Assembly (NCBI GenBank): GCA_963771465.1
Contig: CAVYTU010000013.1
Span: 352,001 to 416,000, forward strand
Length of the DNA: 64,000 nucleotides
Direction: 5' to 3'
From: an uncultured delta proteobacterium
GTDB lineage: Bacteria > Desulfobacterota > Binatia > UBA9968
Part shown: positions 1 through 64,000 of the stretch, piece after piece
Position numbering within the stretch: position 1 is the first letter of the stretch
How the letters are laid out: each line of letters begins with the position of its first letter
Position numbers and translations under genes: made by a program
Notes under the pieces: generated by a model
What the model was told of the DNA's origin: nothing
The model's database searches: none
The model's input: only the letters and a program-made list of their open reading frames with translations

Positions 1-1
1 A

Positions 2-703
2 TTCGAAAAATTTAACTACCTAGGCGCGGCGGATGCCGGCGGGCATTATGTTTTCTATACTCGTAAGGAAACCGGCACCAACAATTTGGAAAAGCTGCGT
101 GCTGCAACCGGCATCCGCATCGGCGCGCAATCGATCGGCCACAGTAATTATAATTTGGCGCGGCTCATCGCCTTTCTGTTGCCTTTGAAGGATGCGCGGT
201 TTGTGACCGGCTATTCGAGTCCGGAGATTGACGCGGCGGTTTTGCGCGGAGAACTGGACTCGAGATTCAACCAGTCGCACACCATCCTGCAGCGATTTCC
301 GGAATGGCTAGACAAGGGGCTGATGGATTTTCATGCTGTCTTGGAAATCCCCAGAGGCGACAAACACCCAAGGTTTGCCAATCTGCCCGAGCTGGAAAGT
401 TTCGCCAAAACGGAAAGAGAGCGCCAGCTGCTGCAGCTGCTGCGTGGTTTCCGCTTGTCCGGCTCGCCCTTTATCGCGCCGCCGGGGACGCCGCGCGACC
501 TTGTGACGATTCTGCAAGACGCCATGACCAAAGCTTTCAAAGACCCCGAGTTCCCCGTGGTGTTCAAAAAAATGGTCGGTGACGATGCCGAAATTGTTTT
601 TCCGGCGGTGATGGACAAAGGCATTAAAGAGTTGCCACGCAATCCCGAGGTTATCGAACTTTTTACCAAAATCGCCGGGCCCAACCCGTTGCCGCCTCGT
701 TGA
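2..703 (+). CDS. Tripartite tricarboxylate transporter (TctC/Bug-like) substrate-binding protein, 5'-partial
   Basis: Frame is open from the window start. Motifs 'VTGY..PEIDAAVLRGELD' and 'PFIAPPGTPRDLVTILQDAM.KAFKDPEF' are typical of Bug/TctC. Confidence 0.8.
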   Translation, partial: FEKFNYLGAADAGGHYVFYTRKETGTNNLEKLRAATGIRIGAQSIGHSNYNLARLIAFLLPLKDARFVTGYSSPEIDAAVLRGELDSRFNQSHTILQRFPEWLDKGLMDFHAVLEIPRGDKHPRFANLPELESFAKTERERQLLQLLRGFRLSGSPFIAPPGTPRDLVTILQDAMTKAFKDPEFPVVFKKMVGDDAEIVFPAVMDKGIKELPRNPEVIELFTKIAGPNPLPPR

Positions 704-771
704 TATCGTCGCCGTCGCCGCTAGCGCCGCGACAAAGGCAAAATCGCCGGCGCATTTTTGAAGGAGTAAAC

Positions 772-1719
772 ATGGCGCGATTGCCCCTGTGCGTGATCTT
801 GGCCGCATGGACATCGCTTAGCGCGATCAATGTTGGCGCGGAAACCGTTCACATCGGCATCTCCACGCCCGGGCTGTATGAAATCCCCACGGAAATCGCC
901 CAGCGCAAAGGCTATTACCGCGAGGAAAATCTCGACGTGCGTAAAGTGGTGATCCGCACCAACCTGCAAGTTCCCGCGCTCATGGCCGGCGAGCTCGATT
1001 ACTCCACTGTCAGCGGCATCATCGCGCGCGCGTCGATCCAAGGTCTGCCGGTGAAAGGCGTGATGGGCTGGTTCGATCGGCCGCTGCATATTTTGATCGC
1101 CAAGCCTGGCTTCAAGCGCTTGAGCGATTTCAAGGGCAAAAGAATCGGCGTCAGCGGCTTGGGCTCGGCGCCGCATATCATCTTGCGCGAAGCGCTGGCG
1201 CAAGCCGGCATGCATCCGGATCGCGACGTGACCACGCTCGCGCTGGGTGGCTCCGGCGAACGTCTTGCCGCGCTCATCGCTGGCACGGTGGACGCCACGC
1301 CGCTCGACGTTGCTTACGTTGAGAAAGCGGAAAAACTCGGCCTGGTTCCGATCCTCTATTTCGGCGATGTCGTGCACACGCGGCTCGGCGGCTTCGGCGT
1401 CTCGCTGGACAAGATAAGAAAGAATCCGACGCAGATCACTCGCGTGATTAAAGCGACGTTGAAAGGCGTCAGATTTATTCGAGACAACAAACTGGAGACG
1501 CTGGCGATTATGCGCGACTACTTAAACGTCAGCGCCGACGGCGCGCAGAAGGTCTATGATTTCTCCATGCGCTCGCTCAATGCAGACGGCGGCGTGGCCA
1601 AAGCCACCATGGACAGCGAAATTCGTCTCGCCAAAGAGCAGCTAAAGATCACCGAAGAAATCCCCGAAGAAAAAATCATGGACTGGCGCTTTCTCAGAGA
1701 AGTGCTGGGGCAGAAATAA
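772..1719 (+). CDS. ABC transporter substrate-binding protein, NMT1/SsuA/TauA family
   Basis: AGGAG RBS before ATG772, signal peptide, 'DFKGKRIGVSGLGS' and 'RLAALIAGTVDA'. Confidence 0.85.
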   Translation: MARLPLCVILAAWTSLSAINVGAETVHIGISTPGLYEIPTEIAQRKGYYREENLDVRKVVIRTNLQVPALMAGELDYSTVSGIIARASIQGLPVKGVMGWFDRPLHILIAKPGFKRLSDFKGKRIGVSGLGSAPHIILREALAQAGMHPDRDVTTLALGGSGERLAALIAGTVDATPLDVAYVEKAEKLGLVPILYFGDVVHTRLGGFGVSLDKIRKNPTQITRVIKATLKGVRFIRDNKLETLAIMRDYLNVSADGAQKVYDFSMRSLNADGGVAKATMDSEIRLAKEQLKITEEIPEEKIMDWRFLREVLGQK

Positions 1720-1820
1720 TTGCGTCACCAGCGCCGCTGCACATCGAATTTCGACACGAAGATCGCCATGGTTTTGATCCATTGTTGGCGAACTTCTGAG
1801 TTCATCCGTGTTGCCAAGTC

Positions 1821-3218
1821 CTACCTTGCAACCGGAGGATTTGCGCTTTGGTAGCGGAACTCTAGAATTGCGCCTGGATTGTCACCGTCATTGTCGGTCG
1901 CGACATAGAACGTTTTACCATCGGGGTGGATTGCCAGATCGCGGTAACGGTTCTTGGTGCGCCATAGTTCCGGCGCCTCACTAACGATCGAATTCCCGTC
2001 CGCGCTCAACTTGAGACGAAATACGCTTCCGCGTTTTAGGCTCGGTATGAGCAATGAGGTGACCCAATGTGGGATTGCAACCGAAGCGTTTGGATAGATC
2101 TCTATGCTCGACGGTGCAATTGAGGGGTAACAAGCGATACCTGAGCAATCCGGACGCTCAAACTTGAAGTCGTTATCTACGGTACCAAACGTCTTGATCG
2201 GTGGGACGAAATTGGAATCGACGAACGAACTTTCCTTCAGGCGCGGCACTGACGCGGGAGTGTTTACGGAATGATACGCGATAGATTTACAAGGAGTCGG
2301 TGTCGAAGCGGACCAGTTATCGTAGGTATAGGCTTTGTCATCTATGTAACCCGCCACTCTAGGCCAACCATAGTTTTTGCCAGCCTTTATAAGGTTGACC
2401 TCATCGTCCGTTTTGGCTCCATGTTCAGAGGAGTATAATTTTCCGCCGAGTCCGAACACGATTCCCTGAGCATTCCGATGGCCATAACTGTAAACGTGGC
2501 TTCGCACGCTGCCGATCGCGGGATTATCTGCCGGGATGCTTCCATCCAGATTCAATCGCAAGATCTTTCCTTGGTAGGAAGACCAATCCCGAGTGCTAAC
2601 TTCGGCAGGAGTGGGAAGACTCATAGCGCGATTGACGCTACATTTGTTCCAGGAATGGTTGGCGCCTTGATCACCGATGGTATAGAAAAGCTTCCCGTCG
2701 GGTCCGATTTTTAGTCGGCCAGCGTTGTGATCAGCGCTGGCCGGCAATCCACTGATGAGGTCTAGCGCATTGCCAAGACTTTGCGTTGCCGAGTCGTAGG
2801 TGTATCGCCGGATTTTTGCGCGTCGAGTCCCGGTAGCCTCGGCGCCTTCCAAGTAGGTATAGGCAACGTAAACATAATCCTCCCCCATGCGCCGTAGCAT
2901 ATTCGGGTGCAAGGTCATGCCGAGTAAACCCATCTGACTACCCCTCAAATACACTTCACTGATCATGATGGCGACGACCTTAGAACCGTTCGTCGGATTC
3001 ACCCGCAATACCTGTTTGCCATGCCGTTCCGTAACCCAGAGATGACTATCCGGCCCCCATACGATTTGCCATGGATAGTTGAGACCCGTCACCACGACAC
3101 GAGAAGAAAACACATCTTCCTGAGCAAAAACTGACCGAGAAAGCGTCAAGACAAACGAAAACAAGAATGCAATAACGATAACCTCAATTAAAGTTGCGCA
3201 GCGGCTCATTCCCGCCAT
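1821..3218 (-). CDS. PQQ-dependent glucose/sorbosone dehydrogenase (soluble sGDH family), secreted
   Basis: Signal peptide; 'GLNYPWQI', 'HNAGRLKIGPDGKLFYTIGDQG', 'YSYGHRNAQG', 'DEVNLI..GKNYGWP', 'RYRDLA'. Confidence 0.9.
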   Translation of the reverse strand: MAGMSRCATLIEVIVIAFLFSFVLTLSRSVFAQEDVFSSRVVVTGLNYPWQIVWGPDSHLWVTERHGKQVLRVNPTNGSKVVAIMISEVYLRGSQMGLLGMTLHPNMLRRMGEDYVYVAYTYLEGAEATGTRRAKIRRYTYDSATQSLGNALDLISGLPASADHNAGRLKIGPDGKLFYTIGDQGANHSWNKCSVNRAMSLPTPAEVSTRDWSSYQGKILRLNLDGSIPADNPAIGSVRSHVYSYGHRNAQGIVFGLGGKLYSSEHGAKTDDEVNLIKAGKNYGWPRVAGYIDDKAYTYDNWSASTPTPCKSIAYHSVNTPASVPRLKESSFVDSNFVPPIKTFGTVDNDFKFERPDCSGIACYPSIAPSSIEIYPNASVAIPHWVTSLLIPSLKRGSVFRLKLSADGNSIVSEAPELWRTKNRYRDLAIHPDGKTFYVATDNDGDNPGAILEFRYQSANPPVAR

Positions 3219-3475
3219 TAGTTACCTCCAACGATTTGTGCGAAAGTTACGGCAAACGCTACGCCGGCGTCAAGGTGAAGCGCGAATTCGCCGCAAAGCT
3301 TCTGCTGAGTCTTCGGCTGCGTAAAGGTTAAACTCCTACGTAGGAACTAGAGTTTGCGTCACGACCGTTGCTTCCTGGCTGCCGCTTGCTTGACAGAGGG
3401 TGAACTTTGCTTGTAGACCAATTTCATCAGAACGTTCCTGCTTATGAGCGGGACCCATAAAGGAGTAAACAGTTT

Positions 3476-4434
3476 ATGGCACAGATTGTCATTGGCATCG
3501 GCACATCGCATAGCCCGCAGTTGAGCATCCGGGCGAAGGACTGGGAACATCTTGCTGAAAAAGGATCAGACTGATCCGAGGCTGGATTATCCGGCTCTCG
3601 TCAAGCGCGCAAAGCCTGGGTTAGAGGCGGAGCTCACACCGGAGAAATTTCGCGAGCGCGACGAAGCTTGCCTGAAGGCGGTCAGTAACTTAGGCGAGGC
3701 GCTAAAAAAGGCCAATGCAGACGTGGTGGTGGTGTTCGGCGACGATCAGCAGGAACAGTTTCACGACGACAACATGCCGATGTTCGCGATCTATCACGGC
3801 AAGTCGCTGCCGGTGGTGAAAGATCACGGGCTTGCGGCCGTCCGGTTGGAAAGACGCCGAGCGGCAAGGCTGGGCCGAGACTCAACCCGAGTACGATACC
3901 GCGTCCGATCTGGCGAATCATTTGATTCGCGCTTTGACTGACGCTGAGTTCGATATTACGCGCTGCAATAAATTGCGCGCTGAGATCGGCGTCGGCCATG
4001 CGTTTAGCTTTCTCTACCGGCGCATTTTGCCGGGCGGAAAAATTCCGATGGTGCCGGTCATGGTCAACACCTATTATCCGCCGAACCAGCCAACGCCCAA
4101 ACGTTGCTATACTTTCGGCCAGGCGGTGCGTAAAGCGATCGAGGCGTGGAACAGCGATAAGCGCGTCGCGTTGGTGGCGTCGGGCGGATTGAGCCACGTC
4201 GTGATCGATGAAGAGATCGACGCGATGGTCATCGACGGCTTGAAGAACAAGAAGCCTGAGGTACTGTTTCAACTGCCGCGGGAAAGACTGTGGGGCGGCA
4301 CATCGGAGATTCTCAATTGGGTTGCGCTCGCCGGGGCGATGGAAGATCGCGAACTAAAATACTTGGAATACGTGACCACTTACCGTTCACCGGCGGCGAC
4401 CGGGTGCGGGATGGGGTTTGCGTATTGGATGTGA
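3476..4434 (+). CDS. LigB-family (class III extradiol) ring-cleavage dioxygenase-like protein, interrupted by two +1 frameshifts
   Basis: AGGAG then ATG3476 'MAQIVIGIGTSHSPQ'. The protein continues in ORF 3552 ('FGDDQQEQF') and ORF 3832 ('GHAF', 'SGGLSH', 'GTSEILNW'). Shifts at ~3551 and ~3830. Confidence 0.8.
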
Positions 4435-4449
4435 GTTGAAAGAGATTTA

Positions 4450-4467
4450 GCCGCAAAGAACGCAAAA
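4450..4467 (+). repeat. Short degenerate 9-bp tandem (GCCGCAAAG AACGCAAAA) in the ligB-rraA spacer
   Basis: Read directly; two units. Confidence 0.35.
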
Positions 4468-4500
4468 AAGGAACTGGTTACAGAAAGAAGAAGAATTTGA

Positions 4501-5163
4501 ATGGGCCGTGAACCGATCATCGAACGACTGGCGAAACTCGACACCTGTGCGGTTTCGGATGCGCTGGACAGTTTGAATTTAAAGGGTGCGACCTGGGGCG
4601 TGCGGCCGCAGTGGCCGTGTCCAAAGATCGCCGGACGCGCGGTGACTATGAAGATCAAACCCGCCGGCTTGCAACAGCCGACGCAGCATCTCGGCACGGC
4701 GCCGATCGAAACTGCCGAGCCCGGCGATATCATCGTCATCGATAACGGCGGCAAGTTGGAGTTTTCCTGCTGGGGCGGCTTGTTGGCCTTGTCGGCTAAA
4801 CTAAAAGGCGTGAGCGGCGTCGTCATCGATGGCGCGTCGCGGGACATCGACGAAGCGCGCGATTTAGAATTTCCCGTTTACGCGCGCGGCGTGGTGCCCA
4901 TGACGGCGCGCGGCCGGGTGGTGCAGGAATCTTACAATCAGGAAATTCAATTCGCCGGCGTGCAGTGTCATCCCGGAGATTTGGTTTTGGCCGACGGCAG
5001 CGGCGTTATCATTATTGCCAAGGAAAAAGAAAACGAAGCGGTCGCCGCGGCGGAAGCGATTTACGCCAAAGAACAAGAGATGGCAGCGGGTATCCGCAAA
5101 GGTTATTCCGGCCTCGAGATGCTCGAGAAGCTCGGTTACGAGCAGATGCTCAATAGGAAATGA
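4501..5163 (+). CDS. RraA family / 4-hydroxy-4-methyl-2-oxoglutarate aldolase-like protein
   Basis: 'VSDALD', 'GRAVT', 'PGDIIVID', 'WGGLL', 'VIDGASRD', 'PGDLVLADGSGV'. Confidence 0.9.
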   Translation: MGREPIIERLAKLDTCAVSDALDSLNLKGATWGVRPQWPCPKIAGRAVTMKIKPAGLQQPTQHLGTAPIETAEPGDIIVIDNGGKLEFSCWGGLLALSAKLKGVSGVVIDGASRDIDEARDLEFPVYARGVVPMTARGRVVQESYNQEIQFAGVQCHPGDLVLADGSGVIIIAKEKENEAVAAAEAIYAKEQEMAAGIRKGYSGLEMLEKLGYEQMLNRK

Positions 5164-5176
5164 GGCTACTGAGATT

Positions 5177-5208
5177 GGCGTGGCGGAGTAGCGGAGTGTT
5201 GAATTATT
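5177..5208 (+). repeat. Degenerate 8-bp tandem (GGCGTGGC GGAGTAGC GGAGTGTT GAATTATT)
   Basis: Read directly, just downstream of the rraA stop. Confidence 0.35.
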
Positions 5209-5264
5209 GTAAAGGCCGACGACGGCGTATCGACGGAAGTTTCTCACGCTGGTAAAAAGCCAAA

Positions 5265-6440
5265 ATGCTGACGCATGATGAAAATATATTTTTGACTCAA
5301 GTTGGACGGGGCACGCCGTGCGGCGAGCTCTTGCGGCGTTACTGGCATCCGGTCGCGGCGGCGGCTGAATTGACCGACGAAAAGCCGATTCGACGAGTGA
5401 AGATTCTTGGCGAAGAGTTGGTCGTTTATCGCGATAAGAAGGGCAACTACGGCTTGGTCGGCGAGCATTGTCCGCACCGTTTGGCTTCGCTCGCTTATGG
5501 GCGGGTGGACGAAGAGGGAATTCGGTGCCCCTATCACGGCTGGAAGTTCGATGGCACCGGCAGGTGTTTGGAGCAACCGGCCGAGCCCGCTGACAGTACG
5601 TTTAAAGATCGTATCAAACATGTCGCCTATCCCGCTGAATATCTCGGCGGGCTGATCTACGCCTATCTTGGACCGGCGCCGGCGCCGCTGTTACCACGCT
5701 GGGATGTTTTGGTGTGGGAACATGGCCGGCGCTGGATCGTCAAGGAGTCGGTGATCGATTGCAATTGGCTGCAGCCGATGGAAAATTCCGTCGATCCGTC
5801 GCATCTGTTCTGGCTCCACGGCGACACGGCCCATCTGGCGCCGCGCGTGAAGAAGTATGCCGAGAAGCACGAGTTCATTCGTTTCGAATACGGCATCAAA
5901 AAACGGCGCACGACCTTGCCGCTTTCATCAGGCGGCAAAGCGGAAGTTGACGAGCACCCGCTGCTGTTTCCCTCCGTGTTGCGCCACGTCGCGCCATTCG
6001 ATGACGGCAAGTCGGTGCGGCACAACTTGCAAATTCGCGTGCCGATCGACGATCACCACACGCAAGTGTTCCGTGCTAACTTTGTACCCTCGGAGACCGA
6101 GCGCTCGCCCGCCGATGCGCCGGTGCCGTTTCGATTCACACCGTTAAAGACCGCGCCGCGTGAATACCGGATGGACATGGTTTCGGCGCAGGATTCGATG
6201 GCGTGGGAAACTCAAGGTCATCTGACCGACCGTGCCACGGAGCATCTCGGTGTTGGCGATGAAGGCGTCATCGAGTTGCGCAAACTTTTGAAAGAGCAGA
6301 TCGAGCGGGTGCAGCAGGGACTGGAGCCGATCGGCATCATCCGCGATCCAGCAAAAAATCAACTCATCGATCTCGGTGTCATCAACGAACGGATTGGTCT
6401 TTACCGAAACCGCCCGCAACAGAATCGCATCGCTTCATAA
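5265..6440 (+). CDS. Rieske non-heme iron oxygenase alpha subunit (phthalate 4,5-dioxygenase/LigXa-like)
   Basis: Rieske 'CPHR...CPYHGW'; mononuclear Fe site 'ENSVDPSHLFWLH' and 'QD.MAWETQG'. Confidence 0.9.
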   Translation: MLTHDENIFLTQVGRGTPCGELLRRYWHPVAAAAELTDEKPIRRVKILGEELVVYRDKKGNYGLVGEHCPHRLASLAYGRVDEEGIRCPYHGWKFDGTGRCLEQPAEPADSTFKDRIKHVAYPAEYLGGLIYAYLGPAPAPLLPRWDVLVWEHGRRWIVKESVIDCNWLQPMENSVDPSHLFWLHGDTAHLAPRVKKYAEKHEFIRFEYGIKKRRTTLPLSSGGKAEVDEHPLLFPSVLRHVAPFDDGKSVRHNLQIRVPIDDHHTQVFRANFVPSETERSPADAPVPFRFTPLKTAPREYRMDMVSAQDSMAWETQGHLTDRATEHLGVGDEGVIELRKLLKEQIERVQQGLEPIGIIRDPAKNQLIDLGVINERIGLYRNRPQQNRIAS

Positions 6441-6610
6441 ATTCCATTTTCTCTTCTCTCATCGGCTCTCGTGACAAACGGGAATCCATTCTCGGCAGCT
6501 CAATCGATTCTTAATCGAAGCTCCTGACGGTGCGGCCCTTTAGTTCCGCTTGTACTCCTTCACGCGCGCGCCGTTAGAATCGTTTAGGTATAAAAATTAC
6601 AGATATAATA

Positions 6611-6623
6611 TAACCTATTGATT
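6611..6623 (-). promoter_or_regulatory. IHF consensus site in an AT-rich intergenic region
   Basis: Minus strand AATCAA-TAGG-TTA matches WATCAANNNNTTR, upstream of the second Rieske gene. Confidence 0.4.
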
Positions 6624-6893
6624 TTAAAAGCTTTTTTTCACATCAAGTCTTGCGTAAAGAAGGCTTAATCGACTATGATCACAGCCTATGTCGTTGCCCA
6701 TAGACACAGCGCGATTGTCCATTAACGGCATGCATATCTGCACGCGATCAAGAACTCTCGCCGGCTTAATTTTTTTACTGGCAATTTCGCTCAGCTCCAG
6801 CGCGCTGACAGCGCGTTGAAAATCGTCGACGAGGCATTGACCAAAGCAGGCAAGAAGTAACCATCGATTGCAATCAAGACGGAGGAGAGGGTC

Positions 6894-8060
6894 ATGTTAA
6901 CCAGAGAAGAAAATAATATTCTCACCCAAGTGGGGCCCGGAACGCCGGCCGGCGAACTGCTGCGCCGTTACTGGCTGCCAGTCGGTGTGGCGAACGAGCT
7001 GACTCCGGACAATCCGACACAGACGGTGCGGATTCTCGGCGAGACGTTGGTCTTGTTCCGCGACAAGAGCGGTAATATCGGTCTCATCAACGATCGCTGC
7101 CAGCACCGCGGCGCGTCGCTCACCTATGGCCGGGTCGAATCCCGCGGCATTGCTTGCCCGTATCATGGCTGGCTCTATGACACGAAGGGCAACTGTCTCG
7201 AAACCCCGGCCGAGCCTTGCGAGAGCAAATTCCATCTAACCGTTAAGCAGAAAGCCTATCCGGTGCAAAAGTTGGTTGGTTTGTATTGGGCTTATCTCGG
7301 CCCGCTGCCGGCGCCGTTGATCGCCAATTTCGATATTTGGTTTCGCAAGGACGGCCATCGAAAACTCTTTATTCAACCGCCGCTGGACTGCAACTGGTTC
7401 CAGCCCATGGAAAATTCCATGGACCCGGCGCATCTGCAGATTCTGCACCAAGACACGGCCAACCGCGGCCGGTCGATTCAAGATTCGACGCGGGGGTTGA
7501 CCGACGACGTCCACGAGTTCGATTTCTATGAAACGTCTTACGGTTTGATGAAGCGGCGCACTTATAAGAACGGCATGATCGATGAGCATCCCGTGATCTT
7601 CCCCAACATCCTACGTCAGGGCAATGTCGGTCAAATCCGCGTGCCGATAGACGACACCCATACAAAAGTCTTTTTCGTACGCTTCTTCCCATCCGCCAAC
7701 GGCGAGATCGTCGAATACGACGATCCACCGGTGGAATACATCAAGCCGTATAAGAATCCGCCTGACGCGCTGCATCCGTTTACGAAGTTTCGCATGGACG
7801 CCGTGCAGGCGCAGGATCACATGGCTTGGGAAACCCAGGGGCCGATCTGTGACCGTACTCAGGAACGTTTAACCAGCTCCGATCGCGGTGTTATCCTGCT
7901 GCGCGAAGTGATGTTCCGGGAGATGAAAAAAGTTCGGCAAGGCCAGGATCCCATGGGAGTGATTCGCGACCCGGCGAATAATCCTTTCATCGACACCCAT
8001 CTGATGGAATCCATCGCGCAAAGCAGCAACAATCGCGCGCCCCGCGTGGTCAACGAATAG
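6894..8060 (+). CDS. Rieske non-heme iron oxygenase alpha subunit (paralogue of 5265..6440)
   Basis: 'CQHR...CPYHGW', 'ENSMDPAHLQILH', 'QDHMAWETQG'; GGAGGAG RBS. Confidence 0.9.
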   Translation: MLTREENNILTQVGPGTPAGELLRRYWLPVGVANELTPDNPTQTVRILGETLVLFRDKSGNIGLINDRCQHRGASLTYGRVESRGIACPYHGWLYDTKGNCLETPAEPCESKFHLTVKQKAYPVQKLVGLYWAYLGPLPAPLIANFDIWFRKDGHRKLFIQPPLDCNWFQPMENSMDPAHLQILHQDTANRGRSIQDSTRGLTDDVHEFDFYETSYGLMKRRTYKNGMIDEHPVIFPNILRQGNVGQIRVPIDDTHTKVFFVRFFPSANGEIVEYDDPPVEYIKPYKNPPDALHPFTKFRMDAVQAQDHMAWETQGPICDRTQERLTSSDRGVILLREVMFREMKKVRQGQDPMGVIRDPANNPFIDTHLMESIAQSSNNRAPRVVNE

Positions 8061-8291
8061 CGGACCGGCCCGCCACCGCGCTCCTCTGGTGCTTCCGGAG
8101 GAGCGCGGCTTTGCTCCGCGAAGTTCCGTGTTTTCGGTTTACCCAATCAATAACTTGAAAATTGCATAATTCAGTTCGCGCTTAGTGCGCGAGCCGTCAT
8201 CTTCGCTTGCCTTAACCCCACGGCGAGATTATGATCCACTCGCTTTGGCGTTCGCTCACGGCAAATCTAAAATTAGTCGAGGAATAAGTTT

Positions 8292-9023
8292 ATGGCCGAT
8301 CTAAGTAAACTGCGCGAACTCGTCGCACAATCTTGCCGCATCCTCGGCAAGCTCAATTTGACCAAGGAGCCGAGCGGCCACGTGAGCGCGCGGGTGCCGG
8401 GCGAAGATCGCGTGTTGATCAAAGCGCGCGGACCGGAGGAGACCGGCTTACGTTTCGTGTCGGCGCGCGACATTATCACGGTTGATTTCAACGGCAAGAA
8501 AATCGCCGGCGACGACGGCCTCGACGTGCCGCAGGAAGTGTTCATTCACACCTGGTTGTATAAAACTCGTCCCGACGTGGAGTGTGTGGTGCATGTGCAT
8601 CCACTGACAGTGGTGTTGTTCACGATCTGCAACAAGCCGATTCAACCTTTGTACGGGGCCTACGATCCGTCGGGTTTGCGCTTGCTGGTTGAAGGTCTGG
8701 CAACCTATCCGCGCAGCATTACGGTGTCGAACGAAGCGCTCGGCGAAGAGTTTGCCACGGCGATGGGCGACAAGCAGGCGTGTCTGATGCGCGGCCACGG
8801 CATAACCAGCGCCGGGCCGAATGTCGAAGACGCGACCTTGACGGCGATCAAGTTAAACGATGCCGCGGTGATCAACTATCAAGCCAGTCTACTCGGCACG
8901 CCGGAGCCCATTTCGCAGGAGGACATCGATATTCTCGTCGGCAAGTCGCGCACTGCCGGCAACAAATCGGTGCACGCCGGCTCCAATTGGCGCTACTACC
9001 GTAAACTGCTCGATGAGGAATAA
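8292..9023 (+). CDS. Class II aldolase/adducin family protein
   Basis: 'GHVSAR', 'EVFIHTWLY..RPDV..VVHVHP', 'LMRGHG'. Confidence 0.9.
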   Translation: MADLSKLRELVAQSCRILGKLNLTKEPSGHVSARVPGEDRVLIKARGPEETGLRFVSARDIITVDFNGKKIAGDDGLDVPQEVFIHTWLYKTRPDVECVVHVHPLTVVLFTICNKPIQPLYGAYDPSGLRLLVEGLATYPRSITVSNEALGEEFATAMGDKQACLMRGHGITSAGPNVEDATLTAIKLNDAAVINYQASLLGTPEPISQEDIDILVGKSRTAGNKSVHAGSNWRYYRKLLDEE

Positions 9024-9030
9024 GCGAGTG

Positions 9031-9075
9031 CGTTCAAACGGTTCCAATCGTTCAAGGCGTTCAAATCGGTTCGGA
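9031..9075 (+). repeat. 9-bp-period array (CGTTCAAAC GGTTCCAAT CGTTCAAGG CGTTCAAAT CGGTTCGGA)
   Basis: Starts 8 nt after the aldolase stop; related arrays at 14348, 29271 and 34855. Confidence 0.7.
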
Positions 9076-9199
9076 ATTTAAGAGCTAAGTCGTTGGCGCG
9101 ATGTCGAATCAATGCTGACCCAGACTGCTTTGCCTCGTTATGCACACGAGTCGAGGCAAATCCAGTATTCCATCGGCGACAGAAGAGGAGAAGGGGACG

Positions 9200-10303
9200 A
9201 TGACAAATAGTTTCGTCCTGATAAGCGGCGCCTTTCTATTGCCGTTATTTTTGTCGATTACTTCCGGTTTGGCGCAGGACAAGGGTTGGGAACAAAAGTG
9301 GGATCAATTGCTATCGGCGGCGAAAAAAGAAGGCAAAGTGGTTTTCGCGGCGGCGCCGGATCCGCTCATGCGAAAACATATTCCGGAAAAATTTACGTCC
9401 AGGTTCGGTATCCAAGTCGAATATTTGGCCGGCCGTAGCAGCGACCTGGCGGCCCGCCTGCGCGTGGAGCGGCAAGCAGGAATTTACACGGTGGATGCCG
9501 TGACCGCGGGTATCCAAACCATGGCGACCTCACTTTATGCGGAAAAGATGCTCGATCCGCTGAAGCCGCTGCTGATTTTACCCGAGGTGGTGGACGGTTC
9601 TAAATGGAAGAGAGGACAGCCGTGGTTCATCGATCCGGAAGCACAGTACATCTTGCGTCTGTTCAACACGGCAAGTTCGCTCTTCTACCTGAACACCCGC
9701 TTTGTCCAGCCGGCCGAAATGAAGTCCATCAAAGATCTGTTAAAGCCAAAATGGCAAGGCAAGATTTCCGTGTTCGACCCCACCGATGCCGGCACCGGCA
9801 GCAATACGGCGGCGGCGCTTTACGTCCAGTTTGGCGAGCCCTTTTTGAAAGCGCTCTTTGTCGACCAAAAGCCGGTCTTTAGCCGCGACAAGCGCCAAAT
9901 GGAGGACTGGCTCGCCAGAGGCACTTACCCGATTTCATTCGGCGCACGCGGAGAAGAGGTGGACCGCCTGCAGAAGGACGGCTTCCCGATCATCAAGGCG
10001 GCTCCGGCAGACGCGAGGGACATGGTTACCGCCGCATCGGGTTTGCTCGCGATCATGAATCGCGCGCCCCATCCCAACGCCGCGCGCGTGTTTCTCAATT
10101 GGTTGGCTTCCAAAGAAGGCGCCGAAGTTTTTTCCCGGGCCCAATTGCACGCGACCACTCGATCCGACGTGGATGAAACCTTCTTGCCGTCCGAAATTGT
10201 GCCTCGCCGAGGGGTAGAATACTTCGACAGCTACGAGTGGGAATTTACCCTTTCGACGAAAGAGAAAGTGCGAAATATTCTGGCCAAGCTATTGAAGAAA
10301 TAG
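9200..10303 (+). CDS. ABC transporter extracellular solute-binding protein (Fe3+/AfuA-like fold)
   Basis: Signal peptide, 'AAKKEGKV', 'DLLKPKWQGKI', 'RAPHPNAARVFLNWLASKEG'; start taken at ATG9200 after a purine-rich RBS. Confidence 0.85.
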   Translation: MTNSFVLISGAFLLPLFLSITSGLAQDKGWEQKWDQLLSAAKKEGKVVFAAAPDPLMRKHIPEKFTSRFGIQVEYLAGRSSDLAARLRVERQAGIYTVDAVTAGIQTMATSLYAEKMLDPLKPLLILPEVVDGSKWKRGQPWFIDPEAQYILRLFNTASSLFYLNTRFVQPAEMKSIKDLLKPKWQGKISVFDPTDAGTGSNTAAALYVQFGEPFLKALFVDQKPVFSRDKRQMEDWLARGTYPISFGARGEEVDRLQKDGFPIIKAAPADARDMVTAASGLLAIMNRAPHPNAARVFLNWLASKEGAEVFSRAQLHATTRSDVDETFLPSEIVPRRGVEYFDSYEWEFTLSTKEKVRNILAKLLKK

Positions 10304-10374
10304 GGATGGAACCGTTCGATCAAAACGAAAACTGTGTTCGCCGGAACCAAGTATCAAGTTAGGAATTTCTTCTT

Positions 10375-11466
10375 ATGGCGCAAGTGGTTCTTGAGTTTCG
10401 CGCGGTGGTCAAGCGTTTTCAGTCCGTCAACGCCGTCGACGGTGTAAGCTTCTCGCTGCGAGCGGGTGAAATTTTCACCCTACTCGGACCGTCCGGCTGC
10501 GGCAAGACGACTACGCTTAGATTAGTCGCCGGATTGGAAGAACCCGACGATGGCGAGATCTTAATCAACAACGTCGCCGTCGCGGCACCTGGGCTGGGAC
10601 TATTTGTGGCGCCGGAAAAACGCCGGCTTGGCATGGTGTTTCAATCCTACGCGATCTGGCCGCATCTTTCGGTTTTTGAAAACGTCGCTTTCCCGCTGCG
10701 TGTGCGCAAAGAATCGAATGAAAGCGTCCGCCAGCGCGTGCTTCAGGCACTCGAAGTAGTCGGCCTCGGCGGTTTCGCCGAACGCGGCGCGACTCAGTTG
10801 TCCGGCGGCCAGCAGCAGCGCGTCGCGTTGGCGCGCGCGCTGGTGTACGAGCCGGCGATCCTGCTGCTCGACGAGCCGCTATCCAATCTCGATGCCAAAC
10901 TGCGCGAGCAGATGAGAGTCGAGATTCGCGCGCTGCAAAAAAAACTTGGACTTACGGTTCTCTATGTGACCCACGATCAAGCTGAGGCCATGACCTTGTC
11001 GGACCGCATCGCGGTGGTGAACCGCGGCCGCTTCGAACAGATCGGCGCGCCCGAAGAAGTCTATGAAAAGCCTGCCACGCCGTTTGTCGCGGAGTTCTTG
11101 GGACGCACGGTGAGCTTCGAGGGAAAAATCGCCAAGAACGCCGACGGCTGCTGGATCGAGTTCGCCGACGGCGCCGGCCGTTGCGCGCTTGCCGGCGCAA
11201 CGAGTGATGCTTTGACCGACGGCGCTATGGCGAGAGTCTTTACCAGGCCGGAGGATGTGGAAATTTTTACCAGCGACGGGCACGCAGCGAATCAGCTCGC
11301 CGGCATCATCGAGCAAGTCGCCTATCTTGGCGATCGTTTCGAGTATCATGTCAAAGCCGCGGGAGTTTCTTTAGTCTTGCTGGCGCCGAAGAAACAGCGC
11401 TTCAATACCGGTGACGTAATTCATCTCGCCCTGGATTCCGCTCGTCTCAACGTTCGCCCGATCTAG
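10375..11466 (+). CDS. ABC transporter ATP-binding protein (PotA/FbpC-like, TOBE domain)
   Basis: Walker A GPSGCGKT, LSGGQQQR, Walker B LLLDEP, 'VTHDQ.EA'. Confidence 0.95.
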   Translation: MAQVVLEFRAVVKRFQSVNAVDGVSFSLRAGEIFTLLGPSGCGKTTTLRLVAGLEEPDDGEILINNVAVAAPGLGLFVAPEKRRLGMVFQSYAIWPHLSVFENVAFPLRVRKESNESVRQRVLQALEVVGLGGFAERGATQLSGGQQQRVALARALVYEPAILLLDEPLSNLDAKLREQMRVEIRALQKKLGLTVLYVTHDQAEAMTLSDRIAVVNRGRFEQIGAPEEVYEKPATPFVAEFLGRTVSFEGKIAKNADGCWIEFADGAGRCALAGATSDALTDGAMARVFTRPEDVEIFTSDGHAANQLAGIIEQVAYLGDRFEYHVKAAGVSLVLLAPKKQRFNTGDVIHLALDSARLNVRPI

Positions 11467-11472
11467 CTTTGT

Positions 11473-13203
11473 ATGAAAGCGCCGACCGACATACTTCTGC
11501 CGATGACCGGCCGCTTTCGCCTGCGGCCGATTCGCGTCGCCGAATTTTCCTTCTTGATCTTTCTCTTGGTTGTGATGGGTTTGCCGCTGCTGTTTTTGCT
11601 ATCCGGCAGCTTCAATCTTGCCGCGCCGGGCAAGCCGGCGGTCTACGGCTTTGGCAACTGGGTGAGAGCGTTTACCGACAGCGGCACGTTGAGCGCGCTG
11701 TGGATGAGTTTTTTACTCTCCGTCGTGCGGCTCATTCCGGCGATGATTCTTTCGGTGCTGTTCGCCTGGCTGATCGCGCGCACCGACATGCCCGGCGGTA
11801 AATTCATCGAGTCGATCTGCTGGGTTGCTTATTTCGTTCCCGATTTTCCATTGGTTCTCGCGTGGATACTTTTGCTTGATCCGAATTTTGGCTTTCTCAA
11901 TACCATCGGTAAAAACTTGCCCTTTGTCGACGGCGCGCTTTTCAATCCATATAGTTTTTGGGGCATCGTCTGGGTGCACACTTCCACCGGCGGGATTTGG
12001 TTCAAGGTGATGTTGCTGGTGCCGGTGTTTCGCCGCTTGGGCGCGACGTTGGAAGAAGCGGCGCGGGTCGCCGGGGCCAATACGACGACCATGCTCTGGC
12101 GCATCACGTTGCCGGTCTTGGCGCCGATGATTCTAGCGGTGTCGGTGTTGAGCTTTATTCGCGGTCTGCAATCGTTTAACACCGAACTTTTACTCGGTAC
12201 GCCGGCGGGCCTCTACGTTTACTCAACAAAAATTTATGATTTCCTCCACCGCGAGCCGCGCGCTTATGGCGAAGCGACGGCGTTGGGCTCGGTTTTTTTG
12301 TTCGTGCTCGCAATCCTGCTGTTTTTCTACTGGAAGTTTCTCAGTGGCAACAAGAAATTCACCGTCGTGACCGGTCAAGGCTATTCCACGCTGCGCGTCA
12401 AGCTCGGTAAATGGCGCTACGTCGCTTTTGCCAGCTGTCTGCTCTACGTCATTGTCATGATGCTTTTGCCGCTGGCATTTTTGGTGCTCGGCTCGTTCAT
12501 GCGCCGCTACGGCTTTTTCAACATCGCTGCGCCATTTACCGTCAATCACTGGTACAACATGCTGACCGATCCGATCTTTTTGGTCGCCTTGAAAAATAGC
12601 CTGATCATCGCCAGCGTCACCGCCGTCGGTGGCATTATGCTTTATTCCGGGCTCGCCTATTTGCTGGTGTCGCGGCGGACGAAGTTTGCTCCGCTGCTCG
12701 AAAGCCTCTGTTGGATTCCCCATGTGCTGCCGGGGATCTTGCTTAGCCTGAGCGTGCTCTGGTTATTTCTCGCCACGCCGTTGCGCTTTTTTCTCTACGG
12801 CACGGTTTGGGGCATCGCCTTCGCTCTGATCCTCGCCGACAGTCCGGTGACGACACAAGCGTTCAAGGCCGGCTTGCTGCAACTGGGCGGCGACCTGGAA
12901 GAGTCGGCGCGGGTGAGCGGCGCGGGCTGGTTGTACACGTACCGGCGTATTCTTTTGCCACTCCTGGCGCCCATCGCTGCCGCCGTCGGCTTGATGAATT
13001 TCGGCAGCGCCTTGACCAGCATCAGCACTCCCGTGCTACTCTACAGCCACGAATCGCGGCCGCTGGCGATTTTATTGCTCGAATACAGTTTTACCGGCGA
13101 GCTCGAACGGGCCGCGGCGCTCGGTCTGCTGATTACGTTGATCATTGGCACGATGATGCTGATCGGCAGGAAATTTGGCCTGAAACTTTCGGGCAACGAT
13201 TAA
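11473..13203 (+). CDS. ABC transporter permease (FbpB-like, two fused modules)
   Basis: About 12 hydrophobic segments and two EAA loops ('LEEAARVAGA', 'LEESARVSGA'). Confidence 0.92.
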   Translation: MKAPTDILLPMTGRFRLRPIRVAEFSFLIFLLVVMGLPLLFLLSGSFNLAAPGKPAVYGFGNWVRAFTDSGTLSALWMSFLLSVVRLIPAMILSVLFAWLIARTDMPGGKFIESICWVAYFVPDFPLVLAWILLLDPNFGFLNTIGKNLPFVDGALFNPYSFWGIVWVHTSTGGIWFKVMLLVPVFRRLGATLEEAARVAGANTTTMLWRITLPVLAPMILAVSVLSFIRGLQSFNTELLLGTPAGLYVYSTKIYDFLHREPRAYGEATALGSVFLFVLAILLFFYWKFLSGNKKFTVVTGQGYSTLRVKLGKWRYVAFASCLLYVIVMMLLPLAFLVLGSFMRRYGFFNIAAPFTVNHWYNMLTDPIFLVALKNSLIIASVTAVGGIMLYSGLAYLLVSRRTKFAPLLESLCWIPHVLPGILLSLSVLWLFLATPLRFFLYGTVWGIAFALILADSPVTTQAFKAGLLQLGGDLEESARVSGAGWLYTYRRILLPLLAPIAAAVGLMNFGSALTSISTPVLLYSHESRPLAILLLEYSFTGELERAAALGLLITLIIGTMMLIGRKFGLKLSGND

Positions 13204-13241
13204 CATAAAATACAATGAGAACAGTGCGGAGGACAATTCAG

Positions 13242-14340
13242 ATGGAATCGAATACTCGTGGCCGTGCTCGTATTGGTGTTGGGAGGATACGACGCCGCGC
13301 GGGCGCAGACCAAGGCGAGCGACAAAGAGTGGGCGGCGATCGTCGAGGCAGCGAAGAAGGAAGGCAAGGTCGTAGTCGCCGGCTCGCCCGATCCGGTGAT
13401 GCGCAACGACGTTATTCCAAAATTCACCGCGCGCTTTGGCATTCCCATCGAGTTCATCGCCGGCCGTTCGAGCCAGATCGTGTCGCGGGTCGAGACCGAA
13501 CGGGCTTCGGGCATCTTCAGCATCGACCTTTATCTCGCCGGGCCCGACACCTCGGCCAACGAGCTTTACAACGGTAAGATGATCGATCCGCTCAGGCCAC
13601 TGCTCGTCATGCCCGAAGTGGTCGACGGTTCGAAGTGGAAGAGCGGCAAAGTATGGTTGGCCGATCCGCAAGAACAATTCGTCGTGCGCGCGTTTAACAG
13701 CATCGCGTCATTGCTGTTTGTCAACACCGATCATGTAAAAACCGATGAGATGCGCCATATCAAGGATCTGCTCAATCCCAAATGGCGCGGCAAGATTTCC
13801 GCCGAAGATCCGACCACCACGGGGGCTGGCGCCAATATGGCCGCGCGGCTTTATAGCCAAATCGGCGAGGAGTTCGTCAAGAATCTCTATATTGAACAAA
13901 AGGTCGTGCCCACTCGCGAGCGGCGCCAAATGTCGGACTGGCTGGCTCGCGGCACCCAGCCGATCTGTCTCAATTGCCGCGAGGACGACGTCCGGCCGTT
14001 GGTCAAAGACGGGTTTAAGATTTTGGAGATCTTCGAGCTAAACGGCATCCCAGGTACGATCAACGGTTCGCCATGGATGCTGACGTTGGCCAACAAGGCG
14101 CCGCACCCAAAAGCGGCGCAGGTGTTCGCCAATTGGATTCTCTCGAAGGAAGGCTTGGAGACTTATGCCAAGGGTTATGGCTCGGCGACTCTACGCGCGG
14201 ATATCGATGAGTCCTATCTCAACCCGGGCAATCTGCCGAAGAAAGGTGTCAAATATTTCGACGATACCGATTGGAAATGGATCGTCGGCGGGCGCCACGA
14301 AAACCGTGAGAAGGCTTGGAAGGTTTTGAAGGCGAAGTAG
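13242..14340 (+). CDS. ABC solute-binding protein, paralogue of 9200..10303; probable extra G after the start codon
   Basis: GGAGGA RBS precedes ATG13242. Removing one G gives the signal peptide MNRILVAVLVLVLGG in frame with ORF 13258. Shares 'PLL..PEVVDGSKW' with the upstream SBP. Confidence 0.85.
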
Positions 14341-14347
14341 AATAGCA

Positions 14348-14383
14348 AGTTCGATACGTACCAGCAGTTCAAATCGTTGCGGC
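14348..14383 (+). repeat. 9-bp-period array (AGTTCGATA CGTACCAGC AGTTCAAAT CGTTGCGGC)
   Basis: Starts 8 nt after the SBP stop. Confidence 0.55.
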
Positions 14384-14433
14384 AAATTCAGTTGAAAAAA
14401 CTATAGATAAAAAAAAGAAAGGTACGAGACAGC

Positions 14434-15366
14434 ATGGCAAAAAAAATCAAAATTCACTATCGAGCGCCAAGTCATGTGCCACTGTGGAAGGTGATGGAAG
14501 TGGGCGGCTTTCTGGCAAAGCATGGATTGGAGATGGACATGGGATCGCTCGAAGGGCAACGCAAGCAAGCCACCGAGGGTTTGAAAGCCGGCACCCTCGA
14601 CGTAGTGTCGGGCAATCACCACAACTTATACGCCTTCAAAGCGCTGCACGGCGACCCGTATGTCCATATCGCCCAGAGCAACAATTCTTGGCGGGAGAAT
14701 TTTCTGGTGTGCGGCAAGGGAGTTGACGGCTTGAAAGATCTCAAGGGCAAAAAAGTCGCGATGGACGATTATGACGGCCACACGGGATTGAACGTCTGGC
14801 TTTATCTCAGACTCAACGGTCTGGAAGAAGGGCGCGATGTCGAGCTGGTGACCGACCCGGTTAAAGGCACCGAACGCGCCAAAGCGGTGCTGGAAGGCAA
14901 GTACGACGCGACGTTCATCCGCGCCGTCGACCGCCTGCGCGCGCTCAAGTTCGGCGCCAAGATTATCGAAGTAGCGCCCATGGCGATGATCGAAGGGGTG
15001 ACCTTGACGACGACCACGACCTACGTGAAACATCACGAAGAAGAATGCCGCTCGCTGATCATGGCGATGATCGACGGCACGCATTTTTTCAAGACCAACA
15101 AAGCCGACACCGTGAAGATCGTCAAAGAACATTGCTCGGAGCTGCTCAAGATGCGCAGCGACGAGGAATGGGATTGCTTCTACGACAACCAAGTGACGTC
15201 GTTGGAAAGCGTGCCCTATCCATCTCTAGAGGCGATTCAAAACGTCTTTGCCCTGGCGGTCAAGCGCGACCCGGAAATCAAAGAATACAATCCTCTGGCG
15301 CTGTGGGATTTGCACTACGTAAAAGAGCTCGATGACAGCGGCTATGTTCGTAAGCTCTATGCGTAA
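14434..15366 (+). CDS. NMT1/THI5-like binding-protein-fold protein lacking a signal peptide
   Basis: 'DLKGKKVA', 'GLEEGRDVELV', 'YVKELDDSGYVRKLY'; the N-terminus has no hydrophobic core. Confidence 0.75.
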   Translation: MAKKIKIHYRAPSHVPLWKVMEVGGFLAKHGLEMDMGSLEGQRKQATEGLKAGTLDVVSGNHHNLYAFKALHGDPYVHIAQSNNSWRENFLVCGKGVDGLKDLKGKKVAMDDYDGHTGLNVWLYLRLNGLEEGRDVELVTDPVKGTERAKAVLEGKYDATFIRAVDRLRALKFGAKIIEVAPMAMIEGVTLTTTTTYVKHHEEECRSLIMAMIDGTHFFKTNKADTVKIVKEHCSELLKMRSDEEWDCFYDNQVTSLESVPYPSLEAIQNVFALAVKRDPEIKEYNPLALWDLHYVKELDDSGYVRKLYA

Positions 15367-15400
15367 GTGATACATTATTCAAATGTTGCGCGCTAACAAA

Positions 15401-15435
15401 GGGGACGCCGGAGTCATCGATGGGTCCCCGTTTTT
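15401..15435 (+). terminator. Putative intrinsic terminator
   Basis: GGGGAC...GTCCCC stem followed by GTTTTT. Confidence 0.5.
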
Positions 15436-15593
15436 GAGTTCGATTCCGAGTGCTGTGTATTCGCTTGTTGGCTCGTTGACAACACCGAACGTGTATATTA
15501 CCGCTATGCCGCCGTTGATGCTTACGCGTCAAGACGGCGTGGTAAACCTTACTCATGCTTAGAGCTGGCTAGTCAAATATTTGGAGGTATGCC

Positions 15594-16718
15594 GTGAAAA
15601 TCAATTTTATCAAACTCTGGGTTACTTCTATCGTTATGCTCGGGCTGCCGATCGCTGTGCTCAGCGCATACGCCGCGTCAGCCAATCCGACGCTGGCAAA
15701 GGCCAAGCAAGAAGCCGAAGCGAAAGGATTCATCTTCGCAGCCAGTCAGGAAGAGATCATCGCCAACGCCAAAAAAGAAGGCAAACTGCGCGTCATGGGC
15801 TCCCTTGACGCCCGAACCTTGAAAGCTCTGAATGAGGCGTTCCGCAAGAAGTATCCATTTATCGATTCAAACGCTCAAGAAATCGCCGGCACGGACAACT
15901 ACATCCGCATGATTCAAGAAATGAAGGCGGGTATGGCTAAGAGTTGGGACGTCAATTACGTCGCCTTCGACATGTATCCCGAGTACGTGCCGTTCCAGAA
16001 AAAGTTCGACATATTGGGCATGGCGCAACAGGGTGTGGTGCGAATCCCACAGAAGATGATCGACCCGGTCAATCGTCACGTGGTAGTCGTAGCCAGTGAC
16101 CTCCAGGCGGTCGCGTTCAATAAGAAGCTATTGCCGGCTGAAAAAATTCCCAATACCTGGGAAGGTTTTCTGCGGGAAGAGTTCAGCGGCAGAAAATTCA
16201 TGCTCGACATTCGCCCCAAGGATGTCGCGTCGCTCATCCCAGTGTGGGGAATGGAAAAAACGGTGGACTTCGCGCGCAAGCTGGCGGCGCAAAAGCCGGT
16301 GTGGATCAGGGGCAACAGTCGAGCGCTGACAATGATTCAGGCGGGCGAATATAGCACGCTTGTCGGTCCCAATCTGGCGACTGCCATGGAGGTCGAGAAA
16401 AAAGATCCGAACATCGGCTACAAAATCATCGAGCCCGTGCCGACCCGGCTCAACGAAGCGCAAAGCGTCCTCGGCGCGGCGAGCAATCCGTACTCAGGTC
16501 TTTTATGGTTGGAGTTTATCTGTTCTCCCGCGGGGCAAGCGATCATAGACCAGTATGAGCCCTATGGCGCATCTTATCTCACCGCCGGCTCGGTCCAGGA
16601 GAAGATTGTGCGTGGATTGAAACTGTCGGTTGTCGACTGGGAGCATATTACCAAGCTCGAAGATTACCAAAAGAAAATCACCGAGGCCTATGGTTTTCCA
16701 CGAGCCGATTCGAAATAG
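15594..16718 (+). CDS. ABC transporter extracellular solute-binding protein
   Basis: GGAGG RBS with GTG start, signal peptide, 'ANAKKEGKL', 'FRKKYPFI', 'IPNTWE'. Confidence 0.8.
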   Translation: MKINFIKLWVTSIVMLGLPIAVLSAYAASANPTLAKAKQEAEAKGFIFAASQEEIIANAKKEGKLRVMGSLDARTLKALNEAFRKKYPFIDSNAQEIAGTDNYIRMIQEMKAGMAKSWDVNYVAFDMYPEYVPFQKKFDILGMAQQGVVRIPQKMIDPVNRHVVVVASDLQAVAFNKKLLPAEKIPNTWEGFLREEFSGRKFMLDIRPKDVASLIPVWGMEKTVDFARKLAAQKPVWIRGNSRALTMIQAGEYSTLVGPNLATAMEVEKKDPNIGYKIIEPVPTRLNEAQSVLGAASNPYSGLLWLEFICSPAGQAIIDQYEPYGASYLTAGSVQEKIVRGLKLSVVDWEHITKLEDYQKKITEAYGFPRADSK

Positions 16719-16957
16719 TTTCCGGCATTGATGCGGCTAAATGTAGGTTGCGATAAAAACGTCGAGTTGTAGATAGTTGCCCCCGATATCCTGGCCATTT
16801 CGCCTCGATGCGGTAAACCCGTTCGTCAAGGTGAGCGCATATATTTCTGTGGCGTAATTTTATTGCCTGGTGCGCCGCGAAAGTAAGTGTGATGCGGTGT
16901 GACGCCTTGTGTGGTGTTTCCGCAATCGGTTGGATTCAAGCTCGAAGCCGATAAATC

Positions 16958-17512
16958 ATGCAGCAACCCGAGTCCAATAAGCCAAGCGTCAGCCGCTTGG
17001 AGTTGTTCCTTACATTCTCGCGGATTACCCTATCGAGTTTTGGCGGCGCGTTATTCTGGGCGCGGCTGGGGCTGGTGGAGCGGCAGCGCTGGCTGAGCGA
17101 GCGCGAGTTTGCCGAGTTGTTAACCCTTGGACAACTCCTGCCTGGGCCCAACGTACTCAACCTGACGGTGCTGGTCGGCTATCGTTTCGCCGGCTGGAGC
17201 GGCGCCGCAGCGGCTGTCTCGGGTTACTTAATTTGGCCGTTTCTCGTCGTCATCGGTATGGGCATGGCATATCAGCACTACGGCGCGTTGCCACAGGTGC
17301 GCCAAGCGCTCGCCGGCATGTCGACCGTTGCCGCGGGTCTATTGCTCGCCACCGTGATCAAGCTGGCGATGGTGTTGCCGCGACGGTGGCGGCCGTGGAT
17401 CTTTGGAGCGTTTGCGTTTGCCGGCATCGGCTTGCTGCGCTGGCCGCTACTATGGGTCATCGGCGCACTCGCGCCTTGCGCAGTCTTCATGGCGTGGCGA
17501 GCGAGGGATTGA
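16958..17512 (+). CDS. Short-chain chromate transporter (CHR) subunit 1
   Basis: 'SSFGG', 'LVERQRWLSEREF', 'GQLLPGPN'. Confidence 0.9.
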   Translation: MQQPESNKPSVSRLELFLTFSRITLSSFGGALFWARLGLVERQRWLSEREFAELLTLGQLLPGPNVLNLTVLVGYRFAGWSGAAAAVSGYLIWPFLVVIGMGMAYQHYGALPQVRQALAGMSTVAAGLLLATVIKLAMVLPRRWRPWIFGAFAFAGIGLLRWPLLWVIGALAPCAVFMAWRARD

Positions 17513-18039
17513 TGGATCGTGTCGATCTCGGCGCACTGTTTCTTCATTTTCTCGCCCTGTGGTGTGTCGCTGTCGGCGGACCGTCGGCGATATTGCCGGA
17601 TATTCACCGTTACGTTGTCGAGGTGAATCACCTATTGACCAACCGGGAATTCGCCGAGATCTACACCTTGGCGCAGGTGGCGCCCGGTCCTAACGTCATG
17701 TATGTGACTTTGATTGGCTGGCACCTGGCCGGCTGGGCCGGCGCTGCCGCGACCACAGTTCCACTACTGGTGCCGGCAACCACGCTGACGTTACTCGTCG
17801 GACATCTCAACGAGCGCTATCCCAACGCGGCGATTTTCCGCGCCGTTCGCAGCGGTCTAATGCCGATCACGATCGGACTGATGTTCGCCAGCGCGACGAT
17901 ACTGATGCGCACGGTGAACCACGACTGGCGCGGCTACTTGATTTCGCTGCTCACTGCCGCCGTGGTGTTGGGCAGGCCATGGAATCCATTGTGGCTGCTC
18001 GGCGCCGGCGCGCTGGCCGGCGTGCTCGGGTTTGTGTGA
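17512..18039 (+). CDS. Short-chain chromate transporter (CHR) subunit 2
   Basis: ATG overlaps the previous TGA; 'AVGG', 'AQVAPGPNV'. Confidence 0.9.
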   Translation: MDRVDLGALFLHFLALWCVAVGGPSAILPDIHRYVVEVNHLLTNREFAEIYTLAQVAPGPNVMYVTLIGWHLAGWAGAAATTVPLLVPATTLTLLVGHLNERYPNAAIFRAVRSGLMPITIGLMFASATILMRTVNHDWRGYLISLLTAAVVLGRPWNPLWLLGAGALAGVLGFV

Positions 18040-18156
18040 GTAGAATTGGCGCTGGTACGATTCGAACGGCCGCTGTTTTAACGAGCGGCGAGCCGCGAAT
18101 CAGCCATCCGCCAATCACTTATTACGCTGGAACCGCCACGCAACAAAACTCCAGCG

Positions 18157-18561
18157 CTATTCGGCGATCTCGTCATAGCCTCGCCCGACGAACTGGACGA
18201 AACAGAAACCGTGGCCGAAGGGATCAGCCATAAGCGCTAGCTTGCCCCACTTGTGCATGGCGATGGGTTGCTCTAGGCGCGCGCCGGCAGATGCCGCTCG
18301 CTCAACCGCCGGTTCGATTTCATCGACGACAAAATCAAGATGCGCCGGCGTCCAATGGCGCTGGTAACTTCGAAGCTGCTGAGTTGTATCCGCGGCCGGC
18401 GTGCCAGCTGATTTGACAAGCAGGTAGATTGGCGCCGTGCTCCCGAGCATTTCCACTCCAACGGCTCCAAAGCGACGGCCAACCTTCAATGCAAACGCAG
18501 AACTGTAGAAGCGGATTGCCTTCTCGAGATCGTCAACGTCGAGATTTACCAAGAGATCCAT
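18157..18561 (-). CDS. VOC/glyoxalase family protein
   Basis: 'VDDLEKAIRFY', 'HLDFVV', 'ADPFGHGFC'. Confidence 0.88.
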   Translation of the reverse strand: MDLLVNLDVDDLEKAIRFYSSAFALKVGRRFGAVGVEMLGSTAPIYLLVKSAGTPAADTTQQLRSYQRHWTPAHLDFVVDEIEPAVERAASAGARLEQPIAMHKWGKLALMADPFGHGFCFVQFVGRGYDEIAE

Positions 18562-18586
18562 GTCCCATTGTCCGCCGCCGCTGATT

Positions 18587-18934
18587 TCACAACGAGCGTC
18601 CGTCGAAGTGCTGCACCGGGACTTTTTCTAGTTCGATCCCTTCGAGACAGCGAATGTTGATTGCGGCCGTCTGATTTCCCTTGGCATCGGCGCCTTCGCC
18701 GTAGGGGTGAATACCGCAAGTCCGGCAAAAGCGGTGCTTGATGACGTGCTTGTTGAATGTGTATGTGCCGAGGTCGTTTTCCGAGGTGAGCAAGCGGAAC
18801 TGTTCGCGCGGCACAAACCACAAAAGAGATCCCTTGCGGGAACACATCGAGCAATTGCATGCCATCGCGCCATTGAGTTCGCCTTCTACCTCGAACGATA
18901 TTTTGCCGCAGTGGCAGCTTCCTTGGTATTTCAT
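18587..18934 (-). CDS. GFA (glutathione-dependent formaldehyde-activating/CENP-V) family protein
   Basis: 'GSCHCG', 'CNCSMC', 'FCRTCG'; AGGAG RBS before ATG18934. Confidence 0.9.
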   Translation of the reverse strand: MKYQGSCHCGKISFEVEGELNGAMACNCSMCSRKGSLLWFVPREQFRLLTSENDLGTYTFNKHVIKHRFCRTCGIHPYGEGADAKGNQTAAINIRCLEGIELEKVPVQHFDGRSL

Positions 18935-19053
18935 GGGTGCTCTCCTTAAGCGTCGTTGGCGGATTGCGGAAAGCTTTTCGAAAACATCTTTCCTGCGAAT
19001 CAAATTCTGCTTGGCATCGGCGCCAAGGTCAAGACTCTAGTGACTGCGTCGGT

Positions 19054-19425
19054 CTAAACGCGAGACGATGTTGGTGTCAGGCGCCAGCGGCCGTAGGCGA
19101 CGAACGCGCAAAGGATTCCCGTCACAAACGGCATCAGCGCCATTACGATCCCCGCTGTCATTATCGTAATCACGGTGGCGCCGATCATGATGATCAGCAG
19201 ACCGGCGGCGGCGAGCGGCGTCAGGCCGGGTCGAATGCGCAAAAGCCAAGGTAGGATCAGACCGATGGCGCCGAGCACCTCGGCGACGCCGAGGAAGCGC
19301 AGGAACAAACCCGGCAGTGGGAAGTCCTTTGTCATCTCCTCGATGGGCAGGATCAGTTTCGTGCCGCCGGCGAACAAGAAGAGCGCAGCGAGCAATCCTT
19401 GGATAATCCAGAGCGCAACGTTCAT
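19054..19425 (-). CDS. DoxX-like membrane protein
   Basis: 'ALWIIQGLLAALFLFAG..KL', 'EVLGAIGLILP', 'LAAAGL..IMIGA'. Confidence 0.85.
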   Translation of the reverse strand: MNVALWIIQGLLAALFLFAGGTKLILPIEEMTKDFPLPGLFLRFLGVAEVLGAIGLILPWLLRIRPGLTPLAAAGLLIIMIGATVITIMTAGIVMALMPFVTGILCAFVAYGRWRLTPTSSRV

Positions 19426-19554
19426 GGTCGGTGTCCTCCTAGATGATTCGCCGCGTTGCCGCGCGACGGACAGTGTTGTTTGTTGTCATTTGTTTTCCCG
19501 CGTCAACCATTCGTCGTATTAATTTCAGCCGCTGTTGATTGAACCAGCGCCGCG

Positions 19555-20094
19555 CTATCGCTTGGCTGGCGCTTCCACCAGCGATTTTATTTGCGTCAGA
19601 CCCTTCTCGAATTGGCCGCCGATCATTTTATCCATGTTGATGAACAGGTGAATCGCCTTGGCCATGAAATTGTTTTCGCCGGTCATACTCCATGTCACGG
19701 CAGTTTGATTGCCCTCCGGCTTGAAAGTGAACTCGGCGATACTGTTGCCTGCGAAGGGTTTGAAGAATTCCATTTTGATCCGGATCAGATCGTTCGGCCG
19801 GCTCTCAATTATTGTCATGCGTCCTTCGCCAACTTCTTTATTGCCGACCCATGTGTAAACGGCGCCGATTCCGGCCGGTGTGCCTTGGTAGCTATGCTTC
19901 ATCGCCGGATCGATTTTGCCCCAGGGATTCCATGCTTCCCATTTGTGGAAATCGTTCACCTGGGCAAATACCGCCTGCGCAGGGGCGGAGATGGTGGCGC
20001 TGCGCGCGACGCGATATTGCGCCGGCTGCATGGCCACGATGATGAGAAAGACAACTATGATAACGGCGAGAGCGATGAGAATTATTTCAAGCAT
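19555..20094 (-). CDS. SRPBCC/polyketide cyclase family protein with an N-terminal membrane anchor
   Basis: 'YRVARS.TI.AP...VF..VNDF.KW..WNPW', 'MIG..FEKGL'. Confidence 0.85.
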   Translation of the reverse strand: MLEIILIALAVIIVVFLIIVAMQPAQYRVARSATISAPAQAVFAQVNDFHKWEAWNPWGKIDPAMKHSYQGTPAGIGAVYTWVGNKEVGEGRMTIIESRPNDLIRIKMEFFKPFAGNSIAEFTFKPEGNQTAVTWSMTGENNFMAKAIHLFINMDKMIGGQFEKGLTQIKSLVEAPAKR

Positions 20095-20173
20095 GATATT
20101 TTGTTCTCGAGTGCCTGACCGTGCCACCCTAAAATAGGGTGGAAGACAAGCCGCCCGCTGCTGCCCCTTTCCT

Positions 20174-20578
20174 CTATCGTGTCTGATTGTGGCGCGTGGT
20201 TTTGGCAAGCTTGCCATCGGCGTTGAAAGTACGCCATGCGCCAACCCGCTTGTCGTTGCGGTATTCGCCCTCGTCATAAAGCGCGCCGTTGGGATGGTAT
20301 CTTTTCCACACACCGGCTTTCTTTTCATCATCAAACGAACCGGTCTGCATCAATTGCCCATTCTCGCGATACCATTTCCATTCGCCCGTCATTTTGCCAT
20401 TGGCATATTCGCCAATGGCTTTAAGTGATCCGTTACGCAGATAATATTTCCACTCGCCGGTCTTCTCGCCGTTGTGAAACTCGCCGACGCACGACAGGGC
20501 GCCGTCTTTGAAGAATTCTTTAAATATGCCGTTCTTGAGCCGGCCCCCAGTGTCGAATTTGCTCTTGTCCAACTTCAT
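20174..20578 (-). CDS. MORN-variant repeat (YwqK-like) protein
   Basis: Repeated 'G.W..Y..NG.L...G.Y' units. Confidence 0.8.
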   Translation of the reverse strand: MKLDKSKFDTGGRLKNGIFKEFFKDGALSCVGEFHNGEKTGEWKYYLRNGSLKAIGEYANGKMTGEWKWYRENGQLMQTGSFDDEKKAGVWKRYHPNGALYDEGEYRNDKRVGAWRTFNADGKLAKTTRHNQTR

Positions 20579-20595
20579 CGGGCATCAGTGCGTTC

Positions 20596-20955
20596 TTAGC
20601 CCTCGACCATGACTTTGAAGCCGCCCCAAAACATGCGCTTGCCGTCGAATGGCAAAGCCTTGGGGTCCATCATACTTTTCAAGCGCGGGTCTTTCATGAC
20701 CTTGGCGTTGACCCGGTCGCGATGAGCGCGCGACTTGTAGACGATGTAGGCGAACACCACCGTCTCTCCGGGCTTGAGCTTGACGCTTTGCGGAAACGAC
20801 GTGTGCTTGCCCGGCTGCACGTCGTCGGCGACGCACTCGAAGTACTCGATCGCGCCGTGTTCACGCCAGACTTTTCCCGCCTTCTGCGCCATGCGTCGGT
20901 AGGCTGCTACCTTCTTCTTTGGAACCGGTACGACAAATCCGTCTACATATCGCAT
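20596..20955 (-). CDS. DUF1428 (YbaA) family protein
   Basis: 'YVDGFVVPVP', 'WREHGA', 'PFDGKRMFWGGF'. Confidence 0.9.
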   Translation of the reverse strand: MRYVDGFVVPVPKKKVAAYRRMAQKAGKVWREHGAIEYFECVADDVQPGKHTSFPQSVKLKPGETVVFAYIVYKSRAHRDRVNAKVMKDPRLKSMMDPKALPFDGKRMFWGGFKVMVEG

Positions 20956-21007
20956 GAATCCTCCATTTGATTAGTTTGATTCCCAAAAATTATCGATACA
21001 AAATCAC

Positions 21008-21304
21008 CTAGCCGCCGGCGATAGCTCCGATAATCATAAAAGGCTCCGTGCCCTTGGCGACGGCATCGGGCAGCGGCGCGTCCGGTGTTTCGTGAGATAG
21101 ATCCTCGCCGCAGGCAAAGAAGCGCACAAAGGCTCGGCGCCGTTGCGTGACGTGGTCGCGAATCGTGCCGCGCAACATCGGATAGCGCGCTTCGAGCGCG
21201 TCGAGCACCGTGCGCTGCGTAACCGGACCCGCGACGTCAAGTTTCACCTCGCCGTCAATTTGCGCCAGCTTGCGCAAATGCGGCGGTAGCGTGACTCGGA
21301 TCAT
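21008..21304 (-). CDS. MoaD/ThiS ubiquitin-like protein
   Basis: 98 aa ending AIAGG; ATGA overlap with the propeller stop. Confidence 0.88.
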
Positions 21305-22488
21305 GGCAGTGTTTGAACCTCGACGGACACCACGGCCGGAAGATCGCGCACAATCGGCGCCCAGTTGTCGCCGGCATCGGCGGACGCGTACACCTGGCCG
21401 CCGGTGGTGCCGAAGTACACGCCACACTTGTCGAGGGAATCGACGGCCATAGCGTCGCGCAACACGTTGACGTAGCAGTCGCTTTGCGGCAGGCCTTTCG
21501 TCAGCGCCTCCCATTCGTTGCCGCCGCTGCGGCTGCGGTACACGCGCAATTTGCCGTCCGGCGGAAAATGTTCCGAGTCGCTTTTGATCGGCACGACGTA
21601 GATGGTATTCGGCTCGTGGGCGTGCACGTCGATCACGAAGCCGAAGTCGGTGGGCAAGTTGCCGCTGATCTCGTGCCACGATTCGCCGCCGTCGTCGCTG
21701 CGCATGACGTCCCAGTGCTTCTGCATGAACAATACGCCGGGGCGCGAAGGGTGCATGGCGATGCGGTGCACGCAGTGGCCGACCTCCGCAGTCGGATTGG
21801 GAATATAAAGCGAGTGCAAGCCGCGGTTGATCGGCTGCCAGGTTTTGCCGGCGTCGTCGGTGCGAAACGCACCCGCCGACGAGATCGCGGTGTAAATCCG
21901 GTTTGGATTCTTCGGGTCGAGAATTATCGAATGCAAGCACATTCCCCCGGCGCCCGGCGCCCAGGCCGAGCCTGTGCCGTGTCCGCGCAGGCCTGAGAGT
22001 TCCTGCCAATTCTGCCCGCCGTCGGTGGAGCGGAACAACGCGGCGTCTTCGACGCCGGCGTAAATCGTGTCGACGTCGGTCAGCGACGGTTCGAGATGCC
22101 AGACGCGTTTGAACTCCCACGGGTGGGGCGTGCCGTCGTACCACTGGTGGGTGGTGAGAGGTTTGCCGGTCTCGGGTGAGGTGTCGTAGGCGAATTTATT
22201 GCTCTCCCCTTTGGGTGAGCCATCGGGAGCGGTGGTCGGTTCGCCGGGTGGGGTTCCGGGTTGGTGCCATGTTTTGCCGCCGTCATCGGAGCGTTGAATA
22301 ATTTGCCCGAACCAGCTGCTCGACTGGGACGCATAGAGCCGATTCGGATCAACCGCGGAACCTTTGAGATGGTACATCTCCCAACCGGCAAAGTGCGGTT
22401 CACTGATATCCCAGCGTTCCCGCTTTGCGTCCGAGGTGAGAATGAACGCGCCTTTGCGCGTGCCAACTAATACTCGTACTCCACTCAT
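21301..22488 (-). CDS. BNR/Asp-box beta-propeller protein (sialidase/YCF48-like), no signal peptide
   Basis: Repeated S.D.G..W boxes ([40 protein letters not shown]). Confidence 0.85.
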
Positions 22489-22522
22489 CGTTTACTCCTC
22501 CTTGAGTTTTAACGGCTTGCGC

Positions 22523-22930
22523 TCAATCGTTAGTCGCCGCGTTTGGTTCCATGTAGATCAATTCCCAGCCGTGGCCGTCCAAATCCTGGAAGCCGTGTTG
22601 ATACATAAATCCATAGTCTTTCGATTCCTTGGCGGCTACTCCACCGGCCGCAACCGCTTTGCCGACCATCGCATTCACGTTTTCTCGACTTTCCAACGAT
22701 AGGCAGACAAGCACCTCTGCGTTTTTGCTGGTATCGCAGATATCCTTCGAGGTGAACGTCTGAAAAAATCCTTCGACTAACAGCATAACAAATATATTTT
22801 CACTGACGATCATACAGGTGGCGTTGTCGTCGGTGAATTTTGGATCGAATGTAAAGCCGAGTTTAGTGAAGAACTCGATCGATCTCGCGAGATGTTTTAC
22901 CGGTAAGTTCACGAAAATTTGTCGCGCCAT
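22523..22930 (-). CDS. VOC family protein
   Basis: 'IFVNLPVK.L.RS..FF..LGF', 'FQDLDGHGWE'. Confidence 0.88.
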   Translation of the reverse strand: MARQIFVNLPVKHLARSIEFFTKLGFTFDPKFTDDNATCMIVSENIFVMLLVEGFFQTFTSKDICDTSKNAEVLVCLSLESRENVNAMVGKAVAAGGVAAKESKDYGFMYQHGFQDLDGHGWELIYMEPNAATND

Positions 22931-22958
22931 TTGTCAATCCTTTCGAATTTTACCCGCG

Positions 22959-23327
22959 CTATTCGCGCATGTCTTCAGCCGGCAGACCGGGAATCTCGAT
23001 GACCGGCCGCACTTCGACAGTACCCTTGCGCGCCATGGGAATCCGCGCGGCGATGCCGAGCGCTTCGTCGAGATCTTTGGCTTCGACGAGGAAATAACCA
23101 CCCAGCTGTTCGCTAGTCTCCGCGAACGGTCCATCGGTGACCAGGCGCTTGCCATTGCGCACCCGGACGCTGGTGGCCATCGCCGTCGGTTGCAACGGGT
23201 TGGCAGCGACATAGTTGCCGTTGGCATGAATCGCATGGGCGAGCTGGGTCGATTCGGTGTAACACTCCTGGCGTTCGGCTTCGCTCAAGACTTTTTCGTC
23301 GAGGTAGATTAACAGCATGTATTTCAT
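22959..23327 (-). CDS. YciI/DGPF family protein
   Basis: 'MKYMLLIY', 'DGPFAET.EQLGG', 'VEVRP'. Confidence 0.9.
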   Translation of the reverse strand: MKYMLLIYLDEKVLSEAERQECYTESTQLAHAIHANGNYVAANPLQPTAMATSVRVRNGKRLVTDGPFAETSEQLGGYFLVEAKDLDEALGIAARIPMARKGTVEVRPVIEIPGLPAEDMRE

Positions 23328-23379
23328 CTCAGTGCCTCCGTTTCGCGCTGCTGTGATGGCTGCGATGGATTATTGTCCC

Positions 23380-23853
23380 TCATACGCTCTCATACGCTTT
23401 CCTTAAAAGGCCTATGTCAATTTTATCCATTTGCATCATTGCCGCCATGACTCGTTGTGATTTCTTAGCATCTTTGTCCTGCAACATCTCGCCTAGAATG
23501 GGAGGAACAACTTGCCACGACAGGCCATATTTGTCCTTGAGCCAGCCGCACCGACTTTTTGCTCCGCCTGCGGAAAGTTTTTCCCACATCTCGTCTATTT
23601 CTTCCTGGGTCTCGCAGCGCACCCAAAACGATATGGCCTCGGTAAATTTGAATTGCGGGCCACCGTTGAGTGCGACAAATTCTTGGCCATCGAGTTGGAA
23701 CGCCGCGGTCATGACCGTTCCTTTCGGACCGGGCCCGGCTTCGCCGTATCGAGCAATGCTTAGAACCTTGGAATTCTTAAAAATCGAAACATAAAAATTA
23801 ACCGCTTCTTCGGCGTTGCCATCGAACCACAAGAATGGGGTAATTTTTTGCAT
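23380..23853 (-). CDS. VOC/PhnB-like (3-demethylubiquinone-9 methyltransferase domain) protein
   Basis: '[14 protein letters not shown]', 'LNGGP', '[13 protein letters not shown]'. Confidence 0.9.
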
Positions 23854-23937
23854 ATCGTCTCCTTTGGCTTTGAAATCATCGCGCGCTATTCGATGGCAGC
23901 GTTGTCGTCGCTAAGTTGGCACCCAGCGCCGGGCATC

Positions 23938-24351
23938 TCAAGGCGCCATGCTGACCATCCAACCGACGCCGAAACGGTCGGCGACCATGCCGAAGCAAGG
24001 CGACCAGAAAGTCTTCCCGAGCGGCATCTGAATCTGTCCGCCTTCGGCTAGCGCGGTGAACTTGCGCTTGGCATCGGCTTCGTCGCGGGCTGTCAGCGAC
24101 AGGGAGAATCCTTGGAAACTGGTTTGACCGGTGCAGTGTCCGTCGGAGGCCATGATATTGGCATCGCCAATGCGCATGCACAGATGCATGATTTTATCGT
24201 CCGAGCCGGGCGGGACCGTCCCCGGTGCAGGCGGTTCCGGGCTCTCTTTGAAGCGCATCATCATGAGCACTTCCGCGCCTAATGCCTTTTTGTAAAACTC
24301 GATCGCCTCTTCGCAGCGGCCGTTAAAAAACAGATAAGGTTCGATAGCCAT
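23938..24351 (-). CDS. VOC/PhnB (YjdN-like) protein
   Basis: 'PYLFFNG.CEEAIEFY', 'TFWSPCFGMVADRFGVGWM'. Confidence 0.9.
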   Translation of the reverse strand: MAIEPYLFFNGRCEEAIEFYKKALGAEVLMMMRFKESPEPPAPGTVPPGSDDKIMHLCMRIGDANIMASDGHCTGQTSFQGFSLSLTARDEADAKRKFTALAEGGQIQMPLGKTFWSPCFGMVADRFGVGWMVSMAP

Positions 24352-24459
24352 GATCGTCTCCTTTACAGGGTTAATGTTTCTCGATCGTTCCAATTACTTT
24401 CTTAAATCAGCCCTGAACTTACCGGCTCTTGTTGAACGAAGTCGGGTGCCATCGCTCGC

Positions 24460-24840
24460 TCACATGGGTTCGGCTGAGTTGACGTGCGCTGTGGATTCCT
24501 CGTCGAGGGGACGGATCTCGAAGGTCGCCAAGCGGATGCCCGGATGCTTCGACATCAGTTCCGTGGCGTGGTTCAAGTCATGGGCATCGAGCAAGAGAAT
24601 GCCGCCTATTTGCTCTTTGGTTTCAGCGTACGGTCCATCGGTGATGGACACTTGTTCGTTGCGGTAACGCAGGGTTTTGGCGTTCCGGGCGCTTTCCAGA
24701 GCTTCCAGCCGAATGAATCGGCCGCTCTTTCGAAGGCTATTGTCGTAAGCGGTACATTCCTTCATGAAGGTCTCGCGCTCGCTATCGGACAGAAGCTCGC
24801 TTTTCGTATCGTCCATGTATGAAAGGCAAAGAAACTTCAT
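24460..24840 (-). CDS. YciI/DGPF family protein
   Basis: 'DGPYAETKEQIGG', 'FEIRP'. Confidence 0.88.
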   Translation of the reverse strand: MKFLCLSYMDDTKSELLSDSERETFMKECTAYDNSLRKSGRFIRLEALESARNAKTLRYRNEQVSITDGPYAETKEQIGGILLLDAHDLNHATELMSKHPGIRLATFEIRPLDEESTAHVNSAEPM

Positions 24841-24885
24841 AGTTGCGTCCTCCTACGGCAGCCAACCCGCATGTTCATCAATTAC

Positions 24886-24914
24886 TAGTCGAATAAGAAT
24901 CAGCCAATTCGACA
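24886..24914 (-). promoter_or_regulatory. ECF42-type promoter TGTCGA-N17-CGACTA
   Basis: Minus strand TGTCGA attggctgattcttatt CGACTA, upstream of the YciI gene at 24840. Confidence 0.8.
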
Positions 24915-24946
24915 CAGCTGGCAGATTTTTTTTCTTGCGGCGCTCT

Positions 24947-25825
24947 TTACTGTGCAATCGGAATCCAAATTTCCATGCCGCCCATGCCGGTCTGCGGATT
25001 AAACTCTTCAGTGTAGCGTTCAAACGACGGCGACTCTTTTATTTTTAGCCCGGATTGGGGTACCCAGCTATTCCATATCTTGTCGATCGTAGCGCCGATG
25101 GTAGATACATGATGTGCGTGCGTGAAGACCGCATATTCTTGGGCGGGAAGACGCACGGTTGCGAACTCGGCAGGTAGCTTCGCCGTATCTTTCACTTCAA
25201 CACCGGAGAGGTAGTCGAATCCATGAGCTGGCCGATAGTTCCAGCAGATGCCATAAGCCACGTTGCCTGTCTGTCCGGGGACCTTACCGATAGACGGCAC
25301 GAAACTTTCCCATTGCACGGGAATTTTGACGCGGGTCTCGAACGTGTAGCTCTTATTAAAACCAGCCACAATCAATTCTCTGCCTTGTGCAAATTTCACT
25401 GCTCCGAGGCCCAGCGTTTGCGCGCGAATGCCGGCTTCCTGTCTTTTGAGCTCGGGCGTAAATTCAGCGCCGAAGTCTTCGGCCTCGAACACTTGGCGAA
25501 TCTCAATTTCGCCATCTTCATTATGAGGATTGGGGCAGCGCTTGACCCATTCGATGGCCTCTTCTTTCGATTTTACTTGCCAAATCCAGAAGCCAGCGAT
25601 CAATTCTTTAGTTTCGGCAAACGGTCCGTCGATCACAATCCGCTTGTCTCCATGAAATCTTACTCTGGCGCCTTTTGAGCTCGGATGGAGCCCTTCGCCG
25701 GCCAGCATGACGCCGGCTTTGACCAGCTCTTCGTTGAACTTGCCCATCTCGGTCAGGAGTTGCTCGCTCGGCATCACGCCCGCTTCGCTGTCCTTGGTGG
25801 CTTTAACGAAGATCATAAATCGCAT
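24947..25825 (-). CDS. YciI/DGPF domain fused to a GyrI-like small-molecule-binding domain
   Basis: N-terminal 'DGPFAETKELIAGFW'; C-terminal 'FDYLSGVEV', 'YAVF.H', 'W.PQSG', 'FERY', 'EIWIPI'. Confidence 0.85.
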   Translation of the reverse strand: MRFMIFVKATKDSEAGVMPSEQLLTEMGKFNEELVKAGVMLAGEGLHPSSKGARVRFHGDKRIVIDGPFAETKELIAGFWIWQVKSKEEAIEWVKRCPNPHNEDGEIEIRQVFEAEDFGAEFTPELKRQEAGIRAQTLGLGAVKFAQGRELIVAGFNKSYTFETRVKIPVQWESFVPSIGKVPGQTGNVAYGICWNYRPAHGFDYLSGVEVKDTAKLPAEFATVRLPAQEYAVFTHAHHVSTIGATIDKIWNSWVPQSGLKIKESPSFERYTEEFNPQTGMGGMEIWIPIAQ

Positions 25826-25894
25826 TTTCATGTCCTCCATTGGTCAAAGTTTCGAGCCCGCGATTTCAGTCAGGTTAGAGGTTTTTGCATAGAG

Positions 25895-25923
25895 TAGTCG
25901 TTTGACGGTTTGCCAAATCGACA
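25895..25923 (-). promoter_or_regulatory. ECF42-type promoter TGTCGA-N17-CGACTA
   Basis: Minus strand TGTCGA tttggcaaaccgtcaaa CGACTA. Confidence 0.8.
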
Positions 25924-26368
25924 CGGGTCGATTAATTTTTCCGGACGAAACGGGCTTAGCGATCAGCGCGATATTCTTGGGATTGTAATAAAGTTTTATC
26001 GCAATCCCTCGCCGATAAGAATTAGCAAGCGTTTAGTTTATGTGAATTCACGCATTACACTGTGGTTCCGATTTAACCGACTCGGTAAGCTTTTTCGGCG
26101 TCGCCTAACAAGCGGCGCAAGCTACGTGCCAATCATTACTGAATTGTTTCTAAAGGAGTTTCGCCAAGAGTGGGGTTTGGGAAATCTCCTCGCGGAAGGA
26201 ATTTTCCTACGCGTGGTAGAAAATTTTCATTGAGCCTGTCTGCGCAATTGCGGTGTCATGAATCATATCGTTCGTCGCAGGCGAAACGACGAGCCGATTG
26301 CTGAAGGTTTCGGAAAGAGAATCGGACGCTGCACGCCGTCGCCGGCGTGCCTTGTTGGGCCGGCTACA

Positions 26369-27283
26369 TTACCGGTAGCCGGTTACGTCGGCGGGTTTGC
26401 CTGGGTCCTGAACTTCGACGAGGTAGCGCCAGGCATCGGGTTGGCTGCCGTCGAGATCGGTAAAGCCGTAGATCTTCGCCAGCTGTCCGCTGGACAACGA
26501 CTTTCCGTTCCAGCGCGACACGTCGGGATCTTGCGCGAGCGCCGCCACCGCCCGGCCGACGAACGCCGGACTCTCGGAAATGGCGAAGTGGGGATTGATC
26601 TTGGTCGCGTCACGCCAGTTTGATTCGGTGACGCGGTAGGCATCGAGCATAAACTCTGAGCGCAGCCAACCGGGAGTGAGTGACACGGCCGTCGCGCCGT
26701 AGGGCTGCAGCTCGTGCGCCAACGCGAACGCCATTCGATTCACCGACGCCTTGGCCAGATCGTAGAAGAAGGAGACCCGGTAGTTGATGTCGTTATACTC
26801 GGCGGTTCCGTCATTTACCTCGACAACCAAACCGCCCGGCGTCTTGATGAGCAGCGGTAACGCGAAGTGGCTGGTGATGGCGTGCGTGTCCACGGCGAGG
26901 TGCAAGGTGCGCAACCCAATATCCAAAGAGGATTCCCAAACCGACTTGTTCCATTCGATCGTGGTGGCTCCAAAGATATCGTTCACGAGAACGTGCAGCT
27001 TGCCCTGTTCGGTTTCGATGCGAGTCACCAGCGCGCGCACCTCGTCGGGTACGAGATGGTCGACCTGAACCGCGATGCCGCGCCCTCCGGCTTCATCCAC
27101 GAGCGCCGCGGTCTCCTCGATCGTTTCCGGCCGGTCCATTTCCGAGCGCTCGGACCGGGTCGTGCGCCCGGTGACGTAGACGGTGGCTCCCGCCGCACCT
27201 AATTGCACGGCTATTCCTCGTCCCGCTCCTCGGGTCGCGCCGGCGACCAATGCGGTTTTTCCCTTAAGGCCTTGACTCACCAT
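26369..27283 (-). CDS. SDR family oxidoreductase
   Basis: 'AGATRGAGRGIA', catalytic 'YDLAK', 'PGWLRSE'. Confidence 0.9.
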   Translation of the reverse strand: MVSQGLKGKTALVAGATRGAGRGIAVQLGAAGATVYVTGRTTRSERSEMDRPETIEETAALVDEAGGRGIAVQVDHLVPDEVRALVTRIETEQGKLHVLVNDIFGATTIEWNKSVWESSLDIGLRTLHLAVDTHAITSHFALPLLIKTPGGLVVEVNDGTAEYNDINYRVSFFYDLAKASVNRMAFALAHELQPYGATAVSLTPGWLRSEFMLDAYRVTESNWRDATKINPHFAISESPAFVGRAVAALAQDPDVSRWNGKSLSSGQLAKIYGFTDLDGSQPDAWRYLVEVQDPGKPADVTGYR

Positions 27284-27358
27284 CGAACTCCATATCGCTT
27301 GCTTCCGCCAAATATGAATTCACCATTTCAGTTTCAGCTCTTGGCGGATTTCCGCGTG

Positions 27359-27775
27359 CTAATCTAATTGCGCGCGCAAGCGTTCTTCTTGTTCTCGCAG
27401 TTCAGGTGTAAACTCGGCGCCGAAGTCTTCGGCTTCGAACACCTGGCGAATTTCAATCTCACTCTCGCCGCTATGGGGATTGGGGCAGCGCTTGACCCAA
27501 TCGATGGCTTCTTCCTTCGACTTTACTTGCCATATCCAGAAGCCGGCGATTAGTTCTTTAGTCTCGGCAAATGGTCCGTCGATCACGGTCCGCTGGTTTC
27601 CGGAAAATTTTACGCGCGCACCTCTGGCGCTCGATTGGAGTCCCTCGCCCGCAAGCATCACGCCGGCTTTCACTAACTCTTCGTTGAATTTGCCCATCTC
27701 GGTAAGAAGCTGCTCGCTCGGCATCACGCCCGCTTCCGAATCCTTGCTGGCTTTGACAATAATCATGAATCGCAT
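27359..27775 (-). CDS. YciI/DGPF family protein
   Basis: 'DGPFAETKELIAG'; closely similar to the N-terminus of 24947..25825. Confidence 0.92.
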   Translation of the reverse strand: MRFMIIVKASKDSEAGVMPSEQLLTEMGKFNEELVKAGVMLAGEGLQSSARGARVKFSGNQRTVIDGPFAETKELIAGFWIWQVKSKEEAIDWVKRCPNPHSGESEIEIRQVFEAEDFGAEFTPELREQEERLRAQLD

Positions 27776-27855
27776 TGCTTTATCCCTCCTTTTTTTGATT
27801 GGCGTGGGAGCTTGTCGGATCAGATGACTAACTTCGCTCTCGCGCTAACATTGAA

Positions 27856-27884
27856 TAGTCGTTTGCGGGTACCCACAATCGACA
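27856..27884 (-). promoter_or_regulatory. ECF42-type promoter TGTCGA-N17-CGACTA
   Basis: Minus strand TGTCGA ttgtgggtacccgcaaa CGACTA. Confidence 0.8.
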
Positions 27885-27913
27885 AAGAGTTTAAATTAGA
27901 ATTCTTGGCGGTG

Positions 27914-29194
27914 TTAGTCCGGCAATCCGGCCAGCCGGTGCAGCAAAAACCGCCGTTCCGGCTCTTGCGCGGTGAGGCTCAGTGCCCGTTCGTAGGCGGT
28001 GCGGGCTGCCGCCACTTGACCCAGCCGCCGGCAGAGGTCGGCCCGCGCCGCGTGCGCGAGGCGGTAGTCCGACAAGTCGCCGCGTGCCAAGATGGCGTCA
28101 ACTAACAAGAGGCCCGTCTCGGCACCGTCGCGCATCGCCACCGCCACGGCCCGGTTCAATTCCACAACCGGGGAGGGTTCAGCTCGCAGTAAAAGATTGT
28201 AGAGCGCCACGATCTGGGTCCAGTCGGTGGCGGCCGCGCTGGCTGCGTTGGCGTGGACGGCGGCGATCGCCGCTTGGATGGTGTAAGTGCCCACCTGGGG
28301 TGACGCCAGTGCCCGCTCCACTAACGACGTGCCCTCCGTGATGTAATCCCGGTTCCAGAGTGAGCGGTCTTGGTCCTCCAAAAGTATCAAGTCGCCCGAT
28401 GACGTGGCGCGCGCGGCGCGCCGCGAGTCGTGCAGCAGCATTAGCGCGAGAAGTCCGAGCGCTTCAGGCTCGTGGAGCAATTCGGCGACCATGCGGCCTA
28501 AGCGGATCGCTTCAGTCGAAAGATCATGGCGGGTCAACGTAGTTCCGGAGGACGCGGAGTAGCCTTCGTTGAAAATTAGATAGATCACGCGCAGCACGGC
28601 ATCCAATCGATCGGGCAGGTCAGCCAGCGCAGGTACTTGATACGGAATGCGCGTGTTACGGATCTTGGCCTTGGCGCGCACGATGCGTTGGGCCAATGTC
28701 GGTGCGGCGGTTAAAAAGGCTTGGGCGATCTCTTCGGTGGTGAGACCGCATACTTCGCGCAGCGTGAGTGCGATCTGAGCGTCCGGCGCCAGCGCGGGAT
28801 GGCAGCAGGTGAAAATCAGCCGCAGGCGGTCATCTTGAACGTTCTCGCCGTCCAAGCCGGCGACGTCGTCGGACTCGGCGGCGAGTCGTTTTTCGAAATC
28901 GTCGGGTAATGGGTCGAATCGGGATCGCTTGCGGATCGTGTCGATCGCTTTGAAGCGGCCGGCCGAGACCAGCCAGGCGCGCGGATTGGCGGGCAGGCCA
29001 TCGCGCGGCCATTGTTCGAGCGCCGCCCTAAACGCGTCGTGCAGCGCTTCTTCGGCGAGATCGAAGTCGCCAAGCAAGCGAATTAGAGTGGCGAAGATGT
29101 GGCGTGACTCGGCGCGGTAAAGCGCGTCGACTTGCTGGCGCGCTTGTTCAGCCGCCGCAGTATCCAAGTCTGCTGTTGGGTTGCGATCCGACAT
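27914..29194 (-). CDS. ECF sigma factor with C-terminal TPR-like extension (ECF42 type)
   Basis: 'GDFDLAEEAL', 'DDRLRLIFTCCHPAL', 'YLIFNEGY', 'QDRSLW', 'SPVVELNRAVA'; adjacent to DGPF genes. Confidence 0.92.
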   Translation of the reverse strand: MSDRNPTADLDTAAAEQARQQVDALYRAESRHIFATLIRLLGDFDLAEEALHDAFRAALEQWPRDGLPANPRAWLVSAGRFKAIDTIRKRSRFDPLPDDFEKRLAAESDDVAGLDGENVQDDRLRLIFTCCHPALAPDAQIALTLREVCGLTTEEIAQAFLTAAPTLAQRIVRAKAKIRNTRIPYQVPALADLPDRLDAVLRVIYLIFNEGYSASSGTTLTRHDLSTEAIRLGRMVAELLHEPEALGLLALMLLHDSRRAARATSSGDLILLEDQDRSLWNRDYITEGTSLVERALASPQVGTYTIQAAIAAVHANAASAAATDWTQIVALYNLLLRAEPSPVVELNRAVAVAMRDGAETGLLLVDAILARGDLSDYRLAHAARADLCRRLGQVAAARTAYERALSLTAQEPERRFLLHRLAGLPD

Positions 29195-29270
29195 GACGAG
29201 AATGGGAGGTTAAATCACAATTATCCGTAAGTTTCCTCAGTCGCTTCTGATGAAGTCCCAACGACTCGAA

Positions 29271-29297
29271 GGGTCCACGGTCGCAACCGTTTGAACA
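29271..29297 (-). repeat. Short 9-bp-period array (TGTTCAAAC GGTTGCGAC CGTGGACCC)
   Basis: Starts 8 nt after the peroxidase stop; degenerate. Confidence 0.4.
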
Positions 29298-29304
29298 ATT
29301 TATT

Positions 29305-29871
29305 TCAGCGCGCAGCCAGCAGTTTCTCGATCTGTGCGGTAATCCGCCGATCTTCGGGTTCGACGGCGCTTTCGAACGCAGCTATTGGCGCGCCTGCCTT
29401 GCTGAGGAGATATTTATGAAAGTTCCATCGCGGCGGCTTGCCGGTCTTCGCGGCGAGGGTGCGAAAGAGCGGGTTCGCGTTGGCGCCGACAACCGTTGTC
29501 TTGGCAAATACTGGAAACGTGATGCCGTAATTCACCCGGCAAAATTGCGCGATCTCCTGGTTCGATCCGGGTTCTTGGCCACCGAAGTCGTTGGCGGGAA
29601 AACCGAGCACGGCGAAGCCTTTGTCGCGATAGCGGCGATATAATTTTTCCAAGCTTTCGTACTGCGGCGTGTAACCGCATTCGCTCGCGGTATTCACTAT
29701 CAGCAACACTTTGCCGCTGAACTGGCAGAGCGACACCGGCTCATCCATTAAATTGGCGAATTTGTGATCAAGAATCATGGGGCAAGGAGTGTCCGCCGCA
29801 GAGCTCGGCGCTATACCGGCCAAAGTTATGAGCGCGGCGATGATCAATGCCAAGATCGTTTGCGTCAGCAT
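29305..29871 (-). CDS. Glutathione peroxidase family protein (Cys type, signal peptide)
   Basis: 'VNTASECGYTPQY', 'LGFPANDFGGQEPG', 'PRWNFHKYL'. Confidence 0.93.
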   Translation of the reverse strand: MLTQTILALIIAALITLAGIAPSSAADTPCPMILDHKFANLMDEPVSLCQFSGKVLLIVNTASECGYTPQYESLEKLYRRYRDKGFAVLGFPANDFGGQEPGSNQEIAQFCRVNYGITFPVFAKTTVVGANANPLFRTLAAKTGKPPRWNFHKYLLSKAGAPIAAFESAVEPEDRRITAQIEKLLAAR

Positions 29872-29968
29872 GCTTCTCTCGTTGATGCTCTTCCTAGAGC
29901 AGTTCAATTCACTCGACGTTGAGATGAATCAGTCATGCGCCAAAAACTAAGTCGCTAAACCGGCGTCC

Positions 29969-31028
29969 TTAAGCCGCGCTTGCACGTTGGGACTTTGACA
30001 GATCGAGTCCGACGATGAACGCCGGGTTCACCGTGCACATGGTGTAAATTTCATCTTCGGTGCAGCCGAACGCAGTCATGTGGCCGCGCAGCAAACGGAG
30101 CGACTCCACTGAATTGGGAAACAGCGGCTCGCCGGCGTCGGACGACAGCGTGCAGTGCTCGGGACCGATGGTGCGAATCGCCTTGTACATGTTTCCCGGG
30201 TCGATGCCGAGGAGCGGCGACAATTCGTCGTAGGTGAAGTTTATCCACAGGCCGGCGGTGCCTGCTTCTTTCATTTCCTCGATGGTCAAACTGACGAACG
30301 GGCTGAACGGATGGTCGACGACGCCTCGCTTGAAGCCGATCTTTTGGCTGTACTCCGCCATGGCGCGGAACTCCGGCTTGGTCGGATGGCCGAAGAATAT
30401 CGCCGCGTTGTGATCGTGAGCCATGCGAAAAATTTCTTCGATGTCCGCTAGCAGGCGGCCTTTGTCGTCGAGCAGATAGTGGCCGTATTTGAGCGAGTCT
30501 TCCCACGACAGCGGTTCGGTGTGTGCTTTCGGATCGGCGTTCTTGTCCCAAGCACTGGGCTTGCCGCCGACGATGTTGAGGGTATTAGCCGAGGTGTTGT
30601 TGGGCATCCATAGGCCGACGACGCCGGCTTTTAAATTTTTCTCCGACCACGCCGGCTCGATCTTGGAAAGAAAACCCTGTGTCACCGAGCTGCCAGGCCA
30701 GAGATGAACGGGAGTGTAGATTTTTTTCCGCGCACCACGACTCTAGCGCGCTGCGCACGCCGCCGACCGTTCCGGCCGGATCCGTTCGTCCGACGATGGT
30801 TTTGTAGAGTATGCCCATCATGCCGCTCTTCGAGGCGAGCTTGGCGACACCGAGCGCGTCCTGCTGCCCTTCGTGGGCGTGGCAGTGGATGTCGATGGAG
30901 TCTTCGACGCCGATCACATAGTCGAGGGACGGATCGACGGGCCCCTGCTTGAAGCCGCGGCGCGCGGGATAAGACGTCACCGAGCGCACCGCGCTCGGCG
31001 TGGAATAGTTGGGTCTCGTGTCTGCCAT
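29969..31028 (-). CDS. DUF6282-like metal-dependent amidohydrolase-fold protein, frameshifted at an A7 run (~30721-30727)
   Basis: N-terminal 'IDIHCHAH'; C-terminal 'LWMP', 'FGHP', 'VVDHP', 'LSSDAG'. Removing one A joins the two halves. Confidence 0.7.
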
Positions 31029-31172
31029 GGTCATTCCTCCTGTTTATCGATTTGATCGGACAATATCGCGTCATGACGCGCGCGGCAAACCCATATTTCA
31101 GCGCTGGTAAAGCGCTTGATGCGCATTCGCTTGTAACGAGTCATTTCTGCGATGGCGTCCGCAAAGCTATTT

Positions 31173-32066
31173 CTAGAAACCATGCAGCCGCGCCGGATTG
31201 TCGACGAGAATCTTGCGCAGCAACGCCGCATCGCCGTCGACGTAACGGTAAAGCAGTTCGACTTCTTCGGCGTCGTTCATCATGCGCTTGGTCCACTGCG
31301 GATGGGGCCAATCGGTGCCCCAGACGATGCGCTCGGGCGCCGCCTCGATGAATGCTTTACCATAGGGCAGCGCGTCGTCCCAGCCCGCGTCCAAGCGCGA
31401 ATCGCGGTTGCCGTTGGACACCATCATCCACCAATTTTCTTGCTTCAGCATGTCGAGCACCCAACGGATCACCGGCCGATCCATGCCGCCCTCGAAACCG
31501 ACGTGGCCGAAATGATCGATCACCATCGGTATGTCTTTGAGCGAACGCAGCAGGTCGGAATTTTCCAGCAGATCTTCGCCATTGACGTGCAGCCGCGCGT
31601 GCCAGCCGAGCTCGCCAATGCGCGCCATCGAGCGCCTGACCTCCGCCGCGCGCTGCTCCATGGCAAAAAAGCGGACGAAATTGAAGCGCGCGCCGCGCAC
31701 ACCGGCCGCATGTAAGCGCTCAAGCTCTTGGTCGGAAACGCCATCGTCGACAATGCCGATGCCGCGGTACCGGTCGCGATCATGCAAACTTTCGAGAGCG
31801 TGTAGCAGTAGGCGGTGATCGCTGCCGTAAATCGCGCTATGGACGATGACGCCGCGATGGAAGCCGATCGCCTCGTGCATTCGTTGGGCTGCGCTAAAAG
31901 TCGCGCTTTCGATGGGCGGGTACGGCGGATTGGCCCGCGGCGGAAACTTCGCCGGATCGTCGTAGATATGAAATTGACAATCGCAGCTTCCCACCGGCGG
32001 CGCCGGCACCGGCAGCCGCGGATGCTTATCCCATTGGTAAATTTTCTCTCCGGCGTTCGCCATCAT
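31173..32066 (-). CDS. Amidohydrolase_2 family lactonase/isomerase (LigI-like)
   Basis: 'CDCQFHIY', 'YGSDH', 'GVRGARFN', 'VIDHFG', 'VWGTDWPHP'. Confidence 0.88.
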   Translation of the reverse strand: MMANAGEKIYQWDKHPRLPVPAPPVGSCDCQFHIYDDPAKFPPRANPPYPPIESATFSAAQRMHEAIGFHRGVIVHSAIYGSDHRLLLHALESLHDRDRYRGIGIVDDGVSDQELERLHAAGVRGARFNFVRFFAMEQRAAEVRRSMARIGELGWHARLHVNGEDLLENSDLLRSLKDIPMVIDHFGHVGFEGGMDRPVIRWVLDMLKQENWWMMVSNGNRDSRLDAGWDDALPYGKAFIEAAPERIVWGTDWPHPQWTKRMMNDAEEVELLYRYVDGDAALLRKILVDNPARLHGF

Positions 32067-32329
32067 GATGTTCCGGCAATTCTACCGAATTGATCGAACG
32101 CCGCTGAAGCGTGATGGTTGCCGGCAACGGTCATCGACGTTCGCCGCGTTCGCTTACTTCTGAGAGCTTATAAAAGGAAATCTTTTTTGCCGTCAATCAG
32201 ATCGTGCGGGAAATCGGCGTGAATAGCGGTTGTCGCCTGATTAAATTTCCGCAAGTCTAATTCGCCGCTGCTTGCTGCGGGTAGTTCACTTCGGATGTCA
32301 CCCCGGCCGCACCGCAATGGTGAACAGTT

Positions 32330-34318
32330 TTAATACTGGGCCGGACTTTGCGCATTGAGATATTCTTTTCTCACGTACCCGACGGCGCCGGGCGGTTGAG
32401 TTTCAACTTTAAACCAACTCCCATGGGATTCAAGAACGCTGATCTTGGTCCCCGATTGAATCTGCATCGTCGAGGTGGCGGCGTAACGCGGGTATTCTCT
32501 GAGCGGCACCGCGCGCCGGGTGACGTAGGTGGCTGCACGCGACGGGCGAGCTTCGCGTTTCAGGACATTTTGACTTTTCGGACCGACGGATTGTGGAGTT
32601 TTCAACTCATTGGCGGGTATTGCTATGCTACTGTCGCCCGACGCTTCGGTTTCCATTGTTTGTTTCACGGCGACATTTGACTCCGGCTTGGCTGCCGTGC
32701 TGCCTTGGTCCGATAAAAGATAAGCGATCGGGATTATCAGCAGAACAGCGCCTGCCACGGGCAGAGCAGCCTTGGGAAATGTCTTTTCCTTCCAAGTCAT
32801 TTGCCATGCGCGCCGCGCCGCGTTGAACCAATCGGAAATAGTGTCTTGGAAAAGCTTCGATGCAACGCTTACCGACGTAGTTGGCCGCAACGGCGTGGGG
32901 GCCGTGCCATCGTGAGCGGAGTGAGCCGCTGGAATCGAGTGAGCCGCCGGAATCGATTGATTCGCTTGATGGTGTTTGTCATGAGGCAGTGTTTCGTCGT
33001 CGTGTCTTACTGCTTCGGCAGCCGCCAGCCTCTCGGTGAGAAAAACCATCTGTCCGCGCAACTCGGCGAGTTCCGCGCTGCGCTGTTCGACGATTTGTTG
33101 TTTCTCCGCTAGTTGCCGTTCGAAGGACGCGATCGTAGTGCTGGTTTGCTTTTCCAGCTCCTCGATGGCCGTTGCCGAGGTTTGAAGTAGGTCGGCGCTT
33201 TCGCGTAGTTCTTCTACAGCCAAACGTTCGGACCTTCCCCGTTCCGATTTAAGCTCGACACACTCTTGAGTCAATTCTCTCAACCTAACGGTGAGCGACT
33301 CAAGTTCCGCTTCGCGGTTCTGTAATAGACTCTGCTTTTCGCCGAGTTGATTTTCCAAGGCGTGGAGCTGCCCGGCAAACTGCTGTTCGCGATTTTTTAT
33401 CGCATCATCCTTAACCTGCAAGAGCTCGCTATGGTGAGCTAGCTCCTCGCGCAGCACACCGCCTTCCTGATTTTTGGCGTCGGCGAGCTCGGCGAGTTGC
33501 GCAGTAAGTTGATCTACTTTGAACCTGGTCGATTGGAGATCCGCTTCGCGGCTCTGTAACAAACTCCGCTTTTCGCCGAGTTGATTTTCCAACGCGCGGA
33601 GTTGCTCGGCGAACTGCTGTTCGCGATTTTTTATCGCATCAACCTTAACTAGCAAAAGCTCGCTCTGGTGAGCTAGCTCCTCGCGCAGCAGTCCGACTTC
33701 CTGATCCTTCGCCTCAGCGAGCTCGGCGAGTTGCGCCGTGAGTTGATCTACTTTGGACACGGTCGCTTGAATCTCCGCGTCGTGACTCTCGATGATCTCG
33801 TCTTTTTCGCTCAGTCGAATTTCCAGGTAGCGAATGGTTTCGCGGTAACGCATTTCCTGATCGTCGAGCGTGTTTTCCCTTGTCTGCAGAGGTTGCGCTG
33901 GCTGGTCAACGGTCACTTGCCAAGACTGCGGGTCCGGGTCTTTTGACGCGGCAATCTCCGCGACCCGCTGTTTGAACGCCGCCGATCCTGATTCGTCCTG
34001 GCGGCGATGCTCGGCGTCTTCCCGCGATGTGCTGCGGTGTTCTTCTCGCGGCTGAGATGCCTGCAAAAGAATCTTGCGAGCAATCTCTTTTTCGATATCG
34101 CTAGGGTTTAATAAGTTAGCCGCTTCATCGATTTCGTCTTGGTAGCCGACAGGCCCGTCGATGGTGACATTAATCAGTAGGAGATAGAGTCGGGTTTCTC
34201 GATCGGTCGCGTCATTATCGATAAAATTCAACAGAATCTTGGCGTCGTCGTATCTCCCTGCGCTGAGGAACCGCTCGATTTCTGAAAGTATGTCTTGGGA
34301 GTGATAAGTCTTGGCCAT
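32330..34318 (-). CDS. Large coiled-coil protein with one TM helix and a C-terminal SH3b-like domain
   Basis: Heptad-rich core, TM 'ALPVAGAVLLIIPIAYLL', C-terminal 'LRE.P...G.KISVL...GSWFKV...GYV..EYL'. Confidence 0.75.
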   Translation of the reverse strand: MAKTYHSQDILSEIERFLSAGRYDDAKILLNFIDNDATDRETRLYLLLINVTIDGPVGYQDEIDEAANLLNPSDIEKEIARKILLQASQPREEHRSTSREDAEHRRQDESGSAAFKQRVAEIAASKDPDPQSWQVTVDQPAQPLQTRENTLDDQEMRYRETIRYLEIRLSEKDEIIESHDAEIQATVSKVDQLTAQLAELAEAKDQEVGLLREELAHQSELLLVKVDAIKNREQQFAEQLRALENQLGEKRSLLQSREADLQSTRFKVDQLTAQLAELADAKNQEGGVLREELAHHSELLQVKDDAIKNREQQFAGQLHALENQLGEKQSLLQNREAELESLTVRLRELTQECVELKSERGRSERLAVEELRESADLLQTSATAIEELEKQTSTTIASFERQLAEKQQIVEQRSAELAELRGQMVFLTERLAAAEAVRHDDETLPHDKHHQANQSIPAAHSIPAAHSAHDGTAPTPLRPTTSVSVASKLFQDTISDWFNAARRAWQMTWKEKTFPKAALPVAGAVLLIIPIAYLLSDQGSTAAKPESNVAVKQTMETEASGDSSIAIPANELKTPQSVGPKSQNVLKREARPSRAATYVTRRAVPLREYPRYAATSTMQIQSGTKISVLESHGSWFKVETQPPGAVGYVRKEYLNAQSPAQY
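33300..33754 (-). repeat. Intragenic tandem duplication, 234-bp (78-aa) unit, two copies
   Basis: GATCTACTTT occurs at 33511 and 33745; 'KVDQLTAQLAELA...LENQLGEK.SLLQ.REA' appears twice. Confidence 0.9.
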
Positions 34319-34451
34319 AACTCATCGCTTCGGATGTTTGTTCAGCCACGAAATTCTATGAACAGTCGTCGGAAAGAGTTTATAGCGCCGTCACTGCGGG
34401 AGTGCAATACACAGCTTCAAAGGTCTACCCTGTGCCACCGATTGGATCAGC

Positions 34452-34467
34452 AGCAAGTTTGGTGCCA
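34452..34467 (-). promoter_or_regulatory. sigma54 -24/-12 promoter
   Basis: TGGCAC-CAAAC-TTGCT, a perfect consensus about 135 bp upstream of the coiled-coil gene. Confidence 0.7.
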
Positions 34468-34854
34468 GCCAAAGAAGATGGTGATTAGCGGTTACAGGTT
34501 TCGGTTAGTACTGAAACTCAATAATTTTGATCCCGCAAGTGGACTTCAGATATCGAAGTTGTCGGTAACCCTTGTAGGTAAACTTCTTCAGAGGTGCAGG
34601 TAATTCACCAGAACAAGAGTAGGACTCGACTGTAAGATCGTTGTTGCATAATTGAGAAACCCACGATCGCCAAGCCGATTTCTCAACCAACACAATCAGT
34701 GTCGGCTATCCGCGTCGGTCATGAACGCCGATGCCGGCTAACCATAGGTATAATGCACTGCTGAATCCTTAGCAATTTTTTGTGCGATTAAACCTTAACG
34801 ACTCGAACGGTCTGATCGCTTAACGTCGATCAGTCAATCGTCAAAGTTCCAATG

Positions 34855-34899
34855 ATTGGAACGGAGCGAAATGATTGAACGGCTGGAACCATTGGAACG
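34855..34899 (-). repeat. 9-bp-period array (CGTTCCAAT GGTTCCAGC CGTTCAATC ATTTCGCTC CGTTCCAAT)
   Basis: Starts 5 nt after the phnA-like stop; followed by an inverted unit that forms GTTCCAAT-G-ATTGGAAC. Confidence 0.7.
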
Positions 34900-34903
34900 C
34901 TCT

Positions 34904-36028
34904 CTAGGCGACTATATGACGCGTGAGGTCGAGATTGGCGGTAAAGGCCTCCGGCGGGGGAAGGTCCACCGAAGAGTTATAAATGACCAGTGGAATATCC
35001 GACTCGTGGAGCGAACCATGGGATCGATAGCCGTATTCGAGTTCTTCCATGGGCCCTTCGAGCTCGCCGAAAACGGTATCAGCATCACCGAATACTGCTA
35101 GCTCGCCGATGCGCTCGGGCATGAGGCCGAATTTGGCCGCGGCATCACGGCGCGGCAGCACCGCTTCCACCCCCTTGAGTCCCATTAGGGTCGCCGCGAC
35201 TTTGCTCTCATCCTTCGGTGACTTGAGCCAGACCCAGGCTGCGCCGCCAAAGGTCCGGTGATGCTTGACGTAGCGATCTTTTTCCGCGGAAAGCGCAAAG
35301 CGCACTTCGCTGCCGAGCTCGCGGCAGGCTTTGAAAAGGTCCCAACAACGCGATTTGTAATTCATGCCGTGGTCGGCGGTGAGTAAGAAGGCGGCGTCCG
35401 GTGCAGCGGCTTTCGCTTCGCTCAGGAGCTGATCCAGAGTTGTCATGTGTTCTTTCGATTCTGTCTCCGCCGGCGCCCAGGTATGCATCGGGTAATCGGT
35501 GGTGTGAACATAGAGAAGACCGATGTCAGGGCGATGCTTGAGAATATCGATGGCGGCCCGCCACAGCCAATAATTGATTTCGCGACTGTAGATGTTCGCT
35601 GGTTGGCCGTAGCGCGCAACCCACTCAGCAGGCGGCGCCTCAGCGGCTACGGCGATCTCCGCGCCGCGCCCGAGTAGATGTATTGTTTTTACTTTGCACG
35701 TCAGCAGCGCCGACTTTACGCCGCGCTCGGCAGCGCGTTGAATCACCGTCGGGACACAAATAAAATCAGCGTTCTCCATGTAGTCGGCTTCGCCGGTCTG
35801 CTCGTTGAAATAAGAATTGCCGGTGATGCCATGCTCTTTGGGCCATGTGCCGCAGCAGATCGACGCATTGTTGGAGTTGGTTACCGTCGGAAAAACCGCG
35901 CTAACCCGTTTAAAAAATCCTTGTTCCGCCATGGAGCGAAACGCCGGCAACGGGCTGGCTTCCATGTAATCCATGCCGAATCCGTCGTACATGCCGATAA
36001 CGATCCGTTGTTTGCCGATGAGTGTCAT
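34904..36028 (-). CDS. Phosphonoacetate hydrolase-like enzyme (alkaline phosphatase/NPP superfamily)
   Basis: 'YDG', 'FPTVTNSNNASI' (Thr nucleophile), 'HGITGN', 'TTDYPMH', 'TADHGM', 'RSHG' follow the PhnA motif order. Confidence 0.75.
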   Translation of the reverse strand: MTLIGKQRIVIGMYDGFGMDYMEASPLPAFRSMAEQGFFKRVSAVFPTVTNSNNASICCGTWPKEHGITGNSYFNEQTGEADYMENADFICVPTVIQRAAERGVKSALLTCKVKTIHLLGRGAEIAVAAEAPPAEWVARYGQPANIYSREINYWLWRAAIDILKHRPDIGLLYVHTTDYPMHTWAPAETESKEHMTTLDQLLSEAKAAAPDAAFLLTADHGMNYKSRCWDLFKACRELGSEVRFALSAEKDRYVKHHRTFGGAAWVWLKSPKDESKVAATLMGLKGVEAVLPRRDAAAKFGLMPERIGELAVFGDADTVFGELEGPMEELEYGYRSHGSLHESDIPLVIYNSSVDLPPPEAFTANLDLTRHIVA

Positions 36029-36048
36029 GCTCGTTTACCTCCTGGAAT

Positions 36049-36894
36049 TTAGCCGATCTGTCCCGAGACAAATTCTCGGGTAAGCTGCGATTGCGGGTTC
36101 ATGAAAATTTGCGCCGTGGGCGCCTGCTCGATGATCTCTCCGTCGAGCATGAAGATCGCCTGGTCGGAGACGCGTTTGGCCTGGGCCAGATTATGGGTGA
36201 CGATCACGATGGTGTAGCGCGGCTTGAGCCCCAAGACCAGTGCTTCGATCTGTTTAGTTGCCGCCGGGTCCAACGACGAGCAAGGCTCGTCCATGAGAAT
36301 GACTTCTGGTTGGTTTGCCAGAGTGCGCGCCAGACAAAGGCGCTGTTGTTGCCCGCCGGACAGCCGATCGGCGCGCTCGCTCAGCCGGTCTTTCACTTCG
36401 CTCCACAGACCTACCTGTTGCAAATAATAGCGCGCATACTCCGCGGGCGGTGTTCCATTAAAAAGGCCGTGATAGCGGGCGCCGAACAAAACGTCGTCCA
36501 AGATACTCATTGGAAACGGCACCGGCCGTTGATGGATAAGACCGATGCGCCGGCGGATCGCCACCGGCTGAACGCCTCTCTCAAACAGATCTCTGCCGCC
36601 GAATGCGACGGCGCCCGAGAGCACGCGTGCCTGTGGAATCAGTTCCAGTGTCCGATTGAGGACGCGAAGAAACGTCGACTTGCCGCAGCCCGATGGGCCG
36701 AGGATCGCGGTAATCGCGCCGCGGGCAACCGAGCAATCGATGTTTTTGAGCACGACTCTTTCGCCGTAGGCGACCGACAAGCGTTGCACCGCAAACACGA
36801 TCGGCGCATCCTCTTGCGGCGCTTGGCGCTTCGCCGCGGCGCCGTTGATGCCGCCCCAGGTCAAAGCCGTCGATGTTTGGCTCGATTCATTCAC
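36049..36894 (-). CDS. pstB: Phosphate ABC transporter ATP-binding protein (PstB-like)
   Basis: 'GPSGCGKST', 'Q.P.PFPMSI', 'LSGGQQQRLC.AR', 'DEPCSSLDP', 'VTHN'. Confidence 0.85.
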   Translation of the reverse strand: MNESSQTSTALTWGGINGAAAKRQAPQEDAPIVFAVQRLSVAYGERVVLKNIDCSVARGAITAILGPSGCGKSTFLRVLNRTLELIPQARVLSGAVAFGGRDLFERGVQPVAIRRRIGLIHQRPVPFPMSILDDVLFGARYHGLFNGTPPAEYARYYLQQVGLWSEVKDRLSERADRLSGGQQQRLCLARTLANQPEVILMDEPCSSLDPAATKQIEALVLGLKPRYTIVIVTHNLAQAKRVSDQAIFMLDGEIIEQAPTAQIFMNPQSQLTREFVSGQIG

Positions 36895-36901
36895 GAATGA
36901 G

Positions 36902-37765
36902 TTACCTCCCGCGAAAACCCTTGATCAACATGACCGTCACGTTTGCCATGAGCAGGAGCGCGACGAGAATCAATGCGGTCGCGTAGGCTTGCTGCGGCGA
37001 GCTCGCCTCGCTGACCAGGTAGTACAAATGGGTCGGCAGCGTCATCACCGGCGAGGACAAGTCGGGACCGCTCTTGGACAGAACTACGCTTGCGGTCATC
37101 AGCACGGGTGCCGCCGAGCCAAAGGCATGACCCGCGGCGAGCACAACTGCTGCGAGCAGACCGGCGCGCGCTTTGGGCCAGACGTTGTTGCGAAATGCAA
37201 AGAGCCGGCTGACGCCGAGGGCGAGCGCCGCTTCGCGATATTTTCTCTCGACGGCGCGCAGCGCCTCGTAAGCGCCGATCATAATAATCGGCAGCATCAC
37301 CAAGCCCAAGGTTATTCCCCCGGCGAGCAGCGAAATTCGCAGCTTCACAAACACCACCAGAAACGAATAACCGACCAGGCCATAGATGACCGCCGGCACG
37401 CCGGCCAAGCACTCGGCGCAAAAACTCACCGCCCGCTGCAAACCAACGGATGCGCTGTATTCGGTGAGATAGATGGCGGCGCCGAGCGCCAAGGGCAGCG
37501 CGACTGAGAGACCGATCGCGACCAGAGCGAGAGATCCCTCTATGGCCGGCCGGATGCCGCCCGAGCTGCCGAGCGGAAACCCTTTGGGGCTCTGCCAGAG
37601 CAATTCCCAGGTGATCGCTTGGGCGCCGTGATAGCAAAGAAAAAGAATGAGGGACATCGGCAGGATGAAACCCAACAGACCCAAACTCCAGGCGATGGAT
37701 ATAAATATTCCGTCCTGCCAAGAGCGGATTTGCTCGCGCGAAAATCTCGCATCAAGTGCCGACAT
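36902..37765 (-). CDS. pstA: Phosphate ABC transporter permease (PstA-like)
   Basis: 'GGIRPAI.GS', 'AIYLTEY', 'LAGVPAVIYGL', 'REAALALG', 'MTLP.HLY'. Confidence 0.85.
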   Translation of the reverse strand: MSALDARFSREQIRSWQDGIFISIAWSLGLLGFILPMSLILFLCYHGAQAITWELLWQSPKGFPLGSSGGIRPAIEGSLALVAIGLSVALPLALGAAIYLTEYSASVGLQRAVSFCAECLAGVPAVIYGLVGYSFLVVFVKLRISLLAGGITLGLVMLPIIMIGAYEALRAVERKYREAALALGVSRLFAFRNNVWPKARAGLLAAVVLAAGHAFGSAAPVLMTASVVLSKSGPDLSSPVMTLPTHLYYLVSEASSPQQAYATALILVALLLMANVTVMLIKGFRGR

Positions 37766-38714
37766 AAATCATTCTTTTTTTGAGCCGGCCGATCAGCGCA
37801 TTAATAGCTATGACCACGATCATCAATAACAACGCGGCGGCGAATAAAGCGTGCTGTTTCGTGGACCCGACGCCGGCTTCGCCGAGCTCGGTGATCATCA
37901 ACGCAGTAATCGGTTGGCCGCGATCCAATAGCGAGGCGGGCACAGCCACCGAATTCCCCGCGAGCATCAATACCGCCAGCGTTTCGCCGAGGGCGCGCGC
38001 CAACCCGAGCGCCACCGCCGCGAACATTCCGGATGCTGCGTGGCGCATGAGCACCCGGCGCGTCAGGCACCAGCGATTCACTCCGAGCGCGAGGGCTGCC
38101 TCCCTGACGTCAGCGGGCACCGCGCCGAACGCCTCGGCCGAAGTCGAAGCGATAAAAGGTAAAATCATCACGGCTAAGATCAGCCCCGCGACGAACAGCG
38201 ATTCGCCCGTCGGCATGTCGAAGGTTCTTTCAAACCAGGGAACCAAAGTCACGTAACCGAAGAAACCGTAGACCACCGATGGAATGCCGGCCAGCGACTC
38301 TAGGCAAGGTTGCAGTAATCTTCTCATCATTGCGGGCGCAATTTCCGCGAGAAACACGCCGATGCCGAAACCTATCGGAGCCGCCACCGCCAGGGCGATC
38401 GAGGTGACCGTCAGAGTGGAAATCCAGGCGTGACGCACGCCGAACCTAGCCGGTTGAGAAAGCGGCTCCCAGGGATCAGCGATGAGCAAACCCCAGAGGC
38501 CGCCGCCTTCGAACAACATCGGCAAGGCTTCGCGCCCCAACAACAGCAGCACGAGCAAGAGAATGACGACAGCGCCGATGAGAAGGAATAAAAAAAATGA
38601 TTGCGCCAGGATTTCTCGAAAAGATTGCTCCGACCAAGCGGCCGGCAAACGGAAAAAGCCGGGGCGAAGGCCAAAGGCGCTGGACGGATCTCCGGCGCTA
38701 TTTAGATTCGTCAA
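37752..38714 (-). CDS. pstC: Phosphate ABC transporter permease (PstC-like)
   Basis: 'LAGIPSVVYGFFG', 'LAVMILP', 'RALGETLAVLMLAGN'. Confidence 0.88.
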   Translation of the reverse strand: MTNLNSAGDPSSAFGLRPGFFRLPAAWSEQSFREILAQSFFLFLLIGAVVILLLVLLLLGREALPMLFEGGGLWGLLIADPWEPLSQPARFGVRHAWISTLTVTSIALAVAAPIGFGIGVFLAEIAPAMMRRLLQPCLESLAGIPSVVYGFFGYVTLVPWFERTFDMPTGESLFVAGLILAVMILPFIASTSAEAFGAVPADVREAALALGVNRWCLTRRVLMRHAASGMFAAVALGLARALGETLAVLMLAGNSVAVPASLLDRGQPITALMITELGEAGVGSTKQHALFAAALLLMIVVIAINALIGRLKKRMIYVGT

Positions 38715-39589
38715 TTCACGCTCCGCGCCGGCACATAGCCGTGAGCGCCGACGATCTTCTGGCAGCTGCTGAGCGCGTAATCGACAAAATGGCGCACGCT
38801 GGGAGCGGGCGCGCCCTTGACGACCATGAGCAGCGGCCTGGCCAGCGGATAGGTGCCGTTGGTGACGTTGGCGTCCGTCGCTTCGATGTTCTCCAGAGCG
38901 AAAGCCTTGAGATTTTTGTTGTGCAAAGCGAGGCCGGAAGAAATGTAGGCAATCGCGTTAGGGTTACTCTGGAGTTTTTCCAGGAGCGCCCCTTGGGACG
39001 GCAGCTGCAGCGCCTTGGATGAAAGTTTCTTTTCGCCCATGATCTTCTCTTGAAAAATCTCCGTCGAGCCGGCGCTCGCGTCGCGGGTCAAAAGCACGAT
39101 CGGTTTGGCCGGCAGCGAACGGTCGAGCTCCTGGTAGCTTTTGGCCTCGCCGGAAAAAACCGCCGCAAGCTCCGCGGGTGTGAAACCTTTTTTGCGAGCG
39201 GCCAGAGGATTGCGGTTATTGACCGCGACGGCGACCGCGTCTTTGCCGACCAGATGGCTCTGGTGCTCGCCCAAAAGCTTTTTCTCCTGATCTTTTAAAT
39301 CTCTCGATACCATGCCGATGTCGATGACGCCGCTCAATAGTGCTTTCACGCCGAATCCCGAGCCGCCGCCGGTGACAAAAACCGTTGTGCCGGTTTTCGG
39401 CATGGAAGCATCCACACGATCCCAGGTCTGATATTTCTCCATGAACTCACTGCTGCAATTAGCCATAATCGGTAGCAGCGTGGTCGATCCGCCTGCGCGT
39501 ATCGTTGCGTCCTGATCGCCAGCGGCAGCAGCTGTAACCATTCCGATGATCATTCCGCAACCAAACAGCAATGATGAAAATCTTTGCAT
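38711..39589 (-). CDS. pstS: PstS-family substrate-binding protein (divergent)
   Basis: 'GGSTT', 'GGGSG.G', 'GM.SR.LK', 'YPLARPL'; the usual R...SGT motif reads RDASAGS. Confidence 0.8.
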   Translation of the reverse strand: MQRFSSLLFGCGMIIGMVTAAAAGDQDATIRAGGSTTLLPIMANCSSEFMEKYQTWDRVDASMPKTGTTVFVTGGGSGFGVKALLSGVIDIGMVSRDLKDQEKKLLGEHQSHLVGKDAVAVAVNNRNPLAARKKGFTPAELAAVFSGEAKSYQELDRSLPAKPIVLLTRDASAGSTEIFQEKIMGEKKLSSKALQLPSQGALLEKLQSNPNAIAYISSGLALHNKNLKAFALENIEATDANVTNGTYPLARPLLMVVKGAPAPSVRHFVDYALSSCQKIVGAHGYVPARSVN

Positions 39590-39665
39590 ACCTATCCTCC
39601 GTTTCTAGTATCGAAGATTCGCCGAAATGAAGTTGATTTCAACGAAACCAATTTCACTCGTGCAA

Positions 39666-39716
39666 GTTACGCTCTAGTTACAAACGAATTAATAAATTGT
39701 GACAAAACGGTAATAG
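39666..39716 (-). promoter_or_regulatory. Pho-box-like array of 11-bp-period direct repeats
   Basis: Minus strand ATTAC.CGTT TTGTCAC AATT TATTAAT TCGT TTGTAAC TAGA GCGTAAC, 80-125 bp upstream of pstS; resembles CTGTCAT-N4 PhoB sites. Confidence 0.75.
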
Positions 39717-39956
39717 CGGCGCCTCAGCTCGGAGCAATTGAAACAGCGGGGCGCCCGCGCCGGCGTTGTGCGCGATCCGCCCCCGTTCATCGAAGGTTCA
39801 TGTGAAGCAGACGACTACTCTGACGGATTGTTAGTCCAGTCAGATAGGGGATGCGGGAAAACGGAGATCAACCGATGATGAAGAGCTGGGTTCGTGCACG
39901 TTAAGGGTTGCGTTGATGCCGTCACGATCGGATATGCAGTATGTACAAGAGCACGG

Positions 39957-40232
39957 CTACGTGGCATGCGCGGATATAGTTTGGAATTTGAAACTCGCCT
40001 GACTGCCGGCGAAATAAAGCATTTCGATCACATCGGAATAATCAACGTTTCGCTCGCGAGCAAATTCATCGAAACAAGGCAAGCAAACAACGGTGTCTCG
40101 ATATTCGTGAGGTACGACTTGGCGCCAAATTCGATCCGGAACATAGAAATTGAATTTATCCTGGCATTTACAAACCCGACAGCGCTGCCGCTTGAATCCA
40201 CTTGGAATACTAGTCTTGTGTTTTATCCTCAT
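39957..40232 (-). CDS. Small putative Zn-ribbon protein
   Basis: GGAGG RBS before ATG40232; CRVC...CLPC. Confidence 0.6.
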   Translation of the reverse strand: MRIKHKTSIPSGFKRQRCRVCKCQDKFNFYVPDRIWRQVVPHEYRDTVVCLPCFDEFARERNVDYSDVIEMLYFAGSQASFKFQTISAHAT

Positions 40233-40461
40233 CGTCGCCTCCATCGATTCTGAATCTCCGTCAGGGAGGCCACAGAAGCAATGACAATACCAATAGCCGA
40301 AATCATTGAGCTTTCGGCACTGATCACCAGCAATCATCGCGAAAATGTCGGTAATTTTCTTCTAGTCAGCAAATATTTTTACTGAAGAAAATTATCAAAG
40401 AGCCTTGTCTCAAGGAACTGATCGAATATCATAGAATTAATTGAATGAAGCATTGAGCCTA

Positions 40462-40797
40462 ATGATTGAAACCTACCGAAAAGCGATCGGCAGCAAGGTT
40501 TGGCACTTCTGTACGAATTGCGCCACCTACCCAACACAAGATTACACATCATTTCCATTTCCTCAGCGCGTCGAAGATGCTGAGTTATGTACAGAATGTA
40601 TCGCTCGTCACGCCATAGGTGATTGCGCTGGCGACCACGATGTGGGTTCGCTTACAAAAAGGAAGTGCTCGGTAATCGTCGAAGGTAAAAAATGCGGACT
40701 TGACCTACTCTACGATTTGGCATCCGCTCTCCATATATGCCCGTCAGGTCATCGCACTCTAATTGTGCTCCCGGCCAAACTAAAAAAGTCAAACTGA
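40462..40797 (+). CDS. Small Cys/His-rich hypothetical protein
   Basis: 'WHFCTNC...LCTEC' plus 'C..C..HICPSGH'. Confidence 0.55.
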   Translation: MIETYRKAIGSKVWHFCTNCATYPTQDYTSFPFPQRVEDAELCTECIARHAIGDCAGDHDVGSLTKRKCSVIVEGKKCGLDLLYDLASALHICPSGHRTLIVLPAKLKKSN

Positions 40798-40942
40798 ATC
40801 CAACTTCAGTTTCTCTTGCTAACTAAATCGCTGATAAGCTCACCATATATTCGTTAGCCACGCGGAGTCGTTGACCATTACCGCTTAACCGAGTATTGGC
40901 AAAGGTAAAGACTCAACTGTAGAGCGCCTTCCGAATTATCGC

Positions 40943-41995
40943 TCATTGCAGAAACCATTCGTGCCAGAGTTTGCCGTAATGATCGATCTTGTCGTTATAC
41001 TTGACCGGATCGACGTTGATGAATTCGAACCCTTCGCGTAAACGGGGCGGGTTGGGTAAAACTTCCGGGTGGGTGGGAATACGGCTTACGTCGCGTATGA
41101 CCCGCTGCCCGGTCTCCTTGGCCAACATGAAATCTAGAAAGAGCAACGCCGCATTGGGATGCGGCGCGTTTTTCGCCAAGCCGCTGACGTTGCTCGACGC
41201 GACGACCGGTTCGAGGTTGAGCCATTCGACCGGCGCGCCGCGGCGCTGTCCGGTAGCGATTCCTTGGCTGTGAATCGTGGGCGACAGTGGATCTTCGCCG
41301 GCGGCGATCAATTGCGCCAGGTGGGTGTGGCCGGTGCGGATCTTGGGATTCTGCGCGCGCAGCCGTTCAAAGAACGCTTTGCCTTTTTGTTCGCCCCAAT
41401 GTTCCATCAGAGTCATAAACCAGTGGGAGTCTTCGCGTTCGAGCGCCAGTTGGTCTTTCCACTTTGGATTGAGTAAGTCCTCGTAGCGGCGCGGCGCCTC
41501 GGCGGCTTTGACGAGACGGGTGTTGTAGCCGAGCACAATCATCGTGACCCGGTTGGCGACCCAGTAACCCTGCGACTGGACAAAGCGTTTGTCGAACTTT
41601 TCCGCCATCGGCGTATAATAGGGCTGAATCATTCCCTTGCGCCGGAAAAATTCGATGCGCGCGTCGTTGGTATCCAAAATATCGGCTAAGAAGGTGGAGG
41701 CCTGGGTTTCGGCCGTGAAGCGCTGCACCATTCTAGCCGAGGTGAGCCGGACCGGCTTGGCTTTGATGAACGGGTAGCGCTTTTCGAACAGCTCGACGAC
41801 GCGTTGGATGTCTTCTGCGTTAACGGACGTGTACCAGACAAACTCGCCTTCAGCTTTGGCGGCTTTTTCCAACCGAGCCTGACGGTCAGCGCCGCGATAA
41901 ACAGCGTTTTCCGGCGCGCTGGCCGGCTGTGCTGATGTTGCAACCATGCCAAGACCAATGAGGAGAACGAATAGGATTCCTACCGTGAGCTTCAT
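40943..41995 (-). CDS. ABC transporter extracellular solute-binding protein (Fe3+-type fold)
   Basis: Signal peptide from ATG41995; 'AKAEG...WYTS', 'YNT.LV', 'APHPNAALLF.DF'. Confidence 0.88.
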   Translation of the reverse strand: MKLTVGILFVLLIGLGMVATSAQPASAPENAVYRGADRQARLEKAAKAEGEFVWYTSVNAEDIQRVVELFEKRYPFIKAKPVRLTSARMVQRFTAETQASTFLADILDTNDARIEFFRRKGMIQPYYTPMAEKFDKRFVQSQGYWVANRVTMIVLGYNTRLVKAAEAPRRYEDLLNPKWKDQLALEREDSHWFMTLMEHWGEQKGKAFFERLRAQNPKIRTGHTHLAQLIAAGEDPLSPTIHSQGIATGQRRGAPVEWLNLEPVVASSNVSGLAKNAPHPNAALLFLDFMLAKETGQRVIRDVSRIPTHPEVLPNPPRLREGFEFINVDPVKYNDKIDHYGKLWHEWFLQ

Positions 41996-42198
41996 ATGAA
42001 TATGTCTCCCTTCAATAGGAGGAATTTTGCTGCGTCGCGCTCGGCAATCTTTACACCACTTTGGCGCCACGACACAACGACTATATATAGAGACACCCGT
42101 AGAGACGGCGGCGCGCGCCACTCTGCGTCGCCTTCCCATATCGTCGCAATTACGGTTTAAGATGATTTCTGAAGAGCAACTCACCAAGGGAGACTAGG

Positions 42199-42696
42199 AT
42201 GTTTCGTCGTGTCGATCTTCCCGCACAGGTTCCTGGGAAACTGCTACTCCACAGCATGCCGGGGCGCTATGAAGCGCTCGATCGTGTGTGGCATCAGGTG
42301 AGGAACGAAGCGGTTTGCGCCATCGTGTGTCTAGCCGAAATGGCTGAAGTTCGGGATAAGTCTGCCGAGTACGCTCGGGCGCTTGAAGAGGGCACGGTGC
42401 CTTGTGCGGTGCTGCAATTCGAGATTCCCGACCGCGGCGCCGCCGCCGACCGGGTTGCATTTTGGGCGCTTGCCGACGACATAGCGAAACGCTTGCACGC
42501 TGGTGAAGCCGTGCTGATTCATTGCGCCGGCGGCGTGGGCCGCACTGCAATGCTTGCGATTTGCGTGCTGCTCGCTCTCGGTGAACCGGCGAACGCGGCC
42601 CGCAGTGTGATCTCGCGGGCGGGGTCGACGATTGAAACCGCTCCTCAGAGCAGCCTCATTTCGTGGTGCGAATCGAAGGTCGGTGTCAAAGCGTAA
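42199..42696 (+). CDS. Dual-specificity/protein-tyrosine phosphatase family protein
   Basis: P-loop HCAGGVGRT, 'IPD' acid loop, 'IET..Q'. Confidence 0.88.
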   Translation: MFRRVDLPAQVPGKLLLHSMPGRYEALDRVWHQVRNEAVCAIVCLAEMAEVRDKSAEYARALEEGTVPCAVLQFEIPDRGAAADRVAFWALADDIAKRLHAGEAVLIHCAGGVGRTAMLAICVLLALGEPANAARSVISRAGSTIETAPQSSLISWCESKVGVKA

Positions 42697-42754
42697 CACC
42701 GAACCGTTGCGAATCACTGATAGACCGCTAGTTCTCAAAGCGCTCAGTACTATT

Positions 42755-43747
42755 TTAAACGAGGCCGAATTCTCTCCGCTCCGTCCGCGTGACGCGGATA
42801 TCGGAGCGCGGCAGCCGGGCGATGTCGAAGTGAGCGATCAGCTCGTTTGCGTGGATGCGCGGTGGCGCGTCGATGCCCGCGGAGCGAGCTACCCAGGAAA
42901 CGATCTGGCGCGGGTCGGCGCCGGCGGCGCGTAGTTGGGCGAGGGAAATATCGTCGCTGCGCTTGGCAAGGCGGCGGCCCGACTCGTCGGTGACCAAGGA
43001 CACATGCCACCAGCGCGGATGGCTGTAGCCGAACGCCTCTTGCAGCAGCCATTGCCGGGCGCAGCTTTCTAACAGGTCGGCGCCGCGCACGATCTCGGTG
43101 ACGCCTTGGCGCGCGTCATCGACGACGACGGCGAGTTGGTAGGCGGGCGTGCCGACGCGGCGCGAGATTGGAAAATCGCCAAGGGTCGCGCGGGCGTCGT
43201 ATTCACCCACACCTTGGATACCGTCCTCGATGCGCACGATGATATCCGGGACGACAAAGCGCAGCGCCGCTGGACGGCCGCTGGCTTGCTCCGCAGCCTC
43301 TAGACTTTTATATTTGCCGCGGCAAGTGCCGGGATAGATCGAGTTCGCTTCTCCGCCATGGGGCGCGGCGACGGCGGTCAGGATTTCCTTCCGCGTGCAG
43401 GTGCACGGATAGGCGAGACCGCGAGCGAGCAGCGATTGGGCTGCGGCGTCGATGTCGGCGGCGCCGCGCGATTGCACGTACGGTTCGCCGTCCCAGTCCA
43501 GTCCGAGCCAGCGCAAATCTTCGATGGTTGCTTCGAGCATGCCCGGCTTGATGCGCTCGACGTCTAAATCTTCCAGCCGCAGCACGATCCGACCGCCGCG
43601 CGTGCGGGCGTGCCACCAGGCGAGCAGAAAAGAGCGCGCGTGGCCGAGGTGCAAGTGACCTGTGGGGCTCGGCGCGAGCCGGCCGACGATGACCGCGCTC
43701 GTTGTGTCAGTCGGCGACGCCGTTAAAGAATTCTGGTCAACTGGCAA
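42755..43747 (-). CDS. gluQ: Glutamyl-Q tRNA(Asp) synthetase
   Basis: 'GRLAPSPTGHLHLGH', 'LRLEDLD', 'YPCTCTR', 'YQLAVVVDD', 'RLAKR'; no anticodon domain. Start uncertain (TTG43747 or GTG43840). Confidence 0.88.
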   Translation of the reverse strand: MPVDQNSLTASPTDTTSAVIVGRLAPSPTGHLHLGHARSFLLAWWHARTRGGRIVLRLEDLDVERIKPGMLEATIEDLRWLGLDWDGEPYVQSRGAADIDAAAQSLLARGLAYPCTCTRKEILTAVAAPHGGEANSIYPGTCRGKYKSLEAAEQASGRPAALRFVVPDIIVRIEDGIQGVGEYDARATLGDFPISRRVGTPAYQLAVVVDDARQGVTEIVRGADLLESCARQWLLQEAFGYSHPRWWHVSLVTDESGRRLAKRSDDISLAQLRAAGADPRQIVSWVARSAGIDAPPRIHANELIAHFDIARLPRSDIRVTRTERREFGLV

Positions 43748-44113
43748 AGTATCTCCGTTGGAAATTTGTATTGCCTCTCTTTTTAACCCGTTCGCAAGCC
43801 GAACGTCCCCTGCGCTTGCTGGCATCGATCGAATGAACACGGTGGCGCTGAAAAAAATATCTAACTTTCTTCGCGCGATCGATGGAGGGAAAAATCAATG
43901 GCGGCGCCAAGCGGAAATGATCAAGGAATAAGCGGTTTCAAATATAGCGCAGGAGAAGAAAATGAGTACTGACCCACGTCGGTCCAGGAACGCTGACGGG
44001 TTCCGCCGCAATTGGCTCGCCGGGATTCCGAGCCGAATATTTAGCCTGGCACCGAGCAAAGGAGAGGCTTGCCACCTTTGGTAATCACACTCGATGGCTT
44101 TTTTAAATTCCTT

Positions 44114-45178
44114 CTAATAGCCGTACTTCTCGACCACCGGCGCCAACCGTTCCAAGTTGCGCTTGACCTCGTCGGTCTGAGCCATTTCGTGCCACACTTC
44201 CTGAACCAAATCCTGCTGAATCATAGCGTCCAAATCCTTGCGCGTCACCGATTTGGACAGCACGCCGGCATCGATATGTTCTTCGAGGATGCGCCAGACG
44301 CCCTCCGGACTAAGCTGGCCGTCGAGCGGGAAAAACGAACTCTCCAACATGATGATCGGCACGAGATCGCGCATGCGCTCGGACTCATCCGGATTGTTGA
44401 CGCGCAGCTTGGCTTCGACATAGCGGCGAAATGGGTAGCTTTCGGGAATCATCCGCATCTGATGGTAAGCGCGGATGGTCGCTTTCCAGAAACGCTTGAT
44501 CAATTCCGGATTGCGCTCGATGAATGATTTCCGCGCCACGGTGACGCGATCGGGCCGGCCGTGGGGTTTGGAGTCCTCGACGAAGTCGTAGAGTTTATTG
44601 AAGCCTTGCTCGACCAATTGTGGCACCCACTGATTGCGTACGATGGCGGCGTCGGTATCGCCGGCCTGGAGCGGCTTCCAGGCTTCGCGCATGGAGCCGT
44701 ATTTGTAACCGATCTTCCACTCGACGTCGCGATCGGGGTCCAAGCCGGCCAGACGCATTTGCCGTTCGAGCCACAAGGTGGCGATGCCGCCGCGATACCA
44801 ATCGCCGATGCGTTTGCCTTTGAGTTCTTTGATCGACCTGACGCCGGGCGCGGTCACCAGCGAAGCGGGAAACCAATTGCGCCAGCCGCCGATGATTCTC
44901 AGCTCGTCATTGCCCAAGGCGCGCTCGGCGAACGGCGTGCGCACGTGCACGTCGGGAATGATGTCGATATTGAACGCGATCATATCGCGCAGCACCGTGC
45001 CGACCTCGTCATAGCGCTCGCCGTCGGGCCGGCTGGATTCCATGCCTTTGGCATAGATTTTTGCCGTGACGACTTCGACGTCGATCCCTTCTTGGGCGAA
45101 GAGACCGGCCTCGTGGCAATACGCCGCAACCTGCACATGACCCGCATGCCAACAACCGTTACCCACACGAAGTTTCAT
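44114..45178 (-). CDS. NMT1/SsuA-like binding-protein-fold protein lacking a signal peptide
   Basis: 'ELKGKRIG', 'AGLDPDRDV', 'FIERNPELIKRF'; N-terminus MKLRVGNGCWHAGH. Confidence 0.75.
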   Translation of the reverse strand: MKLRVGNGCWHAGHVQVAAYCHEAGLFAQEGIDVEVVTAKIYAKGMESSRPDGERYDEVGTVLRDMIAFNIDIIPDVHVRTPFAERALGNDELRIIGGWRNWFPASLVTAPGVRSIKELKGKRIGDWYRGGIATLWLERQMRLAGLDPDRDVEWKIGYKYGSMREAWKPLQAGDTDAAIVRNQWVPQLVEQGFNKLYDFVEDSKPHGRPDRVTVARKSFIERNPELIKRFWKATIRAYHQMRMIPESYPFRRYVEAKLRVNNPDESERMRDLVPIIMLESSFFPLDGQLSPEGVWRILEEHIDAGVLSKSVTRKDLDAMIQQDLVQEVWHEMAQTDEVKRNLERLAPVVEKYGY

Positions 45179-45324
45179 CGTTCACTCCAGAGCAAAGTTT
45201 TCATAAGCTAGCAAGCTGCTCGGCCAAACGTCAAACAGACTGGACGTTTCATTCACCACCTCGCTGCTTCAAGCATAGCGCCATTGGCTGTAACAGCTAT
45301 CATTTAATCTCGCAAAATATTCTT

Positions 45325-45351
45325 TGGCGGAGAAGGGAGGAGGTCGAACCC
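45325..45351 (-). repeat. att-like direct repeat of the tRNA-Sec 3' end
   Basis: TGGCGGAGAAGGGAGGAGGTCGAACCC versus 48988-49014 TGGCGGAGAAGGGAGGGAGTCGAACCC (25/27). Confidence 0.9.
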
Positions 45352-45374
45352 ATCGAAACATGCCCGCCGAGGCG

Positions 45375-46535
45375 TCATTCTCGCAGCAACGCGGATGCTC
45401 TATCGACAAGTGTCTGCTCGTCCCAGTGAAGGCGTTCGAATGAAGCGGCGATCCTGCCGTCGTTATCAAGGATGTAAGCTTCGATTTTGTGGCGGTTGAC
45501 CAGCGATTCGATGAAGTTGACGCCCAGCTCAAAATAGCTACAAAGAGCATCGAAACTGTCAATGGACCTTAGTATTCTATGGCCGGCATGAAGGCGTACG
45601 CCGCGGTGTTTTCCATAAGCGCGCAATCGCTCGGGTAGATCGTAGGCGGGATCATATGTAATCGCGGCCGTATGGATTAACTCGCTGAGTCCTTGTTCTC
45701 TCAGCAGCTTTTGCACGGATGCAAGCTTGGTGATCGTGAGCGAGCACTTCAGGGGATTGTCGCAGCGGGTGTAGAAGAAAACGACGATTGATGGATGCCC
45801 GTAAAAAAATTCCTTGAAGGTAAGCGAGGCACCCTCATGGTCCTCAAAGACAATCTTTTCGACGGATTCGGAACTGCAACGGGTGTCACGTGCCCATGAA
45901 ACTACACTGTTGACGGGGGCCGGTGAGGCACAGCAAGAGTGATTATTCGGCTCGCTCGTTTGATCACCACGACGAATCGCCTCAACAGCGCGATCTACAT
46001 CATCCAGGAATCTCTTCGGAAGCCCGCCGTCCTTCGTGCCCAAAGACTCCACCTGGGGCAGAATCTCCCGCGCACTCGGTCCCATCCATTCTAACGTTGC
46101 AAGTAGTTCTCTAACCGGGCTTGTCGCCCCGTGAGATTCAGAGTATGCGCCGTAGTTCTCGAAGGATACGGGTTCATCATGATACCTGATGTTGGCGAGC
46201 GCGCGGATCAGGTAGGGCGCGAAAAATGCGGATGGATTCGGGTAGGACCGCAAGGCGCGTGCCGCGGCCGCGACAAGATAGGCGTCAACACCCGTATCAA
46301 GTTCTTCGAGCACGAAGATCAACGCGGGTTCCGATAGGCCGACGTGCGACAGAGCATGTAGAACCCAGCCGCGCATCCTGACAATCGCTGCAGTTCCACG
46401 CTGATCGTAGCAGGGATGATCTTCGCGCAATAGATCAGTTAACTGTTCGCGCCTGGTTGGATCGCCAGCAAGCGATTCAACCAACGATGCAAACTCCCGT
46501 TCCGACTGTGCAGTAGTCGCTCTCGAATCCTGCAT
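45375..46535 (-). CDS. SCO1/SenC family copper chaperone with an N-terminal HEAT-like helical region
   Basis: GAGGAGG RBS; C-terminal 'FEDHEG...FFYTRCDNPLKC...ITYDPAYD.PERLRAY...H....YILD..GRI'; N-terminal 'LVAAAARALR'. Confidence 0.8.
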   Translation of the reverse strand: MQDSRATTAQSEREFASLVESLAGDPTRREQLTDLLREDHPCYDQRGTAAIVRMRGWVLHALSHVGLSEPALIFVLEELDTGVDAYLVAAAARALRSYPNPSAFFAPYLIRALANIRYHDEPVSFENYGAYSESHGATSPVRELLATLEWMGPSAREILPQVESLGTKDGGLPKRFLDDVDRAVEAIRRGDQTSEPNNHSCCASPAPVNSVVSWARDTRCSSESVEKIVFEDHEGASLTFKEFFYGHPSIVVFFYTRCDNPLKCSLTITKLASVQKLLREQGLSELIHTAAITYDPAYDLPERLRAYGKHRGVRLHAGHRILRSIDSFDALCSYFELGVNFIESLVNRHKIEAYILDNDGRIAASFERLHWDEQTLVDRASALLRE

Positions 46536-46546
46536 TGTTCGCCTCC

Positions 46547-47431
46547 TCACTGACCATACTTGCTGAGGAACTGCCGTGCGGATTGTTTGACCACGCTTGA
46601 TCCCTTGCCGCCGAGGCGTTTTACGCGCCTAAGAAGTACGCTGTCATTGACTATGGCCACTTGGTCGCCGAACTGCTTAAGTGCAGTCAGGCAAGTGGCC
46701 TGAATCTCATCATGCTCCGAGGTGTCTAGTAAAATCTCGCGGGCGTGAGTGCGTAATTTGTCCGGTTTGATCGCCTGTAGGGCAGCGGCGGAGATCTGCC
46801 GATTCTCAGACGTTTCTTTTTTGTCGCGCAAGACTTTCTCGAACGTGGGTGCAGCGTTGGCATCGGCGGCGAGGAGACGTAACGCTTCTCGCTTTGCGGT
46901 CGCATTGGGTGGATTGCCAACGATCGCACGCGCGATTGGATAAGCTTCGGCGTGTACATCGTAACTGAGAAGCTGGAGTGCCTTCTCAGGTGGAAGTAAC
47001 GCTTTGTCAGGTTGCTGCAGCCCTTCGAGCAGCTTCTTTTGTGCAAAACCATCTTTCTCGCGTGCGAGGATACCGAGCACGCGCTGACGGAGCTCTAGAT
47101 CTTTGTCCGCTGCCACCGCGCGCAAGGTCGCAATGTAGTCCGTACGGCACGACTCGAACGCGACGACGCTAAAACTTGCGGCTTGTAGTGCCTGTAACGC
47201 GGCTAGCCGTACCTCGATAGGTTCTTTCTCTTCGCGCAGGATTTTCAGGACCGTTTGCAGACTCTTGTCATCCTCACACATGGCCAGAGGCACATCCGCC
47301 ATGGCTTTGACCCGCGCTTTGATCGAGTTTTTCGCATTGGTCCCGAACGCAAGCGCACGCTGTGCAATCCGGCGGGGATTTTGGGCCGATTTCCGGCTCT
47401 TTGCAGATTTAGGTTTAGATTTCTTGGGCAT
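46547..47431 (-). CDS. HEAT/ARM-repeat protein with a basic N-terminal tail
   Basis: Repeated 'EVRLAALQAL', 'ELRQRVLGILA', 'AKREALRLLA', 'ENRQISAAAL', 'EIQATCLTAL', 'VVKQSARQFL'. Confidence 0.78.
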   Translation of the reverse strand: MPKKSKPKSAKSRKSAQNPRRIAQRALAFGTNAKNSIKARVKAMADVPLAMCEDDKSLQTVLKILREEKEPIEVRLAALQALQAASFSVVAFESCRTDYIATLRAVAADKDLELRQRVLGILAREKDGFAQKKLLEGLQQPDKALLPPEKALQLLSYDVHAEAYPIARAIVGNPPNATAKREALRLLAADANAAPTFEKVLRDKKETSENRQISAAALQAIKPDKLRTHAREILLDTSEHDEIQATCLTALKQFGDQVAIVNDSVLLRRVKRLGGKGSSVVKQSARQFLSKYGQ

Positions 47432-47458
47432 GGTGGCTATCTCCTCGTTTCGAGCATT

Positions 47459-48682
47459 TCATGAAAAAGGCGCATCGTCGTAGTCGAATCCCAACCGTGT
47501 AAGAGGATTTAGGGTACCTTGGTAATCCAGACAATCACGCACGCGTGGCTGGGGTCCCGGGGCAGTGACGCTTGGCGATGATGCTAACGCACCACCCGGC
47601 GCTGTCGGAGGACGCGTGCCTCCAGTAATCCCATTCCACGGCCACATTGTATCAGGGAGATTATGGCCAATGCGGCTTACGGGAGTACTGTCGTATGAGG
47701 CTGCCTGGCCCGGATCAAAACGGCGGAACTGACGCTGCCACTTAGCCCATAGCCGATCGACATTGCAGTGTAGCAAGAAGAACAGTGGATCTCGTGCAGC
47801 GGTTGGGATGCTAGAAATCGATCCACCGAAGCTCGTGTGCGCTGAACCATGCGGATTGCCTTCCATTGTCCGGAATGATCGGTATTGGTTGCCAAGTCCA
47901 AGTGTGTTCGCCTCGTTACGCAACCCAGGCGGCGCCGAATTTGTGCTGAAAAAAGGTCGGCGATTGATTCCCTGGACGCCATCGGTCACCCAGAATCGCA
48001 ATGGGTTGTTTGCGCTGAACTGGACTGTACCAAGCGGGTCGGACGCACCAAGAAAATCGCGGGTGAAAATATTTGGCGCTGGCTGATCGAATCGCCAGTA
48101 AGGGAGTGAAACGCTTGGATCGATCGTTTGGAGCTCCCGTTCGAGATCCAGCAAATAAGCCCGATGCCAAGGCAAAAAAGCTGGAGCGCCATGCGCCTGG
48201 GGAGAGGCAACTTGGGTGTGCATATCGCGAAAGTCGGCGAAACGCCCTGCGCCTTGGTTGTTAAGTTGTGCAAACGCTGAATTCAATCGGTCGCGCTCTG
48301 CCGGCGTGAGGGTGTTGGCATTCTTTCGGATGCGTACCATGACCGGTACTGAGCCAACGAGTGTGGTTCCGGAGCGGGCTTCTATCGTTACATCACCGTT
48401 ATTGACACTCGGACGTCCGAAGCTGCCCGCGATAAAAAACGACACGGAAGTACCAGTTATCGGAACCGGCAAAGTTAAATCATTGGAAAATGTATCTGTG
48501 GCGTTTCTTCGGAATACGACCGCGCCCCCGGCTGCTTGCGATCGTCCTGTAATCCGCACACTGATTGTCGGCGATGTAGTACCAGACGGGTCGCTCACGC
48601 GGATGCGGCACGGGGATGGAACCCAGGAAAGAAATCTCGTTTTTGGATCTGCACTGTTATTAATCTGAAGTTCCACTCTCAA
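47459..48682 (-). CDS. Tyrosinase (type-3 dicopper) with an extra N-terminal beta-rich domain
   Basis: 'RKNANTLT.AER'; CuA 'MH...AHG.PAFLPWHR'; CuB 'PHGSAH...AARDPLFFLLHCNVDRLWAKWQ'; AAGGAGG RBS before TTG. Confidence 0.92.
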   Translation of the reverse strand: MRVELQINNSADPKTRFLSWVPSPCRIRVSDPSGTTSPTISVRITGRSQAAGGAVVFRRNATDTFSNDLTLPVPITGTSVSFFIAGSFGRPSVNNGDVTIEARSGTTLVGSVPVMVRIRKNANTLTPAERDRLNSAFAQLNNQGAGRFADFRDMHTQVASPQAHGAPAFLPWHRAYLLDLERELQTIDPSVSLPYWRFDQPAPNIFTRDFLGASDPLGTVQFSANNPLRFWVTDGVQGINRRPFFSTNSAPPGLRNEANTLGLGNQYRSFRTMEGNPHGSAHTSFGGSISSIPTAARDPLFFLLHCNVDRLWAKWQRQFRRFDPGQAASYDSTPVSRIGHNLPDTMWPWNGITGGTRPPTAPGGALASSPSVTAPGPQPRVRDCLDYQGTLNPLTRLGFDYDDAPFS

Positions 48683-48987
48683 GATGAAGTCCTCCTTTCG
48701 CCCTTATGGATATGCACTCGTCGTTTCCATGGCACGAGCGATGCCTCCCAAAAGTTAGTGTCAATTTCAAGATCTGTCAATTAACAAAAACCAAGTGAGA
48801 ATGAGACAACCATTTCCTGCGGTCTGACACCGATGCAATGTATTCATTGGATGTCCAACGAGTGGGAGCCGAATGAAGTTCCACTACCATTTTAATCGGC
48901 GATTGTAGGTTAAACGCGATGACCTATCAAAACCCGTCACTGAGGTTATAGGTATCGGCTCGTTGAGTCGAAAATCCGCGAGACACC

Positions 48988-49082
48988 TGGCGGAGAAGGG
49001 AGGGAGTCGAACCCTCCGGGGACCTTACGACCCCCAGACTGGTTTTGAAGACCAGCGGCACCACCGGGCACCTTCCTTCTCC
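48988..49082 (-). tRNA. selC: tRNA-Sec (UCA)
   Basis: 8-bp acceptor stem GGAGAAGG/CCTTCTCC, 6-bp D stem with 4-nt loop, anticodon loop CTTCAAA, long variable arm, 5-bp T stem, G73 and encoded CCA. Confidence 0.95.
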
Positions 49083-49319
49083 TCATGGTGAAGCCGCTAA
49101 CTTAGAATGGCTGAGGGATTTCAGCAAGTGGACTGCTGAAATCGAACGTGAAAGTTCGCTGAGGAAGATCTCAAGCGCACGAAATTCGTCCGGGCGAAAC
49201 CTTACGAGCTGGCTTCGCTCATACACTTGCCTGGATCATCGCTCTCTGTGCGTTTGCTCTCCTTGACCTTGGGCAGCGCCGCGGACACCGTCGTAGGCAA
49301 GCGGCAGCGACGGTGGATT

Positions 49320-49943
49320 TCATCGACCGGCCAACCGCACGGTGCTCGCCTGCGGCCCTTTCTCGCCCATCTCTTCGGCGAAGTGAACTTCATGGCCGAC
49401 TTCCAAATGATCGAATCCCGGCGCCAGCACGCTATTTTTGTGAAAGTAGACCTCGCGCCCGTCGAGAGTCTCGAGAAAACCATAATCCTCGATGGGGAAA
49501 AGTTTGACGATACGTGCGGTGGGTGCGGGCTCGTGGAGTTTGACCTTGCCGCGTCGGCGACGGGCGTGGTCCTGCAGCTTTCTTCCCGCCGCGTTAAACG
49601 CGTCGCGGATGGCGACGTAAAGATCTTCATGTGCCGCATGTTTGCTGGGCTCATGAACCTCGGCGAAATCTTTCTCCGGCTCTTCGCCAACGTTTAACTT
49701 GGTAGCCGCCAATCGTTTTGGCGCCCGGTTGACGACTAATTCAGCGCCGGGAACAGTCAAGTCGATCCGCGTCAGATACGCTTTCCCTTTGTGGTGGTGG
49801 CGATGCGGCGCTTCCACGATGACCCGGCAGCTCATGATCTCAGGATAAAGCTCATCGAGCTTGGCCGCCTTCTCGCGCACGTTGCTTTCGATCGCCGGCG
49901 ACGGCGCCATGTTGCGAAAGGTGATCTGCAAGGGAATTTTCAT
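49320..49943 (-). CDS. HPF/RaiA ribosome-associated domain fused to a cold-shock domain
   Basis: 'PLQITFRNM..S.AIE', 'DLYVAIRDAF', 'YGFLET.DGREVYFHKNSV', 'GEKGPQA'. Confidence 0.9.
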   Translation of the reverse strand: MKIPLQITFRNMAPSPAIESNVREKAAKLDELYPEIMSCRVIVEAPHRHHHKGKAYLTRIDLTVPGAELVVNRAPKRLAATKLNVGEEPEKDFAEVHEPSKHAAHEDLYVAIRDAFNAAGRKLQDHARRRRGKVKLHEPAPTARIVKLFPIEDYGFLETLDGREVYFHKNSVLAPGFDHLEVGHEVHFAEEMGEKGPQASTVRLAGR

Positions 49944-50013
49944 ATTTCACGATCCTCCAGTTTGTATTGTAGTTCGGCCAATCTGCTTTTCTACTCGCGC
50001 GCACAAAAAAAAC

Positions 50014-50029
50014 GGCAAGAGATGTGCCA
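50014..50029 (-). promoter_or_regulatory. sigma54 -24/-12 promoter for the HPF-CSD gene
   Basis: TGGCAC-ATCTC-TTGCC. Confidence 0.7.
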
Positions 50030-50203
50030 GACATACTGATCTCGTGGAAAAAAACGCGGAATTTTCCAAGGAATTGTTCCATCTTAGTGATGTTCACACC
50101 AGATTTTTGGCATACCTGAGAATAAATCTTAGTAAGTTTCTTACCGATGATAATGGGGAGGTTTCGACACTGTTGATGTTTGAGTCGTGGGTTGGAATGA
50201 TTC

Positions 50204-50219
50204 AGGCACAAATATTGCG
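50204..50219 (+). promoter_or_regulatory. sigma54 -24/-12 promoter for ybaK-usp-usp
   Basis: AGGCAC-AAATA-TTGCG (GG-N10-GC). Confidence 0.6.
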
Positions 50220-50262
50220 GCTGTACGGATTCAGGTGCAGCAAATGACGTTTCAGAAAGGAG

Positions 50263-50754
50263 GTGTTTATGGCGATAGTAAAAAGGCTAAAAGATAATCT
50301 CGACGAGGGGAATATCTCCTACGAAGTTTACAATCATGCGCTCGCGTATACGGCGCAAGAGATCGCCGCCAAACAGCATGTCTCGGGCAACGAACTGGCC
50401 AAGGTGGTAATGCTCGAAGCGGACGATCAGCTGATTATGGGCGTCATTCGCGGCAACGACAAGGTCGATTTGCATACGGTTGAGGACAGCCTCGGCGTCC
50501 ACCGCGTTCGGCTGGCGACGGAAGCTGAGTTTATCGCTCGCTTTCCGGAATGCGAGATCGGCGCCATGCCGCCGTTCGGAAATTTATTCGGTGTGAAAGT
50601 ATTTGTCGATCCGGCGCTGGAAAAGGATGAATATATTTTCTTTAACGCGGGTAATCACGTGCAGACGGTGCGACTCAAATACAAAGATTTTGCACGATTG
50701 GCGCAGCCAGCGGTCGTCCGACTGGCCGGCGAGCGGAGCAAATTCGGCGCATAG
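50263..50754 (+). CDS. YbaK/EbsC aminoacyl-tRNA deacylase family protein
   Basis: 'LAKVV', 'LATE.E', 'CEIGAMPPFG', 'FNAGNH'. Confidence 0.9.
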   Translation: MFMAIVKRLKDNLDEGNISYEVYNHALAYTAQEIAAKQHVSGNELAKVVMLEADDQLIMGVIRGNDKVDLHTVEDSLGVHRVRLATEAEFIARFPECEIGAMPPFGNLFGVKVFVDPALEKDEYIFFNAGNHVQTVRLKYKDFARLAQPAVVRLAGERSKFGA

Positions 50755-50771
50755 CGAGAAGGAGATGGATC

Positions 50772-51293
50772 ATGAACTTGGATTTCAAGCGGATACTTTG
50801 CCCGGTGGATATGTCGGAATTTTCGCTCGATGCGTTGCGCTTGGCGGTCAAGTTGGCCGAATGTAGTGATGCCACGCTGGATATATTGCACGTGATTCAC
50901 AACCCCTTTGACGAGTTGTATATGACCGCAATTGCGGAGACTAATCCGGCGCTGCTCGACGCCTACGCTTCAGAACCGCAAAAGCGGGCAAAAATTTTGC
51001 GGGCGACCGAAGAGCACTCGGAGGTATTACTCAAACAGTTCTGCCACGATTGGGTAAAGCATCATTCAAAGTTGCGCTACCACGTGCGCAGCGGCGATCC
51101 TTTCGAACTGATTCTCGACGGCGCCCAGAATTTCCGGACCGATCTGATCGTGTTGGCGACTCATGGCCGCACCGGCATCAAGCGCCTGGTGATCGGCAAC
51201 GTCGCCGAGAAGGTGGTGCGTCACGCGCCGTGCCCGGTGCTGACGGTCAAAGCAAAAGCGCCAAGCGAAGACGCGGCCTCTAAGGAGGAATGA
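50772..51293 (+). CDS. Universal stress protein
   Basis: 'ILCPVDMSEFS', 'DLIVLATHGRTG.....IGNVAEKVVRHAPCPVL'. Confidence 0.93.
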   Translation: MNLDFKRILCPVDMSEFSLDALRLAVKLAECSDATLDILHVIHNPFDELYMTAIAETNPALLDAYASEPQKRAKILRATEEHSEVLLKQFCHDWVKHHSKLRYHVRSGDPFELILDGAQNFRTDLIVLATHGRTGIKRLVIGNVAEKVVRHAPCPVLTVKAKAPSEDAASKEE

Positions 51294-52180
51294 TGGACGA
51301 GTCCAAAGCGTCCGAGAGCGAGGCGTTGATCAGAATCTTGCATCCGTCGGATTTTACCCCGGCGAGTTTCATCGCCTTCGCTCACGCGCTCAAGATCGCC
51401 CTACAATCCAACGCCGAATTGGAAATCGTCCACGTCGAACCGCACACAATCGGCAGCGACAAAGATGTTCACTGGAGTGAGTTCCCTGGCGTGCGCGAGA
51501 CTTTGGCACGTTGGCGTGTATTGCCCACCGATGCGGCGATCGATGAAGTCGCCCAGCTCGGTTTGCGCGTCAAAAAGATTCTCAATGCAGAGCGCGATGC
51601 GCTGGCGGCGATGACCCAATACTGTGAATCACATCCACCGGACTTGCTGGTGCTGGCGACCCACCAACGGGAAGGGTTTGAGCGCTGGCTGCATAAACCG
51701 GTGGCCGAGCCACTGGCGCGCCGCTCGCGTGCGCTGACACTATTCGTGCCGAGCCACGGGCAAGGATTTATCTCTCCGGCCGACGGCACGGTGACACTCA
51801 AGCGCATTCTCATTCCCGTCGATCATATCCCCAATGCGCAAGCGGCGATCGAAGAGACGTTTTTTCTCGCCGCGGGATTGGGCTGCAGTGATGTCGAGTT
51901 CAAATTGCTGCATGTCGGCACGGAGCGCGGCATGCCAACACTGTTCCTGCCGCATCACCCTGGTTTTAAGTGGGATGAGCGCATGCTCAATGGCGACGCG
52001 GTGGAAACGATTCTCCGAGAGACGACAATTTGGCAGCCGGATTTGATCGCGTTGACGACTCAGGGTCACAGGGATTTTCTCGACGCCCTGCGCGGCAGCA
52101 CGACGGAGCGAGTTTTGCGCGGCGCCCATTGCCCGGTATTGGCCGTGCCGGCGGATGAGTCGGCGCGGGCGCAAGCTTGA
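51290..52180 (+). CDS. Tandem-domain universal stress protein
   Basis: 'ILHPSDF', 'ILIPVD', 'GSTTERVLRGAHCPVL'. Confidence 0.9.
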   Translation: MMDESKASESEALIRILHPSDFTPASFIAFAHALKIALQSNAELEIVHVEPHTIGSDKDVHWSEFPGVRETLARWRVLPTDAAIDEVAQLGLRVKKILNAERDALAAMTQYCESHPPDLLVLATHQREGFERWLHKPVAEPLARRSRALTLFVPSHGQGFISPADGTVTLKRILIPVDHIPNAQAAIEETFFLAAGLGCSDVEFKLLHVGTERGMPTLFLPHHPGFKWDERMLNGDAVETILRETTIWQPDLIALTTQGHRDFLDALRGSTTERVLRGAHCPVLAVPADESARAQA

Positions 52181-52311
52181 ACCACGACAGGAATTGAGGC
52201 GCGTTACTTAATCGATTCCAGTCCAATCGACACGACGATGACGGCTTCGATGGTCCCTCAGCGAGTATAATTTTGCCGGTGACTTGAGCGGGCAACCGTT
52301 TGCGACAGGAG

Positions 52312-55300
52312 TCATCGCGGTATCGCCGCCTGGTGCATGAGTAGCAGGCCTTCTGACCCGAGAACTACACGTATAGGGTGCGTTGCGCCGTCATCGACGA
52401 GCGGGATCTGCATGCTGCCGCTAGCCAACGGCACGCCATCGAGTTCAACAGATGACACCCCGCGCATTACCCCCTGTGGGTTCTCGACGACGATTTCATA
52501 ACGCGCCGAGTGATAGCGAAAAGTGATCTCGAAGCTGCGCCATGCATGCGGGATACAAGGATCGAGGTAAAGCCTCGTGCCGCGCAGACGGAAACCTAGT
52601 ATCCACTCGATACCAGCCCGGTACATCCAACCCGCTGATCCGGTGTACCACGTCCAGCCGCCGCGCCCGACGTGCGGCGGTTCGGCATAAATATCGCCGG
52701 CGACGACATAGGGCTCGACTTTGTAGCGATAAACGCCGGCACGGCTGCTCGCATGATTGATCGGGTTCAAGAGCGAGAAAAGTTCGCCGGCCTTGTCGCC
52801 GTCGCCGAGAGCGGCGAAAGCAATGACGGACCAGAGCGCGGCATGAGTATATTGGCCGCCGTTTTCGCGCACCCCGGGCAGGTACCCTTTAATGTAGCCT
52901 GGATCGGGGCTCCCACGGTCGAACGGCGGGCTGAACAGGAGCACGAGTCCCTCGGCACGGCGCACGAGATATTTCTCGACGGCTGCCATGGCTTGCGCTG
53001 CACGAGCCGGCTCAGCGGCACCGGAAATCACGCCCCAGGATTGCGCGATCGAATCGATGCGGCATTCGGCGTTCGCGGCGGAGCCGAGCGGCGTCCCATC
53101 GTCGAAGTAGGCGCGCCGATACCATTCGCCATCCCACGCTTCTCGTTCCACCGCTGCTTTAAGTGCACTGACATGCAGTCGCCAAGTCTCGGCGCGCTGG
53201 TGCTCGCCGCGAGCATCGGCCAGCCGGGCAAATTCCCAAAGCACGGTGTGAAGAAACCAAGCAAGCCAGACACTCTCGCCTTTTCCTGCGGATCCAACCC
53301 GGTTCATCCCATCGTTCCAGTCGCCCGTGCCGATCAGCGGAAGACCATGACTGCCAACGGCCAAACTGCGATCGAGAGCGCGAGCGCAGTGCTCGAACAA
53401 GGTGCCGGTTTGCGCGGAAACCCGGGGCTCGAAATACAAATCTTCCTGCTCCGCCGCGAGCGTGGAACCCTCGAGAAAGGGAACGACCTCATCAAGTAGT
53501 CCAAAATCGTCGGTGACTTCCAAGTATTGAACGACCGCATACGGCAGCCAGACGCGATCATCGGAGACCCGGGTGCGCACGCCGCGGCCCGATGGAGGAT
53601 GCCACCAATGTTGCACATCTCCCTCGACGAATTGACGCGCGGCGGCCCGCAGTAACTGCGCTCGCGCAATGTCTCGTTGCGCCAGCGCGAGCGCCATCAC
53701 GTCTTGAAGCTGATCGCGAAAACCGTACGCGCCGCCCGCTTGATAAAACGCCGAGCGGGACCAGACACGACAGGCCAGCGTCTGATAGAGCAGCCAACGA
53801 TTGAGCATAAAGTTCATGGCCCGATCGGGGGTTTTCACCTGCACAGTACCGAGAATGTCATCCCAGTACTGGGTAACCGCGCGCAGGAGCTCATCAAGGT
53901 CGGTATCGCGGTAACGCGCGATCAATGTTCGAGCTTCTTCCGCGCTCGCCGCCGAGCCGAGGAAAAAGACGATCTCCGCACGGCCCCCGGCGTTCAGTTC
54001 CACCGTCGTCTGCATTGCAGCGCATGGGTCGAGAGCCGCACCGACTTTGCCCGAGAAGCGATCCCCTCGTTCTAGAGATGCCGGATGATCGGGGGCACCG
54101 TGGCGACCCAGAAACTCCGTCCGATCACAAGTCCACGACGTTTGCTGGCCGCGCATATCGGCAAACGCAACACGGCCAGCGAACTCGCTATTCCAAGCGT
54201 TACGCGCGAAGATTGCCCGGGTTTGCTCGTCGACCTCGGTGACAACGAAGGGAGCGGATGCGCTCCGTGAAGCGCCCAGCACCCACTCGACGTACGCGGT
54301 CACCGACACGCGCCGTGATCGGTCAGAGCGATTCTCAATCGTGAGACGGGAGATTTTAATTGGGTCCGCGAGCGGCACGAACTGTAAATGGTCAAGCGCG
54401 AGTCCATGCGACTCGTGCTCGAAGCGGCTGTAGCCCTGGCCATGTCGGGCGGTATAGGGCCAGGCCTCCTCGCGGATCGGCAGCACCGTGGGATTCCACA
54501 ACTCGCCAGTCTCTTCGTCACGCACGTATATCGTCTCGCCGGGCGGGTCGCTGACCGGGTCATTGGACCACGGTGTGAGCTGGTTCTCGCGGCTGTTGAG
54601 CGACCAGGTATAACCCGCGCCTGATTCAGACACCTGAAAGCCGAAGGAAGGATTCGCGACCACGTTGATCCAGGGCGCCGGCGTCCATTGTCCCTCGCCG
54701 AGAATCGTCACGTATTCACGGCCGTCGGCGGTGAAACCGCCCAGGCCATTGAAGAATTCCAGTTCCGGCCGCGCCGGCAAGACATCCACTGCCTTACTCG
54801 CCGGCGGACGCCGTTGGCGCGCAAGCGCAGGCGTTCGGGATCGTTGCTGACGTTCCACTTGCTCGGCCAAGGTGCCGCGGCGGCTCAAGAGCACGGCCCG
54901 GGCGGCAGACTGGAGCAGTGCGCGATCCTCAGCCGAAATGAGATCGCCGCGGAGAATAAAAACATTGCCGAATGAGCCCGGCTCCTCCTGCAGGCGCGAC
55001 TGGCTGGCCCGAACCTGGCTCTCCAAAGCGTCCTGAAGATTTTGCGCGTAGGAGGAGGGCTGTTCGTTCAAGATCACAAGATCGACCGCCAACTGTTTGA
55101 TTCGCCAGTATTCGTGGGCGCGGAGCAACTGACGTACGATACTCTGGTCTTCAGCTTCATCGATGCGCACGAGCACGACGGGCAGGTCGCCGGAAATTCC
55201 GTGGCGCCAAAGTCCCGACGGCCCGCGCTTATTACCCATGAGCACCGCAGAGGACGGTCGCAGCGTCGCGTCCGAGTACAAGATGAGGCCGGCTAATTCT

Positions 55301-58300
55301 TGGAAAAGGTAGGCCTCATCGGCGTCGATCCCGAGATGACGCAACTGGACCTGGGCCTGCGTCCACGCCAAGGTCGCGGCGCGCTCAAAGGTTGCTGGAT
55401 TATTGTATTCGTCCGCCAGGGCGAGAGCCTCATCGCGCGATGACGCGATGAGTGTCGAGAACGTAACCCGAGCGGTGGCTCCCGGCGCAAGCCGTACACA
55501 GCGCCTGAGACTGGTGATCGGGTCGAGCACCGCGCCGACCGTGTTGGAGAGCGGGTGGCCGTCGATGACCGACATGGGCGTGCGGATGCCGCGACCGCGG
55601 CCGAGAAACCGGCTGCGATCGGTCTCATATTCCAACTCGCCGACGGTTACTCCTTCGGCGACAACCACGTGCACCGCCCAGAACTGGGGCTCGCCGTGGG
55701 TTCGTGGCCGGCGCGTCGCGAGCAGTGCGCCGAGCTCGGCAACGTATTCCGTCTGCACGAACAGATTGGAAAAAGCCGGATGAGCCGCATCCGCTGCCGG
55801 GGTTGCTAGAACGATCTCGGCGTACGATGTCAGCTCAACTTCTCGGCTTGGCGCGCCGAGATTCGTGATCGACAGCCGGCGTACTTCCGCGTCGTGCTCC
55901 GGCGAAACCACGATTTCAAGGTTGGTCACGATCGCGCCATCGCGCCTGCGGATCTCTGCGCGATCTTCGGAAAAAGCGACTTCATAGGTGTCCGGTTCGA
56001 CGCCGCTTGGCTGGTATCCAGCCGACCAGACCTGGCTGGTGGATCTGTCGCGCAGAAAAAAATACGTCCCCCAGCTGTCGCGCGTCCGGTCCTCGCGCCA
56101 GCGTGTAACCGCAAGGTCGCGCCAGTGGCTGTAACCGGAGCCCGCGGTGGTGACCATCACCGAATATCGTCCGTTGGAGAGGAGATGAACGCAGGGAGTC
56201 GCGTCGTGCGGCGAGTCGAAGTGACGAAGCACCGGTGGAACGAGATCGCGGACGTTGGCGACGGCACGCACCTCGTCAACCCTGGGCCGGGTGACCAAGA
56301 CGTCGCGTGGAGTGCGTTCCTGCAGCAACAACTCGGTGGCTTGCATGCGCGGCTCGGCGTGAAAGCGCGTGCGCATCACCCCGTCGTGGAGGACGTTTGC
56401 GAGCGCCACGAGCGACATCCCTTGATGATGCGCCATGTAGGCGCGCACGACGGCCACGCGTTGGTCTTCCGGGACTCGTTCGGCCGTGTAATCGAGCGCT
56501 TCATAAAAGCCATATGGGCCGCTCGCGCCGGCCTGGGCGAGATCTATGAAATTCTGAACGGCCGCCTCGGCGTCAATCATCGCGGCCAGCGCCGTCGCAT
56601 AAGGCGCGACTACCACGTCTTCGCTAAGCCCCCGTTTGAGCCCCAGCCCGGGCACGCCAAAATTTGAGTACTGGTAGGTCAGCTCAATATCGCGCGCGTT
56701 ATAGGCCGATTCTGAAACGCCCCACGGAACGCCGCGTTCGGTTCCATATTTTCGCTGACGGCGAACGATGAGAGAACAAGTCTGACCTAACAGACTGCCC
56801 GACGGCGAGCGCATGACGAGCACGGGCATGAGGTACTCGAACATCGACCCGGACCAGGAGACCAGCGCAGACCCCGTATCGACTGGCGTCAAAGCGCGAC
56901 CGAGGTGAAACCAATGGCTTGCCGGAACGTCCCCCTTCGCAATGGCAATAAAGCTTGTGAGCCGCGCCTCGGACGCCAGCAGATCGTAACAACTTGGGTC
57001 GAGGCTGTTATCGGCAACGCGGTAGCCGATCGAGAATAGCTTGCGGGTGGGGTCGAAGAGAAAGCCGAAATCCATCGTGTCGAACATCGTTTTCGTGTGC
57101 GCTACGAGCGTTGAAAGGCGGCGGCCCAGCGCTTCACAGGCTGTGGCAGAACGTGTGAGACCCTCTATGAGCGCATCGATTTCGCCAAGAGCATCGCTCT
57201 TCGCAGCGCTGTCCTTTGCCGCCCGTTCGCGGAGCGTCGTGAGTTCGCGTCTGGCGGTTTCGCAGCGGTCCGGCGCATCGGCCAGGGTCGGGACCGAGAG
57301 AAAAACGCGCACCATCGTTGTCGAAACCAAATCTTCTTCGGGCTTGCGATTTAGGGGAGCCTTGCCAAAGACAAGGCGCGCCCAGGGCATTACCGCGTCG
57401 AGATCGCGCCCATGACTTTCGATGGCCGCTCGCACAGCCTCGGCCCAGGCGAGCAACTCCCCCTCCGCGCTGTCGCCCCGTTCCGCAGTCAGCGTGCGCG
57501 CAATATCTGACATCGTCTGAGCGCGCGCCTCGAGCTCAGTAAGGCGCACGAGCCAATCAGCTGGAGTCATAGCGGCCGGACTCAGAGCGGCGCTCAAGGC
57601 ATCGATTGCTTCATCCAACTGTTTCCGCGTGACCGTTTGGGTGCGCCGGTCGTCGACGACCGCACGTACCGCTTGACGGAGAAGCAGGATGGCATCGGCG
57701 ATTCCAGCGAGTGTATGCGGGCCGAGCAGCGGGCGGTCGATGATCTCTTGGCACGCCTGTCCAAATGCGATGAGGTGGCCGGCGAGGTTTCCACTATCGA
57801 CCGAGGATATGTATTTAGGATCAAGCGGACGGAGGTCACGCGTATCATACCAGTTATAGAAGTGACCGCGAAAACGATCGAGGCTGTTCATGGTGCCGAG
57901 CGTCGATTCGAGCCGCTCAAGTGCGCTCACCGTGCCGATCCAGCCGAAATCGCGCGCCGCGATGATGGAGAGCAGATATAGCCCTATGTTGGTCGGTGAG
58001 GTGCGATGGGCCACGACCGGTGTCGGCGTTTCCTGAAAATTGTCGGGAGGAAGCGCGTGGTCTTCCGGGCCGACAAAGGTTTCGAAGAACCGCCAAGTGC
58101 GCCGCGCGGTTAAGCGCAGCATACGAACGTCGTCCGCCGAGAGAGGCTGAGCCGCAGCCGCGCGCGGTGGCAGGCTGATCCAATAAGCCACCATCGGCGA
58201 TAGAGCCCAGAGAATAGCGAACAGCACCGCAATCCACCGGACTTCCGGCGGCTGGGACGCAACAAGGATCGCTACCGCGGCAGCGATGACTACCGTGCCG

Positions 58301-61179
58301 CCCATGCGGCGATAGAAGCTGCTAAGCCTGAGATCAAAACCGGCCTTCGCCTGCGCTGCCGTCACCCACTCAAGGAGCTTTCTGCGTGTCACATAGACGC
58401 GTGACAGAGTCCGGACGATCGCGTCGGTCATCAACCATGCCTGGTCGGCAAGTAATGTGACCGTGAGTGCGACATGCGAGGCGGCAAGCACCAGATCGGT
58501 GGCGATCGCCCGGGCATGGCTGCGTTTTGAAATCCCGCGGCGATACGGGATCAGCCCAGTCAAGAGGACGGGCATAAGCGGCGGAACGGCGATGGTTGCG
58601 AGGACGAACATCGTCCAGATCACAGGCGAAGGGAGCGGCAGCGTCCAACCGGCCATCAAGGCCAAAAGGGCAGCCGGGGCAGACAGCGTGCGCCTGAGGT
58701 TATCGAGCATTTTCCAGCGGCCGATCAGCGGAATCGTGGCATCGGGCCGACCGCGCCCCATGTCCGGTGCGTGCCCTATGATCCACGGCAGCAACTGCCA
58801 ATCACCGCGCGCCCAGCGATGCTGGCGGACCACGGCAACCTCGTAGTGCGCGGGAAACTCCTCGAAGAACTCGATATCGGTGACCAGTCCCGCCCGCGCA
58901 AAGATGCCTTCAAAAAGATCATGACTTAATAAGGCATTCTCCGGCACCCTTTCGGCGAGCGCGGCTTCGAATGCATCGACATCATAAATGCCTTTGCCGA
59001 TGTAAGAACCTTCACCGAAAAGATCCTGATAGACGTCGGATACGGCAGAGGCGTACGGGTCGATGCCAGCCGGCCCCGAGGAGATCCTCTGGAAAAGAGA
59101 ACCCTCACGATCGGTTGGGAGGGTCGGTGTGACGCGCGGTTGAAGCAATGCGTAGCCCTCAACGACTCGGCCGATGCGAGGGTCAAACCGAGGCCGGTGA
59201 AGGGGATGCGCCATCGTGCCCACCAATCGGCAAGCGGCCCCCCGTGGCAACCGCGTGTCGGCATCCAGTGTGATGACGTAGCGGACACCAGGAGGCGCGA
59301 TAGGTGCTCCACCGCCCGTTGGTACGAAGGTCGTGTCTGTGGCGCCACGCAACACACGATTCAGTTCATGGAGCTTTCCGCGTTTGCGTTCCCAGCCGAT
59401 CCACTTTTGCTCGCTCTCGTTCCAGCCGCGCCGGCGGTGGCAGAGAAAAAATCGCTCGCCCCCATCCGGGGCGGGTCCATGGCTTCGGTTCAGCCGCGCG
59501 ATCCCCGCAACCGTCGCAGCCAGCAGTTCGTCGTCTCCCGGCATGGTTTCCTGGGGGGCGTCTATCCAGTCGGAAAGGAGCGCGAAACGAAGATCGCCAT
59601 CGGGATTCGCCAGGTAGTGCACTTCGAGCTGCTCGATTTGCTCCGCAATCTGGGCGTGACCGGTCAGGAGAGTCGGCACGACTACCAACGTCCGCAAATC
59701 CGCCGGCACTCCGTCACGGAGCGCAAGCCGGGGCATCGCCCGTGGCCCGAGGATTTCCATGACTTCGCGATTCACCATTGCGATCACCAGTTCCGAGGCC
59801 GGGATGAGAGCGAGAAGCCCGAGTAGCACCAGACCTAGTCCACCCAACTCCGCTGCGCCGGAAGTGTACAGGAACAAAGTGAGGAAGAGGCCAGTGACAA
59901 GCGCGATGGTTCCAAGGTAGCGTGACGCCGCGTGCGCCATAAAGAGGCGAATAAGCCGGCTCCTGAGGGGAACGCGAAAGCTGAGTTCGGGCTCCAAGAT
60001 GGCACGCCCTTTCGAGATGAGATAATAGCCGGGGTCGCCGCGGCGGTCCGCGCTTGGGTCAGTTCCTTCTTGCACTTTGTCGCGAAAGCTTTTCGCGTGA
60101 GAAACCGCCCGCCGGGCAACTTCTCGCTCATCGTAGGGTGAGCAGCGAGAGAGTTCTTCGATGGCGCGGCGGTAACGATCTCGTGTCGGAAAATCCGGAG
60201 CGGCGAAGTCCGTGTCGGTCCAAAGTATGGCGTCGACGAGACTCACGTTCTCAAAGAATTCCGACCAATCGAAGGCGGAAATCAGGCGCATGCTGGTAAT
60301 CACGTTGCGCACGGTCACGTTCATCGCCGCCTGCCGTTGATGCTCGACCCGGACAATCTCATCAGACGTTGTGCCCTGACCCTCTAGCTGTTGCTCGAGC
60401 CACTGGAGCGCCGGCGTGATCGCCGGGTCCTGATCGCGCAGGCGCTGAACAAGCTGTACGGCAAAAGCCGGCGCCAGCGGGCCGCCCTCAAATTGTCGCA
60501 GCATCCTCGCAGCAGACTTGATGGGACGGCCGCTGAGACCGAGCAGGCGGTCAGCTACGGCGTCGGCTTCTTGGCGCGCGGCACGTTCATGCACGATGTG
60601 CTGGGTCAGGCGCCGGAGATTCTCGACGAGCACCACACGCACGGTGATGGCTACCGCCCAGAGCTCGCCGATCGTCAGCGGCTGCACACGTTGGTATGAG
60701 CGCACGAACCGACGCAGCATTTCCGGGTCAAACCGGCTGTCGGTATGGGCGACAAATGCCCAGGCCAGTCCGTAGACACGCGGATACCGCTCGAGTGGAC
60801 CCTCGGCCAGCTTAGGCAGTTCCCGATAATAGCCGGGTGGCAAGTCGTCCTGAATCTCGCGCAGCTGTTCGTCGACGATGTGATAATTGTCGACTAGCCA
60901 TTCCGCTGCAGGTGTGATGGCATACTCCTGCCGAATCGCCTGGGCGATGGCACGATATGATTCTAGCAGCACTCGGCCGTTGTCGATGACGCGCGGCAAT
61001 AACGGCCGCCCTTTGCGCGGTGTCGTTGTGACGCGCTGAGCCGCGGCAAGGCTTTCGCCGTGCTGCTCGAGACGTTCGGCGCTGAAAAGTTCAGCCCGAA
61101 TCGGCTCTTCGAGCTGCGAAAGTGCGATGGCCTCTGAATGGTTTTTACGTAATAGGTTCTGAGAAAATAACGATTTCAA
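52312..61179 (-). CDS. ndvB: Cyclic beta-1,2-glucan synthase (Cgs/NdvB/ChvB; GT84 plus cyclisation and GH94 phosphorylase domains)
   Basis: 2955 aa; GT motifs 'LDADT', 'SHDLFEG', 'RQHRW.RGDWQ'; 'SWSGSMFEYLMP', 'PWGVSES'; GH94 'GDWNDGMN', 'ENGGQYTH', 'WYTGSA'. Confidence 0.93.
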   Translation of the reverse strand: MKSLFSQNLLRKNHSEAIALSQLEEPIRAELFSAERLEQHGESLAAAQRVTTTPRKGRPLLPRVIDNGRVLLESYRAIAQAIRQEYAITPAAEWLVDNYHIVDEQLREIQDDLPPGYYRELPKLAEGPLERYPRVYGLAWAFVAHTDSRFDPEMLRRFVRSYQRVQPLTIGELWAVAITVRVVLVENLRRLTQHIVHERAARQEADAVADRLLGLSGRPIKSAARMLRQFEGGPLAPAFAVQLVQRLRDQDPAITPALQWLEQQLEGQGTTSDEIVRVEHQRQAAMNVTVRNVITSMRLISAFDWSEFFENVSLVDAILWTDTDFAAPDFPTRDRYRRAIEELSRCSPYDEREVARRAVSHAKSFRDKVQEGTDPSADRRGDPGYYLISKGRAILEPELSFRVPLRSRLIRLFMAHAASRYLGTIALVTGLFLTLFLYTSGAAELGGLGLVLLGLLALIPASELVIAMVNREVMEILGPRAMPRLALRDGVPADLRTLVVVPTLLTGHAQIAEQIEQLEVHYLANPDGDLRFALLSDWIDAPQETMPGDDELLAATVAGIARLNRSHGPAPDGGERFFLCHRRRGWNESEQKWIGWERKRGKLHELNRVLRGATDTTFVPTGGGAPIAPPGVRYVITLDADTRLPRGAACRLVGTMAHPLHRPRFDPRIGRVVEGYALLQPRVTPTLPTDREGSLFQRISSGPAGIDPYASAVSDVYQDLFGEGSYIGKGIYDVDAFEAALAERVPENALLSHDLFEGIFARAGLVTDIEFFEEFPAHYEVAVVRQHRWARGDWQLLPWIIGHAPDMGRGRPDATIPLIGRWKMLDNLRRTLSAPAALLALMAGWTLPLPSPVIWTMFVLATIAVPPLMPVLLTGLIPYRRGISKRSHARAIATDLVLAASHVALTVTLLADQAWLMTDAIVRTLSRVYVTRRKLLEWVTAAQAKAGFDLRLSSFYRRMGGTVVIAAAVAILVASQPPEVRWIAVLFAILWALSPMVAYWISLPPRAAAAQPLSADDVRMLRLTARRTWRFFETFVGPEDHALPPDNFQETPTPVVAHRTSPTNIGLYLLSIIAARDFGWIGTVSALERLESTLGTMNSLDRFRGHFYNWYDTRDLRPLDPKYISSVDSGNLAGHLIAFGQACQEIIDRPLLGPHTLAGIADAILLLRQAVRAVVDDRRTQTVTRKQLDEAIDALSAALSPAAMTPADWLVRLTELEARAQTMSDIARTLTAERGDSAEGELLAWAEAVRAAIESHGRDLDAVMPWARLVFGKAPLNRKPEEDLVSTTMVRVFLSVPTLADAPDRCETARRELTTLRERAAKDSAAKSDALGEIDALIEGLTRSATACEALGRRLSTLVAHTKTMFDTMDFGFLFDPTRKLFSIGYRVADNSLDPSCYDLLASEARLTSFIAIAKGDVPASHWFHLGRALTPVDTGSALVSWSGSMFEYLMPVLVMRSPSGSLLGQTCSLIVRRQRKYGTERGVPWGVSESAYNARDIELTYQYSNFGVPGLGLKRGLSEDVVVAPYATALAAMIDAEAAVQNFIDLAQAGASGPYGFYEALDYTAERVPEDQRVAVVRAYMAHHQGMSLVALANVLHDGVMRTRFHAEPRMQATELLLQERTPRDVLVTRPRVDEVRAVANVRDLVPPVLRHFDSPHDATPCVHLLSNGRYSVMVTTAGSGYSHWRDLAVTRWREDRTRDSWGTYFFLRDRSTSQVWSAGYQPSGVEPDTYEVAFSEDRAEIRRRDGAIVTNLEIVVSPEHDAEVRRLSITNLGAPSREVELTSYAEIVLATPAADAAHPAFSNLFVQTEYVAELGALLATRRPRTHGEPQFWAVHVVVAEGVTVGELEYETDRSRFLGRGRGIRTPMSVIDGHPLSNTVGAVLDPITSLRRCVRLAPGATARVTFSTLIASSRDEALALADEYNNPATFERAATLAWTQAQVQLRHLGIDADEAYLFQELAGLILYSDATLRPSSAVLMGNKRGPSGLWRHGISGDLPVVLVRIDEAEDQSIVRQLLRAHEYWRIKQLAVDLVILNEQPSSYAQNLQDALESQVRASQSRLQEEPGSFGNVFILRGDLISAEDRALLQSAARAVLLSRRGTLAEQVERQQRSRTPALARQRRPPASKAVDVLPARPELEFFNGLGGFTADGREYVTILGEGQWTPAPWINVVANPSFGFQVSESGAGYTWSLNSRENQLTPWSNDPVSDPPGETIYVRDEETGELWNPTVLPIREEAWPYTARHGQGYSRFEHESHGLALDHLQFVPLADPIKISRLTIENRSDRSRRVSVTAYVEWVLGASRSASAPFVVTEVDEQTRAIFARNAWNSEFAGRVAFADMRGQQTSWTCDRTEFLGRHGAPDHPASLERGDRFSGKVGAALDPCAAMQTTVELNAGGRAEIVFFLGSAASAEEARTLIARYRDTDLDELLRAVTQYWDDILGTVQVKTPDRAMNFMLNRWLLYQTLACRVWSRSAFYQAGGAYGFRDQLQDVMALALAQRDIARAQLLRAAARQFVEGDVQHWWHPPSGRGVRTRVSDDRVWLPYAVVQYLEVTDDFGLLDEVVPFLEGSTLAAEQEDLYFEPRVSAQTGTLFEHCARALDRSLAVGSHGLPLIGTGDWNDGMNRVGSAGKGESVWLAWFLHTVLWEFARLADARGEHQRAETWRLHVSALKAAVEREAWDGEWYRRAYFDDGTPLGSAANAECRIDSIAQSWGVISGAAEPARAAQAMAAVEKYLVRRAEGLVLLFSPPFDRGSPDPGYIKGYLPGVRENGGQYTHAALWSVIAFAALGDGDKAGELFSLLNPINHASSRAGVYRYKVEPYVVAGDIYAEPPHVGRGGWTWYTGSAGWMYRAGIEWILGFRLRGTRLYLDPCIPHAWRSFEITFRYHSARYEIVVENPQGVMRGVSSVELDGVPLASGSMQIPLVDDGATHPIRVVLGSEGLLLMHQAAIPR

Positions 61180-61605
61180 TCCACATACCTCACGGTCGTC
61201 ATGGCGCGGGTCCGGCGCATACGCAGGTTATCAAGTTCAGCAGTCGTGAGGAACATGGGAGCCGGGAAATGTTGAACGGACGGAAGAGTCACGCGATCTA
61301 CGCGTCATTTTAAATCAATGCGCCGGACCGAGAGACATGATTCACCGAGAATATTTTCCGCACTGCGACTGGCGAGCAGGAGCAACCGCGGTCGATGAAA
61401 AAACCTCCAATGCCGTCAAATCTGCTCATTTGGAGTAGCGTAGGTTAAGGACACCGAGAATTTGCTTCATGAAGGTGAAGCCGCTCTGCGCTCGAACGAC
61501 ACTTATGCGGTGACGCCAAAAATTATTATCTAGACGCCGCGCAGCGAGCCAGCGCCAACCGAGATTGAGAAGTGTTCCCATCGGAATGGTCGTTAGAGAT
61601 TTCAG

Positions 61606-62724
61606 CTAATGGATGAATTCGAGAGCGATAGAAAACGCGATCAGCAGGACGATTACCCATTCCAACACTTCCATGCGCCGGTTCGATGCCTGGTCGGAAA
61701 TCTTTTCATAGATGCTTTCTAACGTCTGCAATTTTCGTAGGATGCTGCCGTCCCATTCGTCCAAATGGAAGCGCCGGTTGACCAGGCGATAGACACGGGC
61801 GAGGTATTGGTCGCCCAAAAGTTTCAGCGTGTTGTTAACGCCTTCAAAGAGTATCGCATTGTCGACCTGCAACTCGGCGACGCTGCGCAGGTCGGCGCCG
61901 TAGTAGCCCAATAGGCGCGGCAGGCTGAAAGTACGCTTCGAGAGCGTCTCGTAGGCTTGGTCCAGGGCGCGATCGAGTTTTTGATCGAGATAGCGCATTT
62001 CCAAAAGCTCGACATTGGCATACTCGAGAACCGCACGAACATCGTCACCTTCTCGATCGATGAGCACGGCCGCGTTCCAATCGACGATGGTTAGGTCTTC
62101 CAAACCGTAGGAAATATGTGCAGCGAACGCGTCAGCCACTTCTTGCTCCGACAGCAGGCGCTGCTCAGCGCGCATAACCCGCGCGATCTCCTGACCGTAC
62201 TCGGCGGGGAAACGGTTTAGGTCGACCGCTTCGTCAAACGATGAGATATGAAAGACGACATAGTCTTCAACAACCGGCGAGGAATGAGCTTGCGTTGCCG
62301 CGTCGCCGATGGCCTGGAGTAACTGGCCGACCCGCAGCCGCGAGTCGGCCAGCAATGGCTCATTATCGTAAAGTTCTTCGCTGAGCGTGAGTAATGCTGC
62401 AAATGGCCCGCTGATGTCGACCGTATAAGTCACTGCGACAGCGCCGAAATCGTAAAATAGAAGATCGACGCTAGGCCGCGTGAGAAAGATGCCAAGCTTG
62501 AGCGCTTCAGTATCTTGGGTGAGTCTCAATGGCGCCGGCTGATACTCAAAATAACTGGGAGCCGGCCGCTTGTGCCGCAACGTCGAACGCTCGGTTGCTT
62601 CATGGATGCGTGCTCCCGCCCTATCGAGGTCGATCGAGCGCGCCGCGTCGTAGGCGAACGTGACGTGACACAGACCGCTTTGGATCCTGAGTGGCAGGAG
62701 TTTTTCCAGCGGCGCTGAAGTCAC
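61606..62724 (-). CDS. Conserved hypothetical protein with a C-terminal TM helix (RMD1/DUF155- or CorA-tail-like)
   Basis: 'DWNAA', 'LE.ANVELLE.RYLD', 'GD.YLARVY', 'RMEVLEWVIVLLI'; start uncertain. Confidence 0.65.
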   Translation of the reverse strand: MTSAPLEKLLPLRIQSGLCHVTFAYDAARSIDLDRAGARIHEATERSTLRHKRPAPSYFEYQPAPLRLTQDTEALKLGIFLTRPSVDLLFYDFGAVAVTYTVDISGPFAALLTLSEELYDNEPLLADSRLRVGQLLQAIGDAATQAHSSPVVEDYVVFHISSFDEAVDLNRFPAEYGQEIARVMRAEQRLLSEQEVADAFAAHISYGLEDLTIVDWNAAVLIDREGDDVRAVLEYANVELLEMRYLDQKLDRALDQAYETLSKRTFSLPRLLGYYGADLRSVAELQVDNAILFEGVNNTLKLLGDQYLARVYRLVNRRFHLDEWDGSILRKLQTLESIYEKISDQASNRRMEVLEWVIVLLIAFSIALEFIH

Positions 62725-62806
62725 GGCAACGACTCTGTTAAGCGGCGAATGCTCATTCGCGGCGCGACGCTCACGTAATCGAGGCGCCGATGGATTTCCC
62801 TTAGCA

Positions 62807-63103
62807 CTAATGCATCTCGGGATTCTCTCCCTGCTGCTCGGTATGAGAACCCCTCTCGCCGGCCGCATCTGTCGTCCCGCAGTATTTGCCGATGATCTCG
62901 CGCCCTTTTCCCACTAAGCCTTCGGTACTCTCATGCAGCTTAGCGCCGGCCTGGTTCAAATACTCCATACCCTTGGCACTGCGCTCGCGAATATATTCGC
63001 GCGACTCCTTACGCGAGAGTAAAACAGATAGCGCACCGCCGATAGCGCCGATGGCCACCGCAATAACTAGGTAGGGCAATTTTGTCGAAGCGTTGTTACT
63101 CAT
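62807..63103 (-). CDS. YtxH-like protein
   Basis: GGAGG RBS; 'IGAIGGALSVLL' TM followed by an amphipathic helix. Confidence 0.65.
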   Translation of the reverse strand: MSNNASTKLPYLVIAVAIGAIGGALSVLLSRKESREYIRERSAKGMEYLNQAGAKLHESTEGLVGKGREIIGKYCGTTDAAGERGSHTEQQGENPEMH

Positions 63104-63165
63104 AGCTACCTCCTGAATGGTTTTGACTATCACATTTCGTTTCATTCACTGTTTTATTGAAAGTC

Positions 63166-63181
63166 CGCAAAAGTTATGCCA
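63166..63181 (-). promoter_or_regulatory. sigma54 -24/-12 promoter
   Basis: TGGCAT-AACTT-TTGCG upstream of the ytxH-like gene. Confidence 0.65.
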
Positions 63182-63349
63182 AAAATTCCATAAATTTGCG
63201 CTCTCGTGGAACTCCGCTGGTGCATTGTCAACCAGCCGGTTCGCAATTCTGAGACGATTCGCCGCTATGTTTTCGCAGCGACGCGATTGATTTTTGTCTT
63301 GGGATTTCAATCAGACTCAGATCAAGCGGAAAATGTAGGAACTTTTTCA

Positions 63350-63365
63350 TGGTTCGCTGTTTGCT
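63350..63365 (+). promoter_or_regulatory. Possible sigma54 promoter
   Basis: TGGTTC-GCTGT-TTGCT upstream of the ferritin-like gene. Confidence 0.5.
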
Positions 63366-63407
63366 AATATTTTTTTCGTCACCGCGTGCAAAGAAAGGCG
63401 AAAATTT

Positions 63408-63896
63408 ATGGATTCTCAAAAAAGTTGGTCAGATTGGTGGCGCCAGTTCCTTGGACTGTCGCACAATAGCCACCAAGAAGTTGTGAAAATCCTCCAAGAC
63501 CGCTACGCCGACGAGATCCGCCACGCACGACGCTATGCCCAACATGCGGGAAAGATGCAGTATCCGCAGTTCCGAGAAAGATTATTGGCAATTGCGGCGG
63601 ACGAAGCGCGCCATGCGGAATGGCTCGCCAATAAGATCACGCTTTTCGGCGGCAAGCTGCCGCATGTGCTCGAGGTCCACGCGACGGATAAGAATAGCTG
63701 GCAATATTTGCTCGACGATGTCGATGAAGAACTTCCCGGATTGGATGAAATGTTCGAGACGATGCAAAGCCTACGAGACGAGTCGCCGGACGTCGCTAGG
63801 ATGTTGGAGCGCATCTACGAAGACGGCGTAAAACACCGGGCGGAAATTCGGGAAATGCTGATGCGCAGCGATCCGCAGGCGCGAATGACTGAGTGA
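63408..63896 (+). CDS. Ferritin-like (bacterioferritin/rubrerythrin-fold) protein
   Basis: 'YADE...Y..H', 'DEARHA..L..KI..FGG', 'ED..KH'. Confidence 0.8.
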   Translation: MDSQKSWSDWWRQFLGLSHNSHQEVVKILQDRYADEIRHARRYAQHAGKMQYPQFRERLLAIAADEARHAEWLANKITLFGGKLPHVLEVHATDKNSWQYLLDDVDEELPGLDEMFETMQSLRDESPDVARMLERIYEDGVKHRAEIREMLMRSDPQARMTE

Positions 63897-64000
63897 GAAA
63901 ATGGGACAACCGACACCACGCCGCGAGAGAATTAGCCGCAATTCTCGCAAAAACGAATTAGATTTACCGCGGTAGTCCGCTCAGTTGCTCTGATTTGCAA

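Follow-up and report, generated by a model that had tools for sequence, protein, structure and literature searches.

We describe a three-gene cassette that encodes a tyrosinase (TYR), a HEAT-repeat protein (HEAT) and a protein in which an SCO-like domain follows a helical domain (the SCO fusion). Sequence comparisons indicate that these three genes are conserved together, move horizontally as a module and are acquired DNA in the genome under study, where they arrived as the entire cargo of a 3.66-kb islet at the tRNA-SeC (selC) gene; a literature search found no paper on a TYR-HEAT-SCO triplet. We hypothesize, and consider rather probable, that the cassette is a self-contained cytoplasmic tyrosinase module, spread by horizontal transfer, in which HEAT caps the enzyme and the SCO-like protein provides its copper. 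The original prediction, that an SCO protein loads a cytoplasmic type-3 copper centre while HEAT proteins serve as scaffold, gate or substrate, is partly supported.

The cassette lies in a 64,000-nucleotide stretch of DNA (the window). Three co-oriented minus-strand genes fill the interval between tRNA-SeC, the 3' end of which points toward the cassette, and a 27-nt copy of that 3' end (25/27 identical) on the other side (Table 1). The two repeat copies, at a spacing of 3663, enclose exactly TYR, HEAT and the SCO fusion, which confirms the tight operon and selC islet as first seen; moreover, a soil-metagenome contig spans the attR-like junction (44940-46107) with 0 differences. The intergenic spacers measure 27 nt (TYR/HEAT) and 11 nt (HEAT/SCO fusion), and Shine-Dalgarno-like motifs (AAGGAGG, GAGGAG and GAGGAGG) precede the respective starts. 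The ATG at 46535, being 7 nt behind GAGGAGG, is the likelier start of the SCO fusion. One promoter-like site was counted in the region, whereas shuffled sequence would be expected to yield 2.7 ± 1.8. No integrase or other mobility gene was found inside the islet, the repeat-bounded interval containing no further gene-sized ORF, and no integrase family is among the 25 commonest flank families listed around related loci.

Table 1. Features of the cassette and its borders (window positions)
Feature	Position	Strand	Basis or remark
TYR	47459-48682	-	ORF, 407 aa
TYR residues 1-114, N-terminal eight-strand beta-sandwich	48341-48682	-	AlphaFold2 pLDDT ~88-95, strands only
TYR residues 115-407 + stop, type-3 copper catalytic domain and conserved low-confidence C-terminal tail	47459-48340	-	
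HEAT	46547-47431	-	ORF, 294 aa; Lys-rich N-terminal tail of ~45 residues
SCO fusion	45375-46550 as listed ORF; 45375-46535 from the likelier ATG	-	386 aa from the likelier ATG
SCO-fusion residues 1-193, family-specific helical N-domain	45957-46535	-	AlphaFold2 helices 12-193, pLDDT mostly >85
SCO-fusion residues 194-228, disordered linker with C201-C202	45852-45956	-	pLDDT <50 for residues 193-220
SCO-fusion residues 229-386 + stop, SCO/thioredoxin-fold domain	45375-45851	-	Pfam PF02630, 1.2e-10
Promoter-like TTGATA-17-TACAAT, upstream of TYR	48902-48930	-	Consensus match only, weak evidence
tRNA-SeC (selC), anticodon TCA	48988-49082	-	ARAGORN; Rfam RF01852, 76.7 bits vs gathering score 47
Direct-repeat copy 1 (tRNA-SeC 3' end), attL-like	48988-49014		Repeat search, 27 nt, 93% identical to copy 2
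Direct-repeat copy 2, attR-like	45325-45351		23 nt past the SCO-fusion stop codon

The original prediction looked to conservation across genomes, and this is borne out: of 35 loci retrieved by way of the SCO fusion, 30 have the order TYR-HEAT-SCO fusion. The hosts, many of them soil bacteria, include Acidobacteriota, Bradyrhizobium, Mesorhizobium and Binatota, among others. There is no fourth conserved gene at these loci, and no Pfam family accounts for more than three of the 106 ORFs in the flanks (29 loci). That the DNA was acquired, as had been proposed, agrees with its absence from close kin: 24 genomes of the same genus yielded no TYR orthologue, and the only one of 401 same-phylum genomes to carry the SCO N-domain is the window's own. 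In two genomes (G003 and G007) the HPF-CSD gene still adjoins tRNA-SeC and the cassette is absent behind the tRNA; a clean empty site was not seen, owing to a lack of synteny in the far flank. Phylogenetically, the window's TYR falls within a clade of 17 (support 100/100) that mixes Acidobacteriota, Binatota and Pseudomonadota.

TYR itself matches Pfam Tyrosinase (PF00264; 121.8 bits, cut-off 22.6; 6.6e-35; residues 146-318). Its copper-binding histidines (CuA H155, H164 and H173; CuB H278, H282 and H305), all six of which had been recognized at the outset, are invariant in 30 sequences and have type 3 spacing: H-x8-H plus one upstream for CuA, H-x3-H plus one downstream for CuB. An Asn after the first CuB His is linked to monophenolase activity; TYR has Gly279 at this position, where aligned hemocyanin units have Asn. 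The fold is the four-helix bundle of solved tyrosinases (109 Foldseek chains at E<=0.001), and among solved structures Bacillus (Priestia) megaterium tyrosinase comes nearest to the catalytic domain (4p6r_A; E 4.6e-13, 28-30% identity). Unlike TYR, the latter is without N-terminal domain and helpers; it is described as a stand-alone active enzyme, a third architecture (PMC9454253). Streptomyces MelC2 structures (6j2u_B, 5z0f_A and 1wx2_A) are also among the best fold matches. TYR is not a MelC2 orthologue, since it scores 100.4 bits against the MelC2 equivalog NCBIfam NF047834, for which the cut-off is 450.

The beta-sandwich in front of the catalytic domain is kept in 30 aligned sequences, and this domain (tyrN) immediately precedes the catalytic domain in 120/120 long relatives listed; it belongs to TYR's tyrosinase subfamily and was unreported before. 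Other relatives with the tyrN-tyrC core bear dockerin or CarboxypepD_reg domains, and the core is therefore not tied to the cytoplasm. In the window, a hydropathy scan revealed no membrane segment in TYR, HEAT or the SCO fusion, and no signal peptide or hydrophobic N-terminus was discerned by eye in any of these three proteins. To this extent the claim that the proteins lack signal peptides and membrane anchors holds, but most relatives of the SCO fusion do carry a membrane domain, as described below.

The assignment of HEAT is upheld, although its match to Pfam HEAT_2 (PF13646) is marginal (28.2 bits against a cut-off of 27.7): the protein atlas gives 0.97 in its favour, and 91% of members in the top cluster bear PF13646 (91-98% across clusters). 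At E<=0.01 its Pfam matches are HEAT_2 and, weakly, IBN_N only; the same search gave no match to the MelC1 family. PF13646 is also carried by relatives in which TYR and HEAT are a single polypeptide, in the order tyrN-tyrC-HEAT, an arrangement seen in 74/120 long relatives listed; locus L023, for example, has one 781-aa TYR-HEAT ORF with the gene for a long SCO fusion behind it. Six giant relatives contain multicopper-oxidase and AhpC/Redoxin Pfam families. The fused forms, the TYR N-terminal domain and the long form's membrane domain (see below) are all absent from the original prediction.

We also modelled TYR and HEAT as a complex, which scored ipSAE values of 0.90, 0.91 and 0.90, while the best of 3 controls scored 0.00; the mark applied is reached by 58/80 solved complexes and 2/110 mismatched pairs, and is a rough guide here, since our own alignments were used. 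The model runs have at least 89% of contacts in common, with partner pLDDT of at least 88. In these predictions HEAT sits on the active-site face of TYR, at an interface that includes TYR residues 164-166, 278-280 and 282-283, and would thus cover three of the six copper histidines (H164, H278 and H282). The modelled interface has no extra conservation, either in TYR (0.61 versus 0.75 for the rest) or in HEAT (0.583 versus 0.575; permutation p 0.40). Both the fusions and the modelled complex fit the earlier suggestion that HEAT gates the enzyme.

The SCO fusion had been described as an SCO domain behind a HEAT-like region, of which the former part stands. The SCO domain scores 41.9 bits against Pfam SCO1-SenC (PF02630; cut-off 22.8), the sole family above cut-off for the window protein. 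The helical N-domain has no Pfam HEAT match, and hhalign gives a probability of 0.2 against the HEAT protein. Its own profile retrieves 929 representative proteins at E<=0.001, and among the 150 best of these it is always N-terminal. In the linker, at least 90% of the 30 sequences keep C201; in the SCO domain, C258, C264 and H349 are invariant (n=30). The domain's profile aligns to BsSco (1xzo) and the B. anthracis protein 4hde such that the Cys pair, the DP..D motif and the His coincide; H349 falls on the His of 4hde, which is a copper ligand in Sco proteins. SCO proteins also lead the Foldseek matches (4hde: TM 0.80, rmsd 2.4 A), followed by ResA, Bcp/PrxQ and GPX4. Across eight SCO-fusion sequences, Pfam matches are limited to SCO1-SenC and weak MerC, DUF6653 and AhpC-TSA matches, the last to the protein of locus L026.

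Compared with the SCO1/SenC/PrrC chaperones (the two above, B. japonicum ScoI 4wbj, and yeast and human SCO1), the fusion thus resembles them in its thioredoxin-like fold, Cys pair, DP..D motif, His and Pfam score, yet differs in several respects. Its cysteine motif is not CxxxC but C-x5-C, such that alignment with BsSco needs a two-residue gap in Sco; Cx5C[S/P] occurs in 103/113 representatives having the domain. A helical domain of ~195 residues stands in front. Typical SCO proteins are membrane-anchored or lipoproteins, face the periplasm and are linked to an oxidase, whereas the fusion has no N-terminal anchor or lipobox, is predicted to be cytoplasmic, and neighbours TYR and HEAT instead of cytochrome oxidase. 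We nevertheless regard it as plausible, from sequence and modelling, that the SCO domain loads copper into TYR, because its two Cys and its His are invariant and its fold is SCO-like.

In 20 of the 35 loci, the SCO fusion takes a long form with a four-helix membrane domain, always at its C-terminus; among the 150 top-ranking representatives retrieved by the N-domain profile, 69 carry the same domain. Its motif is FPKCPxCW, of which P-K-C-x-x-C-W is invariant in 19 sequences, with the CPxC pair in helix 1. MerC (PF03203) is the top Pfam family for 16/19 of these C-terminal domains, in every case below cut-off (best E 5.9e-4; first member 19.2 bits against 27.6), and NCBIfam gave no match. MerC and MerT are mercury uptake proteins, and the likeness is confined to the long-form relatives: in both groups the membrane domain is small, has four helices and bears two cysteines in the first of them. 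Here, however, it follows an SCO domain in one polypeptide and lacks a mer context. Arg and Lys residues lie ahead of helix 1, past helix 2 and at the C-terminus, a placement that suggests an N-in topology with the soluble domains inside. Neither the window protein nor the rest of its genome has this membrane domain (best E elsewhere 0.39), and an import relay based on it therefore cannot operate here.

We envisage the following mechanism. The HEAT solenoid would bind the active-site face of TYR and act as a cap or holder; the SCO-like domain would take Cu(I) and hand it to the binuclear centre of TYR. In the long form, copper might enter through the weakly MerC-like C-terminal four-helix domain, by way of the CPxC pair in its first helix, and then pass along the Cys-Cys linker to the SCO site, all soluble parts being cytoplasmic. 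The short form in the window, without a membrane domain, would have to rely on copper already present in the cell. The likeliest output would be that small phenolic or catecholic molecules are oxidized inside the cell, either for detoxification, in the manner of Streptomyces MelD2, or for pigment formation; MelD2 is described as intracellular and protective against phenolics (PMC2758597). Several observations weigh against this scheme: the C-x5-C spacing, the sub-cut-off likeness to MerC, the lack of the membrane domain in the window's genome, the ordinary conservation of the modelled interface, the thioredoxin-fold domain of the giants, the dockerin and CarboxypepD_reg domains of other relatives, and Gly279 in place of Asn.

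Two known systems offer partial precedents. Streptomyces melC1-melC2 also pairs a short bacterial tyrosinase with a co-transcribed helper, the caddie MelC1, which covers the tyrosinase active site and aids copper loading (PMC9454253). HEAT, although unrelated to MelC1, would have a comparable role. It is an all-helical solenoid of 294 aa, whereas MelC1 is beta-rich and ~15 kDa; our cassette also includes an SCO-fold protein as second helper, and TYR has an N-terminal beta-sandwich. For the long form, the nearest functional precedent is Marinomonas mediterranea PpoB1-PpoB2, an operon in which the tyrosinase PpoB1 receives its copper specifically from the product of the second gene, PpoB2, a membrane protein of COG5486 (PMC2855505); this system is set apart by having neither a HEAT partner nor an SCO fold.

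Other readings of the cassette deserve consideration. The SCO-like protein could be a thiol-disulfide or peroxiredoxin-type redox partner in place of a copper chaperone, HEAT still holding TYR; it would then guard the cell from the quinones and peroxide that TYR makes, or keep a partner reduced. Such a role would suit the membership of SCO in the thioredoxin-fold group, with ResA, Bcp/PrxQ and GPX4 next in line after SCO proteins, the weak AhpC-TSA match at L026 and the departure from CxxxC spacing. Furthermore, the three giants that were scanned contain AhpC-TSA/Redoxin domains above cut-off (40.4, 33.4 and 50.4 bits; cut-off 26) before tyrN-tyrosinase-HEAT, and a thioredoxin-fold domain in that position indicates a redox role as much as a copper role. 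However, the SCO-domain profile misses the giants' domain at E<1e-3, which assigns the latter to a different subfamily, and no family besides SCO1-SenC exceeds its cut-off in the window protein. A peroxiredoxin, moreover, would not need the invariant His349 that aligns with the Sco copper ligand, and the CPxC membrane domain and Cys-Cys linker fit a metal relay better than peroxide reduction. On balance we judge a redox role unlikely.

We give still less credence to the export of TYR for the production of extracellular melanin or quinones, as for MelC2, with the helpers assisting folding and export. Bacterial tyrosinase is tabulated as extracellular in a review (PMC7558416), and dockerin and CarboxypepD_reg domains accompany some relatives; but hydrophobic N-termini and membrane segments are lacking in the window proteins, TYR opens with a confidently modelled beta-strand already at residue 2, and the charges of the long form point to soluble domains on the inside, all of which makes export quite improbable. 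A defence output had also been proposed; read as an anti-phage or abortive-infection system that frees toxic quinones upon infection, it would suit the small acquired islet at a tRNA gene and the patchy distribution. It fared poorly: PADLOC returned zero matches for TYR, HEAT and the SCO fusion, no flank family goes beyond three of the 106 ORFs, the 25 commonest flank families listed include no known defence family, and no sensor or nuclease-type partner is present. We consider it very improbable, and to the same slight degree would we credit HEAT as a substrate whose tyrosine is converted by TYR to DOPA or quinone for cross-linking. HEAT is indeed modelled on the active-site face with Y157 among its contacts, but this residue is common to only 58% of 31 HEAT sequences, among which no Tyr or Cys is invariant.

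A cytoplasmic, HEAT-capped tyrosinase with an SCO-like copper donor is the reading we retain. Beyond it, we tentatively suggest that the long form may be a dedicated inward copper relay, running from the MerC-like CPxC through the Cys-Cys linker and the SCO Cys-x5-Cys/His site to HEAT-capped TYR. If this is true, the family would possess a bacterial route that deliberately brings in copper for the metallation of a cytoplasmic cuproenzyme, and the short form in the window would be a derivative from which the import step has been lost.

The cassette of tyrosinase (TYR), HEAT-repeat protein (HEAT) and SCO fusion, a protein with a helical N-terminal domain (N-domain) and an SCO-fold domain, lies in an islet behind tRNA-SeC (selC) that is bounded in the manner of a tRNA-site insertion: a 27-nt copy of the 3' end of the tRNA (45325-45351 versus 48988-49014; 25/27 identical) begins 23 bases beyond the last cassette stop. 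Because this direct repeat bounds the interval, TYR, HEAT and the SCO fusion are its entire 3.66-kb content, and the original prediction that they are the islet's sole cargo is upheld; the tight spacing and ribosome-binding sites that it described are likewise present, as spacers of 27 and 11 nt and a Shine-Dalgarno match before all three starts. The ORF list places the start of the SCO fusion at a GTG at 46550. We found no integrase inside the islet, and a promoter scan of the region returned one site, fewer than the shuffle mean; cassette GC (0.50-0.57) is only slightly under that of the flanking DNA.

Features of the islet and domains of the SCO fusion
Feature	Position	Strand	Basis
tRNA-SeC	48988-49082	-	Rfam, 76.7 bits
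TYR, 407 aa	47459-48682	-	ORF listing
HEAT, 294 aa	46547-47431	-	ORF listing
SCO fusion, 386 aa	from ATG 46535	-	ATG 7 nt after GAGGAGG
Helical N-domain	SCO fusion residues 12-193		structure model
Disordered linker with C201-C202	SCO fusion residues 193-220		structure model
Thioredoxin-fold domain	SCO fusion residues 229-385		structure model

A scan for the SCO fusion, with one genome per species, yielded 35 loci, in 30 of which TYR and HEAT stand upstream of it, always in the order TYR, HEAT, SCO fusion; the triplet is thus conserved across genomes, which the original prediction had set as a check. The remaining loci comprise three truncated by a contig end at the SCO fusion (L011, L030, L034), a degenerate cassette in an alphaproteobacterial MAG (L014, 9781-11143) with an intact SCO fusion, no TYR and only the last 65 residues of HEAT detectable, and a 145-aa stand-alone SCO protein in a Mycobacterium MAG (L033) that matches residues 238-359 only. 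Two further cassettes look disrupted: the TYR ORF of L017 has 274 aa, yet the match spans residues 1-403, and the SCO fusion of L025 is split over three frames. All-against-all clustering of the flank ORFs revealed no fourth conserved gene. The hosts include Acidobacteriota (Thermoanaerobaculia, Pyrinomonadaceae and Blastocatellia), Bradyrhizobium, Mesorhizobium, Acetobacteraceae, a beta-proteobacterial MAG and Binatota; cultured carriers of the split form are Bradyrhizobium yuanmingense, B. glycinis and B. cajani.

TYR matches the Pfam Tyrosinase family at 6.6e-35 and has all six predicted copper-binding histidines (H155, H164, H173, H278, H282 and H305), which are invariant in 30 sequences. 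In its structure model (mean pLDDT 74, pTM 0.76), residues 1-116 form an eight-strand beta-sandwich (pLDDT about 88-95); the catalytic domain after it is helical, and the tail (322-395) is of low confidence. The closest structure to the catalytic domain is Bacillus megaterium tyrosinase and the next is Streptomyces MelC2; TYR scores far under the MelC2 equivalog cut-off, and a protein-atlas search with its N-terminal domain gave no usable match. HEAT is a marginal match to Pfam HEAT_2, an assignment that the protein atlas backs (automatic cluster name, ‘HEAT repeats domain-containing protein’). Its invariant positions are Leu, Asp, Arg, Ala and Pro residues that belong to the repeat scaffold, and D158 and H160 are conserved at at least 90%.

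Fusions and a complex model provide evidence that TYR and HEAT may work as one unit. A single 781-aa ORF of L023 holds both proteins (Tyrosinase 153-347, HEAT_2 636-691). Among 7998 candidates, 149 longer TYR relatives were recovered at E<=0.001, and in the 120 matches listed, with domains assigned by profiles built from this cassette, the beta-sandwich immediately precedes the catalytic domain in 120/120 and a HEAT domain follows the tyrosinase in 74. Named carriers of the fused form are Olivibacter jilunii and Pedobacter caeni, both cultured, together with Puia and Bradyrhizobium sp. USDA 10063; it also occurs in Thermoanaerobaculia and cyanobacterial MAGs. A separate group of about a dozen of these relatives (P0122-P0136; about 1570-1580 aa) bears a C-terminal beta-sandwich and tyrosinase after some 1150 residues, which in P0122, the sole one scanned, are without a Pfam match. 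Complex models of TYR with HEAT residues 40-294 scored 0.90, 0.91 and 0.90; the highest of three control scores was 0.00. Of 80 solved complexes, about 58 attained this score mark, as did about 2 of the 110 mismatched pairs, counts that are only rough because our own alignments were used. The runs have at least 89% of contacts in common, with partner pLDDT of at least 88. On TYR, the predicted interface covers residues 164-166, 278-280 and 282-283, and so three of the copper histidines, and also takes in a subfamily-specific loop (217-240). These predicted interface residues are no more conserved than the remaining ones, although the comparison takes in buried core positions and is thus a weak test.

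The model of the SCO fusion (pLDDT 84.8) has SCO proteins as its best structural matches (4hde: TM 0.80, rmsd 2.4 Å). C258, C264, H349 and a T-Y-D-P..D stretch are invariant; C258/C264, DP..D and H349 are in register with the Cys pair, DP..D motif and His of Sco proteins, from which the SCO fusion differs by two extra residues between its cysteines. The region before the SCO domain had been described as HEAT-like, a description that we do not retain: profile comparison with HEAT gave a probability of 0.2, and no relation was detectable. A hydropathy scan detected no membrane segment in any of the three window proteins, in agreement with the prediction that they lack an anchor, and export signals are also absent from all three (signal peptides judged by eye).

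The SCO fusion takes a long form in 20 of the 35 loci, with about 140 extra residues that make four hydrophobic helices; this membrane domain is absent from 13 loci and from the window (L006 is cut by a contig end and L033 is outside the family). P-K-C-x-x-C-W in the first membrane helix is invariant in 19 sequences, and for 16 of 19 membrane domains the highest-ranking Pfam family is MerC, always under the cut-off. Basic residues lie ahead of helix 1, behind helix 2 and at the C-terminus, a pattern that, by the positive-inside rule, suggests that the helical and SCO domains of the long form face the cytoplasm. The N-domain profile matches 929, 681 and 317 representative proteins at E<=1e-3, 1e-10 and 1e-30, respectively. 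Among the best 150 of the 929, the N-domain is joined to SCO and membrane domains in 69 and to SCO only in 44, stands alone in 36 (<=338 aa; probably fragments) and is present twice in one. Short forms are natural; the window's protein has a 386-aa counterpart at 94% identity. No MerC-like domain was found elsewhere in the window's genome (best E 0.39), nor did the short-form loci have one in an ORF of its own.

The three genes are linked, TYR and HEAT occur fused, and the SCO domain retains the SCO-type Cys/Cys/His set. We propose that HEAT would cap and hold the tyrosinase while the SCO domain would hand Cu(I) to it; the long form may contribute an extra import step, and the whole process would be cytoplasmic. 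Three described systems serve as precedents: the Streptomyces caddie both blocks and loads its tyrosinase (PMC9454253), the membrane protein PpoB2 delivers copper to PpoB1 alone (PMC2855505), and the intracellular MelD2 gives protection from phenolics (PMC2758597). The main rival to this copper relay is that the thioredoxin-fold partner has a redox function, and here six giant relatives among the matches listed (P0196, P0205, P0219, P0222, P0231 and P0235; 1526-1898 aa) are pertinent: they combine multicopper-oxidase and AhpC-TSA/Redoxin Pfam families with the tyrosinase, and in the three scanned (P0196, P0222 and P0235) the oxidase domains come first, then AhpC-TSA/Redoxin, the beta-sandwich, the tyrosinase and HEAT.

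Two other roles suggested in the original prediction find no support. In HEAT, suggested as a substrate of the tyrosinase, the alignment has no invariant Tyr (or Cys). As for a triggered toxic-quinone defence, PADLOC gave no match and, among 124 Pfam families in 106 flank ORFs of 29 loci, none recurs in more than three ORFs.

The distribution of the cassette is that of an acquired element in several respects. There is no TYR orthologue in 24 genomes of the window's genus (tallies for the genus take in G005, flagged as unpublished), only partial matches in three of 40 relatives (E 2e-7 to 1e-16), and among 401 genomes drawn evenly from the same phylum the SCO-fusion N-domain was found in the window's own genome only. 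For GluQRS of the window, the nearest named homologues are labelled Binatia, Deltaproteobacteria, Chloroflexota and Planctomycetota. The window's TYR shares 77% identity with its counterpart in a Thermoanaerobaculia MAG and falls in a 100/100-supported clade of 17 that spans three phyla; Bradyrhizobium TYR falls in two separate clades. Beyond the tRNA, at 49320-49943 (-), is a 207-aa protein (HPF-CSD) that joins Ribosomal_S30AE (ribosome hibernation) to a C-terminal cold-shock domain, an architecture unusual for HPF; this gene plus part of tRNA-SeC, used as a query, matched 26/30 other genus genomes, mostly over the gene. In two relatives (G003, G007) HPF-CSD adjoins tRNA-SeC without the cassette, and other genes lie behind the tRNA; a clean empty site was not obtained among relatives, and in G009 the contig lacks tRNA-SeC. 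A distantly related cassette of a different clade lies 24 nt behind tRNA-SeC in a Thermoanaerobaculaceae MAG (L022; tRNA region 7833-7922 (+), TYR 49% identical to the window's). No direct repeats bound the cassette in L022, L009, L001 or L025.

Soil-metagenome contigs span both junctions of the window's islet. Summed depth in one run (X1) is 44 in the tRNA bin versus about 5.6 in the islet, with loose ends at 48988, which fits relatives with the tRNA and without the insert. The cassette is common in soil: near-identical DNA turns up in the runs of 14 soil, rhizosphere and groundwater studies, and the N-domain has 681 representative clusters at E<=1e-10. Two RNA-labelled runs, each of a different study, have contigs on 25/30 (X8) and 14/30 (X16) bins of the cassette, uncovered bins carrying no meaning, and one 713-nt contig spans the HEAT/TYR junction; RNA-labelled libraries can hold DNA and contigs give neither strand nor level, hence these are no proof of transcription.

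Elsewhere in the window, a low-GC stretch at 39590-40940 (0.43-0.50 versus about 0.57-0.63 around it) has no 150-aa ORF and holds two Cys-rich ORFs with several CxxC pairs each (39957-40337 (-), 126 aa; 40441-40797 (+), 118 aa). A 165-aa ORF at 42199-42696 (+) contains HCAGGVGRT, in keeping with the Cys-x5-Arg loop of protein-tyrosine or dual-specificity phosphatases.

By the general account, bacteria keep their copper enzymes outside the cytoplasm. One review table enters tyrosinase as extracellular (PMC7558416). A 2022 review divides bacterial tyrosinases into three architectures: caddie-dependent, C-terminal zymogen and stand-alone (PMC9454253). The cassette matches none of the three described there; it would be a fourth, whose N-terminally extended core has an unrelated cap made of helices and a helper with the SCO fold. 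The source names are ‘tyrosinase family protein’, ‘SCO family protein’, ‘protein SCO1/2’ and ‘hypothetical protein’, and full-text literature searches aimed at the triplet found no report of it, in keeping with the earlier view that no characterised system of such composition is known. We regard it as a tyrosinase with dedicated but unrelated helpers in a probably cytoplasmic setting. If the copper-relay reading is true, the SCO fold gains a new job, and deliberate import of copper to serve a cytoplasmic enzyme could be tested in this cassette, for which cultured carriers exist; the cassette may also be relevant to the handling of phenolics by soil bacteria.
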